63,694 nucleotides of DNA, filler included, from 9 parts of 9 records of this genome joined end to end with filler, not necessarily neighbours in it; one strand, 5' to 3'. Positions 1-63,694 are shown, counted from the first letter of the whole stretch. A program made the numbers and translations. The notes: generated by a model from the letters alone, not told the origin.

Positions 1-62
1 CAAATAACAGGTAGACTATTCAAGTACCAAGTAGATCTAGATCTACTTGTACAGGTAAAACC

Positions 63-1527
63 ATGGTGGTGGCCCGAAGCGTTCTTCAAGGTGAAGCGTT
101 CTTCCAGGAAGAGACCCGGGGAATGCGTATCTCCCCGCTCGTGATTGTGTGCTGCTATAATGGCTTCGATGATTTAGCCCACCAGCCGCGGGGTACCATG
201 GCCACCAAGTACTCTCTCATGGTCTACAAGGTCGACCTGGATTCGGGCCGGATGACCTGCGCCTCGGTGCTAGCACCAACTGTGACCGCTGAGCTTATTG
301 CAGGTTATATCTCCGGCGGTGCGAAATCCAGCGTTCATTAGGGTGCACCCTAGCAAGAATGTTTTCTGGGTCTGCACCGAATCGATCACGGACCACGGCG
401 AGGTGCACGCATTCGAATACGATCCCCATACTGGCGCCTGCCGCAGTCTTGGGCACCAATCAGCCCAGGGTAAATGCGCCATGCAATTTCACTGCTGAGC
501 CACACCAATGATATAGGTACGTCAACCTGCTACCTCACTCTGGACCGCGAGGAAAACAACCTACTGATCGTCAACTACTGGGATTCAACCGTGGGAACTA
601 TGCCGGTCAAATCTGACGGGTCCCTACTCCCGATAGCACACATGTATGACCCTCCACGCCGACAGGCAATTGCCAAGTCAGTTGCGCTGCCATGCAACTG
701 CGTGCTGAATGGGGCTTTCAGCAAACGTGCCGGCGGACGTGCCCACTCTGATAATGATGCTGAGACAGCCCGGCTGCGCCAGGTGCTTGATACCTCCCGC
801 TGGTTTCTCAAGCTTGAATCAGGAGCACCCGCACACTCATTCGATCGTGTTGGATCCGATCTTTGGCCGGATAGCCTTTGCTCCAGACCTCGGTATGGAC
901 ATTGTGAGGCAGTTTGTGTACACTGAGGACAAGCAACTGATGGCAGCAGGGAGCGTACCGGCTGGGATCGACAGGCCACTGGGGCCGAGGTACATAGAGT
1001 TTCACCAGCAGCAACACACCACAGCCTATGTGGTAAATGAGCTAGCCTCGTCCATCTCAGTGTTCCTGCTGAACGTGGAGGCCTGCAAGGCGCTCATCCA
1101 CCTGCCTCTCAGCCAGTTGGAAGACAACAAGACAGCCTGTCTCCAACTGATACAAACTGTTTCCACTATTCCTCATGCTTTCCCGAGTGCCCTCAATACT
1201 TGTGGCCGTGTTGCAGTGCATCCGTCTGGACGTTGGGTGGTGGTGTCAAACCGCGGGCACGATTCCATTGCCATCTTCAAGTCTCATCTTTCACAAGAAA
1301 TGATGCTTACGCCGGCATCGCTTTTCCATACGAAGGGCGAGACTCCGAGGCATTTCCAGTTTGATAAATCTGGCGAGTTTTTGTTTGTGGCAAATCAAGA
1401 TACTGACAGTGTCTCAGTCTTCCGCTTCAACCAAAGCACTGGCAAGTGCAATTTCACGAGCCATCAGTATCGAGTGTCTTCGCCGAACTTTGTACAAGTG
1501 ATCAATCCACGGGTGGAGCCTAGGTGA
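63..1527 (+). CDS. 6-phosphogluconolactonase / cycloisomerase-2 family 7-bladed beta-propeller lactonase (spliced)
   Basis: Splicing GT-AG introns 267-303, 470-516, 677-721 (probable) and 783-822 joins four ORF fragments. Motifs RQEHPHTHSIVLDP, GPRYIEFH, AYVVNEL, HPSGRWVVVSNRGHDSIAIF, GETPRHFQFD and LFVANQDTDSVSVF are typical of the Pgl/YbhE family. Confidence 0.85.
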
Positions 1528-2146
1528 CCACTCATGGTTAAATCATCACATGTACGGTATGATCTAACCGATGGAATCTACTTGTAGGTGGTTGACCAAT
1601 GCAATGCTTTGACCTCTCCATGTGAGTTACATGGGCTTTAAAGACTATGTTGGGCTGGATTGCAGGATTCGGTGATGCGTGATCACCAAGGATTGATTAC
1701 ATGAATTCCCGTAATAATTGAAGATCCCCGGTATGCGAATAGTATATACGCATCCCAATTCTAGATCTGCACCAGTGAATGACTTGACACGGTAAGAGTA
1801 ACGACAAGTCGCTGATTAGAGTGCTGCATAAATGCCGAAGGGTGCGGCCACCAGCCACAAATCTTTTCAGTATTGACCCGAATAATATTAATTTTATACG
1901 GTCCTCAGGTTTTCCGTGAGTCGACAAACCAAGGCATCGAATCAGCATCAAACTAAGTAAGTAAGTAACTAGAAGGAAGGTGTATCGCTATGCTCTGCGA
2001 GGCTCATCTGGTCGCTTGATTATGCGCTAATTATGCGCGCATAAATCAATCACATTTATGTATCATTTTACTTGTACCTACCGCGTATTTCTCTGCGATC
2101 GACGTCAACTACTTTGGATTCTAGAAGACTGGACCACTCACAAAAG

Positions 2147-5100
2147 CTAAGTAAAAACCTCTCCAAGAGCAGATAGCTGCTCTGCAGCAGCTCCGAGAAA
2201 ATTGGGGGTGGTCTTTATGCGTTGTAATCTGGCAGCAGTTTGCCATTGGCCAGCTGCCCGTAGCTGGCTGGCAATACGCTTACAGGTATCAATAAGTTTA
2301 GGGACGACCTGATGCTTCGTTTGTAATTGGACCACGCTGGGGACTTGTGCTGCAGGACCATCCAGGCTCAGAGTACTAAGTTCTGGTCCACACGCTCTGA
2401 CCAAATGTTCACAGACAGAATGTGACTCCTGAAGCAGTATCCATGTTTCGTCTGCATCAGGATTTAAATTGTGATCCAGTAAAGGAGTAAAATCCTTCTT
2501 ACGTTCCTCTGTCAATGAGGTGCACACGCGGTCACCAACAAACTTTTCAATCAGGTCGAGCTCAACTTTGGATTCGGCCCAGACGAAGGCTGGCTCATGT
2601 TCACTTGTCAGAAGCTTGTTGAGTGTAGCATCACATGTCAGTAACAAAGTATGCAAATCAACCCCAACTAAGCTCTGTGGCACGATACGAGGTGGCTCCC
2701 CACGCATCGCATGCAGTAGGGCTAAATGAAGCTTTTCTACAAAATTCATGAACGCCTGCTTGTCTATTTTGACTTTGTTGAATAGCTTCGCCACGACATA
2801 CTGTCTGATCTCAATTGCTATAAGCTGGTGTGGATAAGATTGTTGGTGTGATTCATGAACTGAAGCTGAAGGAATCAAATCAGCAAGCTCACTGATGCAC
2901 TCAGCACACACATCATGATCACCATTTGACACAAGAGCAGACGCCATACTACACCAGTAGCCAGCAGGCATGCCATTCCTTGGGCTGAGAGTTGTTGCAC
3001 ACAGTCGTAAGCAAGCTCGCATTTGATGCTCTGAGGCCCACATTCGCGCAGCAGCATAGCTGGGCTGCGAATCTCCGTATGCACGGACTATTCCTGGCTC
3101 CTGCTGCTCATAGGCGTACATGCGGAGGTGCTCAAGCATGGACTCGGCTATCACTAGAGCCTCTTTTGATTCGAATGATTTGAAGTTGTAACTGAACTGC
3201 TGTAAATGGTCTTTGAGAAGCTGCTGTCGTAGTTGATCAGCAATACACAATGCCTGCGAAATCTCGCCTTCTTTACTGCAGTCGATCTCTTCAACCAGCA
3301 ATGGAAATAGCATTGAGCTGAGCTGACCAGCCGCGTTTATGCAAGTCTCCAAATCAACAGGCAAAGCGAGCGATGCACAGTAATTATATGTCTCATTGAG
3401 CTGTTTGGCTGTTAAGCCAGCGTACAGGGTATCGAAATCCGTCAGTTGCCGAAGTGCTGGAAGCATTGAAAGTCCAGACAGTATCTTACAACCTTGATTG
3501 CACACCTCTTTTATGTCCCGTGGCACATGATGTTGAGCTTGAACCAAGTACTCTCCAGAGACCTCGACGTGCAGCTTACCCTGAACCATATACCTGAGTG
3601 TCGAGAGCAGCATTGCAGTGGCATGATCCAAAGACATCACCACACTAGGGTTGATGAGGAGAGTATCTCTAGATAGGAGAAGCCAACCTAGCCAACCTGC
3701 TTCGAGAGCCTCGCATTGCAGTCCAGAGCAGTGCAATAGGTCTGCCATGGGTCCTGCTAATGCTGCAAGCTGTGCCACCTGCACACCTGAGTCGAACGTG
3801 TCATTATAAAAACGAGAGCACCTGCGAGTTGGAAAGGACTCTCGAACTGGATGATTGGTTAGTAGCACTGCAGCTCGTGGACATTGCGTGTGGCTCCAGG
3901 AGCTTTAGAGCTGCAGCCCATTGGTCGAGAATCTGCATGACCATTTGTTCACCAATCAAGGCAGGTTAAGGAAATATACATGCAGCTAGGCCTAGCATTG
4001 CCACAGCACAGCCACTCGGCGCAGATGAGGGAAATAGCCCCAAGTGCAATCTGGGATGGGTAAACGATACCTTAGCATTTTCCAGTCGGCTTCTTGATCT
4101 CTGCATCCTATGCATTATCTTTGGTAGGAATACATGTGGTGCGAGAGTGCTAGGCGCCAAGCGATTCAGAAGTGCACACAGCCGTGCTGTGATAGATCTT
4201 GAAGTGCAATCTGCTGCAAAGTCATAGGGAGCACCGCTGGATGCCTCATGGGGCAGTAGCTCTGCAACCGATAATATCCAAGATAGATAACGAGTCAAGT
4301 CTGAGACAAACTGATAAGAAGTGTCTTTTGTAGAAGAAAAATGAGGAGCCTGAATCGAGTGCGATGAAGGACACATAAGCCGTAGCACTGTAGTAACATT
4401 GCGCATCAGGACACTGAACCACTGATGAATGAGAAGGAAGGACTCGACCACATGCGCTGGTTTGCTACTAGCTTGGTGGCACCATCCTAAATGCCTGGCA
4501 AAAGTACGAAGTCGCTCAGTTGCCATCGTAGCGTTGTCGCCTTCGGGGGTGCCAAAATCCCACAGAAAAGTCTTACCAAAATGTGATGCATCAATTAAAA
4601 GACTTGCGCGGGACACCAGCCCATGAAATGTGTGAAAGGCTAGCCCTGATATGTCAGCATGTAGTACCGAAGGCATAGCCTGCGGCTCACCACACACTGT
4701 CACAAGAAGTTCAAATATCAAAGCTGCCTCCTGAACCGAGAGGACAGACACAGCATGTTTAGGATCGCTCACCAGTTGAAGGCACGCCTTCACTTGTTCT
4801 GCATGTGTTTTAATGAAGTCATGGCCGAAGGAAAGATTCTTTGATTGTGTGTATAATGTACGAAGCTCTGCAGCGGCCAGGGAGAGCAACAGAAGCCAAC
4901 ATCTGTGCGCCCCACTGTCGTTTTGGCTGAAGGGCTGTATGCCTTGTGAGAAATTCGCTGTACACAGAGCCTGTGTGAAGTAGGGAATGCTGGAAAGAGT
5001 TTGACTTGTTTCTTTGGAGAGCACAAGTAACAGATGTACAACAGCAATTCCCCGAGATGGCACTTGCTGGAAATTGGCTATCAGCCATGCTAAAAGGCTG

Positions 5101-8100
5101 CTGAGAGAGTGCAAGTGCTCAAACAGAGTAGAAACAGCCCTGCTTTTCAAATGAGCTGACCTGCTTAACGTAGTGAAAAGATAGGTCAGTAGAGCAGCAC
5201 CAGCAACACACAGGCCATGCACTTCGTCTTCATTATTGCTCAAGACTAACGGGTTGTGTTTGTCATTGGGCATCATTGTGAAAATTGCACATGTGTCTCT
5301 TACAAGCTGTGTGATGACCGTGACAAACTCCTCACCTCTCATCACACTTTGATGCAACTGCTCAGAATCGATCACAGATCGATAAGAAAGCACAGAGCAA
5401 ATGGTAATCGCCAATGTGGCGTATAGATTGCGATGCTCACCTGATCCGTCAGTCCCACAGAGAAGTGAACAAATGGAGCTGCTAAGTCTTGCCAGATTCA
5501 CAAATGTCTTCAGCAAAAGGATGGCATCCTTGACGTTTACGCTTGATACTCCAGTCCTACGCTGCTCGATTTTGATGAGTCGTAAGACCGTCTACCAAAC
5601 ATAGGAATATCAGGACAAGCCCAAGCTAACCGGAGCACCTTGACACAGCAGCGCACTGATCTTGTGAGTGAGGTTGATCGAAAAGCTAGAGGGTTGAGGC
5701 AACTCACAAGTGAAGAGAGTTCACTGACACAAAGGAAGAGACTGTGACCCTGAAGCAAGTCATAATGTGCAGCAAGCTCCATGTGTGATAGCCATGCATG
5801 CATTAAATCCTGTTCTGCAGATCGGAGTCTTTGCCGCACAAAGTGAACACACCCAAGCTCACAAGGCATCAGAGAGGACTCCACCAAGAAAAAGGAAAGC
5901 CTAGCATCCAGGCTGCCACAGCTGAAGCCGACAAAATGTATGTGTCTTCTCTGCTTCCACTCCAGAAGAGTGCGGATTGAGACCGCTTGTACAAGTTTGT
6001 CCGGCACTGAAAGCTCAACTGTATCAAGGAAAGAAGTTAATAGTCTCTCCTCTGCCTGCACCGGATGCATCTTGAGCAAAGCATGATAGACTGCAGTGGC
6101 AGCCTGTCCTGAGGATATAGCATTTTCGAGCTCGTTCAATTTGGCATCATGCTTTTGGATAGCGTTCTCAGTGTTCTTATTGATTGCCATTTGCTGATCA
6201 GCCATCAGCGTGACAAATGCGTTGTGGCGCAACCATCTATCACAGTATCGAGCCAATGGCACTGTGGTGCTATATTCGCGGTGTAGCCCTGTCGGACCAA
6301 TCAAGTCAGCCGCCTTAGTGAAAAGAGCAGCTGCATGTGTCAGTCTGCTACAAGCGCTGGGATGGAGCCACACCACAAATGCATGCACAGCACACAGTGC
6401 AGATTTGAGTTCATGAGCCATTGCTTGCAGCTGCAGCTTGGCTTCCTGGCTGAGTCTTGGACTGCATTCTGGCAGGGCAGCCAAGTGCTGCTCGCTAGCT
6501 GCCTCTGGCGGAAAATCAACTGTTTCAGAGCTGGATTTTGAATAGCACCGCCACGCCTCTCTTTTGAACTCTTCATTGCTCAGTCCGTTAAGCTGCTTCT
6601 CGCTCTTAGTGCAAAGCTCTGACTGGAGAAGCCAGATTGTGAGCGACTTCCTTGGGTTACTGACTGCAAGCCATATTGCAAGTGCTTGCGTACAACCAGC
6701 CAGTGTAATCTGGCTCAGAATGTCTTCTAGCTCACTCCAACCTTCACCTGAGCGCTGCAGGAGTGTAAAACTCTCAAGGACCTGTGTCAGCACATGCTCA
6801 CATACACCTGCCATATTTTTCCAACGCCAGAGCAGCCCACAGTGATCTAGTTCTGTGCCTAAGCAGATCTTCTGCAACAATTCTCTATCACCTGGACTCT
6901 CACTCAGATCCTGCTTTACTTGTGCAAGTTGCAGGTGCGGTGACACATATAGCCATTGGAGCCATTGGTGAGGACAAGCTGTGAGGCTGTTTGTCGTAGT
7001 CAGACAACTTTGTATGCTTTTGGTCATATCAGATGCTGTGTTGGAAAGCAACGCTCTTGGTAAGAGGAGCTTCATCATTTGTTCCCCGCATTCAACTGCT
7101 TCAGTGGTACAGTTACCCTTTTTGTATAAAACATTAGAGGTAAGGCGAATGGCAGCGGCAATAGCTTGCATACGCTGCCTGTGCAAGATTAGCTCTGGCC
7201 TGACATCTCGCCCTGTAAGCGCTTCTGCAATGAGCGTCAAGCTCTGACCAGCAGTGGACTGTGCTGAGAAGGTAGTGTGTGCCTCTACAATCTCTTCAAG
7301 ATCATGAAAGATATCTCTAATCACAGTACTGTAACCAGTCTGTGCTGCCTGGCTAGAAACCCTGACTTTGAAAGTCGACCCATTAATGATGACCTCACTC
7401 ATTTTAGTGCAGGCATCAGAGCTTTGCAGAAGCAATTCAGCCTCCTCAGTAGTACCGGTGAAGATGACAGCTGTCTGCCGCACCTGCACCACAGGGTAGT
7501 AGAGTTACTGTAGATGGAACAGTTACTATCTATAATCGCACATAACATTGAAAATACAGTGACTCACCACATCGAGATCAATCTCCTGGACAACACCTTC
7601 ACAGGGACTGGAGGCTATGACGGACCAGCCAGCCTTGACAAGGTCATAAATTGCATTCCTGATGTCAATTTCTTGGAGTGAGACCGGAATATTTTCGAGA
7701 AACCTTAGCATGAAGGATCCTAAGCTGCTCTTTGATTTCTGCTTTCCAACAACCTCAACCAAACGCAATGCCTCCAGTACCAATTCAGGATGATTAGTCA
7801 TGAGTTGTTTGTGTGCTCTGATCTTATTAATGGAAAATTGCAAAAGGGAGGGGCTTGGTGTGGCAACACTTTGCGGGCCATCACCTAGCTCATGATCCGG
7901 TGCCACAGAGCAAAGGAGCTGTCCTAGAGCATTGCCAGCTTGTGTAGCACTCCTGGCAAGCCTCAAAATAGACGATGCAGTCCTTGGGTTGGACTCAGGA
8001 TGGCAGTGTTTGGCAACAAGATCACCCCATGATGGCACGTCATCTTTGTTACCCGCACTCAAGACCTGATGGAGTGGTAACCGGTATGAGGGGCGGCCTG

Positions 8101-11100
8101 GATCTTGTGAATGAATGCAGACTGTGGCAAGTTGTCGAAGTATTCGGAGTGCAAGGATTTCAATTGTCATAGGATAGTGACTGCCGTCTGCATACTTAGC
8201 AATCTCCCGAACAAACATGGTTAAAGTTGGCCTCATGTTATTTGCTTCCCTGAGAACAGTCTGTGATGCACCACTTGTGATGTGCTCCAAAAGAACTCTG
8301 GCAAGAGAATTTGATGACAACAGGCAAGAGATGAGTAGAAGGAGCACTTCGACAACTTCACTCATGACACACCATTCATACTTCACCATTGGTCGCCAGA
8401 CTGCAATTAATATCTTTATAAGTGCAGCACCAAGATCCAAGTCATTTAGGATTGCTTTCCAGCCCAAGGTAGATGGGCAGCTGTTATCATGGCTGGACGT
8501 ATCAGCTGCTTGGTAGAGGGTAAATATGTCCAATAGTACAACTAGCATCCCATGGGCAAGCCTCCATTTTGATATTGGATCAGCGACATTATCACTGCCT
8601 TGCCAGCAGTGACTGCTAGTAAACAACCGCATGCAGAGTTCAGCCAAAGCAGGCTGTAAGACCGCACCATGCACAGAACGCCATTCCTCGTGCACTGGTG
8701 ATCGCATGAGCTGGTGAACTAGCTCTACAAATGCATTGGTGGCTGGATAGTCACCAGTAGCACATTCTGCCTGCCACATTGACATTGCTGTGGTTCCCAA
8801 ACCAGTCACTGCCAAGAGCTTGAGATCGTGAAGTATTGCAACTAATTGGAGTGAGGCTTGAAGAAGGGATTGGCCAGAGGCCTGGACACACCCAACCCCC
8901 CATAGCATTGTGATGCATTTGGCCATCTGCACACACAAGTATCTCAGTCCAAAGCTGCAGCAACACAGTGGGTACCACATTCAGGGCCAGAGTGCTGCCT
9001 TGCGCATCAAAGTAGCAAGTGCTAGAGCACGCCTGTAGTATTGCTGCTGCACCATGAAACGCACGTTGAGCCATTGGCAAGATGCAGCTGTCATACAACC
9101 GCATGTCTATCCATTCACTAGCCTCATTCCATAGTCGAAATAGCTTCTCATACTCCTGTATGTGATATATCCCTTCGCTATCATTGTCCTGCCGATCGAG
9201 ACCTACACAGCTGTTCTCCCCACATGCACAACTGGCTCTATTTGTCAACTGGCTAAATAAATACTCAATTCCTTCGGGTTCCTCCTCATCAAGATCCCCT
9301 GGCAGGCAGCAGACCAGCTGCAGATGCCAGTGATGATGTGCCACCACTCGACACAGCTGAGCAAAAAGCTGGCAGGCTTGATCCAGACTATGCATTATTT
9401 TGAAGTCTGATGCAAGGTGCAATCTAATTTGCTCATCGCTGCTCTGTACCCACTGGGAGCACACATTCTCAGTCAGGTGCTGGCACCACACAAAACCACT
9501 CCAAGACGAAAGCAGGTCTGCTACAGGACTTTGAGCTTGGTCTGGTATTTCCCAGATCTGGGCCTGAACATTTAGCTGACCCCCTGTTCCCTGTAGCGTG
9601 ACAATACTCCAGGCACTGTCAGTGTTGTAAGTGACAGGTGTGCCTTGCTGGACTTTTGGCAGTTCTATTGTCACAGGTTGGTTCATCCATATCAGTAACG
9701 ATGCTTGGTGCACAGGGCCACGCGGTACGAAGAGGATCTGATCACCAGAGCACACTATTTGTCTGCTGGATGCGTTAGATGCACTGAGCATCCTACAGCT
9801 TATCTTCTGATTCTCCAGGACCAGCCAGACATTTTCACCTGGACCCAACATGACTGGAGCAAGCCCAGCTGGGCTCACCAGTGATCACTGCACGACGGTC
9901 CCAGGTCACAGCTTGCTCAGCGCAGGTTCCAGGGACCTAAACTACCATCAGCTTCACACTGTAAATGCCCTATAGAATACAGGAAAGTGCGGGATCGGAT
10001 GGTTTTTAGAAGTGTATATATGCACCAGCTCAGCAGTAGATCGATCAACACCACACCGCGGAGCAGGAACAATAAAGTGGCGCCTACTGTCTCCATAGCC
10101 AGGCCATTTCCCTTCAAATCTGTGAGAAGTGATCATAGGTGTTTCATCACTGGGTAAGGCGCATCCTGGTTCCATGCACACCTGCTGGTCTTCCAATGTA
10201 CAAGGACCGCAAAAGTACCGCAGGCGCGCAAATTGTTGCAAAACTGCTGCTGCTGAAGCAGGCTCATTGCCCACGAGCACTGCAAGTAGTTGCAAGAGTC
10301 CGTCAAGTTGCATAGGAAACCTAAGCATGCACTGATGAATTAAGGTCTCGACAAATGTTTTTGGCGAGTTGACATGGTGTGACAGCTGCATGATTTGCCC
10401 CAGGTTTACCCCACTTCGGTAGACCTGACCGGTGGCCCCTCCAAATACTGATTTGAACACCATGAGTAGATCTGGTGTAATGTGATGCCAACGTTCACTG
10501 GTGATCTGCAGACCTCTGCACATCGTATCAAGAAGCGCCTTGATCACATCCTACAGCACACTCACTGAGGCCCAAGGGTGTGCAAGCACCTTGTATGCTA
10601 CAACTATGCTTGGAAACAAGCGCTGTGACACATCTGAGCTGTTGCCAGAAGCCACTCCTTTCCCAGAGCAAAGCTCTTTCAGCGAAGCAAAAGCACTCAG
10701 ACGCTCAGCTGCTGCCCAGTGCTTCTCAATCATCTGCCATAGTGCAGCTGACTCAGCATTGTGTGTCTCCCCAGGCAGCTCTGCATGCATCCGTACCAAT
10801 CTAAGTGCCCAGGCCATCCGTAGAATCCCATGTGGTTGCCTCGAATGGTTGGCCCCATCCAGTGCCTCGATTGAGGTGTTGATTTCATACACACGACTCA
10901 TTGAAGGCTTAACTCCATCCACCGCTAGCAAAACAACGAGCGATGCAAGCTGACGAATTCGACCGCTCAATTCAGCCACGTGGGCATCGTTAGCTGCTGA
11001 TATTAATTGTGTCAGGCTCAGTCGGCCACTACCCCACACTGTGAGGTTCAGCACCTGGATTATTGAAATTAGCATGGGCTGCCTGTCTGGCTGATTGAGC

Positions 11101-12027
11101 ATATTTGAGTCAGCTGTGGCAATGTCACCACCATCATGTTGCAGGCTGCCAAACAGCACTCCAAACATGGCTTGCAGACTGATCAGCATCTCATTCAGTA
11201 CAACAGGAACGCGCTCGTGTGGAGGACTGTCTGGCAGCAGCACACGGGAATTGCTCTCCGAGCTGGTGATGGAGGTGGCAGCATCAAGCAAAGAGCTACT
11301 GGCTCGCGACACAGTGTGGACTGTGTCCCACCACTGTGCCGCATTGGTTGTTGGACAGAATGCGCACAGCATGGACTTCACCAAGGATGTGCCATTCTGC
11401 TGCATGAAGCGAGCTTGGACCTGGCAGCACCGTCCTCTTGGGTCAGTAGACTTTGAAGTTGTTTGCTCTGACATCAAGCTCGGACAAGATTCTCGGTCGT
11501 TACCTCCCAGTGCAAGTTCCAGCACACACATGCATGCTGCTTGCCGTTCAAGGACGTACCAGCCGATCAAATCCTCAAGGCTCACAGCTCTGCCAACGTT
11601 CCGCGTCTTCGGGTAGTTGAGCAGCAAATGCATCGCAGTAATGTTCCCAACGCCCAGCTTGCCGGAAGCTCGAATCATAAAGTCTTTTCGGACTGGGTCC
11701 AGCGCCACCTTCATACCGTTGTGTTGTAAATCCCCTGAAGCAGCGGGTTCGGGAGAATCTAGGGATTCAGGGGCGCTATTGAACTGCATCTCCTGCTCAT
11801 CGCCTGCGTTTTGATACCAGGAAAGACAGTGAACCAATCGTTCTCGGTGCTCCATCAGCAAACCCTCCTGCAGCACCCTCACGCCGGAATTCGAGAACCA
11901 GGGTCACCATCCGAGCAAGATGGGCCTGCTCCTGGTCGCACGAGAGTCGATCAAAGCCCTCGACGTCCATCGGCCACCGGATTTGATTCCAGAGCACATT
12001 GGAGCTGATATCCCGGTCCACAATCAT
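2147..12027 (-). CDS. NUP188: Nucleoporin Nup188-like large alpha-solenoid protein (multi-exon, about 3000 aa)
   Basis: Consecutive long minus-strand ORFs join through short introns (e.g. 11868-11907, 10551-10589, 3933-4070, 3781-3823). The N-terminus SSNVLW...LLMEHRERLVHCLSWYQ...WYVLERQAACMCVLEL and internal RFPMQLDGLLQLLAVL and ECATGDYPATNAFVELV resemble recalled Nup188 motifs (SSRELW, RLLEGLSYY, YYYEERTCILRCVLHL, FPHLLSPLLQLLRAL, EQPQGEYGVTIAFLRL). Confidence 0.7.
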
Positions 12028-12166
12028 CGCCGCCGCCGGCCGGCACGAGCCGGCGGGATTTCAAGTACCGGTACGGCTATACGGGTATTTACAAGTATAA
12101 AGTACCGTACTACTCAGTTTGGCTCACATGTAAGTAATACTTGAAGCGGTAGACCGGATCGAGGCC

Positions 12167-12266
12167 NNNNNNNNNNNNNNNNNNNNNNNNNNNNNNNNNN
12201 NNNNNNNNNNTTAATTAATTAANNNNNNNNNNNNNNNNNNNNNNNNNNNNNNNNNNNNNNNNNNNN
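12167..12266. other. Artificial contig spacer N44-TTAATTAATTAA-N44 (six-frame stop linker)
   Basis: Identical 100-bp linker recurs eight times in the window. Confidence 0.98.
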
Positions 12267-12347
12267 GAGATTTGAGCTTCAAATACAGGGGTTGTCGCGG
12301 CAGAGTTCCAAAATGTTGAAATATTTAATTAATGGCAATGAGCGCCC

Positions 12348-13268
12348 TTAAGGTTGTGTGGGCTGGTCGGTCTCCTCGAGCTGCTTATTTCGTCGCCGCC
12401 TGAGCTCGAGAAATTTGTGAAGCATCTTCATACTGTAGTCCGTGAGCGACAACAAGCCCTCGGCTCCACCTGTATTTATTCTGGCATCCGGGCGCCCTCG
12501 CATCAAGAACGGCATGCTCAACCGAGGTACCTCCCCGGCCGGTCGCAGCACCCGGTGCACGGTGGCCTTGTACTGGTTCTTGCTCAGGGCTTGCAAGATC
12601 TCCCCTGCGAACACCACCACGTGGGTGCAGTCCAGCCCGCGCTCCGGGAGGACCCAGCTGCCGTCCGCCCGCTGGATCTGCACCCCAGGCACCGCCGAGC
12701 AGGTGGCCAGCGTCACGAAACAGCTGTCCGTGTGCGCCCCAAACGCCACTGCCTCGCCGGCCTCCAGGTCGCTCCCTTGCGGCCCCTCCTCGCAATCCCA
12801 CGCACTGCCCTCGACCGGATCGTACTTGCACAGCCGGAGTGCCGACGCGGTCAGCCCGGGCTGCCCGGCATCGACCACCTGCAGGAATACCTGCGGGTCG
12901 GCCCCGAGATCCCGGGCGATCGCTGCCAGCAGCCCGCGCCCCACCCGCAGCAGCAGCGAAAACATGGCTGCCACCGCCTCGGCGAAGCCGTCGAGCGGCG
13001 GCGCCGGGTCGGGGACGGCCTCCGGGTACCGCAGCCGCATCTCTACAAAGTCGCGCTGGTCGGACTGCCTGTAGCCCACCAGCAGACCGTCCACCATCCG
13101 CATTCCCGGCAGCCCGTCGGCCGCCCCCCCGAACAGCCCCCCCAGCTGCTGCTGGAACTGGATCGCCACCGGACGGTCCGCCGCCGGCAGCTCCAGCGTG
13201 GCGTACCCGTCCTCCCGGAGCGCGAGCGCCGCACGCCGAAGGTCTCCAGCCTGCTCGTCCTCCTCCAT
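12348..13268 (-). CDS. 2-oxoglutarate/Fe(II)-dependent dioxygenase (IPNS/DIOX-like), intronless
   Basis: Motifs LRLCKY, FGAHTD (HxD), GEILQALSKNQYKATVHRV (distal His) and RLSMPFL (RxS). The ATG at 13268 is preferred over the upstream TTG. Confidence 0.85.
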   Translation of the reverse strand: MEEDEQAGDLRRAALALREDGYATLELPAADRPVAIQFQQQLGGLFGGAADGLPGMRMVDGLLVGYRQSDQRDFVEMRLRYPEAVPDPAPPLDGFAEAVAAMFSLLLRVGRGLLAAIARDLGADPQVFLQVVDAGQPGLTASALRLCKYDPVEGSAWDCEEGPQGSDLEAGEAVAFGAHTDSCFVTLATCSAVPGVQIQRADGSWVLPERGLDCTHVVVFAGEILQALSKNQYKATVHRVLRPAGEVPRLSMPFLMRGRPDARINTGGAEGLLSLTDYSMKMLHKFLELRRRRNKQLEETDQPTQP

Positions 13269-13385
13269 CCCCGTGCAGCTCTCGATTTTTGAGAAAAAGC
13301 CAGGTGTGCTCGGGAGCACCAAGAGGCAAGAGCCGGCGGCGGAGGAGAGCCTGCGCTAAGCCGGCGGGCGGCGACTCGATCGGTG

Positions 13386-16237
13386 ATGTCGGGGCTCAAC
13401 ATGCAGCGGCGGAAGGCCGGGTCCCAGCCGGTCAAGAAGATGGTGATCAAGCCGTTTGCCTCGCCACCCAAGCTGCCAGACAATTTCGAGGAGGACACCT
13501 GGTCCAAGCTCAAGGCGGCTACCCAGAAGGTGCAGGCCAACCAGCCGGTGGCGTACAGCCAGGAGGAGCTCTACCGAGCCGTAGAGGACCTGTGCTTGCA
13601 CAAGATGCCCCCCCGACTGTACCAGCGGCTGCAGGAGCTCTGCAACGCGCATGTGCAGCAGATGGTGCAGCAAATCACGGGCCAACCCAGCGAGCCGTCG
13701 GCCTTCCTCGGCCAAGTGGACAGCTGCTGGCACCACCACTGCCAGCAGATGGCCACCCTCCGCAGCATCTTCCTCTGCCTCGACCGCACGTGCCCTGCCA
13801 CTGCCCGGCACGCCAGCCAGCCCCGGGGGGCAGCTATGTGATCCAGAGCAGCTCGGTGCAGTCGTTGTGGGAGATGGGGATTAAGTTGTTCCAGACCCAC
13901 CTGATCCCGTGCACGGGTGTGCTCACAAAGCTCACCGCAGGTCTCCTGAAACTGATAGAGGTGCCCCTGCCCGAGCTGCCAGATCCTGATTGTCGCTGGC
14001 AGACCGAACGGCAGGGCGACGCCATCAACCGTGGTAAAAGTGGCAGCCAGGGGAGCGCTCAGTCGGTGTGCAGGGCTTGTCAAGTCTCTGCTCTCAATGT
14101 GCTCTGCTCTCAATATATACGAGGGTGCCCAGCTGGGGTCCCTGAGCGCATCAGCGGGGCGGCAGATATGTTCGCACCCCCGATGCTCGAAGCCACGGCA
14201 GCGTTCTACGCGCTGGAGGCGCGCGAGATGCTTGAAAACTCGGAGGTCTAGCCGGTGCAGGAGCTCCGCTGATGGGCAAGCCAGGTTCCCGAGTACTTAC
14301 GGCACGTAGAGCGACGTCTGGAGGAGGAGGAGGCCCGGGTGCTGCATTACTTGGACGGGAGCACCCGCAAAGCGCTGGTGACTTGCGCCGAGACCGAGCT
14401 GCTCAGCAAACACATTGACGGGATCCTATCTAAAGGGTGAGGGCCAGTGAGGTGGACGCAGTCACCAGATGGTCGTAGGTTTGACCAAATGATGAAAGAA
14501 GGCCGGATCGAGGACCTCAGCAGGCTGTACCGGCTCTTTGATCGAGTGGATGCTTTCGAGTCGGTCAGGACCGCCTTGCTAGCGTACATCAAGTGCATCG
14601 GTACCAGCCCGCCTAGCCGACGTGCCCAGTGGGTCGGCTGCAGGGCTGCAGATAGTGGGTGACGAGGAAGGCGACAGCACAATGGTTCAGGGTGTGCTCG
14701 AGCTCAGGGACGAGTTAGATCGCGTGGTGGAGCAGGTCTGTCCTCGTCCTGCTCCGAGACCTGACCGTCGGTACAGGCGTTTGGCGGGTCTAAGAATTTG
14801 CTCGAGTCGTGCAAAGACGGGTTCGAGCACTTCCTCAACGTGAGAGATAACAAGCCCGCCGAGCTGATTGCAAAATTTGTCGACGGCCGATTGCGCAGCG
14901 GCGGCGAAGGGATCACGGAGGACGAATTGGAGTCGCTTCTTGAGAAAGTGATGGTGCTGTTTCGATACATTCAAGCCAAGGATGTGTTCGAAGCTTTCTA
15001 TAAGAAGCACCTGGCCAAGCGCCTGCTGCTCAATAAGTACGCGCTGGAGCCTCAGCCGTTGTGAGGCCGGATGGCAGGTCAGCGTCGGCCGATGCTGAGC
15101 TCAGCATGATTTCAAGACTTAAACAGGAGTGTGGCAGCGCCTTCACTGTGAGCCGGGCTCTGTTGGCTGGGCCCAGCCCAGGGCAGGTCAAGCTAGAAGG
15201 CATGTTCAAAGACATAGAGGTCTCCAGCGACATCATGACTGCATACCGCAATAACACTGCTCAACAATCAACAGAGGCACGCCCGCTGCTGTGCTGCCAT
15301 CACCACTGGGGCAGATCGAGTTGTCTGTCCGGGTGCTGACCAAGGGATCATGGCCAAACTACCCGACAATAGAGGTGGCGCTCCCACAGGTTCTACAGGC
15401 ACTGCACGAGGTGCCCAATGCTGGTGTGCTCGGGCAGCCAGCTCTGGCCAGGGCTTCAGTGAGTTTTACCTGGCGCGGCATAACGGATGCAGGCTGAGCT
15501 ACGAACATACGCTCGGCCAGTGCACACTCCGGGCGTCGTACCCATCAGGCAGGAAGGAGCTGCAGGTGTCGCTGCTGCAAGCGCTGGTGCTGCTGCTCTT
15601 CAATCAGGCGGATACCCTCGGGTTCCAAGACATTCAAAAGGGGTGCCTGCCCGGCCAGTTGGCACGGCCAGCAAGCAGGCGGGCTGCAGGACGAATATAT
15701 GCGAGGATGATCTGAAGAGAATCCTACAATCGCTCAGCAGTTCAAAGCAGAAGCTGCTGCGGAAGAACAAGGAGGCCGATGCGCCAGAGACTTACACTTT
15801 CAACACAAAATTTGCGAGCAAATCCAAGAAAGTTCGGGTTGACCAGCTGCAAATCCGCGAGACGCAGCAAGAAAATACTCAAACTAAGGAGCACATCTTC
15901 CAGGTGAACTGATTGAGCGTGCCTGAACAAGAAGGGTGCAGGACCGTCAATATGCGATCGATGCTGCCATCGTCCGAATCCTAAAGGTAACCAGGCGCGA
16001 GTATCTGTGGGCTGAGCGCTTGCTGGGCAGGCACGCAAGCAGCTAGGACACACGATGTTGATCTCGGAGATCTTCAGCCAGCTCAAATTTCCTGCAAAGC
16101 CGGTGCGGAGTGCCGGTTGCACTAGGCATGACCATGCGTGCCAGGCGGACATCAAAAAGCGAATAGAGAGCTTGATCAGCCGCGAATACATAGAGCGAGA
16201 CGACGAAAACCCGCAGATCTACAAGTACGTTGCCTGA
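13386..16237 (+). CDS. CUL4: Cullin-4 (16 short introns)
   Basis: Introns 13790-13833, 13961-14002, 14034-14073, 14125-14165, 14246-14284, 14437-14478, 14601-14643, 14736-14776, 15037-15077, 15148-15186, 15277-15314 (GC-AG), 15411-15451, 15643-15689, 15904-15941, 15987-16030 and 16103-16144. Splicing restores [86 protein letters not shown] (Nedd8 site) and the terminal IYKYVA*. Confidence 0.95.
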
Positions 16238-16560
16238 TATTGCTTTACATCTCTTGTTCGAGCGTGTCATGCTGGCTTATTGAGGGTGATAATCAGTTGT
16301 ATTTTTAAATAGAATACGGTACGCGGTGCACAATCATAGGTACTGTGCACACTCTGTCATGGATACGATGTCAATAAAAATCACATGCGTTCAACTATGC
16401 TGCAGCTGAACCGCTGCAAATGCTTGCAGCGAAATCGACGGGTGCTCATGAAGCCAATGTGACCTCTAGAAAACGAGCTGGGTAGTGCTGGGGTAGAAGA
16501 ATACGCGATTCAGGACTTGCTGACCCCTTGCTTCGGATGTTATACAATGAGCATGATGCT

Positions 16561-18222
16561 TCACTTGGTAGAGGCTTCTTCATATGCTATATCGATGTGT
16601 TCCACACATTTGCGCTGTCTACATGGCTGCTGCTCATCAAAGTTGAGCTCTGCATTGCCTTGACCAGCCACCCTAACAAACACTGTGTCGCCTTCGAGTC
16701 GCACAGGGAAGGTTGCTAATGCTCGTTTGACTGGTAGTCGCTTTGGCTCGCCAGTCTTGAAATCAAAGCAGCCGTTGTGCTTTGGGCACTCGATCAGGTT
16801 GCCCAGTACGAGCCCCTCGTCGAGCTCAGCTGCGCCGTGAGTACATTTGCCTGCTGTAGCATAAAACAGGCCGTCGTCCTCAGCATGATACACGCAGTAG
16901 GACCGTGGGCCAACATCGAACCTAGTCACCTCTCCGGCAGGAAGCTCGTCAACAGAGCACGCGGCTACCCACCCTTCGTCGTCTGGCTGCGCAGAGGTTG
17001 CGCGAGCTGCTGTTTTGTCAGTAGCTCGTTTGGGGGGCACAGGCCGCTTGGTGAAATAATCTGGATCGTGGGCTTGTTTGAGCAGTGCTGGTATCATCTC
17101 GGAATACACCTCAAAGATGCTATTGTACGGTTTGGGCATCTCGCCGCCCTTCAACCTTGTCAGCGACGACCTCATGGCAGGGGGCGCACCTCTTGGAGAA
17201 TCTTGTGCAGCTCCGGCAAATTGTAGTAGGGCACCATCGGAAACATGTGGTGCTCGATGTGATACTGCATCCGATATCTCAGTCCAGCCCAGCTCGGTGG
17301 GCACCTGCATGTTCCAGTATATGAAACTGGATATCGGATTGATGTAGCAGGTGCGAGTGTTTAGGCGATGGTCAAGCACGTCATGCTCGAGCGACGCGTG
17401 CTGGAACACCCCGACGAGTACAAAATGCCAAGCTCCCACAGTGTATGGCAAAAAGACCATCATTGCCGGCAGAAGACTGCCCATCACGCATGAAGCAACA
17501 ACAGTTGCGGCGTACAACCCTAGGAAAATCCTCGCCTGAAACAGTGATTAAGCTGCACCACTGGCAGCCCTGCTGACCTGGAAGAAGACAGCCCTGCTCT
17601 CGCTTTTTGGCACAAATGTCTTCTCCGCTGGTGACAGACTGCCATTGGCGTGCCGCCACAGCTTGCTAGCCTCCGAGCGGATGCCTTGCACGTTGAAGAA
17701 GGCCAGGAATAAATTCCACATATCGAGAGGCCTGCCGTCGATCTCTGGATCTCTCCCCACAATATCGGTGTCCGTGTGATGCCGAGCGTGAGAGAAGCGC
17801 CACACCAACGGCTCGCGAAACACCATGAACGCGGCAATGTTGTACAGCAGGTCGTTCATCCACTTGGTCTTGAACGCAGTGCCGTGGCCGCATTCATGCC
17901 AGCGCGAGTCCCCGGAAGAGGTGTACAGCGTGCTGTAGACGAAGAAGAGCAGGGACCACAGCTTATACTGGCCGTGCGCCCAGCAATAGCAGCTGCCCGC
18001 CCCACTGGCCGCGATGAGCCCGAATAGCAGGATTGTGTCGCGGATGGCGTGGTAGTCGTCTCGCTTCATCAGTCGACGGAGGGTCTTCCGCTCTACGTAA
18101 GGCACAAACCACTGGCCCGACGCCAGCCCCTTTTTAACCGCGAGCGCCGACTCGGGCCCGTCCAGTGAGTAGTCTCTGTAGCCATCCCGAACAGGCAGGC
18201 AGCCCGGCTCTGCGGCTGCCAT
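16561..18222 (-). CDS. Fusion of MocD-like membrane di-iron desaturase/hydrocarbon oxygenase and MocE-like Rieske [2Fe-2S] ferredoxin
   Basis: Introns 17536-17577, 17265-17304 and about 17149-17189. N-terminal RDYSLDGPES..A...GLA..QW is MocD-like, with His boxes WHECGH, SHARHH, QHASL and YHIEHH. The C-terminal Rieske motif is CTH...IECPKHNGCF. Confidence 0.85.
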
Positions 18223-18626
18223 ACTCAGGCCTCGTGCCTCTCTGCTCGCTGAGGCGCCTGACCCTCGGTCCAGCCCAAAGTTCCGGTCTTTTTCAGCACA
18301 ATGCATATGCTCTGCACAGAGCTGGAGTGGCGGCAAGTGTGCCTGTGGCCTGTGGCTGTCTGGCTAACTGAGAGATGGTGTGGCTGCCTCCGTCGCCCCA
18401 GTCGGGCCGGGTGGCCGATCCCGACGGTCTGCTTTCGGATGGGGCAGTGAGTGCGCTGAACAAGCTGCTCACTGTTACTCACTGCTCAGGCACTAGCTCA
18501 GGCCTAGGAGTCACAATTACATGATTGTATGGACCAGCAGATCATCGCCCTTTGCGACCGCCAGTGCGCGCACGGTGGTTCACTGAGCTATAGAAACACT
18601 ATAGAATATCCCATGTTTTAATTAAG

Positions 18627-19095
18627 TTAGATGCGTCTAGTTGCCGAGACAGGCGAGACTCGACTTGTCGTCGCTTTCCTGAAAGAGGGTTCTGAAACGG
18701 CCTCCTTCGCAGCAGCATCAAACGAGTTGGCGAGGAGCCCCCACACCTTCGACTCGGCAGGTATGCTATTGAGCATTTGCATCACGTGCTCGCATGTCGC
18801 AAAGTCCTCTTGGTGCTTATCGCTTGGATTCCCCTCCCTTGCGGATGCAACATGACCGACTCCATGGTGGTCACCTTTGTCATGCTGTGATTTAGTGGCC
18901 TTTGTCGACGTACAGGGCTCGGCGATTGAGAGTGTCTCTTGGTGCGAGCTTTTCGCACTGCAAGATCATGGCGACTCCTCTTGGTTCCTGGTGCAAATGA
19001 GACAGAGCGGCTGGAGCTTCTTACCCAGTCCGAGTCAGAGCTCTGCTCGTTCATCAGCCCGGTCGCAAACCCCACGGACAGCCCGCCTCGTCCAT
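18627..19095 (-). CDS. Possible small Ser/Arg-rich hypothetical protein (spliced model uncertain)
   Basis: ATG at 19095 lies about 17 nt downstream of a TATAAATA box (19112-19119, minus strand). Two open frames (SSDSDWVRSSSR..., EGNPSDKHQEDF...) can be linked by 41-44 nt candidate introns. No recognisable domain. Confidence 0.3.
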
Positions 19096-19545
19096 CGCGG
19101 CTCGCCTTCCCTATTTATATTTAGTACATCCGGAGCTGTTCCGGATCCGTTGTTAACCTAGCACTTGTTATCTGATACACACCCAGACCTCTCAGCGAGC
19201 AGAGACACGAGGCAAGGTCCTAGGTGTGTACTAGATAAGATCCGTTGCAATTGAGGAGAAGGATGGTGTTATTTTCCCTCGCAAAGTCCGTACTAGCCCT
19301 ACTGATTCACACCGCCGGGAGGCGATTCGTTGAAATGGCGTCGCAGAACAGGCGGGTGAAATCTGGGGTGAAATGCACGAGCCAGCGGGTTCTTAGGAAG
19401 GGTGAGAAAGTCCGAAAGTAAATTTAGTTAATTAAAAGTACTGTAAAGGGGGACACGGAATAGAGTACGTTTGTTGTCTCATCTCTTGTTCAACAGTTCG
19501 AGCTTTGTTATTGCCCTAACTAGCGGTAATGACAGTGGACAATCG

Positions 19546-19573
19546 CCTCCTCCTCCTCCTCCTCCTCCTCCTC
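19546..19573 (+). repeat. (CCT)n microsatellite at contig end
   Basis: About nine CCT units run into the spacer. Confidence 0.9.
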
Positions 19574-19673
19574 NNNNNNNNNNNNNNNNNNNNNNNNNNN
19601 NNNNNNNNNNNNNNNNNTTAATTAATTAANNNNNNNNNNNNNNNNNNNNNNNNNNNNNNNNNNNNNNNNNNNN
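19574..19673. other. Artificial contig spacer
   Basis: N44-TTAATTAATTAA-N44. Confidence 0.98.
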
Positions 19674-20525
19674 CCACTCCTCCTGTTTCTCCTCTTGCGC
19701 CCCGGTCCCCTGCGGCTGCGCCGCTACGCTTGAGACCCCGCAGGGCTGCGCCGCTCCGGATGCCCGGGCAGTCGCTTTGCTGCGGCATCTGCCGCAGCCC
19801 TTTGAGGCATACCGGCACTTTGGGCACCCGACTGCCCTCGAGTCACCCGACCCAGCAGCCGCAGGGGACCGGGCCCGCTTGTAGCCTTGGGCCGGCTCCA
19901 AGCGCGCTGGCTTGCGCCGGGTCCGTGCGAGGGGCTCGGAGCTGGCGGTCGGGCGAGGCGTTTTGACGCAGGCTGTGCTCGGTTTCTGCTTCTTGGGCTG
20001 CAGCCACCGGGCGACGGGCTTCCCTTCGCGTAACCAAGCCGGCGTGAGGCTATCGAATAGATTGCGCAGCTCGGCAGGCATCGACGCTGGCTGGGCCGGC
20101 GGCTGGGCCGGCGGCTGGTCATCGGCCAAGCGCTGCTGGCGCTCCACGCCCAGGACCTGGTACATCGGAAGCTCGTCATCGTCGCTGCTGCTCAGACCCG
20201 GGCTCTCATCGGGCGGCCTGAGGTCAAGCCGCGGGGTATCCGCGCCCTCCCCCGACTTGGCGGCCCTGGCAGCGCTCTCCCGGATCAGGTTTCGGACCAC
20301 TGTGTGTGTCATGTCCTCGGAATCGCCGTCGGGATACTCCACCCGGTAGTGCCCGATGGCCGGGTCCCAGTGCCGGACTGTCCCGGTGAACAGCCCGAGG
20401 TCAAACCGCTTCTCGAACTGAGTGCCGACCGGGATCTGCCCCGGCTTCTCCGGCGCAAACACAACTCGCGAGGTGGGTTCCATTGGGAGGACAGATCGCA
20501 CCGACGGCCTCGGCTCATCCAACAT
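19674..20525 (-). CDS. Tudor-like domain protein with GCxKCR-x4-GCxxC Cys motif (3' truncated)
   Basis: VGTQFEKRFDLGLFTGTVRHWDPAIGHYRVEYPDGDSEDM is a PTM/DIR17-type Tudor fold signature. It is followed by a basic low-complexity region and GCPKCRYASKGCGRC. The start was chosen as the ATG divergent from the next gene. Confidence 0.6.
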
Positions 20526-20642
20526 TTGAACTGCACTGGACGGGATTTCTGGCGGGACGGGCTGCAGCTGATGGGCTGGATTTCGGTGGCCCTTTCGGCG
20601 GCGCTCGCTGCAGCGCTGCTCAGCCCGATCGCGCTGGTGCCG

Positions 20643-21644
20643 ATGGCCATCCTCGGCCTGCCCCGCAACCACCTGGCGGCAGTCTGGCGGTTGCCGCTGC
20701 TCAGCCCCAGCGTGCGCCCGGTCGGCTCTCCCGGGCTGACCATCGGAGCAGGAGTGCGACCAGATCGTGCGGGAGGCCGAGGCCCAGGCCAGCAAGACTG
20801 GCTGGACCACCCGCCGGCACGCGGCCTACCCGACGGTCCGACCACCCGGCGCGCAGGCATTGACTCCCTGGCCGCAGACTGACCTGTCCGTGCGGGCCAT
20901 CCCAGCGCTGCACCCGCTGCTGAATGCAGTGCTCAAGGACCGGATTTACCCCGAGCTGGTGCCACCGCGCCGCCCGTCCCGGCCGACCTGCCGGGGGCAG
21001 GGCAGGCTGTTTGGGATTAGCCGGGCGGGCAGCCTGTCGCTCAACGACTGCTTTGTGGTCAAATACGACGCTGTCGCGCAGGCAGCGATCGAGGCGCACG
21101 TGGACGGGTGGGCTCGGCCGGCGGGCCGGGCGATCACCCGGCGCGGGCAGCTCCCAGATCTCTTTCAATGTGGCACTGAGCGATCACACTAGCGACTTCA
21201 CGGGGGGGGGGACCGGATTCTCGCTGCTAGGGAACAGGTCAGTGCACGTCCCCAAGGGCCAGATGCTGGTGCACCCGTCCAAGGCAATCCACCGAGGCGA
21301 GCTCACCACAGCTGGGGTGCGGTACGTGCTGATTGGATTTGTGACGGCACCGGCGCCGGATGATGCCGTTCTTCCGACGCTGTGGTGGCCGGCTGTGGCA
21401 GCCAGGGCTCATAGGGGGCAGGGGGCTGCTGGCAAGGTGCATGGTAGTGTTCAACGCTGACGGCTCGAAAGAGTTGGAGAGCTGCAACGGGTTAGTTCAC
21501 GAGCTGCTGGTCTGGCTAGAGTACTCGCTCTCAGGCGGCAGCGTGGCACTTTATGCGGTGCTCGCACTCGGGTGTGTGCTAGTTGCTGGTGTGGGGGGCG
21601 TGCTCTTACTTGCCCGAGGACACGTGCGCGCCAAACGAGATTGA
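20643..21644 (+). CDS. Procollagen-lysine-hydroxylase-like (PLOD C-terminal type) 2OG-Fe(II) oxygenase with C-terminal TM helix
   Basis: Introns 20712-20751, 20836-20877, 20959-21000, 21108-21150 and 21385-21421. Splicing gives WTTRRHAAYPTTD, FVVKYD, AHVDGSQISFNVAL, DFTGGGT, IHRGELTTAGVRYVLIGF, and then a hydrophobic tail (ALYAVLALGCVLVAGVGGVLLL). Confidence 0.8.
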
Positions 21645-21776
21645 ACTAGCTTCAACTTCAACTTAAAATTACGAGTCAATCATTAGGTGACTGTTCGATC
21701 ATGATTATACATCTTGACATGTAGATGACATGGTAGATGATTGTATACACTGGCCAGCATGCATAATTATAGCTCC

Positions 21777-23351
21777 TCATCCTTGCATGCCCTTATGATA
21801 GGCGCCTTGCTGCTGCGTCAACCAAAGCATGAATTCGGTGTAATTGATCCTCCCGTCCCGGTCCGTGTCGGAGAACTGAAGCATGCTCCGTGCCTCCTCG
21901 TGGTTGATACCAGGAACCAGCTTGGAAACCATTGCCGAGAACTGTTGAGCGTCCAAGCATCCACTGCTGTCGGTGTCGGCTTCCTCGAACAGACTTGATG
22001 CGCGCGCGCTGTCCACCTTTGCCAGCTGGTCCACCCATCGTTGTGGCACCTCCCCGCGGCTGGGCATAGAGTCGCCTCGAATCCCCCAGGCGTCCTCACA
22101 CATCTTGTAAGCCACCGGGTCGAACCCTTTAAGCTCTGCGTGCACATACGGGAAGTAGTCGTTGCAAAACCTCCTGCTCGAAAAGAACGCCTCAGAGCTC
22201 TCAGCAAAGAATTCTTCTTTATTCCCGGCACAGTATGGTTTGACGCTTTTGGCCGTGCCGCATAATTCTGCAGTGTCGTACAGGCCACTCGCCATCGCGG
22301 TCTTGTATGCCACTTCGATGATGCCGTCGACCGCTGCTTGGTTGTGGCAGTGGTAGGCGTGACTCAGCTCGTGTAGCAGCATCGCTGGCTGACTGGACAC
22401 CCAGTCGAGGTAGTGCTTGGCCTGGCACACCTCGACGCACCCGCCTTTCTCCGGCAGGTCGCCTCTGCCTTCGGGGTAGTGCCGGCTCCAGTGGCACCAA
22501 GCTCCCGACTGAGGTTGGGTCGCATCAGGGTACTGAAGCACGTCATTGATCCACACAGCAGTCTTCTCCCGGAGCAGGCCCAGCGCCGCAGGTGGGAGTA
22601 GCCTGCTGATCTCGGCCATGTCACCGTTGATCTGATCTCGCATCCTCGGATACTTTTCGAGCACATTTTCCTCGACAAAGAATCGGAGACCCTCGACCTC
22701 GATAGGGTGATACACTTTGTCCATGGCCGTGCAGCAGACCCGATCCCCGCACTCACGCCAGATGCACTGCTGTTCCGTCTGTGGCTTGACCTCGAAAACG
22801 TTATGCCGCTTGTTCTGCTGCCGTTTCCGCAGCTGGCCACTGGCCTGCGTCGGCCCAAACGTGACAGTGCGCCAATCCGGATTCTCAGCGAATCCAGTTC
22901 CAGGGACTTTAACCCAGCAGCAATCCGGGTCTGCCAGCTGATAGCAGTAGCCCATGGTCTTGCCCGGGTTGGCCAGGCACACTCGCTCGGCTTCGGCCGC
23001 GGTGAGTCCGGACGCGAAGTCGCCCCCACTTGCGAGGTATCCTAGCTTCACCTCGCGGGCGGCAGTCAGTCCGTTGAGCACAGCGCTGAGCGTCAGGGAG
23101 CACGAGCTGGTGAAGCAGACGCAGGCCAGCTCCTGCTGGTCCGGACCGGAGATCAACCACGGGTGCTCGCTGTTGCTGCTCTGGTTCCATCTCGCCCCGG
23201 CAGCCAGCTCGCCGTACTGCACCGGGCTGCCGCCGTAGTCGATCCAGGCCAGCGAGACCTTTAGGCTCAGGTCGTTCACCAGCTCGACCTGCACGTCGCC
23301 GTTCGGGTCGTACGTCGACCTCCGGTCGCTGGGCGCCCGAAACGCAGCCAT
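21777..23351 (-). CDS. VHL-beta domain + zincin metallopeptidase (HEXXH...EFFAE) + EF-hand pair protein, intronless
   Basis: Domains read directly from the ORF: VELVND..KVSLAWIDYGG..VQY..L.....W.Q....HPWLI (VHL-beta), MLLHELSHAYH and NKEEFFAESSEAFF..NDYFPY (peptidase), and DTDSSGCLD / DTDRDGRINYTEF (EF hands). Confidence 0.75.
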   Translation of the reverse strand: MAAFRAPSDRRSTYDPNGDVQVELVNDLSLKVSLAWIDYGGSPVQYGELAAGARWNQSSNSEHPWLISGPDQQELACVCFTSSCSLTLSAVLNGLTAAREVKLGYLASGGDFASGLTAAEAERVCLANPGKTMGYCYQLADPDCCWVKVPGTGFAENPDWRTVTFGPTQASGQLRKRQQNKRHNVFEVKPQTEQQCIWRECGDRVCCTAMDKVYHPIEVEGLRFFVEENVLEKYPRMRDQINGDMAEISRLLPPAALGLLREKTAVWINDVLQYPDATQPQSGAWCHWSRHYPEGRGDLPEKGGCVEVCQAKHYLDWVSSQPAMLLHELSHAYHCHNQAAVDGIIEVAYKTAMASGLYDTAELCGTAKSVKPYCAGNKEEFFAESSEAFFSSRRFCNDYFPYVHAELKGFDPVAYKMCEDAWGIRGDSMPSRGEVPQRWVDQLAKVDSARASSLFEEADTDSSGCLDAQQFSAMVSKLVPGINHEEARSMLQFSDTDRDGRINYTEFMLWLTQQQGAYHKGMQG

Positions 23352-23397
23352 CTCTATAGCTTTGGGGCTTCGCACCGTTAGAAAGTCCGTTATCGCG

Positions 23398-23874
23398 ATG
23401 CTCGGACGGGGAAGCGTCTGGTTTCTGGCCGGCCGGCGTTCATTCTGCGGCTACCAGAAGCCTGCGGTGCTGGCCGGGGCGGCGCGGGCCCAGGCGTTGG
23501 CCGAGCTCCCCGACTGGCAGGAGGTGCGCTGCCTCCGGAGTCTGGCAGCCACCCCGGACAGGTGAGCGGCCGGGACGCGATCCAGCGCAGCTTCAAGTTC
23601 GGGAACTTCAACCAGGCGTTCGGGTTCATGACTCGGGTGGCGCTGGAGGCCGAGAAGGTCCGGCTGGGCCCGGCCAAGGCCAGCCTGCGCAGGCCGACCA
23701 CCACCCTGAGTGGTTCAACTGCTACAACAGCGTGGATGTCACGCTGAGCACGCACGACGCCGGGGAGGCCGGCGGGCTGTCCGAGCGGGTGCGGCGCGTC
23801 TGTGGGCTGGCGGGGTCATGTGGGTGCAGGACGTGGCACTGGCAAAGCTGATGGACCAGTTCGCCCAAAGCTAA
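23398..23874 (+). CDS. PCBD: Pterin-4-alpha-carbinolamine dehydratase with probable mitochondrial presequence
   Basis: Introns 23524-23561, 23658-23692 and 23789-23829. Splicing gives [63 protein letters not shown]. Confidence 0.93.
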
Positions 23875-24010
23875 GGATATACACTGATTACACTCGTACG
23901 TATACGAGTCTACAGCACAATATAATATTGTTACGCCTTGTTACAATACAGTAGCATTGCACGTGTCTATATATCCTCTGGGCGAGCTCAAGCACTAGCG
24001 TGGCTGATGC

Positions 24011-24087
24011 CTGGCGACGGTGTCAGTGTGCCCCCACTATATACATGAATATAGTTTTTGAGCCGCACACATCATGATCGTCTCCAG
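24011..24087 (-). promoter_or_regulatory. Eukaryotic type II SECIS element in the 3' UTR of the GILT-like gene
   Basis: The minus strand reads CUGGAGACG-AUC-AUGAU-GUGUGCGGCUC-AAAA-ACUAUAU-UCAUGU-AUAUAGU-GGGGGCACAC-UGAC-AC-CGUCGCCAG. This gives helix I (CUGG/CCAG, GACG/CGUC), an AUGA...GA quartet, helix II (GUGUGC/GCACAC, CUC/GGG), unpaired AAA and an apical mini-stem. Confidence 0.88.
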
Positions 24088-24163
24088 CCCTCAACAAACT
24101 CCGAGCCGGCTCAGCGCTGCTTCCCCGATTCGATATAGTTCCATTCAGCGCCCGGACTGTCCG

Positions 24164-24850
24164 CTATTGGAGCAGGCATAGCTGCGCTGGTTGCGCCTCG
24201 TTGTGCGGCTCGCCCTTGGCATGCTCGCATCCCGGTGGCCTCTCTCCAGTGTACGCCGCACAGATCTGGCCCAGCAGAGCCGTCTGGTTTGTCCATAGCG
24301 CCAGCTTACCGTCGATGAACACCGTCGGCGTGCCTATAACGCCCGCCTTGGCCGCCGAAAGGAAGGAAGCCTGCAGCAGGAGCGCTGCGCCCTGCGACTG
24401 CGCGCACGCTTGCAGCTCTTGGTGCTGGGCCGGTGGAATCTGGAGCTTGGCGGCACACCGGGCGGTGACGTCCAGCTCGGCCAGTTCGTGCAAGTGGCAG
24501 TCGATCAGCCGCTTGACCGCCCAGCTGTCCAGACTGCTGTTGGCGTAGCACAGCTGATAGGCTTGCAGCCCACACTCGCGCCATCCGCCGTGCACGCACA
24601 CGGGGTACGAGTCGTTGTGCGTCAGCGGGTTGAGGTAAGAGGTGGCGAGCAAGCCGGTCGCAACCGGCTGGTAGTCGATGATTGGTTTCAGTCCGGGTTG
24701 GGCAATCACCCAGTCCAGCGCGGCGCTGAACGAGCCGCATTCCTGTCAGGTGGCCATGTAAAAGTCCCGGACCACCACCTTCTGGCCAGCGGCTGCGGCG
24801 TGCGCCGCTCCGGACGCGAGCAACAGCAGCGAGAGTCGAGAGAGGCGCAT
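24164..24850 (-). CDS. GILT-family (lysosomal thiol reductase, thioredoxin fold) selenoprotein, 228 aa, Sec at codon 35 (UxxC)
   Basis: ATG 24850 encodes a signal peptide (MRLSRLSLLLLASGAAHAAAA), then KVVVRDFYMAT-TGA-QEC (TGA at 24746-24748). The frame continues into the ORF carrying CVHGGWREC (GILT CxHGxxEC signature) and GTPTVFIDG. A SECIS lies 76 nt after the TAG. Confidence 0.85.
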
Positions 24851-24929
24851 CTGATGAGACGAGGCAGTTGGCCCGCTGTCCGTTATCGATTAAAAAAAAA
24901 CCTCCGGGAGTGCCGGGTGTCCGGGTCAC

Positions 24930-27594
24930 ATGGTCGATCCGGACGCGCCGCCGCATGCTTGCATCGAGGTGGCCGGCCCCGAGCCCGAAGCTGTCCCGCC
25001 GCCGGGCCGGACCGGTTGGCTGCGGCTCCTTCTGGGGGCCTCGCTCGTCGCCGTCGGGCTGATCGGGTGCTCCTCCCCGGTGCGGGCCGCTGCTGCTGAC
25101 GCCTACGGCCGGATCGGGCCGGGGCCGCTCAGCGCGGGCGACACGCCGGCCCGTCGGGAAGCAACGGACGAGGCCGGGTTTGTCGAGCAGCTGAAGCAGC
25201 AGTACGAGGGAGCCCGGGTGCGGCTGGAGATTGCGTCAGACGGAGACGCGCCGCTCGAGGCCTCGCGGGCTTACCGGTCGGTGAGGCGAGAGATCCGGAC
25301 GTTAACGGTCTCAGAGAGAGACGCGGTGTTCGCGGCCCTGAAAGTGATGAAGTCAGTGGGCACGGTAGAGGGGATCCGAAGATACGGGCCAGACTACCGG
25401 AACTACGATTATCTGATGCGTAAGCACGCCTCGTCCACGGGCGACAGCCAGTGCGACCAAGGGCACGGGGGCCCCGGGTTTCTCGGGATGCACTTGTCCA
25501 TTACACGTGAGCCGACCTGGCCAGCGGGTGCTTAGTTGCTGGGCAGGTGAGTTTGAGAGGTCGTTGATGAGCGTGGATGCGAGCATCACCGGGCTACCGT
25601 ACTGGAACTGGTTTATTGACCTAAAAGCGCACAGCGGGCTCGATCGCTCCACCCTGTGGCGGTACTTTGGAAGCCCGTACGGTGCTCGGGAGTTGGGCTG
25701 TGGCAGGTCAGATGAGCTGGGTGTGCAGGAGACCCGGATGACAACTACCAGATTTCGGGCGGACTGCTGGGGAGCTGGTGGAAGATAGCTAGCATTGATA
25801 ACTTCGCGCAGAGTCCCTGGATGGCCCGATCCATAGAGTTTGAAGCTGCCAGGACCGGTAAAACCGTCGAGAGAGTGCAGAAGGACAGTGCATTTATATT
25901 CAATGGCTATGGGTACATGCGAGGGCCGTGGAGCACCGCCGACGCGGAGCGAGTGGTCCGCAACCCGGGGAGGCTGATGGGGTCGCCTTTCAGCTTCACC
26001 ACCCCCTTGTCGGACATGACAGACTGTTTTTCTGAGCCTAAAGATTTTCACAGCTGGGACTCTTGTGTGAACCGACCTTTCAATGGAATGCACTTCATAC
26101 CGCAGTGACCATCTCTCATAGCAGGCAGGCCCTGACCCGTCTGCTGTGTGCAGTCTCATCATGGGCACGCACGGGGACCAAGACTTGCTTCCGGTGCTGT
26201 TCTGGCCAAAGTTAGCCGCGCTGCTGTTCCTCTCAGGCTATGCTCTTGTCGCTGCGGTTCGGCTGTTGTGGGCGGCTCTTGGAGGCTTCCACTCGGGCCA
26301 CTGGCTCTGGTCGCGTGCAATGGGGTGGGGACTGCTGATCGGGCTGGCGGTGGTGGCAGCCACTATGAGTGCAACCGCCCACTTTCACAACAACATCCTG
26401 TTTGGTGGCGTACCTTTTGCAACAATCCCAGCAGTAGCCGCCTCAGGAGTGATACTACCAGGTGAGTTTGATTCATTCAGTAGATTTGGTAGGGATCCGT
26501 TGCCCGCGTTAGCTAGGGTTGTGTGAGCTTTGAGGCTGATTGTTTGGGTTTCAGGGGAATTCTCCAAAGACCTGTTGAGCTGCCCCGAGCCAGGCACTTG
26601 CAAACGAGGCATCACCAAGCCCGAACAGTGCAGATGCAAATATGAAACTGGGTCGCTGGCTGGCTTGATTATGAGCGGTCATCCGTTTGGCTCGAATTCC
26701 GACTATTTTGATGCGACGACTTCTCCGAACGACCCAGTGTTTTTCTTCCAGCATGCGTTTTATGTTTCGAGCTATTTCGTGTGGGCGAACAGATTCGGGT
26801 ATCTTGGGAAGCAAAGGCCCTCTGCTGAGAACGACTTTGGCAATTATCCAACTGATCCATCCACTGGCGGATTCCTGGGAGCTTGCTACGGGCACAGGCT
26901 CTCTGAGGCTGTGAACCACAACTTCTGTTACACCAAGCACGATTTGGGTATACCAGACACACGCCCCGCGTGCTTCTCAGAAGGCGACAAGCAGACCAGA
27001 CTGGCTAGCTTCCCAGTGACCCACGGACAGTGCTGCAGCCATGCGGACGTGATGGGGTTCGTTCTCGACCCCGAAGACAAGCCAATCAGCTACGACATTG
27101 AGGTTGAGACTTACAGCTGGCACGCTGTTGAGCCGCGAGAGAGGTGTAGCGACGACTGTACTGCAGTTGTTCGTGGTGAGATGATTTGTGTGAAGAATCC
27201 GCTTTATGAGCAGGTGCCTGAAGAGCTTTGCACACACCGACCCAAGCCGGAGCCCCCTACCGAGCAATGCGTCTGTGCAACTGAGGCAATACGCGAACGA
27301 AACTTGGCCAGACATCGCGAGTTGGGGACGCCATCCGCTGTGGTAGCATGCAGTTGGATTGGTGCTGCTCTTCTTGTGATGACGCTGGCTGCTGCTGGTT
27401 GGTTGGCCATGAAAGCGCGATCACCGCTACCAGCGCAAGCAGCCGGGGCGAAGAAGCAGAAAACTCTAGTGGAACTGGCTAACAAGGAAGAGAGAGACCC
27501 GAGCGAATCTGAGAGGCTAATTGGCAAGCCAGACAAGGGCGCTGCAACAAGCGTGCGGCGGAGGTCAAGAGACGCCTCGAAAGATTACAAATGA
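24930..27594 (+). CDS. Membrane-bound tyrosinase/di-copper oxidase with TSP1-like module
   Basis: Introns 25507-25546, 25682-25728, 26105-26153 and 26462-26554. Motifs are VRREIRTLT..ER, CuA (KH...CDQGHGGPGFLGMH), LPYWNW and CuB (MHFIPH ... SPNDPVFFFQH). A Cys-rich YSW...CSDDC...C...C..KP..C module and a TM helix follow. Confidence 0.82.
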
Positions 27595-28082
27595 CCAACA
27601 AATAGGAGAGTCAATTACCAGCTGGCAGCCTTCAAATAGCCGTCGAATGTTAGTCGAATTGATGTACAGCAGTTGAATGTCATGCAATCATGCATTAATC
27701 GTCCCTAGCATCGGCCCTGCCTTCGCCATCCGGGTCCGCTGCAGTCCCATTCCACCCTCCTCGCCTCTCGGCCGGGTTGAGGATGCCTAGCCTAGCAGAA
27801 GGCACGCTTAGCCGAATAGTTTGAATGACGTTGAGTCTGTTTCAAAATTACAGTATACTTACGTTTATTGGAATTGTGAATTAACAAAGTTTTCGTTGCG
27901 GTCACCAATCCGCGCCGTTACCTCGCCGTATCCTCGCCGGCGGCCGGCCAAACGTGGCTCCCGTGGCTCCTTGGGATGAGACTAACTTGGAACTATTTGC
28001 AGCATGAATTTCGGGGCGTAAGTTGTTCTTCAATATCCATCGCACGCAGGGTTCCCATCGTTGTAATTGAATTTTTCTTGGC

Positions 28083-28182
28083 NNNNNNNNNNNNNNNNNN
28101 NNNNNNNNNNNNNNNNNNNNNNNNNNTTAATTAATTAANNNNNNNNNNNNNNNNNNNNNNNNNNNNNNNNNNNNNNNNNNNN
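28083..28182. other. Artificial contig spacer
   Basis: N44-TTAATTAATTAA-N44. Confidence 0.98.
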
Positions 28183-28214
28183 CCCCCCCAGTACGTTGTA
28201 TTGAACTTCGGAGG

Positions 28215-31164
28215 ATGGCCGACTTCGAGGCGGATATCCTGGCGATGATGGGCGACCATTCCCCATCCCCGGATTCGCGATCCGCCTCGCTCTCCGACCT
28301 GAACGACTCGCTGGACCCCCGGCCGGCCAACCCAGACGCCAACCCGCGTCTCCGCCGCTCCCTTCCCGCCGCTCCTCAAGAGAGCGCGCCTCAGCTACCC
28401 ACGGGCTTCATCGGCCGCCGCGGAATGAAACATGCCGTTCAGGCGGCTGCTAACTCCCCGTCTTCGTCAAAGAGCCCAGCGTTGAGCTCCCCTGTAGCGC
28501 TCCCGGCCACCACGCCGACTGCGGCCTCACCTGGCTACTCTGACTCCTTTGAGATGGACGAAGGCTCTCCGTCCAGGCCGTGGGCCCAGATCCCAGTGCC
28601 GTTACTTAACTCACCACCAAACTCGTGCTCGCGCTGGAGCAAGCAGAGTCCCGAGGCCGCACCCAGCTCGCCTGGTGCCCGCTCGCCCTCTCGCTGGGGC
28701 CAGGCCGCCCCAAGCGCCGGTCCGGCCGCTGCTGCACCTGCTCCTGCTCTGACCGTCAGTGCGAGCCCTGTGGCCGACGTGCCCACCAGCAGCACTACGC
28801 CGACCAGCCCGTCCGAACCGAGCGGTACGGCCCGGGCCAGCAGTGAACCGGTCGTAGGCCTGCGCACCCGTCGGAGGCCGCCTAAGATGGCCGAGCAGGC
28901 AGCATTGGAGCTCCAGGCAACCACCAATGCTCCATTTGCTGTGGCCCAACGCAAACTGGAGGAGGACCGTAGGAGTGCCGCAGAGGATATTGCAGCCCAG
29001 ACCCACCGGCTCGATGCGGTGCAGCTGGATGCAGCTAAGCCAGCGGCTGACCAGCCACCTGCTAATCAGTCAGTTTCAGCTGAAGCGGTGGCCAGCAGTG
29101 AGAGGATCGTGCAGGCAGACAGGGCAGCAGCCGAGGAAGTGCAGGCCCAACCCGACCCGGTGAAGGTGCGGCCAGACACAGTACACATTGAGATTACAGT
29201 GGCCCAGCTCAGGGCCCAGCTCACCGCCGCAGAGGCGCGCAGTCAGACGTTGGATGCCGAGTTCCAGGTGTGTCGGCGGTTGAGAGCGCTGAGTCCGGTG
29301 CAGGCGGAGCAGGCTGCGCACAAGCAGACCAAGGAGGCGCTGCAGGCGGCCTCCATCGAGCTCGCCGCGGCGCGGGCCCAGATAACGGGGATGCAGCTCG
29401 AGCTGTCCAGTGTGAAAGATAGTGCTGCCCGGAGCAGCGGAATTATTGCAATGATGCGCGAGACGCATACAGAGCTGCTAGCCGCTCAAAAGTCTCTGTA
29501 CAAGGTGAGATTTGGTGTGAAAGCTTGCGAGCTGAGCTGGGGGTTCAGGGGGGTGTGCCCAGCAAGAGCACAGAGGCAATGGAGCAGCTGGTGGGGCTGG
29601 TGGAGCAATCAGCAGTGCCTGATCCTATCTTGATAGCGGCTGACTGGGGACAGACCAACCTGGACCGACTCCGGTTGCAAGTGGAGAGTGGCAGAGAGAG
29701 GAGCCTGAATGCCAGGGAAGCAATGGTACTTGAGAGGGAAACTGCTGTGGCCAGCCGTGAACAACGGACTCAGGATGCCGAAGCCGGGGCTGAACAAGAC
29801 CGGCGCGAGGCGAGGGAGCTGGTCGAGCTGCTCAAGAAGCAGTCCTTTAAAGCCGCGGCTGAGTGCGCGCAGGGCGGGCAGCAGTTGAGCCGACAGCTTG
29901 AGAGCTTAACCAGCCGGCTTGACGCATGTGGCGAGCTGCAGAGTCAGGAGGCTGAGCGGCATCAGGAGCTGCACCAGAAGAGGGAAGCGGCTTTGATCGC
30001 TGCTACGGGGCGGTGTGAGGTGCAGATGGACGAACTAAATAGGAGGGAGGCAACCCTGTCCAAGGAGAAGAAGCTATGGGCCGACCAATATTCCAGGGAA
30101 ATTAAGGAGCTGGAGGAAGTACGAATGGAGGTAGCAAGCATGCTTGTGTCGCGCTCAATAGCTGCTGGCAGTCGATAAAAGTTAAGGAGGAGGCTGAGGC
30201 CAAAAAGCACGCAGTCGATCGGGAGCTTGCGGCATTGCAGCGTAAACACCAGCAGCTGGCTGACATCGAGGAGGAGCGCGCTGCACTTCAAGTCAAGGCG
30301 AAATCTGTTGTCTGAAAGATGCGCTCATTGACGGTTTCAGTACAGGTTGACGCGGTTACTTCGCTCGGACAAGCAATTGTGCTCCAATCAGAACAGCTCA
30401 AGCAGGATAAACACGAGGCATTCCATCGGCAAAAGCAAGCCGAGGAAAGCATCAAACAGAGCCAGTACAAAATCAGCCAACTCGAGGCCGAGACTGTGGC
30501 GGCCAAAACCAAGAAGGCCAACGCTGAGAAGCTGCTTGCTGCCTCTGAGAGTGAGCGAGATTTATTAAGGCGAGAACGGGTCCAGCTGAACGAGGAGCAG
30601 CTAGAAATCGCTCACCAGAAGGAGAACTCACGGAGGTGCCCCCGGCTCGGACAGCTGGAGGTGCCCACAAGTCCCACCCAGATTGTCACTTTGCCGTCCC
30701 CAAGTTTCCTCGCAAGGAAGCCAGTGGCCGCTGTTAGACCGATTCCTGAAATATTGCCGGAACCCTCAAAACATAGCAGCCAGGTGGCTTGGGCTTGGGA
30801 TACCACACAGAATGAGCTGAAAATGGCAGGTTCAAATGCAGCTCAGCAAACTCAAGCAGGAGCAGCGCAAAAGCCGAGTACGCCCCCACCGCGGTCTGCC
30901 CTGACAGCTTCTTGAATCACAGATTGATATTGCAACTCAGAGCTCTGTCTTGGCCCAACTGGAAGCCAACGTCCTGGCTTTGGCACCGCTCGCTATACCT
31001 GATACAGAAAGCCACCCGGTATCACATAGTAGCAGCTCCTGTCGCTGGCCCTGATCATGCACCATGTATAGGATGGGTTCAGCTCATTTGCATCTCTTGT
31101 GCCTGTTTCGGGACTAGCTTCGGGACTTCTTGACGTGACCAATGTACGTACGTCCAAGGGATAG
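28215..31164 (+). CDS. Long coiled-coil protein with Pro/Ser-rich N-terminus; FBF1 (basal-body transition fibre)-like
   Basis: Several short introns join the coiled-coil ORFs. MEQLVGLVEQSA-TNLDRLRLQVESGRERSLNAREAMVLERE and ..EEERAALQ..VDAVTSLGQAI resemble the recalled FBF1 coiled coil. The 3' exon structure is approximate. Confidence 0.45.
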
Positions 31165-31244
31165 CTCTATGCCCCACATGTAGTACATATGTAGACGACA
31201 TTTCAAAGGGATATTGGAAGAGCGCGTTGAAATGAGCCTGTGCG

Positions 31245-31344
31245 NNNNNNNNNNNNNNNNNNNNNNNNNNNNNNNNNNNNNNNNNNNNTTAATTAATTAA
31301 NNNNNNNNNNNNNNNNNNNNNNNNNNNNNNNNNNNNNNNNNNNN
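31245..31344. other. Artificial contig spacer
   Basis: N44-TTAATTAATTAA-N44. Confidence 0.98.
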
Positions 31345-31875
31345 GGGCTCCGGCTCCGGCTCTGGCTCCAGCTCCGGCTCCAGCTCCGGCTCGGGCTCTG
31401 GGTCAACTTCAGCCAAATCAGCGGGCTCCTCCATCGGTTCGTCTGGAGCCCCGTCATCCGCCGAATCGAACGAGTCTATTTCTGGATCGGGGGAGCACTG
31501 GTCCTCGAACGCCTCCTCCTCCTGTGGCTCATCCGCCTCCTCGCTGCACCAGGGGCTCACAGACTCCCGAGGGCTGACCCAGCGCACCTAGGCTCTTCGA
31601 ATACAGACGGGTCGATCACCTCGCACTTCTTACCGCAGTCGCCACACCTGTGCCCCCCAAGATCACACGCTGCGACCCGCTAGCTACCTGATTCCATCCG
31701 AAGAGGTGATGAAAACTCCGCCGCCGTCCTCGCAGAAGGCGCAGCGAACCCCTTGTATTTCGTCGACGTCGACCACGGTCGACATGCTTGACGGCAGTTC
31801 CTCTTCCTTGGTTCGCGGGTCTGCGAGATCGCGCAGCACGTTGTTGGTTTGGTCGGCGAGCGGATGCAAGGCCAT
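31345..31875 (-). CDS. Hypothetical protein with CxxC...CxxC zinc ribbon and acidic (EP)n region (3' truncated)
   Basis: Two short introns link MALHPL...RCAFCEDGGG..IRCGDCGK to an acidic exon ending in PEPEPELEPELEPEPEPEP. It is divergent from ASS, 85 bp apart. Confidence 0.5.
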
Positions 31876-31960
31876 TAGCCAATCGGCATCTGACACTTGT
31901 GTACGAATCCACAAATTTACGAAATAACGGAAATTGATCCGGGAGTCCACGTGGGTGCCA

Positions 31961-33581
31961 ATGTTGCGAGGCGCTGTGGCTCGTGTGGCTGCCCGATCGG
32001 GCCTGGGTAGGCCCGCGCGGACGGCCGGATACGCCACGCAGGAGAAGTCCACTGGCTTCAACAAAGTCTCGTTCCGGGAGCCGGACCCGTCCAAGCCCAA
32101 GCTGGTGTTGGCCTACTCGGGCGGGCTGGACACCTCCACCCAGCTGGCCTACCTCACGCAGGAGAAGGGGTTCGAAGTGTGCGCCTACATCGCCGACCTC
32201 GGACAGGACGACCTGGCCGACCAGGCCGCCAAGGATCACGTGCGCGACAAGGCGCAGGAGTCTGGAGCGTACGCGTACTACTGCGAGGATATGCGGCGCG
32301 AGTTCGTCACAGACTTCGTGTTCGAGATCCTGCGGGCGCAGGCGGTGTACGAGGGGCGATACCTGCTCGGGACCAGCGTGGCCCGGCCGTGCATCGGCAA
32401 GCGGCAGGTTGAGGTCTGCTGGAACGAGGGGGCCACCCACATCTCGCACGGCAGCACCGGCAAAGGGAACGACCAGGTGCGGTTCGAGATGTGCTATCTC
32501 GGGATGGACCCCAAGCTGCAGTGCGTCACGCTCTGGCGCGACCCGGTCTACTGCGAAAAGTTCCCCGGAAGGCAGCAGCTGCTCGAGTATGCGACTTCAC
32601 ACGGCATCCACGTGACGGTGACCAGCTAACCGGTCCAGCGCCAGCGGGCCACAGGCCACCAAGAAGCACTCGTACTCGGAGGACGAGAACATGATGCACA
32701 TATCGTACGAGTCCGGTGCCAGGCTGGGCGGGCCGGGCTGTGAGCATGGACAGGCGAGCTGGAGGACCCGGCCTTCCCGGGGCACGAGCACGAATACCCG
32801 GGGCTAGTGCTCAAGAAGAAGTCAGTAGACATCCAGGACGCCCCGGACACCCCGGCCAACCTCACAATCGGCTTCGAGCGAGGCGCTGCTTGCCGGCTGC
32901 TCCTGTGACTGGAGGGCAGGCACGCCGTGCTATGTCAAGAACGTGGACGACGGCACCGAGATCACCGACCCGCTCGAGCTGTACCTCTACCTCAACAAAG
33001 TGGGGGGCGAGCACGGGGTCGGCCGCATCGACATCGTGGAGAACCGATTTGTCGGGATGAAGTCGCGAGGATGCTACGAGACGCCGGCCGGCACAATCCT
33101 GTGCGACTGTAGGCGACTGGTGGTTGAGGGGTGGGCAGGTACGCGGCCAAACTGGACCTGGAGCTGCTCACGATGGACCGGGAGGTGATGCGGATCCGGG
33201 ACCAACTCGGGCTCAAGTATGCTGAGCTGGTGTACAACGGGTACTGGTACTCACCCGAGTGGCACTTCCTCAAGCAAGCCATGGAGAACGCGCAAGAGCA
33301 CGTCACCGGCGAGGCTTACGTTAGGCTGCACAAGGCGAATGTGCCAGCGCCCAAAGGCCCGAGCTGAGGAGCCGGCAGGTGCTCAACCGAGGGCGGTACT
33401 CTGGGGCACAATCGCTGTATAACGAGGATTTAGTCTCGATGGACATGTTGGGAGGGTTTGACCCGACGATGAGCACAGGTGACCACCGGCTGCAATCGGC
33501 CGGAGCCGGCGGGCAGGGTTCATCAACACGCTTGCGACCCGGATCAAGGCCAGCAAGGCGCGGGATGCCAAGCTCAAATGA
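31961..33581 (+). CDS. ASS1: Argininosuccinate synthase with Arg-rich N-terminal presequence
   Basis: Introns 32618-32654, 32716-32753, 32883-32919 (GC-AG), 33101-33138, 33341-33378 and 33479-33516. Motifs are [51 protein letters not shown] and [22 protein letters not shown]. Confidence 0.96.
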
Positions 33582-33850
33582 AAAGATCGTACTGAACGTG
33601 TCCAATTTCAGCTGGTGGTGGCTTTACCGTATAAATGTACTGGTAATGAACTATTGCCGGATCAGTTTATAAAGGAGTACTAATTAATCTAGTACTAGTC
33701 ACTTTGACCGGCCTACTAGGCCTGTACCAAGATTCATTGAACATAAGATCTGATAGGAGCGTGGGACCGTCCTAGCGCGAAACTAGCAGTTCGGCCTCGG
33801 GCCTCATGATAGCGCAAACTATCAACGATCAACTTGGCATACGAGTACTA

Positions 33851-34926
33851 TCAATCATCTTCCCTGCGATCGTCAGGATCCTTGGGCTCGATGTCCTCTC
33901 CCCACCTGAGAGATGGTGAGAGCGGCACTGCGCTTTGGTTCACTGAATGGCCGCGTCTACTTGGGCCAGCACCAGCCGGACCGAGTCCTCGTCCATCGGA
34001 TCGAGCGGCACGTAGCACACCTGCACTGCTTGGGCCCCAGCCCACCCGGCCGCACCATGCTCCACTGCCGCATCATCTGGATCAGCGCCCCGTTCAGTCT
34101 GGCCTGCACCTGGGCTGGCTGGCTGGCCGGCTGGGTTGGCACCCAGGGGTGGTCTGGCGCGGCCGCTGTCTCGGTCGCCAGCTCGTGCAGGAACCGCTCC
34201 AGGTTGGGCTCCAGGTAGTCGTCCAAGTGGGCCCGCCGCTCGCCCAACAGGTCGCACTTGGTGAGCACGTTGATGTGTGGCAGCTGCCCGCGGCTGGCTG
34301 CAGCCTCCGGCGAGCCGGGCACCTCCAGGCCGACCATGCACGAGAGCGCTGATAGCGTGCCGGACAGGAACTTGGCGTTGTCTGCTATGAACTGCGAGTC
34401 GAGCAGGTAGACCCCGCACAGCCGGATGCCCCAGCCGTTGATGGCCAGCGCCAGCCGCCGCATCACCGGCACGTGCCCATAAAGCTCTATCTGACCGGCC
34501 GGCTCACCGGGGGCTGGGCTGGGTGCACAGACCTGCCCGGGGCAATCGAACAGCAGATAGCTGTCCTGGTATTGGGACAGCTCCTCCTCTAGCCAGTCCA
34601 GATTCTCGAGCAAGTGCCTGTCCGGGCGTCCGCCCTCGCCTGGGCCGGGCCGCACTCCATCGCGAAGATCAGCCCGCCGTTCGGCCCGAGCTTGAGCTCG
34701 TCCATCACGTCCTCCAGCGTGATCAGGTCGCGGATGTCAATCGCCACTGCCAGCCGTCTGGGCGTCTCCGGGCCCGGGGCGCACCGTTATAGTCGAAGTG
34801 CTCGGCGGCCGGGTCCAGGTTCACCACGTGGATGCTCCGCCCGACCGCTTGGCCGTGCTTCTGCATCGCCTCGCAGTACGTGGACTTGCCGCTCCCGGCG
34901 GGACCCATCACTATCTGCCCGTGCAT
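33851..34926 (-). CDS. GPN3: GPN-loop GTPase 3 (7 introns)
   Basis: Motifs [71 protein letters not shown] and IQWGED. Introns include 34491-34532, 34284-34322, 34104-34142 and 34021-34055. Confidence 0.92.
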
Positions 34927-35046
34927 GCCCGAACACCACTCGCCCTCCGAGTCACGCTCTCAGGCCTTGGTCACCCGTGCCCGCCGAGCCACGTTCCCGC
35001 GGCTCATTTCTACAGCTACAGGCTGGGCCAACGTAAAAACCGACTT

Positions 35047-35146
35047 NNNNNNNNNNNNNNNNNNNNNNNNNNNNNNNNNNNNNNNNNNNNTTAATTAATT
35101 AANNNNNNNNNNNNNNNNNNNNNNNNNNNNNNNNNNNNNNNNNNNN
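35047..35146. other. Artificial contig spacer
   Basis: N44-TTAATTAATTAA-N44. Confidence 0.98.
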
Positions 35147-35147
35147 A

Positions 35148-38100
35148 AAGGGTGCGCCTGAGCCAGCCCCCAAGAGTGGAAAGAATGGCCAAGGCAAGAC
35201 AAAACCTCTTCCGGAGCCTAGTCCAAAGACAAAGGCTGCCCCTGAGCCTACCCAGTGTAGCGGAAAGACTGGTCAAGGCAAGACAAAACCTCTGCAGGAT
35301 CCTGTCCCAAAGAACGCGGCGGAGGAAGAGGAAATGCTTAGGAAGGCTATCGAAGCGAGCAAGAGGGAGGCATCATACAACCCAGGGAAGCCAAGGAAGA
35401 CCAAGTTGGCTTCTCTCACACGTCAAGAGGCCTGTGAATTGGACTGGTTGGCCTTGTCACACTGGTCCACACGGTCGATGCTCAAAGGGATGCAAGTGCT
35501 CAAGCAGGAACGCTGGGCCAATTGGCTCAGCAGCTTGGTAAGCTGGCAGAACATGCTCAGCGAGCTGTCCTGCAGTAGGCTGATGGCTGATGCATTGCGC
35601 GCATGGGTCAGGAACTGGGCAGTAGATGCACCGAGGAATCTACTAGATAAGCCGAGGGAAGCTCAAGATGAAAAACAAACATGCAAGGTGAAAAGCAAGC
35701 CAGGGAAGAAGAAGAGAACTTTACAATCAGATGAGAGCAACAAAACCCCAGGAGCAGCTGCTGGACCCGAATTGCCACCAGAGCTCCACACGGTGGTCTG
35801 CAAGGAGCCTGCCGAGGAAACGGCACAATTTGAAAGCGAGCCTGAGGATGTGCAAGCCAAGTTTGATTGTCCGACTTGTGGTACCGAGCAGATGTGCAAT
35901 ATTTTGTGTATGAACGGCATGAATACTGGAGTTGAGAAATCACTCTGCATAATCTGCCCTGTTTGTGAGAGCAAGCTGGCACACGATGTTGAACACGCTA
36001 TGGATGAGGAGCTGGCTGGGATGAATCTCACTGATCAACACCTACAAAAGCTGAAGAAGGACGCAAACCAGCTATATGAGCGGGCTGGATGCTTTGGTAA
36101 GCAAGGACTGACTTCCAAGCGATCGTTGAAAAGGGTGATGCAGCACAGCTGCAACTTGAAGCACAAGCTAGTGAACAACGGCTGGAAGGCATTCTTTGCA
36201 GAATGCGAACTAACTGACAAAGATGGTGCGCAGCCCTGCACCTCTTGTGTGATTATTTTGGCAGGACGTGAGACTGGTATCATTGATCCTCATAGATTCA
36301 TAACTTCATATGTGGTGAAGATTGGACAATGCCTGCTTCGAGGGCTGGGACAAGATCCCGAAGTCAAATCGAAGATGAGGAAGCAAGAAAAGCAGAAGAG
36401 GGCAAGCAATGCAGAACAATGCAGCACAGCAAGGCAGATGGTAGCGAGCAATACAGAGCTTCAGCATGAGTCCAACGTGAGGAAGCAGGTCCCAGACGAG
36501 GATGCCCCAATGGTTGAAGGAACAGTGCCAAAAGGCTTTCGGGAGGGGTCTGAGATGGTGCTTGAGTCGGATGGGGCCTTGTACACCTTGCCCCCATGGG
36601 TCTCGACCGTGCCAGGCACAGTTTTCAGGGTCCGCAAGGACGAGTTGACACCATATGAGCCCGACAAAAGCCAGATTTATCGAATAATGAATGCAAATGG
36701 TGAGTCCTACCGCCCTGCATGGCTCGATCCGCAGAACGTGCAGCTTGGAGTTGAGCCAGCATTAGACTCTGCGACAGCTCTGGAGGACGCCGAGGCTGGG
36801 GGGAGTAGCAAGGGGCTGAGCAAGCATGATAGGGAGAAGGAAGCCCTTAAAGCTCAGACAAAGGAAGAGGTGAAAAATGATAGGAAGAAGGAAGCCCTTA
36901 GGGCTAAGATAGTGGAAGACGTGAAAAAGGCGAGGGAACTGCAGAAGTCTGAGGCTGCTCGCAACAATCCTTCAGAGCAAAACATACGGGCTCTTGTGAA
37001 GTTTCACGTGTCCAGGTTGAACTCATTCGAGACGGTCATCGACATCCTGGGCCTGAGAGGCAAGGTCACAGCCCCACAGCTGAATGACTGGATTAATTTC
37101 AAGGACTTTGAACTGGACACGCTAATAACCACGCGCGTAAAGAAGACACCTTTTGCATCTGTGGAGACATACAAGGCTTTGGACGCAGAGATGGAGGCGG
37201 CATATGTGGAGGCACGCATCCAACGAGATAGACATCCCAAACCGGCAGAGCAAGCTCGACCTACTGCATCCGAGGCTGCTACCCAATTCGACATGGATGA
37301 AAAGGCCTGCCCGATATGTCGCCGGCTATTGAGCACCCCCTTGCTGAGGCGATACCATGAAAAAGTGTGCAAACCAGCAAAACCAGTTGAAGCAGTGAGG
37401 CAGGAGACACCCCAGCAGCTGGAGTCTGTGGCTGTAGTTTGCACTGTGTCGGGATTAATGGCCTGCAACGTCGATACACTGGTCTGGCATTACACCACAT
37501 TGAACGTGAGCAAAATTTACCTGTACTTAGATGACCAAGAGGTTTCTGATGGTCTGAAAATGGCGCTTGAGACGCTGTCACGCACACAAAGTGTCGCTGA
37601 GGTGGTTCCAATCGATGAAGCTCCCAAGGCGCATGATCCAGATGTAAGCTCTCGCACTTCAGTTGCCTCCTGTCTGCTTAAGCAGGATAGGCCGTGCGAG
37701 TGGTTTCTCACTGGTATGTGACAGGTGCGCAGCAGGCTGTATGCAGAACACGCACTGGGTCTTGCAAAGGCAGCGGGCATAGATTGGTTGCTACAGATTG
37801 ACTGCAACGAGCTCCTGTGGCTTCCAGAGGAGTTTGACGACGCCAGATGCTTCTTCTCCTACTTATCTTCCCACAAGATTGCCATGTACACATTCAAGAC
37901 TCTCCGTGGGATCCCGGTAAGCCCAACAGCTGCTGCAAGTCTGACGAGCCTGGCCCTGCAGGATGGCAACCATATCATTGACCCTTTTCTTGAGGTGAAC
38001 CAGTTCGGTGCGGTTTCAGGCTGCTGTCAGCACAACAGCCTGTGGGACACCAAACCCCCATCACATGTGCCCCTCGGCCGGGTTGCTGTGCGCACCCAGC

Positions 38101-39186
38101 ATGCCAATCGCATGCTCTGGTACGAGATGTGGGAGCTAGTCGACGCCGATGGCGTGCCACTGGACCCCTCGCACTATAATGCTAAAAGCAAAAACCTCCT
38201 TTGGCAAAACAACAGCAATATGAGCACCAAGTCCATCACCGGACGTCAGCACGAGGTATTTGGATCTGAGGAGTTGAAGCATTATAGATCTATAGACCAA
38301 GTGCATCACTTGGACGACGGAATCGTAGCCAAGGCCTCGATTCTATGCTTCAGGGACTGCGACTTCGCCTCGTTCTGGATGAAGAGGCGCGGATACTCCC
38401 GACTGCTCTGCCCAGAGACTGAGCAGGGCCAAACGCCAGGCGCGCAACAGGGCCAAACGCCAGATATGCACGGCGGGGTACGAGTGCCCCCTCAAGACTC
38501 CAAGGTGATCACAGTGGCCTTTGAGCGGGAGCGAGACGCGCACCGGCTGTTCCAGCAGCGCATCGACATGGAGCGGCAGGGCCCTGTGTACACAATCGAC
38601 CTAGGTAGGCTGCGGGAGCCGCACCCAGCCGTGTTCGACACCAAGACTCTAGCATTCAGTGCACTGGAGTCGTCGCATTGCGCGGAGGCCGCATACTTCT
38701 TTGCTCGGGAAGCACGGTGCGTATGCCTGCCTGGACCCTGGTATTGATAATCGATGGTGCAGGAAAGCGACTCGCCGGAATGAGCTTTATGCGTTGTGGC
38801 TCTCTCGGGCGTCGAGTGCGATCAAGGCTCATCTGTACACGGCTTCTGTCCAGGCCGCCGAGTGTGCAATTGTCTGCGCTCTTGGCATGTCAGATGAGGT
38901 GAGCCAGAGGTGCCGAGTCGACGCACTGCTGATCAAATCGATTGCCTTGGCGACCCTAGGACTGTCGACGTCTGCTGAGAAAACCAAGCAGGCTGCGCTA
39001 GACAGCTGCCAAGGCGAACTCAGCCCCTCGCAGCAGGCGCTGATCAGTGCTCGGGACAAAACCGCGACAAAGTGGTCCGAGTACAATTATCGATTCCGGT
39101 CAGAGGAGAATGAGCTCATCCGCCAAGGCCAACGCAAGGAGCTCATGCAAGAATGGAGCAGCAATGAACTAGAAGCTCACGCGTGA
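35148..39186 (+). CDS. Large multidomain protein (5' truncated): UIM-like motif, Cys-pair zinc fingers, GT2/GT92-like glycosyltransferase domain, helical tail
   Basis: The frame is open from the contig start. Motifs are EEEEMLRKAIEASKRE (UIM), CPTC..CPVC, CPICRR...HEKVC (C2HC) and VAVVCTV...KIYLYLDD...GIDWLLQIDCNELL (GT-A). Introns are 37644-37724 and about 38717-38762. Confidence 0.55.
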
Positions 39187-39474
39187 TGCCACATAACTAC
39201 TGTAAGTTTACGGGTTCTAACCTGAAACTAGCTCATGCTCAAAACTAGTGATTTTGACGATTTTATTGGAACATGCCTAGAACATGCCTTCATTTTGCTA
39301 ATGCCTCAATAAAGGCGAAATGAACCCCCTGATACCAACTAACTATATATTCAATGGTATACGCGGTTGTAATAATGTCATGATAATGTCATGAGAATTC
39401 GACGGCAAATCGATAACTAATCTTGATTCAGCAGGGCCCGTAGGCATGCGCATAGGGAGCGATGAGCGTTCTGT

Positions 39475-42433
<2,959 letters not shown>

Positions 42434-42780
42434 TCGCAATCTGGCCATGAATCAATTGCTCAGGATTTGCGTGTTGTTCGTTAGAGAAGACTAGATCGCT
42501 TGCTAGTACTAGCCGGTTACTTGGTTTATTTATGGTTACCCGATTGTAAATGGTTTCGAGCTCGAGTCCGTCACGGTTAGGACTCAAGAGTTCGCGATTC
42601 GACCGCTCGAATACTCGCGATCGTACCTGGTACCTGCGGTACAGATCTAGAGACCGTTATGGCAGTTATCTCCGGACCAGACCGGGTAGGTCGAGACGAC
42701 CAGGTGTGGTCCAGTGTGCGGTGGTGGGCTGATGCTGTTTGGGCAGGTGGTTACCCGGCTCAAAGGCACCCGGCCGGCAG

Positions 42781-43112
42781 GTAGCTGGATGGCCCATTAG
42801 TTGGCTGCTGGGCTGGGCCGGCTGCTTGCCTTAGTTGGCCGGGTTTGGCTGGGTTTGGCCGACTTGCCGGCTTCTTGCCGGCTTCTGGGCCTTCTGCCTG
42901 GGCCGCCTGGCCGCCTGGGGGGGCTCGACCGCCTGGGGGGCGGTAGCCGGATGGCCCATTAGTTGGCTGCAGCGCTGGGCCGGCGGCTTGCCTTTGTTGG
43001 CCGGGTTGGGCCTGCTTCTGTGCCGCCTGGGCCGCCTGGGCCGCCTGGGCCGGTAGCTGGATGGCCCATTAGTTGGTTGCTGGGCTGGGCCGGCGGCTTG
43101 CCTTAGTTGGCC
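42781..43112. repeat. Three copies of a ~61-bp unit separated by GCCGCCTGG-rich low-complexity spacers
   Basis: GTAGC(T/C)GGATGGCCCATTAGTTGG(C/T)TGC...GGGCCGGC(T/G)GCTTGCCTT(A/T)GTTGGCCGG begins at 42781, 42943 and 43053. Confidence 0.85.
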
Positions 43113-43180
43113 GGCATCCTAACCACGTTGGCCCAGGTGAAATTTATAACGCGTCACACTGCACCAGGTTGTAGCAACAC

Positions 43181-43974
43181 ATGTCAGACGATGCAACAGC
43201 AAACAACAACATTAAGAACGAGCCGGAAGAAAGCCACCCTTACACTGGGATTAACTCTAACACCGGCGATTCACATGGAAATAAGCCAACGATTCGTCGG
43301 ATCCTCGCATCGAATTCCTCTCTGCTGCTGAGCCCTGCTCCGGACACACCATATTTCGAGCCATTCCCTGCCCACGCAGGAGCTGCGGCTAACAACCCAG
43401 CTGTGCGTCAACAAATCCTTCAGTACGCTCACCTTCTGGAGACATTGCTGGCCGCGATTCAAGAGCAAAGAGAACAAAAGGCCGGCGAAGTGGTGGATTT
43501 GGGACCATGCGAATTATGCTGTTGTCTGCTCAATTGCTGCTGGGTTTTCGATTTGTGCGGCGTACAAGAGGCACAAAACGAGTATTACCGGATCCAAAGC
43601 TTTAAGGGAGCGATTCGCAGTTTTTACCTCGGCCAGATCAACGTAGCCTGGGCTCAGCCACAAGGCATCCAACTGCGCATGGGTTCGCGTCCGACTGGTG
43701 AGCATGGGGAGTATTCTGTAGATTATGACTCGCCCCACTCCGAGGATGTTTACTATCTGACCGCCGTGGAGAATTTCGATCCACGCCTATATACGCAAGA
43801 GCAGATAAAACAAGCCTTGTTGCAGGTTCAGTCACAGTATGCACAGGGAATAGCAGGAGGAGGAGAGGATGATGGCCATGCCTGTCAGGATTATGCAAAC
43901 AAGTTTCTTCAGGAGTATGACAGGGCGGCTCTTCCCCAATTGCCCCAGCAGCTAGGTGCCTGTGCCCCTGCACC
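43181..43974 (+). CDS. Hypothetical Cys-cluster protein (possibly ERF4/GOLGA7-like), intronless, 3' truncated
   Basis: ORF of at least 264 aa containing CELCCCLLNCCW followed by ..QINVAWAQPQGIQLRM. The family resemblance is weak. Confidence 0.45.
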
Positions 43975-44074
43975 NNNNNNNNNNNNNNNNNNNNNNNNNN
44001 NNNNNNNNNNNNNNNNNNTTAATTAATTAANNNNNNNNNNNNNNNNNNNNNNNNNNNNNNNNNNNNNNNNNNNN
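43975..44074. other. Artificial contig spacer
   Basis: N44-TTAATTAATTAA-N44. Confidence 0.98.
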
Positions 44075-47000
44075 GTCCAGCTTGTAGAATGGGACATCTA
44101 AGAATGTGGCTAAGTACTGAATTGAATACGTTTTACCACACCCGGTCTCGCCCATGATTACCACAGGCATCCCACATCGTGTGCGATTGAACACAGCAAG
44201 CATTTTCATAATGTTATCAATTGTCAGAGTAAATGTGTTCATAATTCGCTCTCGGGCAGCCCGGCTGGCTGGCACATAGTGGTTGGGATTGAGCTTTCGC
44301 CAAGTGTTGGTGCTAGGGTCCATGTGCAGATCCCTCCCACCCGGATAGGTCACTCCACACATTCGCTTGAGCAAGGCTACACCAGCCTCTTGGAGCGATA
44401 GTGTCCCAACCTGACTGGCCATTGCGTGTGTCACATGACCATGCTCACCCATCGGCACTTCTTCCCCAGTATAGTCGACAAATTGTTCCCAGCTACCCTT
44501 AATAGATTGCCAGTAGTCCCGCACTTCCATATCAAGGACAGCTGGGTTGAGACACAACGATGTGAACTCGCCATTCCAGTTGTAAACCATATGCCCCCAG
44601 TCATGATTCGGATTGGGCTGCGACACGCCTGGGAGAAGTATCCCTCGGCTGGTCCACTGGTTCATTAATATTAACGTCTGTTGATCGTCTTGTTGGGAAA
44701 GACCAAGAGCTACCACCTGTTCGGCAAGGAGCGAGTTTTTGGCTAAAGACCGTGCTGTCACAGACTGGCTCATTTCAACCAAGCGTGCAACAATCCTGAC
44801 CATGATGTCTTTCTTACCAGTTTTATTCTGTATTGTCTTTGCATCTCCGCCATGACGGGTGTTCTCAATGATCTCGAATGCATTCGCATGGAGGCAGTGA
44901 ATAAAGTTGATTGTCAGAATCAGAGAGCATTCAGAGATCTTTGCGGATCCTTCTCCTGCGACTCTTGGCGAAACGTCATCTAGAATCTGCATGCATTGAT
45001 TATACGACATTTGTGGAAAGTCTTGAGATCTGAATTTATTTGTCGGTCGTCCTTGGGCATCTGTGGGTTCGTTCAGTAGTTGACCATGGTTGTTTAATAG
45101 CGCGTGGAGCCATTTGCACACTGTCTGCACTTCTGGCAAATCTGTATCGAGCACTACTTGGTGGACCTGACCACCTCCGAGCCTGTCTAGTTGCGGACTA
45201 TCAAGCATCGCCCGATTAAAGACACAGATCTCACACGGAAGCAAATTGACGAACCTCAAACGCTTCTTGAAATCATCTTGCTCCGTGGGCGTGCCCAGGG
45301 CTGGAAATTCCACAAGTACTGGATGCACAGTGTGCAAAGGATTGACATATCTGCCCTGTGTGTCAATGAGTACGCCGAGCACAATTAGAGAAAACATCAG
45401 CATATCGATGCTCTCATTGCTTACTGGAGATAGCATTAGATGTAACACAGACGAGGTGTCGCGGCACCTAGTGTTGCCATCTACAGTGTAACTGCTAGTC
45501 ATGCCATCGCTGTCAAGGACGGTAGCAGCCGTAGTATTATGGTAGATGGCCAATGGAATGTACTGTAGCTGCTTTGATTGAGCTAAGTGCTGAATCCGAT
45601 ATGTCTTGCCTGCTCCTGCAACATCGGATTTGAATACCCTCACTGCTGGGCTCTTTGCCTTGATCTCCTTGTCATAAACACTGCTCAACAGATCTTTGAA
45701 AGCCTCATCGGACGGAAGCGGCACTGTGCGATGATACTTGCTGAGTGCTGCAGTCAAAAGTGACGAATGATTAACTGAACTGCTGGCAATCAGCACAAGC
45801 CGTCCGAGCCGCCCGTGGCCGTACTTCTCCTTTATTATTCTCAACAATTTGGTCTGAATCGCGAATGGCAACCGCTCCGGGAGTAGCAAAGCATACATGC
45901 TTTCAGGATCATTACGGTCGTCGCAACTGCGCATCACGAGCAGCTCTACACTTTCTTCCGCAGTGGTCAAATCACACCGAAGCACCTCGTGAGGGTCGGG
46001 CAAACGACCAAAGTGGCCATAAAGATTAAGGACCATTGGCAATACGTCGTAATCGTTTGCGAGCCTCACAAAGTGAGGCACACCAAATCCGAATTGCTCA
46101 CAGATCGACCCACCAAGCTGCAGGTTACTGCTCGAGAGCCTTCTGCGGGGCCGTCCAATATTTCTAGCCGCCACGACTTGATCCAATGCAAGTCCAAGTT
46201 TCTGAATCTGCTCTATTCCCAATTTCCAAGCACCTTGATCAATCAGAGATTGGCTAAGGTCGCTATTGGCCCTTTGGAGTTTGCTGATATCATTAGCCAT
46301 CGCATTGATAAGATCTTGAGTTTTGGATTCCTTAGTGCAACCCATAAAAAGCAGCGCATGCTTGACTTGCTCGGTGCAGCCATTTTTGCAATCCCATGCC
46401 AGCTGCATAAGTTGCGGCACTGTGAAGTAATTGAGTGAAGTGTGCTTTTCGCGCTGTCTGCTCACACTATCTTTCCACAATCCTAGCTCCCTGAGCCGTG
46501 TTTGACGCACCTTGCCAACCTGATGAGGACTCATATACTCTTGCGCACTCATTGCAGCAGCGTTTGCTGACAGTGGAATGCATGTCTCGTAGCCGTCTGC
46601 CCCAGATTCGCGATTTCCAGAAAGGTAAAGATCGACGAGTACCTGATTTAAAGTCTCAACTTGTACCAGCAGAGCTTGGTACTCATCACGTGCTGTTCCG
46701 AATTCTTCGACCAGCTCATCATCCATTAAAAATAGTCGGTCACTCAAATCTGACGCGTATGTAAACGAGATTACTGCTTGCTTGCCACCCTCAGGCATGC
46801 TAAAATCCTGGCCCTGGGCATGCACTAATGTCATGCAACTCTGGAACAGCTTCAACCCAACTTTGTGTTCATCGTCTTGCTCTTTTACAACAGGATGCAC
46901 GCAGCGCCAGAGGCCCTGCTGCACTAGCACCGCAACCAGCTCTGCATCTTTCTTTCCAGAATCCATCTTCTGCATCGACTGCATTGCAGCTACAGTGGAT

Positions 47001-50000
47001 AGGGTAGCTCGAGCCCTCTGGATCTTTTTGACGAACTCTCCGCTATCTTTTACATTGATATTTCTCGTCGCCGCATTGAGTCGGTCCATAATCACTTGAA
47101 GCGACAAATGCGCTTCATTGGGTGCAAGAATCGATACGAGAATGTGCCGGACTGACTCAAGATCATAGAAGGCCTTCATTTGCTGGGGTGTGTACTCCGA
47201 TCTATTTTCACTGATAAGCTGGGAGAACCCAGCAAAATCGCTGTCGTTTCGTACAAATGCAAACTTCTGTTGGATTAGCATCTGAATTAAATGATCCTGC
47301 TGCTGAACTTGGTTCAGCACCTGAAGAATTACTCGGTTTTCAGCCGAGAGAGCCGAAAACATGGTGGAGAGCTTCCCCAGAGTGCTTGTTTGTTCACCCA
47401 TGTCTTTCAAAGTGAGCCTGTTCATGTCTTTAAGATTATCACACAGGGCAAGCAGCTTTTGGTATTCTGCATCATCATCACCCGCAAAGCGTCCTTGTAT
47501 TGTCAGGGACTTGATGAGGTCAATGAAAGCAATCACAAAGGTGGATTGGCTTCGCAGAAAGAGAAAGCCATTGAATGCACCGACGATGTCTGGGCAGCGG
47601 TTGTCAGCATCACTGGCACATGCGCTTATTGACGCCACAACTTGAATTTCGGTCTCTAATAAGGCATTGTCTGACACTCGGGTCAACTGGAGCTTCAGTA
47701 CATTCGCAAACCACTTCTCAAGCTCAGATAGCTGGATAGTCAAGTCACAGAGCCTTGGAGCCACACCTTCCCATTCTGCAAACAACTGTGGCAGCAGCAA
47801 TTCAAAAAAGTCATGCTCAGAGAGGGGACTTTTACGAAAGTCAACGCCACTGCCTTGTGCATGGCTGGTAATAGCCTGCTTACATACACTTGGGAAGAGG
47901 ATTTTAGAATCCAGCATTGTCGCAAGCCTTGCCAGCTCAGGCTCGTGGCGTCCAATGAACAGCATTGAAGGTGACGCCCGCACTTGCTGCATGGTGATCT
48001 GATCCCATTGCTCAAATCGCAGTGTCTCGGATTCCAGAATGAAGGTTTGAAGGTCATCAGCGCGGTTAGGAAAGAAGGCCTTGAAGAAAGATGTCACCTG
48101 CTCAAGTAGACCTTTGCGTAGAATGAGTGCTTGAAAGTCGTCAAACACAGTGTCAGATTTCTCAGCGCTAAACAGAGCACTTCCAGAGCTACGAAACAAC
48201 TGGGAGACCAGTGCTCGGTGAGCAGAGCAGCACCTCATCTTTTCCATTGAGCATCGCTCATTGTAAAAGTCCTCCATCAGAGTATTCAAAAGCTTACCTA
48301 GCTTCGCTAATGTGTCGGCAGTGAATTTAGCTCGGTCCACCTGAGTCTTGTTTTGCGCAGCAAATTGCATAAGCTGTAGTAAAACTTTCAACAAATGTTC
48401 CGTAGTAAGAAGTGTCTTCGTAGCCTGCACACTCTCGCTTTTCAGGAAGACAAAGGTCGCTTCACAAAATTGATCAAGGAGCTGCAGCCCCAGTTCCACG
48501 TTCACTGCAGCTTCTACAGTGACAGACGCAATGGTGAGTGCCTGGGTGTACAACTGACTTCGACACTTGTGTGCAATCCAATCTGTAAGATGCGAAACAA
48601 TCAGCTGCGACAGTTCTGGATTAAGTGACGATAGCGGCATATCTGGCTCTACCACCAGGCTTCTGCTCGCATCCTCGTCAGCACTGCGCAACCTACTAGT
48701 GCAGACACTCAGTAGGGCGTCGTGCAAGAAATCACGGGTGATGAGCTCGTTGCACCGTTGGAACAGTTCAAGCACATGGAGCGGGCCAAGCTTCTTCTCA
48801 ATATATCTGGTTATAGCTCTCTCAAACTCTTGTTTGCTGCTGGCCCCAGAGTCTGGGTCAAAGCTGAGAATGGCTGCAGTGACGGAAACATCTGGGGCCA
48901 TGCCACCTGTTTGGTTGGGCAAGCTGATGTCAGCTTGACTAGCTGCTGAAGGGGAGCGGAGCGATACTTGTTCAGGTTTGAGTGTCTCAGGCTGTAAGAT
49001 CTCAGCAATAATGGCAATCATCACCGGCAGGTCTTCTGGTACAAAATACGAGGATTGCAATAAGTTGGTGCCCAGCTGCATCGAGCCCAAGGCAGGCATC
49101 CCAGGTAACCATTCTGCAAAGACGGCACTGCGGACCATTTTCATTACGGTTCTGGCATCCTCCCTAGTTTGTGTGGCTGTGACCAAGTTTGCAAGCATCA
49201 TCTTTGCAGCACCTTGTACGCAACCCAGCTTCTGAAGTTTGGAGGTGGCCATCAAAAGTTCGAGCACCTCTGTTAACGCGGCTTCTGGATTATCCCAGCA
49301 ACACTTGAGTAATGGTATCTCTTGTAACATTCCAGCCACGGCGATCTCGACTGGTATCCACGCATCACGCTGTCTACCTTCAAGGTGGGAATAGTGCTCC
49401 ATTGCGAGAACCCTGCTCAGTAAGTGTATGACCGCCTTCATATCTGGTGCCATGCTAACCAACTCTTCGGGCAGAGGTCGAGGTTTGCTGCCCAACGCAC
49501 CTATATCGCGCTCGAATAGTCCTCGATCAATCAGTTCATCAACCTCCCCAGTAAAAAAGGTGTGTGTAAGTGGCGCCTTCTCAGCACTGCCTGCTTTCGA
49601 AAGCATCGTGAATCTATGGGGTGGCGATCGCTGCTGCGAACCAGATTTTCTGGCAAGATAATTGATGAGAGCGAAGAATCGAATCGACCGGCCGTTGGTT
49701 TGCTCTGCTGCAGATTTAGAAATGCGCTCAAAGGCTTGCTGCAATACTAGGCTATTGCTGCCAGCAGCAATGAGTGCTTCCACTTGTTTACTTCCAGACA
49801 TGACAGATTCCGTGATCAAATAGGCAAAATCCCACACATATGTCAGCGCCCGATCCTGGTTACCGTAGGCCTGTTGTGCTGGATCTACCAGTGATGGTAT
49901 TAGGCAGAGCAGCACTGGCGTTACCTGCCGACCAACCGCTTGTTATAAGATGAGTATGCTACGGAGTAACTAGCATCTCAAAAATCAAGAATAGCCCCAG

Positions 50001-51660
50001 CACATACCGTCACACTGTTCTGTTCGATTTGTTGCACCCGAACAAGCTTCTCTTCAAAGCACGGAAGGCTGGAAACAGCAGCAACACACGATTGACTAGC
50101 CAGCCGAAACAGCTCGCAAGCCTGCCGAAGCTCAATACGGAGGTTGACTGCCGCGTCTAGAGTCTCCTCAAACATCAGCGTGGCAGGCTCAGAATCATGC
50201 ATCATCATTTTCACTGCAGTAACAGACCGAGATCAGAACATGTTCAGGTCTCGCATTTGCCTGCATGGGCTTGTTTAAAATCCAGTTCTGCGACAGGAAA
50301 AACAGGAATCGGGTGACTGCTGCACCACTCTATCATCTGTTGGCCTCCACCAAAGCTAGCTGTCCGGAGAGAAACCTGAAGCTGGTTGTCTGCCCCCCGG
50401 CACCTGCTCCGGACCCATCTGTTGCCCTGCACTCAGATCTGTCACTGCAAGTGCACCAGCATGGACACCTCTGCTAAAACCAGGCAGTATCGGAACTGCC
50501 CTGGACGCTGGCGCATGGCAACTGTGCCACTCACAATCTGGTGATTGACGCCTGTTCTGAAGAATTCAACCTGCCCAAAAGGTCGGCTGAGGCTAGGCCG
50601 AGCTAGAACTAATCAAATTATATCAAATTGTATCGAGTGGCACTGGGGTGAGCTCGACTGCTGGGGTGAGATCCTGGGCGAATTTGCCATCAGCTGATTC
50701 GAGCATTATCATCAGCCTGCAGCTGCTGCCAGCGGCCATTGGGTGCACGGCATAGAAGGTCACCTGCCAGCCTGTTGCTACCCGGGCGTCGGTCTGGCAC
50801 CTCCGTATTTGCATCCGGAGGCGGTGTGCTCGCCTTAGATGCGCCAGTGTGCACCTGGCAAAAGCCTGAGCTGGGCGCATTCTCAGACGGAAACAGCCGG
50901 CACGGTACATTCTCAGCCACAATCAGCCATTCACAGCAGCTGGCACACCATGGGAATCCGGGTGTACGGAGACCAGCAGGTGCCTCCGTCCTTGCGCATT
51001 TGACTCGTGGCCACGTGAGCCAAGGCCATGGAGCACACTGCGGCGCACACTCAGCCAAAATCCAAATCCAGCGCCTCACTATCCTGTATGAGCCGGTTTG
51101 CGCTGTGCGACTCCGCCGCGCCCGGCACGTTCTGCAGTCCGTTGGCCACGTTATGCTGAACAGCCTGCCCCGGCTCGCCCAGCCCTCGACGAGCCGGCGC
51201 ACCGTGTTATATGCCTCGGCGAGCGACTCGAGACGGTTCCGTTGGTTGGACTCGGCCATCTGCAGCCAGCTGGCCCGCATGTCCGCGCTCATCGGCTGGC
51301 CCAATTCGAGCGGCCTGCCCACCGCTCCGGCCGGCCGAGGGCGGCGGGCACCGGTAGTGCGGCGCCACGTCCGGAGGGACCGGCGCCTGGTGCTCGGGCG
51401 CCCGGCGGGGATCTCGCCAGGTAGAGGTGCCCCGTCCCACCTGGACAAAGTAGTAGGCCTCTTTAAACCGGCGGTGCCGCTTGCGCTCCCAGCCTGTCCG
51501 CTGGGATCAGGCCTCGGTCAGCGCGGGGCTCGCCGGCTGGGAGTGGCGGGTCCGGGTCATCGGTGTCCGAGTTGTCGGAAAAGCCGTCGCCCTGCCCTGG
51601 CGGCGCGATGTCAGGCGGCCGCACAGTGTCGGCCTTGGAGCGGCAGGGCAGGCATCCCAT
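44075..51660 (-). CDS. RNF213: RNF213/mysterin-like giant dynein-type AAA+ ATPase (3' truncated), with N-terminal MGC acylation motif, WW and CBM20-like domains
   Basis: FTLTIDNIMKMLAVFNRTRCGMPVVIMGETGCGKT closely matches the recalled RNF213 LTTDNMLKILAIEMRFRCGIPVIIMGETGCGKT. SDVAGAGKT, LPDPHEVLRC..TAEESVELL and LNYFTVPQL also fit. About nine short 5' introns (e.g. 51494-51533, 50214-50260, 49925-50007) connect the 5.85-kb exon to ATG 51660 (MGCLPC...LPAGWERKRHRRFKEAYYFVQVGRGTSTWRDP). Confidence 0.8.
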
Positions 51661-51932
51661 GCCGAAGGAGACAGCCTCCGGCGGGTCTTCCCACTGATGC
51701 CAAGTCCAGCTACGGTGCTTGCAGCTGAGCAGTCCTGAGATTGGTCGTTGCACTGTCTGTGTGTTTCGTCAAGTCTCTGGGTGCCACCGCGAGCGGCGAG
51801 CGGCACCAGAAACTCAAACGGCAGCAGCTCAGCAACGCTCAGCTAGAGCTGCACAACCGCCCATACCAGCCGCCCTCCCTCCCCCCCCCCTACTAACACA
51901 CACCGCCTTGCGCCGCTCCTCCTCTTCGAGCC

Positions 51933-54900
51933 ATGGGCTGTACGCCATCGCGAGATTCGTCGAAGGAGAGTGGACAACTCCCGCGCCGGCGCGCGCCCGT
52001 CTGGTCCGTGGAATCGTCGACCCTCGGGAGCGACGAGAGCTGCGACCTGACAACCTCTTGGCGCGAAAATAGTAGACAGAGCGCTGACGTCTCTGGTCTG
52101 ATAACCAGTAGAACCGGAGGGCTGGATGGTGAAGAGCCAGCCGACGGAGACCTTGGGATTGGCGACTTCTGGCTGACAGCGCTCCCAATCAGCAGTGGTC
52201 GGTCCAACCCTAACAGGAAGATCGGGGAGTGGCCAGCAACCCGCGGGGGACTAATTTACCAGCAGGGGATTTGCATGCCGGGCGAAAGCCAGAAAGAAGT
52301 AGAGCTCACCTTCAGGCTGGATGGTCGGTTCACTCAGATGCAAAGCGAGCTTGCGCTAGGCGACCACGCATCAGACCAGCTGGCTGGAGTGACCTGTCTG
52401 GTGCGGGCGGACGGCCAGCCGCTCTGGCAATCACCGGCAATCACCGACAAGCAGCAGACCTACGAAACCGGGATGCTGGCCGTGTCTGGCGTGCAAGAGC
52501 TCACCCTGGTGGTGCTGGTGGACGGCCCGAAAGACCTGGGCGCCGGCGCCGATGTGATCTGGCTCTCGCCCCGGCTGTGTTCCGAGCAACCGGACTCCGA
52601 GCAGGAGTGGCTGACGAACGACCCTTCGTTCACAGTGGACAACTGCACCCGGCACAGCTCCACTCTGTGCGAGAATTCGGGCCCGGGCTCGATGGTTGGG
52701 CTGGCCACCAACACTGTGGATCAGAACAATCTGTCCTGCTGGTCGGCTGGCGAGGGCCACAGGAACCAGAGCTGGCTGATGTGGGACCTCGGGCACCAGG
52801 TGCAACGCGGAGCACACCAGCTGAGCCTGTGTGGCCAGGTGAGTCTATCGGGTTTCCGTTACTACACCCGGGGCCGGTGGCATCCGCCAAAGCGCTGCTA
52901 CATCGAGTGCTACCAGGTGCGAGCTCGTCAAGCTGGCAGCAGAAGCCTAACCCTAAATTGTCTAAGCGTGACAATTAAGTGTTACCAGACTGATACACTG
53001 ATCTGGCTGACTGGCAGGACGGTACCTGGAAGACCTGTTGCACTCACAGAGGGAGTGAAGCGGAGGGCTGGGAGCACCTGCTATTTGACGGGTGCCTTTC
53101 CTGCCAAACATTCCCAACACCGCTGCTGGCAGGCCTGCATGCGCCAGGTACTGGAAGTTCCATGTCTTGTCGACGTATGGCCGACGCGCACGAGTATACC
53201 AGGTTAGGGTTTGGTTGGGCTGTGTGAGGCCCCGGATTCAGGTGGGTTTCAAGCTCAGCCCTGAGTGCAGTGGGGAAGGGGACGAGTGTAACACTTTAGG
53301 ACGAGTGAGCACGAATTCGATGGTAAGTATTGAGTTGCCGAAGTATTCGGGCACTCTGAGCAAGAAGGGCGAGGACGTGGTTGGGATTTGGAGACATAGG
53401 CTGTTCGTCTTGAGACAAGGACAGATTGAGTACGGCGAACAGGCTGCCGGCGACCAAATTGTGAATCCAAAGTTTATTTTGCTCGATGGGATGACGGCTG
53501 AGTGGCTGAGCAATGATGACCACCAAGGGGAGAGCATCTTGCTTGGATCCGATGATCCAGACGTCGCGCCAGGCGATCGGGTGTACGAATTGCGGTGCGA
53601 TTCTCAGGTCGAGACTGCCATCTTATTCAGCAAGATTTATGCAACAATCGCCATGATGGCGGGGCAGAGCTACGTGTTGCCTGACCATGTGGCTTCACTG
53701 CTGATTGTGTCGGAGCACAACTGGATTACTGTGGACGACACTAGGAAGAAAAGGAAAAGAGAAGTTAGAGTACTCAGATCATCGCCTGTTGTTGCTTCGT
53801 CGGAGGACAGCTTCGACGCCAGCGGCGTGTTGGATGACCTGGACACCTTTCATTGGAAGAGCCAGTTTGCTCCTCATTATATTATATTCCAATTCTCAGA
53901 TGCAATTGAATTAAGCAAGATCAGATACTTGGCCCCAGATTTGGCTACGTGTCCATCCAGGTGTGAGCTCCAATTCTCTGATAATCCTGATGGGGTCTGG
54001 TCCACCGCCTCACAGTGGGCGGCACGCAAGGCATACGGATGGGTGCTTGCTGCTTTCGAGCCCAGGGCAGCACGTTATTGGAGACTGAATATATTGTCTA
54101 CTCATGGCAGCGGACAGGCCGAATTGATCAAAGTCGAATTCTTTGGGGCACTATGGGAACCATTTGACTTTGTTTCTGGAGAGGTCAGGAATGCCCCAGC
54201 TCCTGCTGCACCCAAGGAGGTGGAGTGGGGGAACAATGACGACGAGCGTGGGCCTTCGCTCGAGTTTCACATTCAAAGAGATGATGTGCAGTGTCCCTCT
54301 TCGGGTGCTGACCTCGAAGCAAGATATGGGAAATTGGAACTGAATGAAGAGGCCGAGCAAATCCGCAACGCGTTGCGAAACCGGATCCTCGCAGCTCGCA
54401 AAGACAGGCATGTGATGACAAACAATCTCTCAGTGGTCGTGCTGCCTGACCCTCGTGCTACAAGGATTTGGGTGCGAGCATTTCCAGTGGGTCACTTTGT
54501 GGAATCTCCACACGTCTGCTTGTTTGAGCCTCAGTTTGATGATGTGTTGGCAGCAATCGCTGATGAGGTCGAAGTAGATCTTATTTTTATGGTATCGCAC
54601 GATGCTAAACATATGGAGCGGGTGGGCCAAATGGTGAGGGATCTTTCGAAACGTCATACCACTGTAAAGTTCAACATGGTTGTCACGCCGCCCTTGAGAG
54701 TTCATGGGGCAGGTCCACTACAGCATGCGCTTGGTGATGTTGTCAGTATGAACAGAGCGAAAATAGTAGACGCTTCTCTCGGTTTCATACCGATTATGGA
54801 AGATGTGTACTCTCTCGAGATCCCTGCAGCTCTCCTAGATGAACACATAGAGGGAAAACATTCCCATAGTACAGCCTTTCCCACCTTTGTAGTGGCGCTT

Positions 54901-56407
54901 CAGAATTATGTCAGAGATAGCCAACGAGGCGCAGTGGGCTGTGTAAGGCTCAAGGGCGACTTTGTTGCCAATTTATTCAGTCAGATTCCAGAGTGGCAGG
55001 CGGCATCCGACGGCCAGGACGGGGGAGCAGCGATTGTTGTTGGAATGGACCGGGGGTTCGACCTCATGAGTGTCTTAATGCCACACGACTCATTTGCTTC
55101 CATGGTCATAGAGGGCTTTGGGGATGACTGGCAAGTTGCACCTGCCAGATTGTTAGATGGCACTGCCGAGGGGCTGGTCGAGGAGCTTGATCCGCAGCAA
55201 TGTCTCGCAGAACTCAAGAAAATCTCGCTGTGGGATGAGTGTTGGGTCAAGCTTCAAGATGTAACCTTTGGACCTGAACTCTATGAAGCAGCCAACGTAC
55301 TCGAGTATGAACGAAATTTCAGGCATGCTCAAGAGCTTGGGCGCAAAGCAGAAAGGACACGAGAGATGGAGGATATCCGGGCTGCATCTGATGCCTTCAA
55401 AAATTTCAAGCATGCTACACCGTATGCCAAGACCTGGGCCCTGCTTTATAGACAACTTGGCCAAGCTGCAACACTAAAAAGGTCCAAACCCCTGGGGCCA
55501 GCGAAGTTCCAACTGCATTCCAAGCATCAGATGATAGCATGGATACGGGACGTAGTGTGCGACCAACGGTACTATGTTCACAACCCAAGTGAAGCCATAG
55601 AGTTCCTATACGAATGCATTGAGGTGAAAATGCGACTGCGGATGGTACTCCGGTTGATTTTGCTCTACGAGCTCACGTCGGAGAGCGGCATCGCATCAAC
55701 TCACGTGGTATCTATTATTTTTATTGCAATTCAACTGTGCTCTGTGATCATTTCTTCTGGTGGCAGGAACAACTGAAGAAAAGAATTCAACGGACATATG
55801 GCCGAAAGTATATGTACCAACTTGTGGTGATGCTAGAGATACTTCGCAGTGGGAGTCGGCCGCGTTGTTTCGCTTCAGTTGCTCAGAAGTTCCACCTCTT
55901 TCCTCACCGAGGTCGCCACAAGTTTGTTCCTCTTTGTGTCCGGCTGCTCCAGGTGACCTTCATTCACATGCGAGTCATCCGCATTCAAGTACTAACATGT
56001 GACTGGGGACAGTTGGCAATTGAGTGCATCTCTTTTGAAGGCCGGGTGGTGAATCGATGGCTGACACCACAAGTCCACAAGAATTTACAAAGCTCTGCAG
56101 AGCTGCTACCTGGCCGCATCATCACCCGAGGGGACACTAGAGCGCTCAGGCCTGGTGCTCCAGTGATATTGCTGCTTCCGGGAGGCTGCACCTTCAACGA
56201 AATCAACCAGGTACTCAAGCTCAGCTTACCTTGTTGCATTCCTACTTGCTCATTCCCACTCTCATTGTTATCCAACCCCCTATTCATTCCACTTGTTTAT
56301 CTGCTATGCAGGCCAAAGAAGCGGCTGCAAGGATGGGTCGAAAGCTTACTATTTTGACCTCAAGATTGTTCGGTGGTGATGTTTTCATCGATAGCTATGA
56401 ACTTTAG
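51933..56407 (+). CDS. MGCxxS-acylated NPCBM + F5/8C + PH + F5/8C + Sec1/Vps33-like fusion protein (multi-exon)
   Basis: NPCBM (LTFRLDGRFTQMQSELALGD...ADGQPLWQSP..VSGVQELTLVV..VIWLSPRL), two discoidin domains (WLMWDLG..ARYWKFHV; YIIFQF..ARYWRLNI), PH (YSGTLSKKGE..IWRHRLFVL) and a Vps33-like part (FIPIMEDVYSLE, MDRGFDLMSVL, VLRLILL, RTYG, FVPLCVRLLQ, LPGGCTFNEI). The last intron is 56211-56311 and the stop ends at 56407. Confidence 0.72.
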
Positions 56408-56612
56408 CAATATATTTAGCAATAAAAATGATACTGTACTACTATATAGTACATGCAGTGTAGCTGGACCACCCTACACTAATCTAACCTTACACTGACA
56501 ATTTTCAGTACAGTGTGCATATACTAATAAATTACCGTACTGTACAGTACACCCCGCCGCCGGGACTGAATGACTTGTTATACTAGCACCTTAGGGACGT
56601 ACGTGGAGAACT

Positions 56613-56712
56613 NNNNNNNNNNNNNNNNNNNNNNNNNNNNNNNNNNNNNNNNNNNNTTAATTAATTAANNNNNNNNNNNNNNNNNNNNNNNNNNNNNNNN
56701 NNNNNNNNNNNN
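56613..56712. other. Artificial contig spacer
   Basis: N44-TTAATTAATTAA-N44. Confidence 0.98.
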
Positions 56713-58132
56713 GTCGCCTGAGCCGTACATGTCGCCCGAGCCAGCAGTGAAGTCAAAGGGTGCAGAGCCAGACGGAGTGCCGCCGCTATGACCATTGGTG
56801 AAGTCTTCCGCGCACGAGCGGACAGAATAGAGGTTCCACTCTTGGTGCGAAGTGGCCATAGAAGGATCTGCACACGCCCTGCAGCCCCAGTTGTTCTGGC
56901 CAGGAGAGTAACTTGGTGCGAACATGATAATCGAGTAGTCATCGGCTGCCGCCAGCTTGCCGCAGGTCTGCGCATCAGGCTGCGTTCCGTAGTTCGTACC
57001 TTGAGCAGCCCCCTCGCAGCTGTAACCCTCCTTGAACATGTTGCCGCAGTTCCCGTTGACTGGGACTGTTTCTGGAGCTGGCGCAATCGGCCCTGGGACT
57101 GGCTCGATCGGAGCTATGGTGTCGAAGGACGGTGGTGCAGTGGGTTCCCCGGTTGGTGCAGCGCAAGCCTCATCAGCAGCATCTGGATTGATGTAAGGCG
57201 TGGTCACTGCTGGGCACGGTCCCGGGTGGCAGTTTTCATAGGTGATCTTCTCTGTCACACAGATCATGCTGTGCGCTTGGGTCCAGGCCTCCTGGTCTGG
57301 AGCATGCGCTGCAGACGCCGCCGCGTTGGCCGATGCATGCTGCCTCTGGACACGGCACTTGCACTCGTGTGCGAGCTGGGCGGCCGTGGCGATGGCAATT
57401 TCGAGAGCCTTGGCGGCAGAATCGGCCTCGGCGCACTCTTCTTTCTCAGATGTGATAGCAGCAGTGTGGCGGTCTTGAGCAGCCTTGAAAGCACCATCCT
57501 CCTGCAAAAATCTATCAGTCGACAGAACCCGGCGAGGGCAGCCACCTGGATCCAGGCGCAGGTTTCTCCCGCCAGAGTCTTGTACGGCATTGGAGAGAGA
57601 ACGACAAGCGCGTCGAAGGCGTTGGCGAGCTCAGTCTTGGCGTCGGTGCACTCCTGGTCCTGTTTGTTCTTGTCGTCGGTCGCGATTTTGACTTCAGACT
57701 CGCCCAGGTCCTCGCAGTCGTCGCCGTTTTCGAGCAGGTTGAGCATGTCCTGGGTGGCATTGACGTTGTCCGTAATCTCCTTGATCGTGTTCTCGCCGAG
57801 CTCCTTACACTTGCCGAGGTCCGCGCCTGTTCGCCCAAGCATGACAACCCAGCGGCCCAATGCGTTTGTTCACCTGTCTGAAGGAGGTTCTTCACCTTGT
57901 CTTGGGCGGCTGTGAACGCCTTATGGCCTTCCCCGGCCAGGGTAGTCTGCCGGCGGAGTCACACCGGGGGCCCCCTCGGGGGAGCAGTTCGCACCTCGGG
58001 CACGATCGCATCGGCCGGGTGGGAGGAGTGGTGCCGGCCGGCGGAGACCGCGATAGCGAAAAGCGTTATGCCGATGATGACCTGCCGCCGTCCCCGCTCC
58101 AAGCTTGCCCGGGCCCCCGGGCGCACCCGCAT
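56713..58132 (-). CDS. Secreted Cys-containing helical protein with PTGEPT linker and GSG repeats (3' truncated)
   Basis: After removing a 45-nt intron the N-terminus reads MRVIIGITLFAIAVSA-GRHHSSHPADAIVPE (signal peptide). Later exons contain CKELGENTIKEI, ECKCRV, PTGEPTAPP, a PAN-like Cys module and GSGDMYGSGD. Confidence 0.6.
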
Positions 58133-58253
58133 GCTGGTGCTGCTGCTTCAGCCGATATTTTACGCACGGCTCGCGCGTCCGTAAGAGGCAGTCGTGACAC
58201 TATTGGCTGCCGCCCGAGACGGCCGAGCACGGCGCCCGGAGGTTTGGAGGTCC

Positions 58254-58964
58254 ATGAGGCCGCCCTGGGCGCTCGGCTGGCTGTGCTGGCTGGCCGTGGG
58301 GCTAGCGGCCGCCCAGGGCCACTCCCCGGGGCTCGAGGCGGACATCGTCCTCAAGGAGCGGCCGGCCAGACGGCTGGACTGGCCGACGGCCGATTTGGTC
58401 CAAGTAGAAGACACGGCTGTCCAGTTGGCCCAAAAATACGCGGACGCCACGGCGGATGTCCCATCGGCGTCTACGTCTGAGCCGACTGGCGAGCCCACGT
58501 TGGAGCCGACTGGCGAGCCCACGGCTGAGCCGACTGGCGAGCCCACGTCTGAGCCGACGCGGGAGCAGACGGCACTCAAGCTCCCCGCGTCGCAGTCGCC
58601 GTGCCATCGACTGTACCGGCGGTGCCAGGAGCTGCATCTAGGGACCGCCTGCTGCCACAGGATATTCCCCATTACGGTGGAATGGGACGACAACCCCTGG
58701 ACTTACGCCAAGGACTCGATAGAAGCGGAGAAATCGATCGAATACAAAGAACCGCTGCTCAAGCGGTGCAGTGACACCTTCCTGGAATGTCTGGAGCCAG
58801 CGCTTGACAACCCAATGGGCTCGCAGGCCCAGAAAATCTTTCATTGCTCCGGGGTCGCGGGCACGGGTGGGGACGAGGCGGATCAAGAGGCGTGCAGGAG
58901 GGAAATAGAAAGGGTCGCATTCCCAGAGGCTCAGCCAGAGCCTTCGGGCGATATGAAGATCTAG
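58254..58964 (+). CDS. Secreted protein with (EPTG) repeats and C-terminal Cys-rich domain
   Basis: Signal peptide MRPPWALGWLCWLAVGLAAA, then SEPTGEPTLEPTGEPTAEPTGEPTSEPT and several Cys pairs. Confidence 0.65.
   Translation: MRPPWALGWLCWLAVGLAAAQGHSPGLEADIVLKERPARRLDWPTADLVQVEDTAVQLAQKYADATADVPSASTSEPTGEPTLEPTGEPTAEPTGEPTSEPTREQTALKLPASQSPCHRLYRRCQELHLGTACCHRIFPITVEWDDNPWTYAKDSIEAEKSIEYKEPLLKRCSDTFLECLEPALDNPMGSQAQKIFHCSGVAGTGGDEADQEACRREIERVAFPEAQPEPSGDMKI
58479..58558 (+). repeat. Coding 24-bp tandem repeat (GAGCCGACTGGCGAGCCCACGxxx)
   Basis: Three and a half units encode EPTGEPTx. Confidence 0.85.
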
Positions 58965-59124
58965 TATAGGGCGTTCATCTTATATTAAGATATAACACTA
59001 AATCATAATATTAAGCACACAGAGGTTTTGATACAATGTCATAATTATTGTATTGCACCGAGCGAGTCGACACAACTGTGTGACGTCATTATTAATACTA
59101 GCTCCACGTATGCGCATTTGAGTC

Positions 59125-60149
59125 TCAGCTGGCGCCTCTCATCTTGGCGAGCTCCCTCATGAAGCCCTCGTCCTGCTCATCGGCCGCATCCATGTACCAG
59201 CCCGTCACAGCAAACCGCTTGCCCGCAACCGCGGCCGCCTTCTCCACCCGCGTCACCTGCCCCTCCGTTCGGATATTGATAATAAGCGGATCTTATCAAA
59301 CGGTGCCTGGTGTGGCAGCCTGGGCCCGCCTCGGGTTCGGAAGAGCAACAGCCTGTTGAATCGCGGCACAAACTCCTTGCACTCGACCCCGGCCGGGCAC
59401 ATCCGAAGCAGCCCGCCCTGGCCCACAAATCAGCCCAGCGCGGCCGGCTGATCACATCATCCGGTCGCCAGTCCCTGGCGAAGTTGAGCACGAACGCTAT
59501 TGAGCCCGAATACCCGTCCTGATGCACAGACAGAAAGTCCCCGCGATCAAAGCAGCTCACGAACAGGTCCGATATCCCCACCAGCCGCGTCTTGAGCGCC
59601 GATTGCACCGCGGGTTGGTAACGGACCATCAGCTCCCGGATCTGACCGACCATCCCCGCAGTCCGGTTCAGCTCCCATTTGGAGTACGCAAACGTGTTTG
59701 GGTCGCGCGCCACCGCCGCACTCACCTGGCCCAGCTGGCCTCTCCCCCTGGGGGCTGCCACCTGAGCCCGGCGGGTGGCCATGTCCTCACGAGAACGGAT
59801 CTTCTGGTTTGTGCCCGGGACGTTGGTGGTGTAAAGCCACTCTGGGCCGTCCCAACCGCCGGCCAGCGCACTGGCCCCGCCCCTCCAGCCGGCACGGCCG
59901 GCCCGGGCGCCTGTGGAGCTGGTCGGCGAGCTCGGGCACCAGGAACCCGTCGATCGCAACCACTGGCACGTCGCCCACCATCTGTCGCGACAGCTGCCAG
60001 TGGGCCGGCAATGCCGGCGCGGAGCGGGCCGGGAGCGGCCGCAATGGCAACTCATCGTCCACCGCCGGCGGGGACGGGGCGGGGCGGCCCGCCCACCACC
60101 CCGCCAGACAGCACCCAGCTGCGGCCAGCCACCAGCCGGCAGACACCAT
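59125..60149 (-). CDS. Prolyl-hydroxylase-like (OGFOD1/2OG-FeII_Oxy_3-type) oxygenase with signal peptide
   Basis: Introns 59871-59910 (GC-AG), about 59726-59761, about 59418-59455 and 59257-59306 (GC-AG). Motifs are GDFLSVHQD, IAFVLNFARDW..DDGGLL, PRFNRLLLF, PHQVTRV and RFAVTGWY. Confidence 0.78.
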
Positions 60150-60241
60150 GCCCGGTGCGAACAACGGAACGGGGCGGCTTGGGCCTACAGTATCCGTCTA
60201 AGTCGATTTGTGAGGACCTTTCTAAAATGCGTCTAAGCGAG

Positions 60242-60341
60242 NNNNNNNNNNNNNNNNNNNNNNNNNNNNNNNNNNNNNNNNNNNNTTAATTAATTAANNN
60301 NNNNNNNNNNNNNNNNNNNNNNNNNNNNNNNNNNNNNNNNN
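60242..60341. other. Artificial contig spacer
   Basis: N44-TTAATTAATTAA-N44. Confidence 0.98.
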
Positions 60342-63300
60342 TGAGCACTAGATGGTGCTGGCTGGACGGGGGCGCTGATTAGCAGCTCTCGAGGATCACA
60401 GCTCTGCTGTTCTTTCAGCTCAAGGTAGCGGACTGCTTCTGGAAGATTTGCAGCAGCCTGCTTGAGATACTGCTCAGCAGCCAAACCGGTCTCAAGCTCC
60501 TCTTCACTCCCAAAGAGATTAGGGTATTGCACTGGATCTGCAAGTGCTTGGGCTGCTTTCTCGTTGACTGATCTGAGCTGTTCAGCCCACAGCTGTTGCA
60601 CTGAGCCCATCCGGGAGGGTAGGTACGTCCGTGCAAACAATGCTGCTTCAGAGATGCGATCGGATGCAATGAGTAAATCTAGGCACTCGTCGAGTTTAGA
60701 CGTCAGGAATAGTGACACAAACTTGACATTGGTATCCTCCTCAGCAGCTGAAGACAATCTGGTCATACCTTCCGCGTTACCTGTAGTGCTGTGCAGCAGC
60801 AGCAGTCCTGACATGTCGCCACTCGCTTCCATGCAGTGCTCAGCCTGCCGCCAAGCACCGTTGAGTACAGATACAGACAGTACTAAACTAGTAATAAGGC
60901 CAACTGTGCCAGGGATCTCAGACATACATTCGTCAGTTACCAGCTCAAGGTCGTAGGAGCTGAGTGCCAGCTCTCCCAGCTGCTGCCATTTGGAATCCTC
61001 CCCTGCTTCAGCTGCAATGGACTGGGCGATAGCAAGATCTTGCATTGCGACCGCCAGCTCAAAACGGTGGTCAATGTCCTTTGCCAACGAGAGCGCCTGC
61101 TCTACATGGCCTTGGCTCTCTAGGAACCGGGCAAGTCGGTCGTGATGCTCAGCTGGGACGTTGGGCAGGTGCTCGGTGAATGCCTGGCAGCCACACTCTC
61201 TCAATCGACTCACATTCTCAGCCAATGACTATTGACTGACCTCCTCCAGCTCCTCACGGAGCACGGCTGTTTGAAACTCAACAACAGAGAGTAGCAGCGT
61301 GAAGCTGACAATCGAGTGTTCCTTGTCGATCAGATAGAGTCTGTTCTGGGCGGGAATGTAGCCCAGCAGGAACATTGGGCGCTCGAGGTGAGCAATTGTG
61401 ACCACTTCCTTTCCTACAAGATGGTTGAGTCTCCCGATCCCGCTGGTGTAGATGAACGAGTCCCCCACCCACTGCGCGGTCATCACCTTCTCAGGAATCT
61501 CGTGCAGCACCTGCAAACCGACCATGGTCGATTAGATTGCTATCTGCCTCCTGCACACACCTCAAAGGCGTCCTCCACACCGTCAGTGGTTGATCCATTG
61601 TTTGCAAAGTGCGCCGTCACGGCCTCCAGGTTGTACTTGAGCACATAGAATGTGTTCTCGCAGGCCACTGCGGCGAAGTCGCCATTGTCGGACCAGTAGA
61701 TATTGTTGGGGATGATCTCATCCAGGCAGCAGATCAGCGCATTCTGACCCCGTGATCAGCCTGGCAACTGACCAGCCAATCGGCTACCTGATCCCAGTCG
61801 TAGAATGTCAGCGAGTCGCGAGCTCTCACACCAATCAGCGCGCCACCAAACAGCTTGTCAGCAGTAGCATGCGGCTGGAACTCTGTCCGCTCGCTGAAAT
61901 TCTTACTGAAAATCCGAATTGTGCCATTCACTTGCTGAATTGCATACTCGCCCTCGGGCGACCAGGCAAACCCTATCGCCTGGCCGTAAGCTTTGTTCCT
62001 CCAGGCTAGAGCTGTGTAAATCGTGTATTCGCCATCTCCGCATACAGCCACAAAGCGGCCTGTCACACAATGTTTCAGCAGCTAGCCCCAGGGTCGCTAT
62101 GATGTTGTAATACCGTTGCTGTTGTGGCTCAAAGTGCCAATATACACATTGTCACAGGTGCCAAGCTCCTTGGTAGAGAGCATGAGCCGCTCGCCATCAA
62201 CAATCTCGCCGCCAGAGCCCTGCTTGATGTTGACGGTCTGCACTTCATTGCCACTCGCCCAGATGATCTTACCGCTGTGGTCCATGCTAGCTACTGGCAT
62301 GTCACCACCCATCTTGATCACCACACACCCATTGTCAAAACCCAGCTGCAGAAACACAGCACAACTCAGCTCCGTTTCTTGACATTATTAATCTATTGGC
62401 GAGGCCCATTGAGCCTGTTCATCACAGGCTATTTGCCCATTAGGCAGGCAGTAGGGAATTCGCTCATTCCGAGTTGGCCAGGCACGCTCACCGCGACTCC
62501 GTTGAATCCTTTCATCACGGCCACGGTCCACACGCGCTCCATGTTGTAGTTTGTCGAGTTTTCGAGCTTGTAGGTCGAGCTATTCCACAGCCGCATGTAC
62601 CCGTCCTCTGAGCCCGTCACCACCATCGGCATCTGATCCGCCGCGGTCAGTCGCTCGCGGACAAGGAAGGCAGCTTATATTCTGTTATGAAGGCTAGTCC
62701 GCTTACCTCCGGATGGAACGCCACCGCCGAAACGTTGTTGGTGTGGCCTTCAAGCGTGGCCACACACTTTTTGGTCTGGTAGTCCCAGATCTGCCCCGGT
62801 GCCGGTCACAACTCTGTCGGCCGTGGCTCACCTTGGCTGTCCGGTCATCGGCCCCCGACACCAGAAATGGCCGGTCGCCCCCCATGTAGAATGCGACGCA
62901 GTTGACACCTTTGGTGTGGCCTGCGCCCACCCACTCGGCCCCTGCGGCTCCACTGCGGCGCACCTTCGAGTGTAAAGTGCGCGGTTGCAGAGCCGAGCCC
63001 CCAGATCTTGACTGTGGTGTCAAGCGAAGCCGAGGCAAAGGTGTTGGTGTCTGCCGGCCACTCAAGCACGCCCAGACTGGCGGCACCTTTCGGGTTGAAA
63101 ACCACCATCATCACGTAGTGCGAGTGCCCCTCAAACAGCTGGGTGTTGCTCCAGCCCTGCGCGCGCTGGACAGCTGCCGGCTGGGGCTAGTACCTGGTCC
63201 CAGTCCCACAGCTTGATGCTCATGTCGTCCGAGGACGAGATCAAATACGGAAGCGTGGGGTGGATGTCGAGCGACCGAATGTAATCCTGATGCGCCTGCA

Positions 63301-63694
63301 AGCACCAGCTCGGCCCGGCCCAGCGGCACGACGACCTCGAACGCTTTGATCTTCTCTGCGGTGTTGTAGTTGTAAATGTAGACGAACATGTCGTCGGACC
63401 CGGCCGCGAACCATTGCTTCCGGGCGATGTATTTGATGAACCTGCCGCCGGCAAGGTGAGCCGGGCCTGGCTGGATGCGGTTGGGACCGGACTGGGTGGT
63501 CCGACACCTCAAACTGCTTGACCACCTCCTGCGAGTCGTAGTTCCAAGTCCACACTTGCCCGCTGTCGACACCGCACCAGCTGAGCCGCACAGCCGACCC
63601 CGGGGCCGGGCCACCTGTACAGCCCGCCGAGCACCCAGGGCTCGGTCGGGTGAAGGTCCAGGCTCTTCACCCGCTCGGACTTGGCCACCAGCTT
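60342..63694 (-). CDS. COPB2: Coatomer subunit beta' (WD40), many short introns; both ends outside the contig/window
   Basis: Motifs [98 protein letters not shown] and [12 protein letters not shown]. Confidence 0.96.

Follow-up and report, generated by a model that had tools for sequence, protein, structure and literature searches.

Sec1/Munc18 (SM) proteins are core to every eukaryotic membrane-fusion step, and those known to us are single-domain proteins of ~600–700 residues which reach membranes via SNAREs or partner complexes. The locus described here, from an uncultured marine protist (a marine single-celled eukaryote), raises the question of whether a domain of this family can be joined in one chain to NPCBM, discoidin and PH modules, and if so, what such a protein might do. 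None of the papers searched describes this combination; the SM family itself is known.

Gene structure and expression

The window we analysed is a stretch of 63,694 nucleotides made up of a chain of separate contigs, one of which (44075–56612) contains the whole gene. An earlier note, made from the sequence alone, had placed the gene at 51933–56407 and this proved exact from the ATG to the last base of the stop codon (see Table 1 for all features, which are on the + strand like the gene itself). There is an in-frame stop 12 codons 5' of the ATG, and the removal of five introns (41–101 nt, all GT..CAG) from between six exons leaves a single open frame of 1370 residues. We also note a pyrimidine tract, a TACTAAC sequence and an AG just 5' of the ATG, which might represent a splice acceptor.

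A long ORF runs stop to stop for 895 codons (53089–55776) and spans the PH domain, discoidin 2, the linker and two-thirds of the SM domain, and it had been correctly seen from the outset that the PH–F5/8C–Sec1 portion sits in a single open frame. Discoidin 1 is split over exons 1–3, and this ties the NPCBM exon to the 895-codon ORF.

Table 1. Position and basis of the features of the gene and its predicted product.
Feature	Position	Strand	Length	Content	Basis
Exon 1	51933..52916	+		Start codon, Ser/Gly-rich N-terminus, NPCBM, first half of discoidin 1	ORF and gene model
MGCTPS	51933..51950	+		Candidate N-myristoylation (Gly2) and palmitoylation (Cys3) motif	Read from the sequence
NPCBM/NEW2	52206..52529	+		Beta-sandwich	Pfam PF08305, 41.4 bits, E 1.8e-10
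Discoidin 1 (F5/8C-like)	52605..53229	+		Edges approximate; split by introns 1 and 2	Spliced alignment
Intron 1	52917..53017	+	101 nt	GT..CAG, phase 0	Domain colinearity, without RNA
Exon 2	53018..53091	+	74 nt	DGTWK...LLFDG core of discoidin 1	
Intron 2	53092..53132	+	41 nt	GT..CTGGCAG	Removal gives near-gapless match to discoidin 2; without RNA
Exon 3	53133..55707	+	2575 nt	End of discoidin 1, PH, discoidin 2, linker, ~2/3 of SM domain	
PH (probable)	53341..53658	+			Pfam score below cut-off, AF2 topology
Discoidin 2 (F5/8 type C)	53794..54183	+			Pfam and fold match
Linker, discoidin 2 to SM	54184..54400	+		Open frame	RNA contig at 54351–54553
SM-like domain	54401..56404	+	~600 residues	Sec1/Munc18-like; broken by introns 3–5	
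Intron 3	55708..55766	+	59 nt		Gene model and RNA contig
Exon 4	55767..55952	+		RTYG and FVPLCVRLLQ motifs	
Intron 4	55953..56012	+	60 nt		RNA-joined
Exon 5	56013..56210	+		Contains LLLPGGCTFNEINQ	
Intron 5	56211..56311	+	101 nt		Colinearity with P0002, without RNA
Exon 6	56312..56407	+		Ends in stop codon	
AATAAA	56421..56426	+		Candidate polyadenylation signal, 14 nt past the stop codon	Read directly

The gene is real, transcribed and spliced. Contigs from four metatranscriptome runs, representing four studies and including three polyA or cDNA libraries according to the run table, match exons 3–5 with at least 99% identity, and within exon 3 these lie at 53519–53708, 53867–54065, 54351–54553, 54654–55001 and 55247–55502, with the third crossing the boundary between linker and SM domain. 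A polyA-RNA contig (X4) spans intron 4 and omits 60 nt with GT..AG ends, and an RNA contig from 55766 (X5) carries the exon 3 terminus, TCAACTCACGT, as an overhang and so supports the splicing of intron 3. None of the RNA contigs from the four runs lies over 51700–53480 (exons 1–2) or 56079–56550, which is uninformative either way, and because exons 1–2 are without RNA cover the start codon and acyl anchor remain only predicted. The earlier note had allowed that cDNA might reveal two separate transcripts; here the RNA contigs show introns 3 and 4 spliced out and cover the linker–SM junction, in support of a joint transcript, though no single cDNA extends across the whole gene.

Domain order of the predicted protein

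The domains are arranged in the order MGCTPS, NPCBM, discoidin 1, PH, discoidin 2, linker and SM domain, with the individual calls differing in strength. The order NPCBM, F5/8C, PH, F5/8C and Sec1-like had been proposed previously, and was borne out by Pfam, fold search and alignment, the PH domain scoring below its cut-off (Pfam cut-offs were 23.9 bits for NPCBM, 28.2 for F5_F8_type_C, 25.1 for PH and 30.7 for Sec1). The N-terminal hexapeptide presumably fits the dual-acylation consensus, in which the true N-terminus has Gly2 and Cys3, with a small residue in sixth place. The N-terminus is hydrophilic over 30 residues and the Kyte–Doolittle value of every 19-residue window is ≤1.45, and from its sequence the product is predicted to be one soluble protein of 1370 residues without a signal peptide or membrane helix.

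The NPCBM match is above the Pfam cut-off (41.4 vs 23.9 bits). Discoidin 1 has no direct Pfam match and becomes visible only when the two introns of 101 and 41 nt are removed, after which it aligns with discoidin 2 in one HSP over both exon junctions (E 3e-10) and also matches the F5/8C domain of the homolog P0003 (E 1.9e-4). Discoidin 2, when scanned alone, scores 29.4 bits against Pfam PF00754 (cut-off 28.2 bits), and a profile made from the family only matches PDB 3f2z (E 3e-4). The AF2 model of this domain has a pLDDT of ~90 and is matched by Foldseek at E 4e-7 and by VIA at Z of about 12–14, with CBM32, discoidin, muskelin and factor V/VIII C2 domains as the top fold matches.

The region between the two discoidin domains is probably a PH domain. 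It scores 21.2 bits against Pfam PF00169 (cut-off 25.1 bits; E 4.3e-4), the best PDB match of the family profile is the PH domain 1v89 (E 0.2), and the AF2 model is a PH-like seven-strand sandwich with a C-terminal helix (pLDDT block means of 71–86 over most of its length and ~50 in one loop). The Foldseek and VIA lists for the combined PH–discoidin 2 model were filled by the discoidin part and did not reach the PH part.

The SM domain and its relatives

We regard the C-terminal ~600 residues as a probable, very divergent SM domain which has a weak but consistent affinity with Vps33. Membership of the Sec1/Munc18 family, as originally claimed, was supported by the Pfam PF00995 Sec1 score of the N-part (54574–55392; 28.4 bits, just below the cut-off of 30.7, E 1.2e-6, profile positions 42–310) and by the C-part (spliced residues 1041–1368), which shares 32% identity with P0002 (E 3e-45), an ORF from a EukProt Trinity transcript which is colinear with spliced exons 3–6 and scores 45.7 bits itself on Pfam Sec1 (profile positions 366–575). 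Sec1 also accounted for 29/30 and 30/30 of the nearest named clusters in the ESM look-up. The motifs which had been listed as Vps33-like (DRxxD, VLRLxxL, xxYG, PLxVRL and GGCTFxEI) are all found in the translation, where they read GMDRGFDLMS, MVLRLILLYEL, RTYG, VPLCVRLLQ and PGGCTFNEI.

Several searches were negative. When run against the PDB at E ≤ 10, phmmer returned no matches for the 895-residue ORF and no SM protein for P0002, for which the sole match was a P450 (E 1.4); the SM N-part profile likewise had no SM match in the PDB, with GPSM2 as its best match (E 0.2, noise), and reading through exons 4–5 gave no Pfam match. A length of ~600 residues would suit the arch-shaped, three-domain fold of SM proteins; the AF2 model of the SM N-part had a pLDDT of just 39.7 from a five-row alignment. 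The SM profiles cover parts of the domain, with MAFFT misplacing short exon rows and P0003 in several of the alignments.

The description of the domain as 'Vps33-like' was supported in part. For the three family profiles which had any SM match among PDB chains, the SM matches at E ≤ 10 were to Vps33 only (Chaetomium Vps33 at E 0.006 and 0.024, and human VPS33A at E 1.1, where the alignment was gapless over the LRL...YG stretch), whereas Vps33 did not emerge from the single-sequence searches, the N-part profile or the ESM look-up, in which the clusters were Sec1, Vps45, SCFD2 and MIP3. Vps33 is the SM subunit of HOPS and CORVET (PDB 4jc8, 5buz, 8dit, 4bx8 and 4bx9), and in common with the protein described here it belongs to the Sec1/Munc18 family and carries the C-terminal third LRL...YG...PL.(V/I)RL.Q...GG.T..E. 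However, the sequence similarity between the two is barely detectable, and our protein has ~760 added N-terminal residues (the NPCBM, two discoidin and PH domains) and a shorter stretch ahead of PL.VRL. Sec1/Munc18, Sly1, Vps45 and SCFD2/MIP3 are members of the same Pfam family and some are among the ESM clusters, but they had no profile match in the PDB at E ≤ 10.

Homologs are rare: when 1.84 billion representatives were scanned exhaustively with HMMER there were 14 matches, three of which (P0002, P0004 and P0012) match the SM part and are all fragments. No match was obtained in a word-index protein search with the 895-residue ORF (using words from the first 500 residues) or by the family alignment against longer proteins, and of the pattern matches from two metagenome contig scans (587 and 92), tblastn confirmed none. 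A literature search found no paper with Sec1 and NPCBM, no SM fusion of the NPCBM/discoidin/PH kind in titles and abstract openings, and none of Sec1/Munc18, Sly1, Vps45 or SCFD2/MIP3 with this set of modules.

P0003 shares the NPCBM–PH–F5/8C part of the protein, and as a search query it found itself only. Its last ~340 residues had been read by eye as SM domain 1, and this was rejected (the Smith–Waterman score of 34 was reached by 97/300 shuffles, the hhalign probability was 0.1, and there was no Pfam Sec1 match at E ≤ 10).

Possible function and alternative explanations

Our best reading, to which we give a probability of about 60%, is that the locus encodes a self-targeting SM protein, whose own chain provides for its recruitment to membranes. 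The acyl motif, PH domain and beta-sandwich modules would attach such a protein to one specific membrane, on the cytosolic side, by binding the head groups of lipids or perhaps a glycolipid or protein, and once there the SM domain would bind a Qa- and an R-SNARE and template SNARE assembly. Recruitment would then be a function provided in cis, in contrast to Vps33 within HOPS/CORVET (to our knowledge, canonical Vps33 reaches membranes solely as a subunit of these complexes). The earlier note had thought of a membrane-tethered, ligand-gated paralogue of Vps33, in which gating and paralogy would be conjectural; tethering of this sort is suggested at the level of motifs by the MGC, PH and discoidin elements. 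Lipid or protein ligands would be likelier than free sugars because the modules would be cytosolic, and muskelin, APC10/DOC and IFT25, which are among the fold matches of discoidin 2 (Z 12.8–13.4), provide precedents for a discoidin fold that functions in the cytosol. These three are protein binders, whereas the matches of discoidin 2 that rank highest, whether on Z or on E-value, are CBM32 domains of bacteria, which bind sugars.

It is unlikely that the SM domain is instead a degenerate relic without SNARE chaperoning, in a protein serving as a cytosolic lectin- or lipid-binding adaptor with the SM fold as a scaffold. The SM sequence is indeed very divergent and below the Pfam cut-off, AF2 could not fold the SM N-part, and the nearest named clusters include SCFD2 and MIP3, which are SM-like, divergent and unclear in their SNARE function, but the motifs DR..D, LRL..L, YG, PL.VRL and GG.T..E are kept end to end, and their conservation in P0002, P0004/P0015 and P0012 at 30–43% identity argues for selection on the domain. 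The protein might also be the organism's one Vps33 orthologue, still seated on Vps16 in HOPS/CORVET and using a lineage-specific N-terminal extension as a second membrane contact. Vps33 being the only SM match in the PDB would agree with this, as would the absence of a second Sec1 match from the 25 long ORFs scanned in the window (of 54 ORFs with at least 200 codons), but the window covers very little of the genome and the divergence would be extreme for a core subunit (28.4 Pfam bits for the N-part and no phmmer matches), and we consider this explanation decidedly improbable.

There is a very slight chance that the locus is an artefact, whether two adjacent genes merged by the splicing model, a chimeric metagenome contig or a pseudogene. 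Intron 2 is just 41 nt long and could instead reflect an assembly error that shifts the frame by one base, the GC content drops along the gene (0.61 to 0.50), and exons 1–2 are without RNA cover. Against this are the 895 stop-free codons over PH, discoidin 2, linker and SM domain, the spread of discoidin 1 over exons 1–3 with the spliced frame intact for 1370 codons, the spliced RNA contigs with at least 99% identity, and the sequence P0001 from another source, in which the end of the discoidin domain runs into a conserved LE..YG..EL element (a score reached by 5/1000 shuffles).

NPCBM and CBM32-type modules are usually read as extracellular sugar binders, and if the self-targeting reading is true they would be placed in the cytosol and a new ligand would be called for. 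A natural SM protein with in-chain targeting would also test how much of the work of HOPS/CORVET or Mso1/Mint is recruitment, and what else a membrane-held SM domain needs. Partial counterparts are found amongst known systems. SM proteins are described as four ancient families, with Vps33 working within HOPS (PMC1810245). Munc13 and CAPS combine a SNARE-assembly module with C1, C2 or PH lipid-binding domains in one chain (cf. PMC3849599), but their module is of the MUN/CATCHR type rather than SM and is not homologous. Sec1 with Mso1/Mint, and Sly1 with its membrane-binding helix, are SM proteins which need a lipid-binding element nearby (cf. PMC3564535 and PMC10943372), but in these lipid binding is the task of a separate partner or of a short helix, in contrast to the four folded modules and acyl motif found here in cis.

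More speculatively, and we think this doubtful, the protein might represent a fifth class of SM proteins, restricted to its lineage, which needs no tethering complex, finds its membrane via the acyl anchor, PH domain and three beta-sandwich readers, and assembles SNAREs there. Another sequence, the protist-like P0013, has an R-SNARE motif in one chain with a discoidin and a DysF-type domain, and this may point to a fusion pathway with its own ligand readers on both the SM protein and the SNARE; such a pathway might serve, for example, a predatory flagellate in some specialised organelle, or the patching of damaged membranes.

Structure, expression and setting of the gene

We built a six-exon model from the sequence by script (see the table), and this encodes a product of 1370 residues with zero internal stops, from an ATG to a stop codon located at exactly the start and end proposed in the earlier note. 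Each of the five introns has a 5' GT and a 3' CAG, and AATAAA is found 14 nt 3' of the stop codon. Metatranscriptome contigs from four runs match the gene at ≥ 99% identity (these are short, and none covers the full gene length), and the PH, discoidin and SM domains are joined in one expressed reading frame; that note had likewise placed them in a single uninterrupted ORF. A polyA-RNA contig from run X4 omits exactly the 60 nt of intron 4, with GT..AG ends, and at intron 3 an RNA contig from run X5 starts at 55766 and is preceded by the last 11 letters of exon 3. Spliced residues 1041–1368 are also colinear across introns 3, 4 and 5 with P0002, a Trinity transcript ORF from EukProt (32% identity, E = 3e-45).

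Splicing of introns 1 and 2 is not seen in any RNA contig, and the absence of contigs from exons 1–2 is uninformative in either direction. With both introns removed, discoidin 1 aligns to discoidin 2 in a single HSP over both junctions (E = 3e-10), and this split domain ties NPCBM and discoidin 1 to the PH–discoidin–SM frame. The 41-nt intron 2 could alternatively be a one-base assembly error, and the frame continues in both cases. We note that a C-rich tract, TACTAAC and AG lie immediately upstream of the ATG (51868–51932). These elements may act as a splice acceptor, either for an intron in the 5' UTR or for a coding exon further upstream, and MGC would then not be the true N-terminus.

Coordinates of the gene, its RNA contigs and surrounding features
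Feature	Position	Strand	Remark
Exon 1	51933-52916	+	followed by intron 1, 101 nt
Exon 2	53018-53091	+	followed by intron 2, 41 nt
Exon 3	53133-55707	+	followed by intron 3, 59 nt
Exon 4	55767-55952	+	followed by intron 4, 60 nt
Exon 5	56013-56210	+	followed by intron 5, 101 nt
Exon 6	56312-56407	+	
SM domain N-part	54316-55707	+	
RNA contig	53519-53708		PH
RNA contig	53867-54065		discoidin 2
RNA contig	54351-54553		linker into SM domain
RNA contig	54654-55001		SM domain
RNA contig	55247-55502		SM domain
RNA contig cover	55766-56078		exons 4-5
Contig with gene	44075-56612		
Neighbouring frame	44078-49942	-	at least 1955 codons, past contig end
Linker	12167-12266		
Linker	19574-19673		
Linker	28083-28182		
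Linker	31245-31344		
Linker	35047-35146		
Linker	43975-44074		
Linker	56613-56712		
Linker	60242-60341		
Desaturase/Rieske frames	16564-18363	-	two adjoining open frames
Peptidase_M90/EF-hand frame	21780-23450	-	one open frame

The eight N44-TTAATTAATTAA-N44 linkers in the window join nine separate contigs, and adjacency across them is therefore meaningless, but the whole gene lies inside a single contig. Its sole neighbour there is a divergently oriented, single open frame which matched no Pfam family, with the exception of a sub-threshold touch to AAA_22 at the cut end. As this neighbour is on the minus strand, the 5' end of the gene must lie within the GC-rich 2 kb between both genes. Elsewhere in the window, the N-part of a fatty-acid desaturase (44.7 bits) is followed directly downstream by a Rieske [2Fe-2S] domain (61.4 bits), and both frames possibly belong to a single gene in which this pairing would be unusual, and a Peptidase_M90 (MtfA-like) match of 29.1 bits is followed by EF-hands.

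The N-terminal modules

The NPCBM assignment is secure, with a profile score of 41.4 bits (cut-off 23.9). Discoidin 2 alone scored 29.4 bits with Pfam F5_F8_type_C (cut-off 28.2), and when the PDB was searched with A11, a profile containing only those family rows having no Pfam match of their own, the best match was 3f2z (E = 3e-4) with CBM32 modules next. PH and discoidin 2 were modelled together with AF2 (mean pLDDT 72, with the discoidin part at ~90), and the discoidin part of this model matched several discoidin-fold groups (Foldseek E ~4e-7, VIA Z 12–14), including CBM32 modules, the galactose oxidase N-domain, sialidase CBMs and factor V/VIII C2, as well as muskelin, APC10 and IFT25, which are cytosolic. 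The PH domain is the weakest of the domain calls, with 21.2 bits against the Pfam cut-off of 25.1 (E = 4e-4); the top PDB match of profile A12 was a PH domain (E = 0.2), and this region of the AF2 model has strands followed by a long helix.

The product begins with MGCTPS, and residues 1–90 are Ser/Gly-rich. As this start is hydrophilic and every 19-residue Kyte–Doolittle window is ≤ 1.45, nothing points to a signal peptide or membrane helix, and the whole chain, including the sugar-type modules, should be in the cytosol together with the SM domain.

The probable SM domain and its relatives

Membership of the C-terminal domain in the SM family is very likely. The N-part scored 28.4 bits with Pfam Sec1 (profile positions 42–310), slightly below the cut-off of 30.7, and P0002, which matches the C-part, itself scored 45.7 bits (positions 366–575), so that the two jointly span the profile in order. 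Of the 30 nearest named clusters in a language-model look-up, 29 were Sec1 for the N-part and all 30 for P0002 (scores 0.96). No SM proteins were matched in PDB searches with single sequences or with the N-part profile, and the AF2 model of the N-part had a pLDDT of only 39.7.

The earlier note had described the domain as Vps33-like, and when three family profiles of the C-terminal third were searched against all PDB chains (E ≤ 10), Vps33 proteins were the only SM matches, with the Munc18, Sly1 and Vps45 chains absent. Profiles A2 and A10 matched Chaetomium Vps33 (E = 0.006 and 0.024, respectively), the A2 alignment containing the YG and PL.IRL.Q elements seen in exon 4 and P0002, and A4 matched human VPS33A (E = 1.1) without gaps along 68 positions that take in LRL...YG. 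Against this, the ESM look-up named Sec1, Vps45, SCFD2 and MIP3 clusters and not Vps33. The Vps33 signal is consistent but weak and comes from profile matches rather than phylogeny; we rate a Vps33 affinity as about two-thirds probable.

When 1.84 billion representatives were scanned exhaustively with HMMER, just 14 matched. Three of these, P0002, P0004 (with cluster member P0015) and P0012, match the SM part, and the remainder match the discoidin domain. All three are fragments (P0002 begins with the adapter-derived residues EMCIRDR) whose sequences disagree in the regions they share, and therefore at least two further organisms carry this type of SM domain. The 985-residue P0003, likewise a Trinity transcript ORF, breaks off in Nextera adapter read-through (LSLIHI) and has NPCBM (52.7 bits), a PH-colinear region and F5/8C in the same order as the gene product. 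We considered whether it was the same fusion and rejected this, as its last ~340 residues have no SM similarity. The N-terminal cassette is therefore common to both, while the cassette–SM fusion is so far unique to the gene. Residues ~650–985 of P0003, after the cassette, hold an acidic linker and then ~200 residues without a known family. P0001 shares 51% identity over the discoidin end and continues into a short LE..YG..EL element, which sits directly before the SM domain in the gene product; this continuation score was reached by only 5 of 1000 shuffles, and is a weak hint that a closer relative shares this junction.

A possible role in membrane traffic

We suggest that the candidate acyl motif, the PH domain and β-sandwich modules would position the protein on one membrane, where the SM domain would template SNARE assembly. 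Recruitment would then be built into the chain itself, in contrast to Vps33, for which it is supplied by HOPS/CORVET (PMC1810245). Since the modules should be cytosolic, lipid or protein ligands are favoured over free sugars, although the fold matches cannot discriminate between these, and ligand gating of the protein is a bare possibility. Our literature searches found no combination of Sec1 with NPCBM, nor, judging from listings of the wider literature, an SM protein carrying such modules. The protein should be of real interest to membrane-traffic specialists.

Among the HMMER matches, the 490-residue P0013 scores 36.3 bits for an F5/8C discoidin domain, 30.5 for the end of the Pex24p profile, which is DysF-like, and 46.1 for a synaptobrevin R-SNARE motif. 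On these profile matches, it is a second instance of a discoidin domain joined to fusion machinery.
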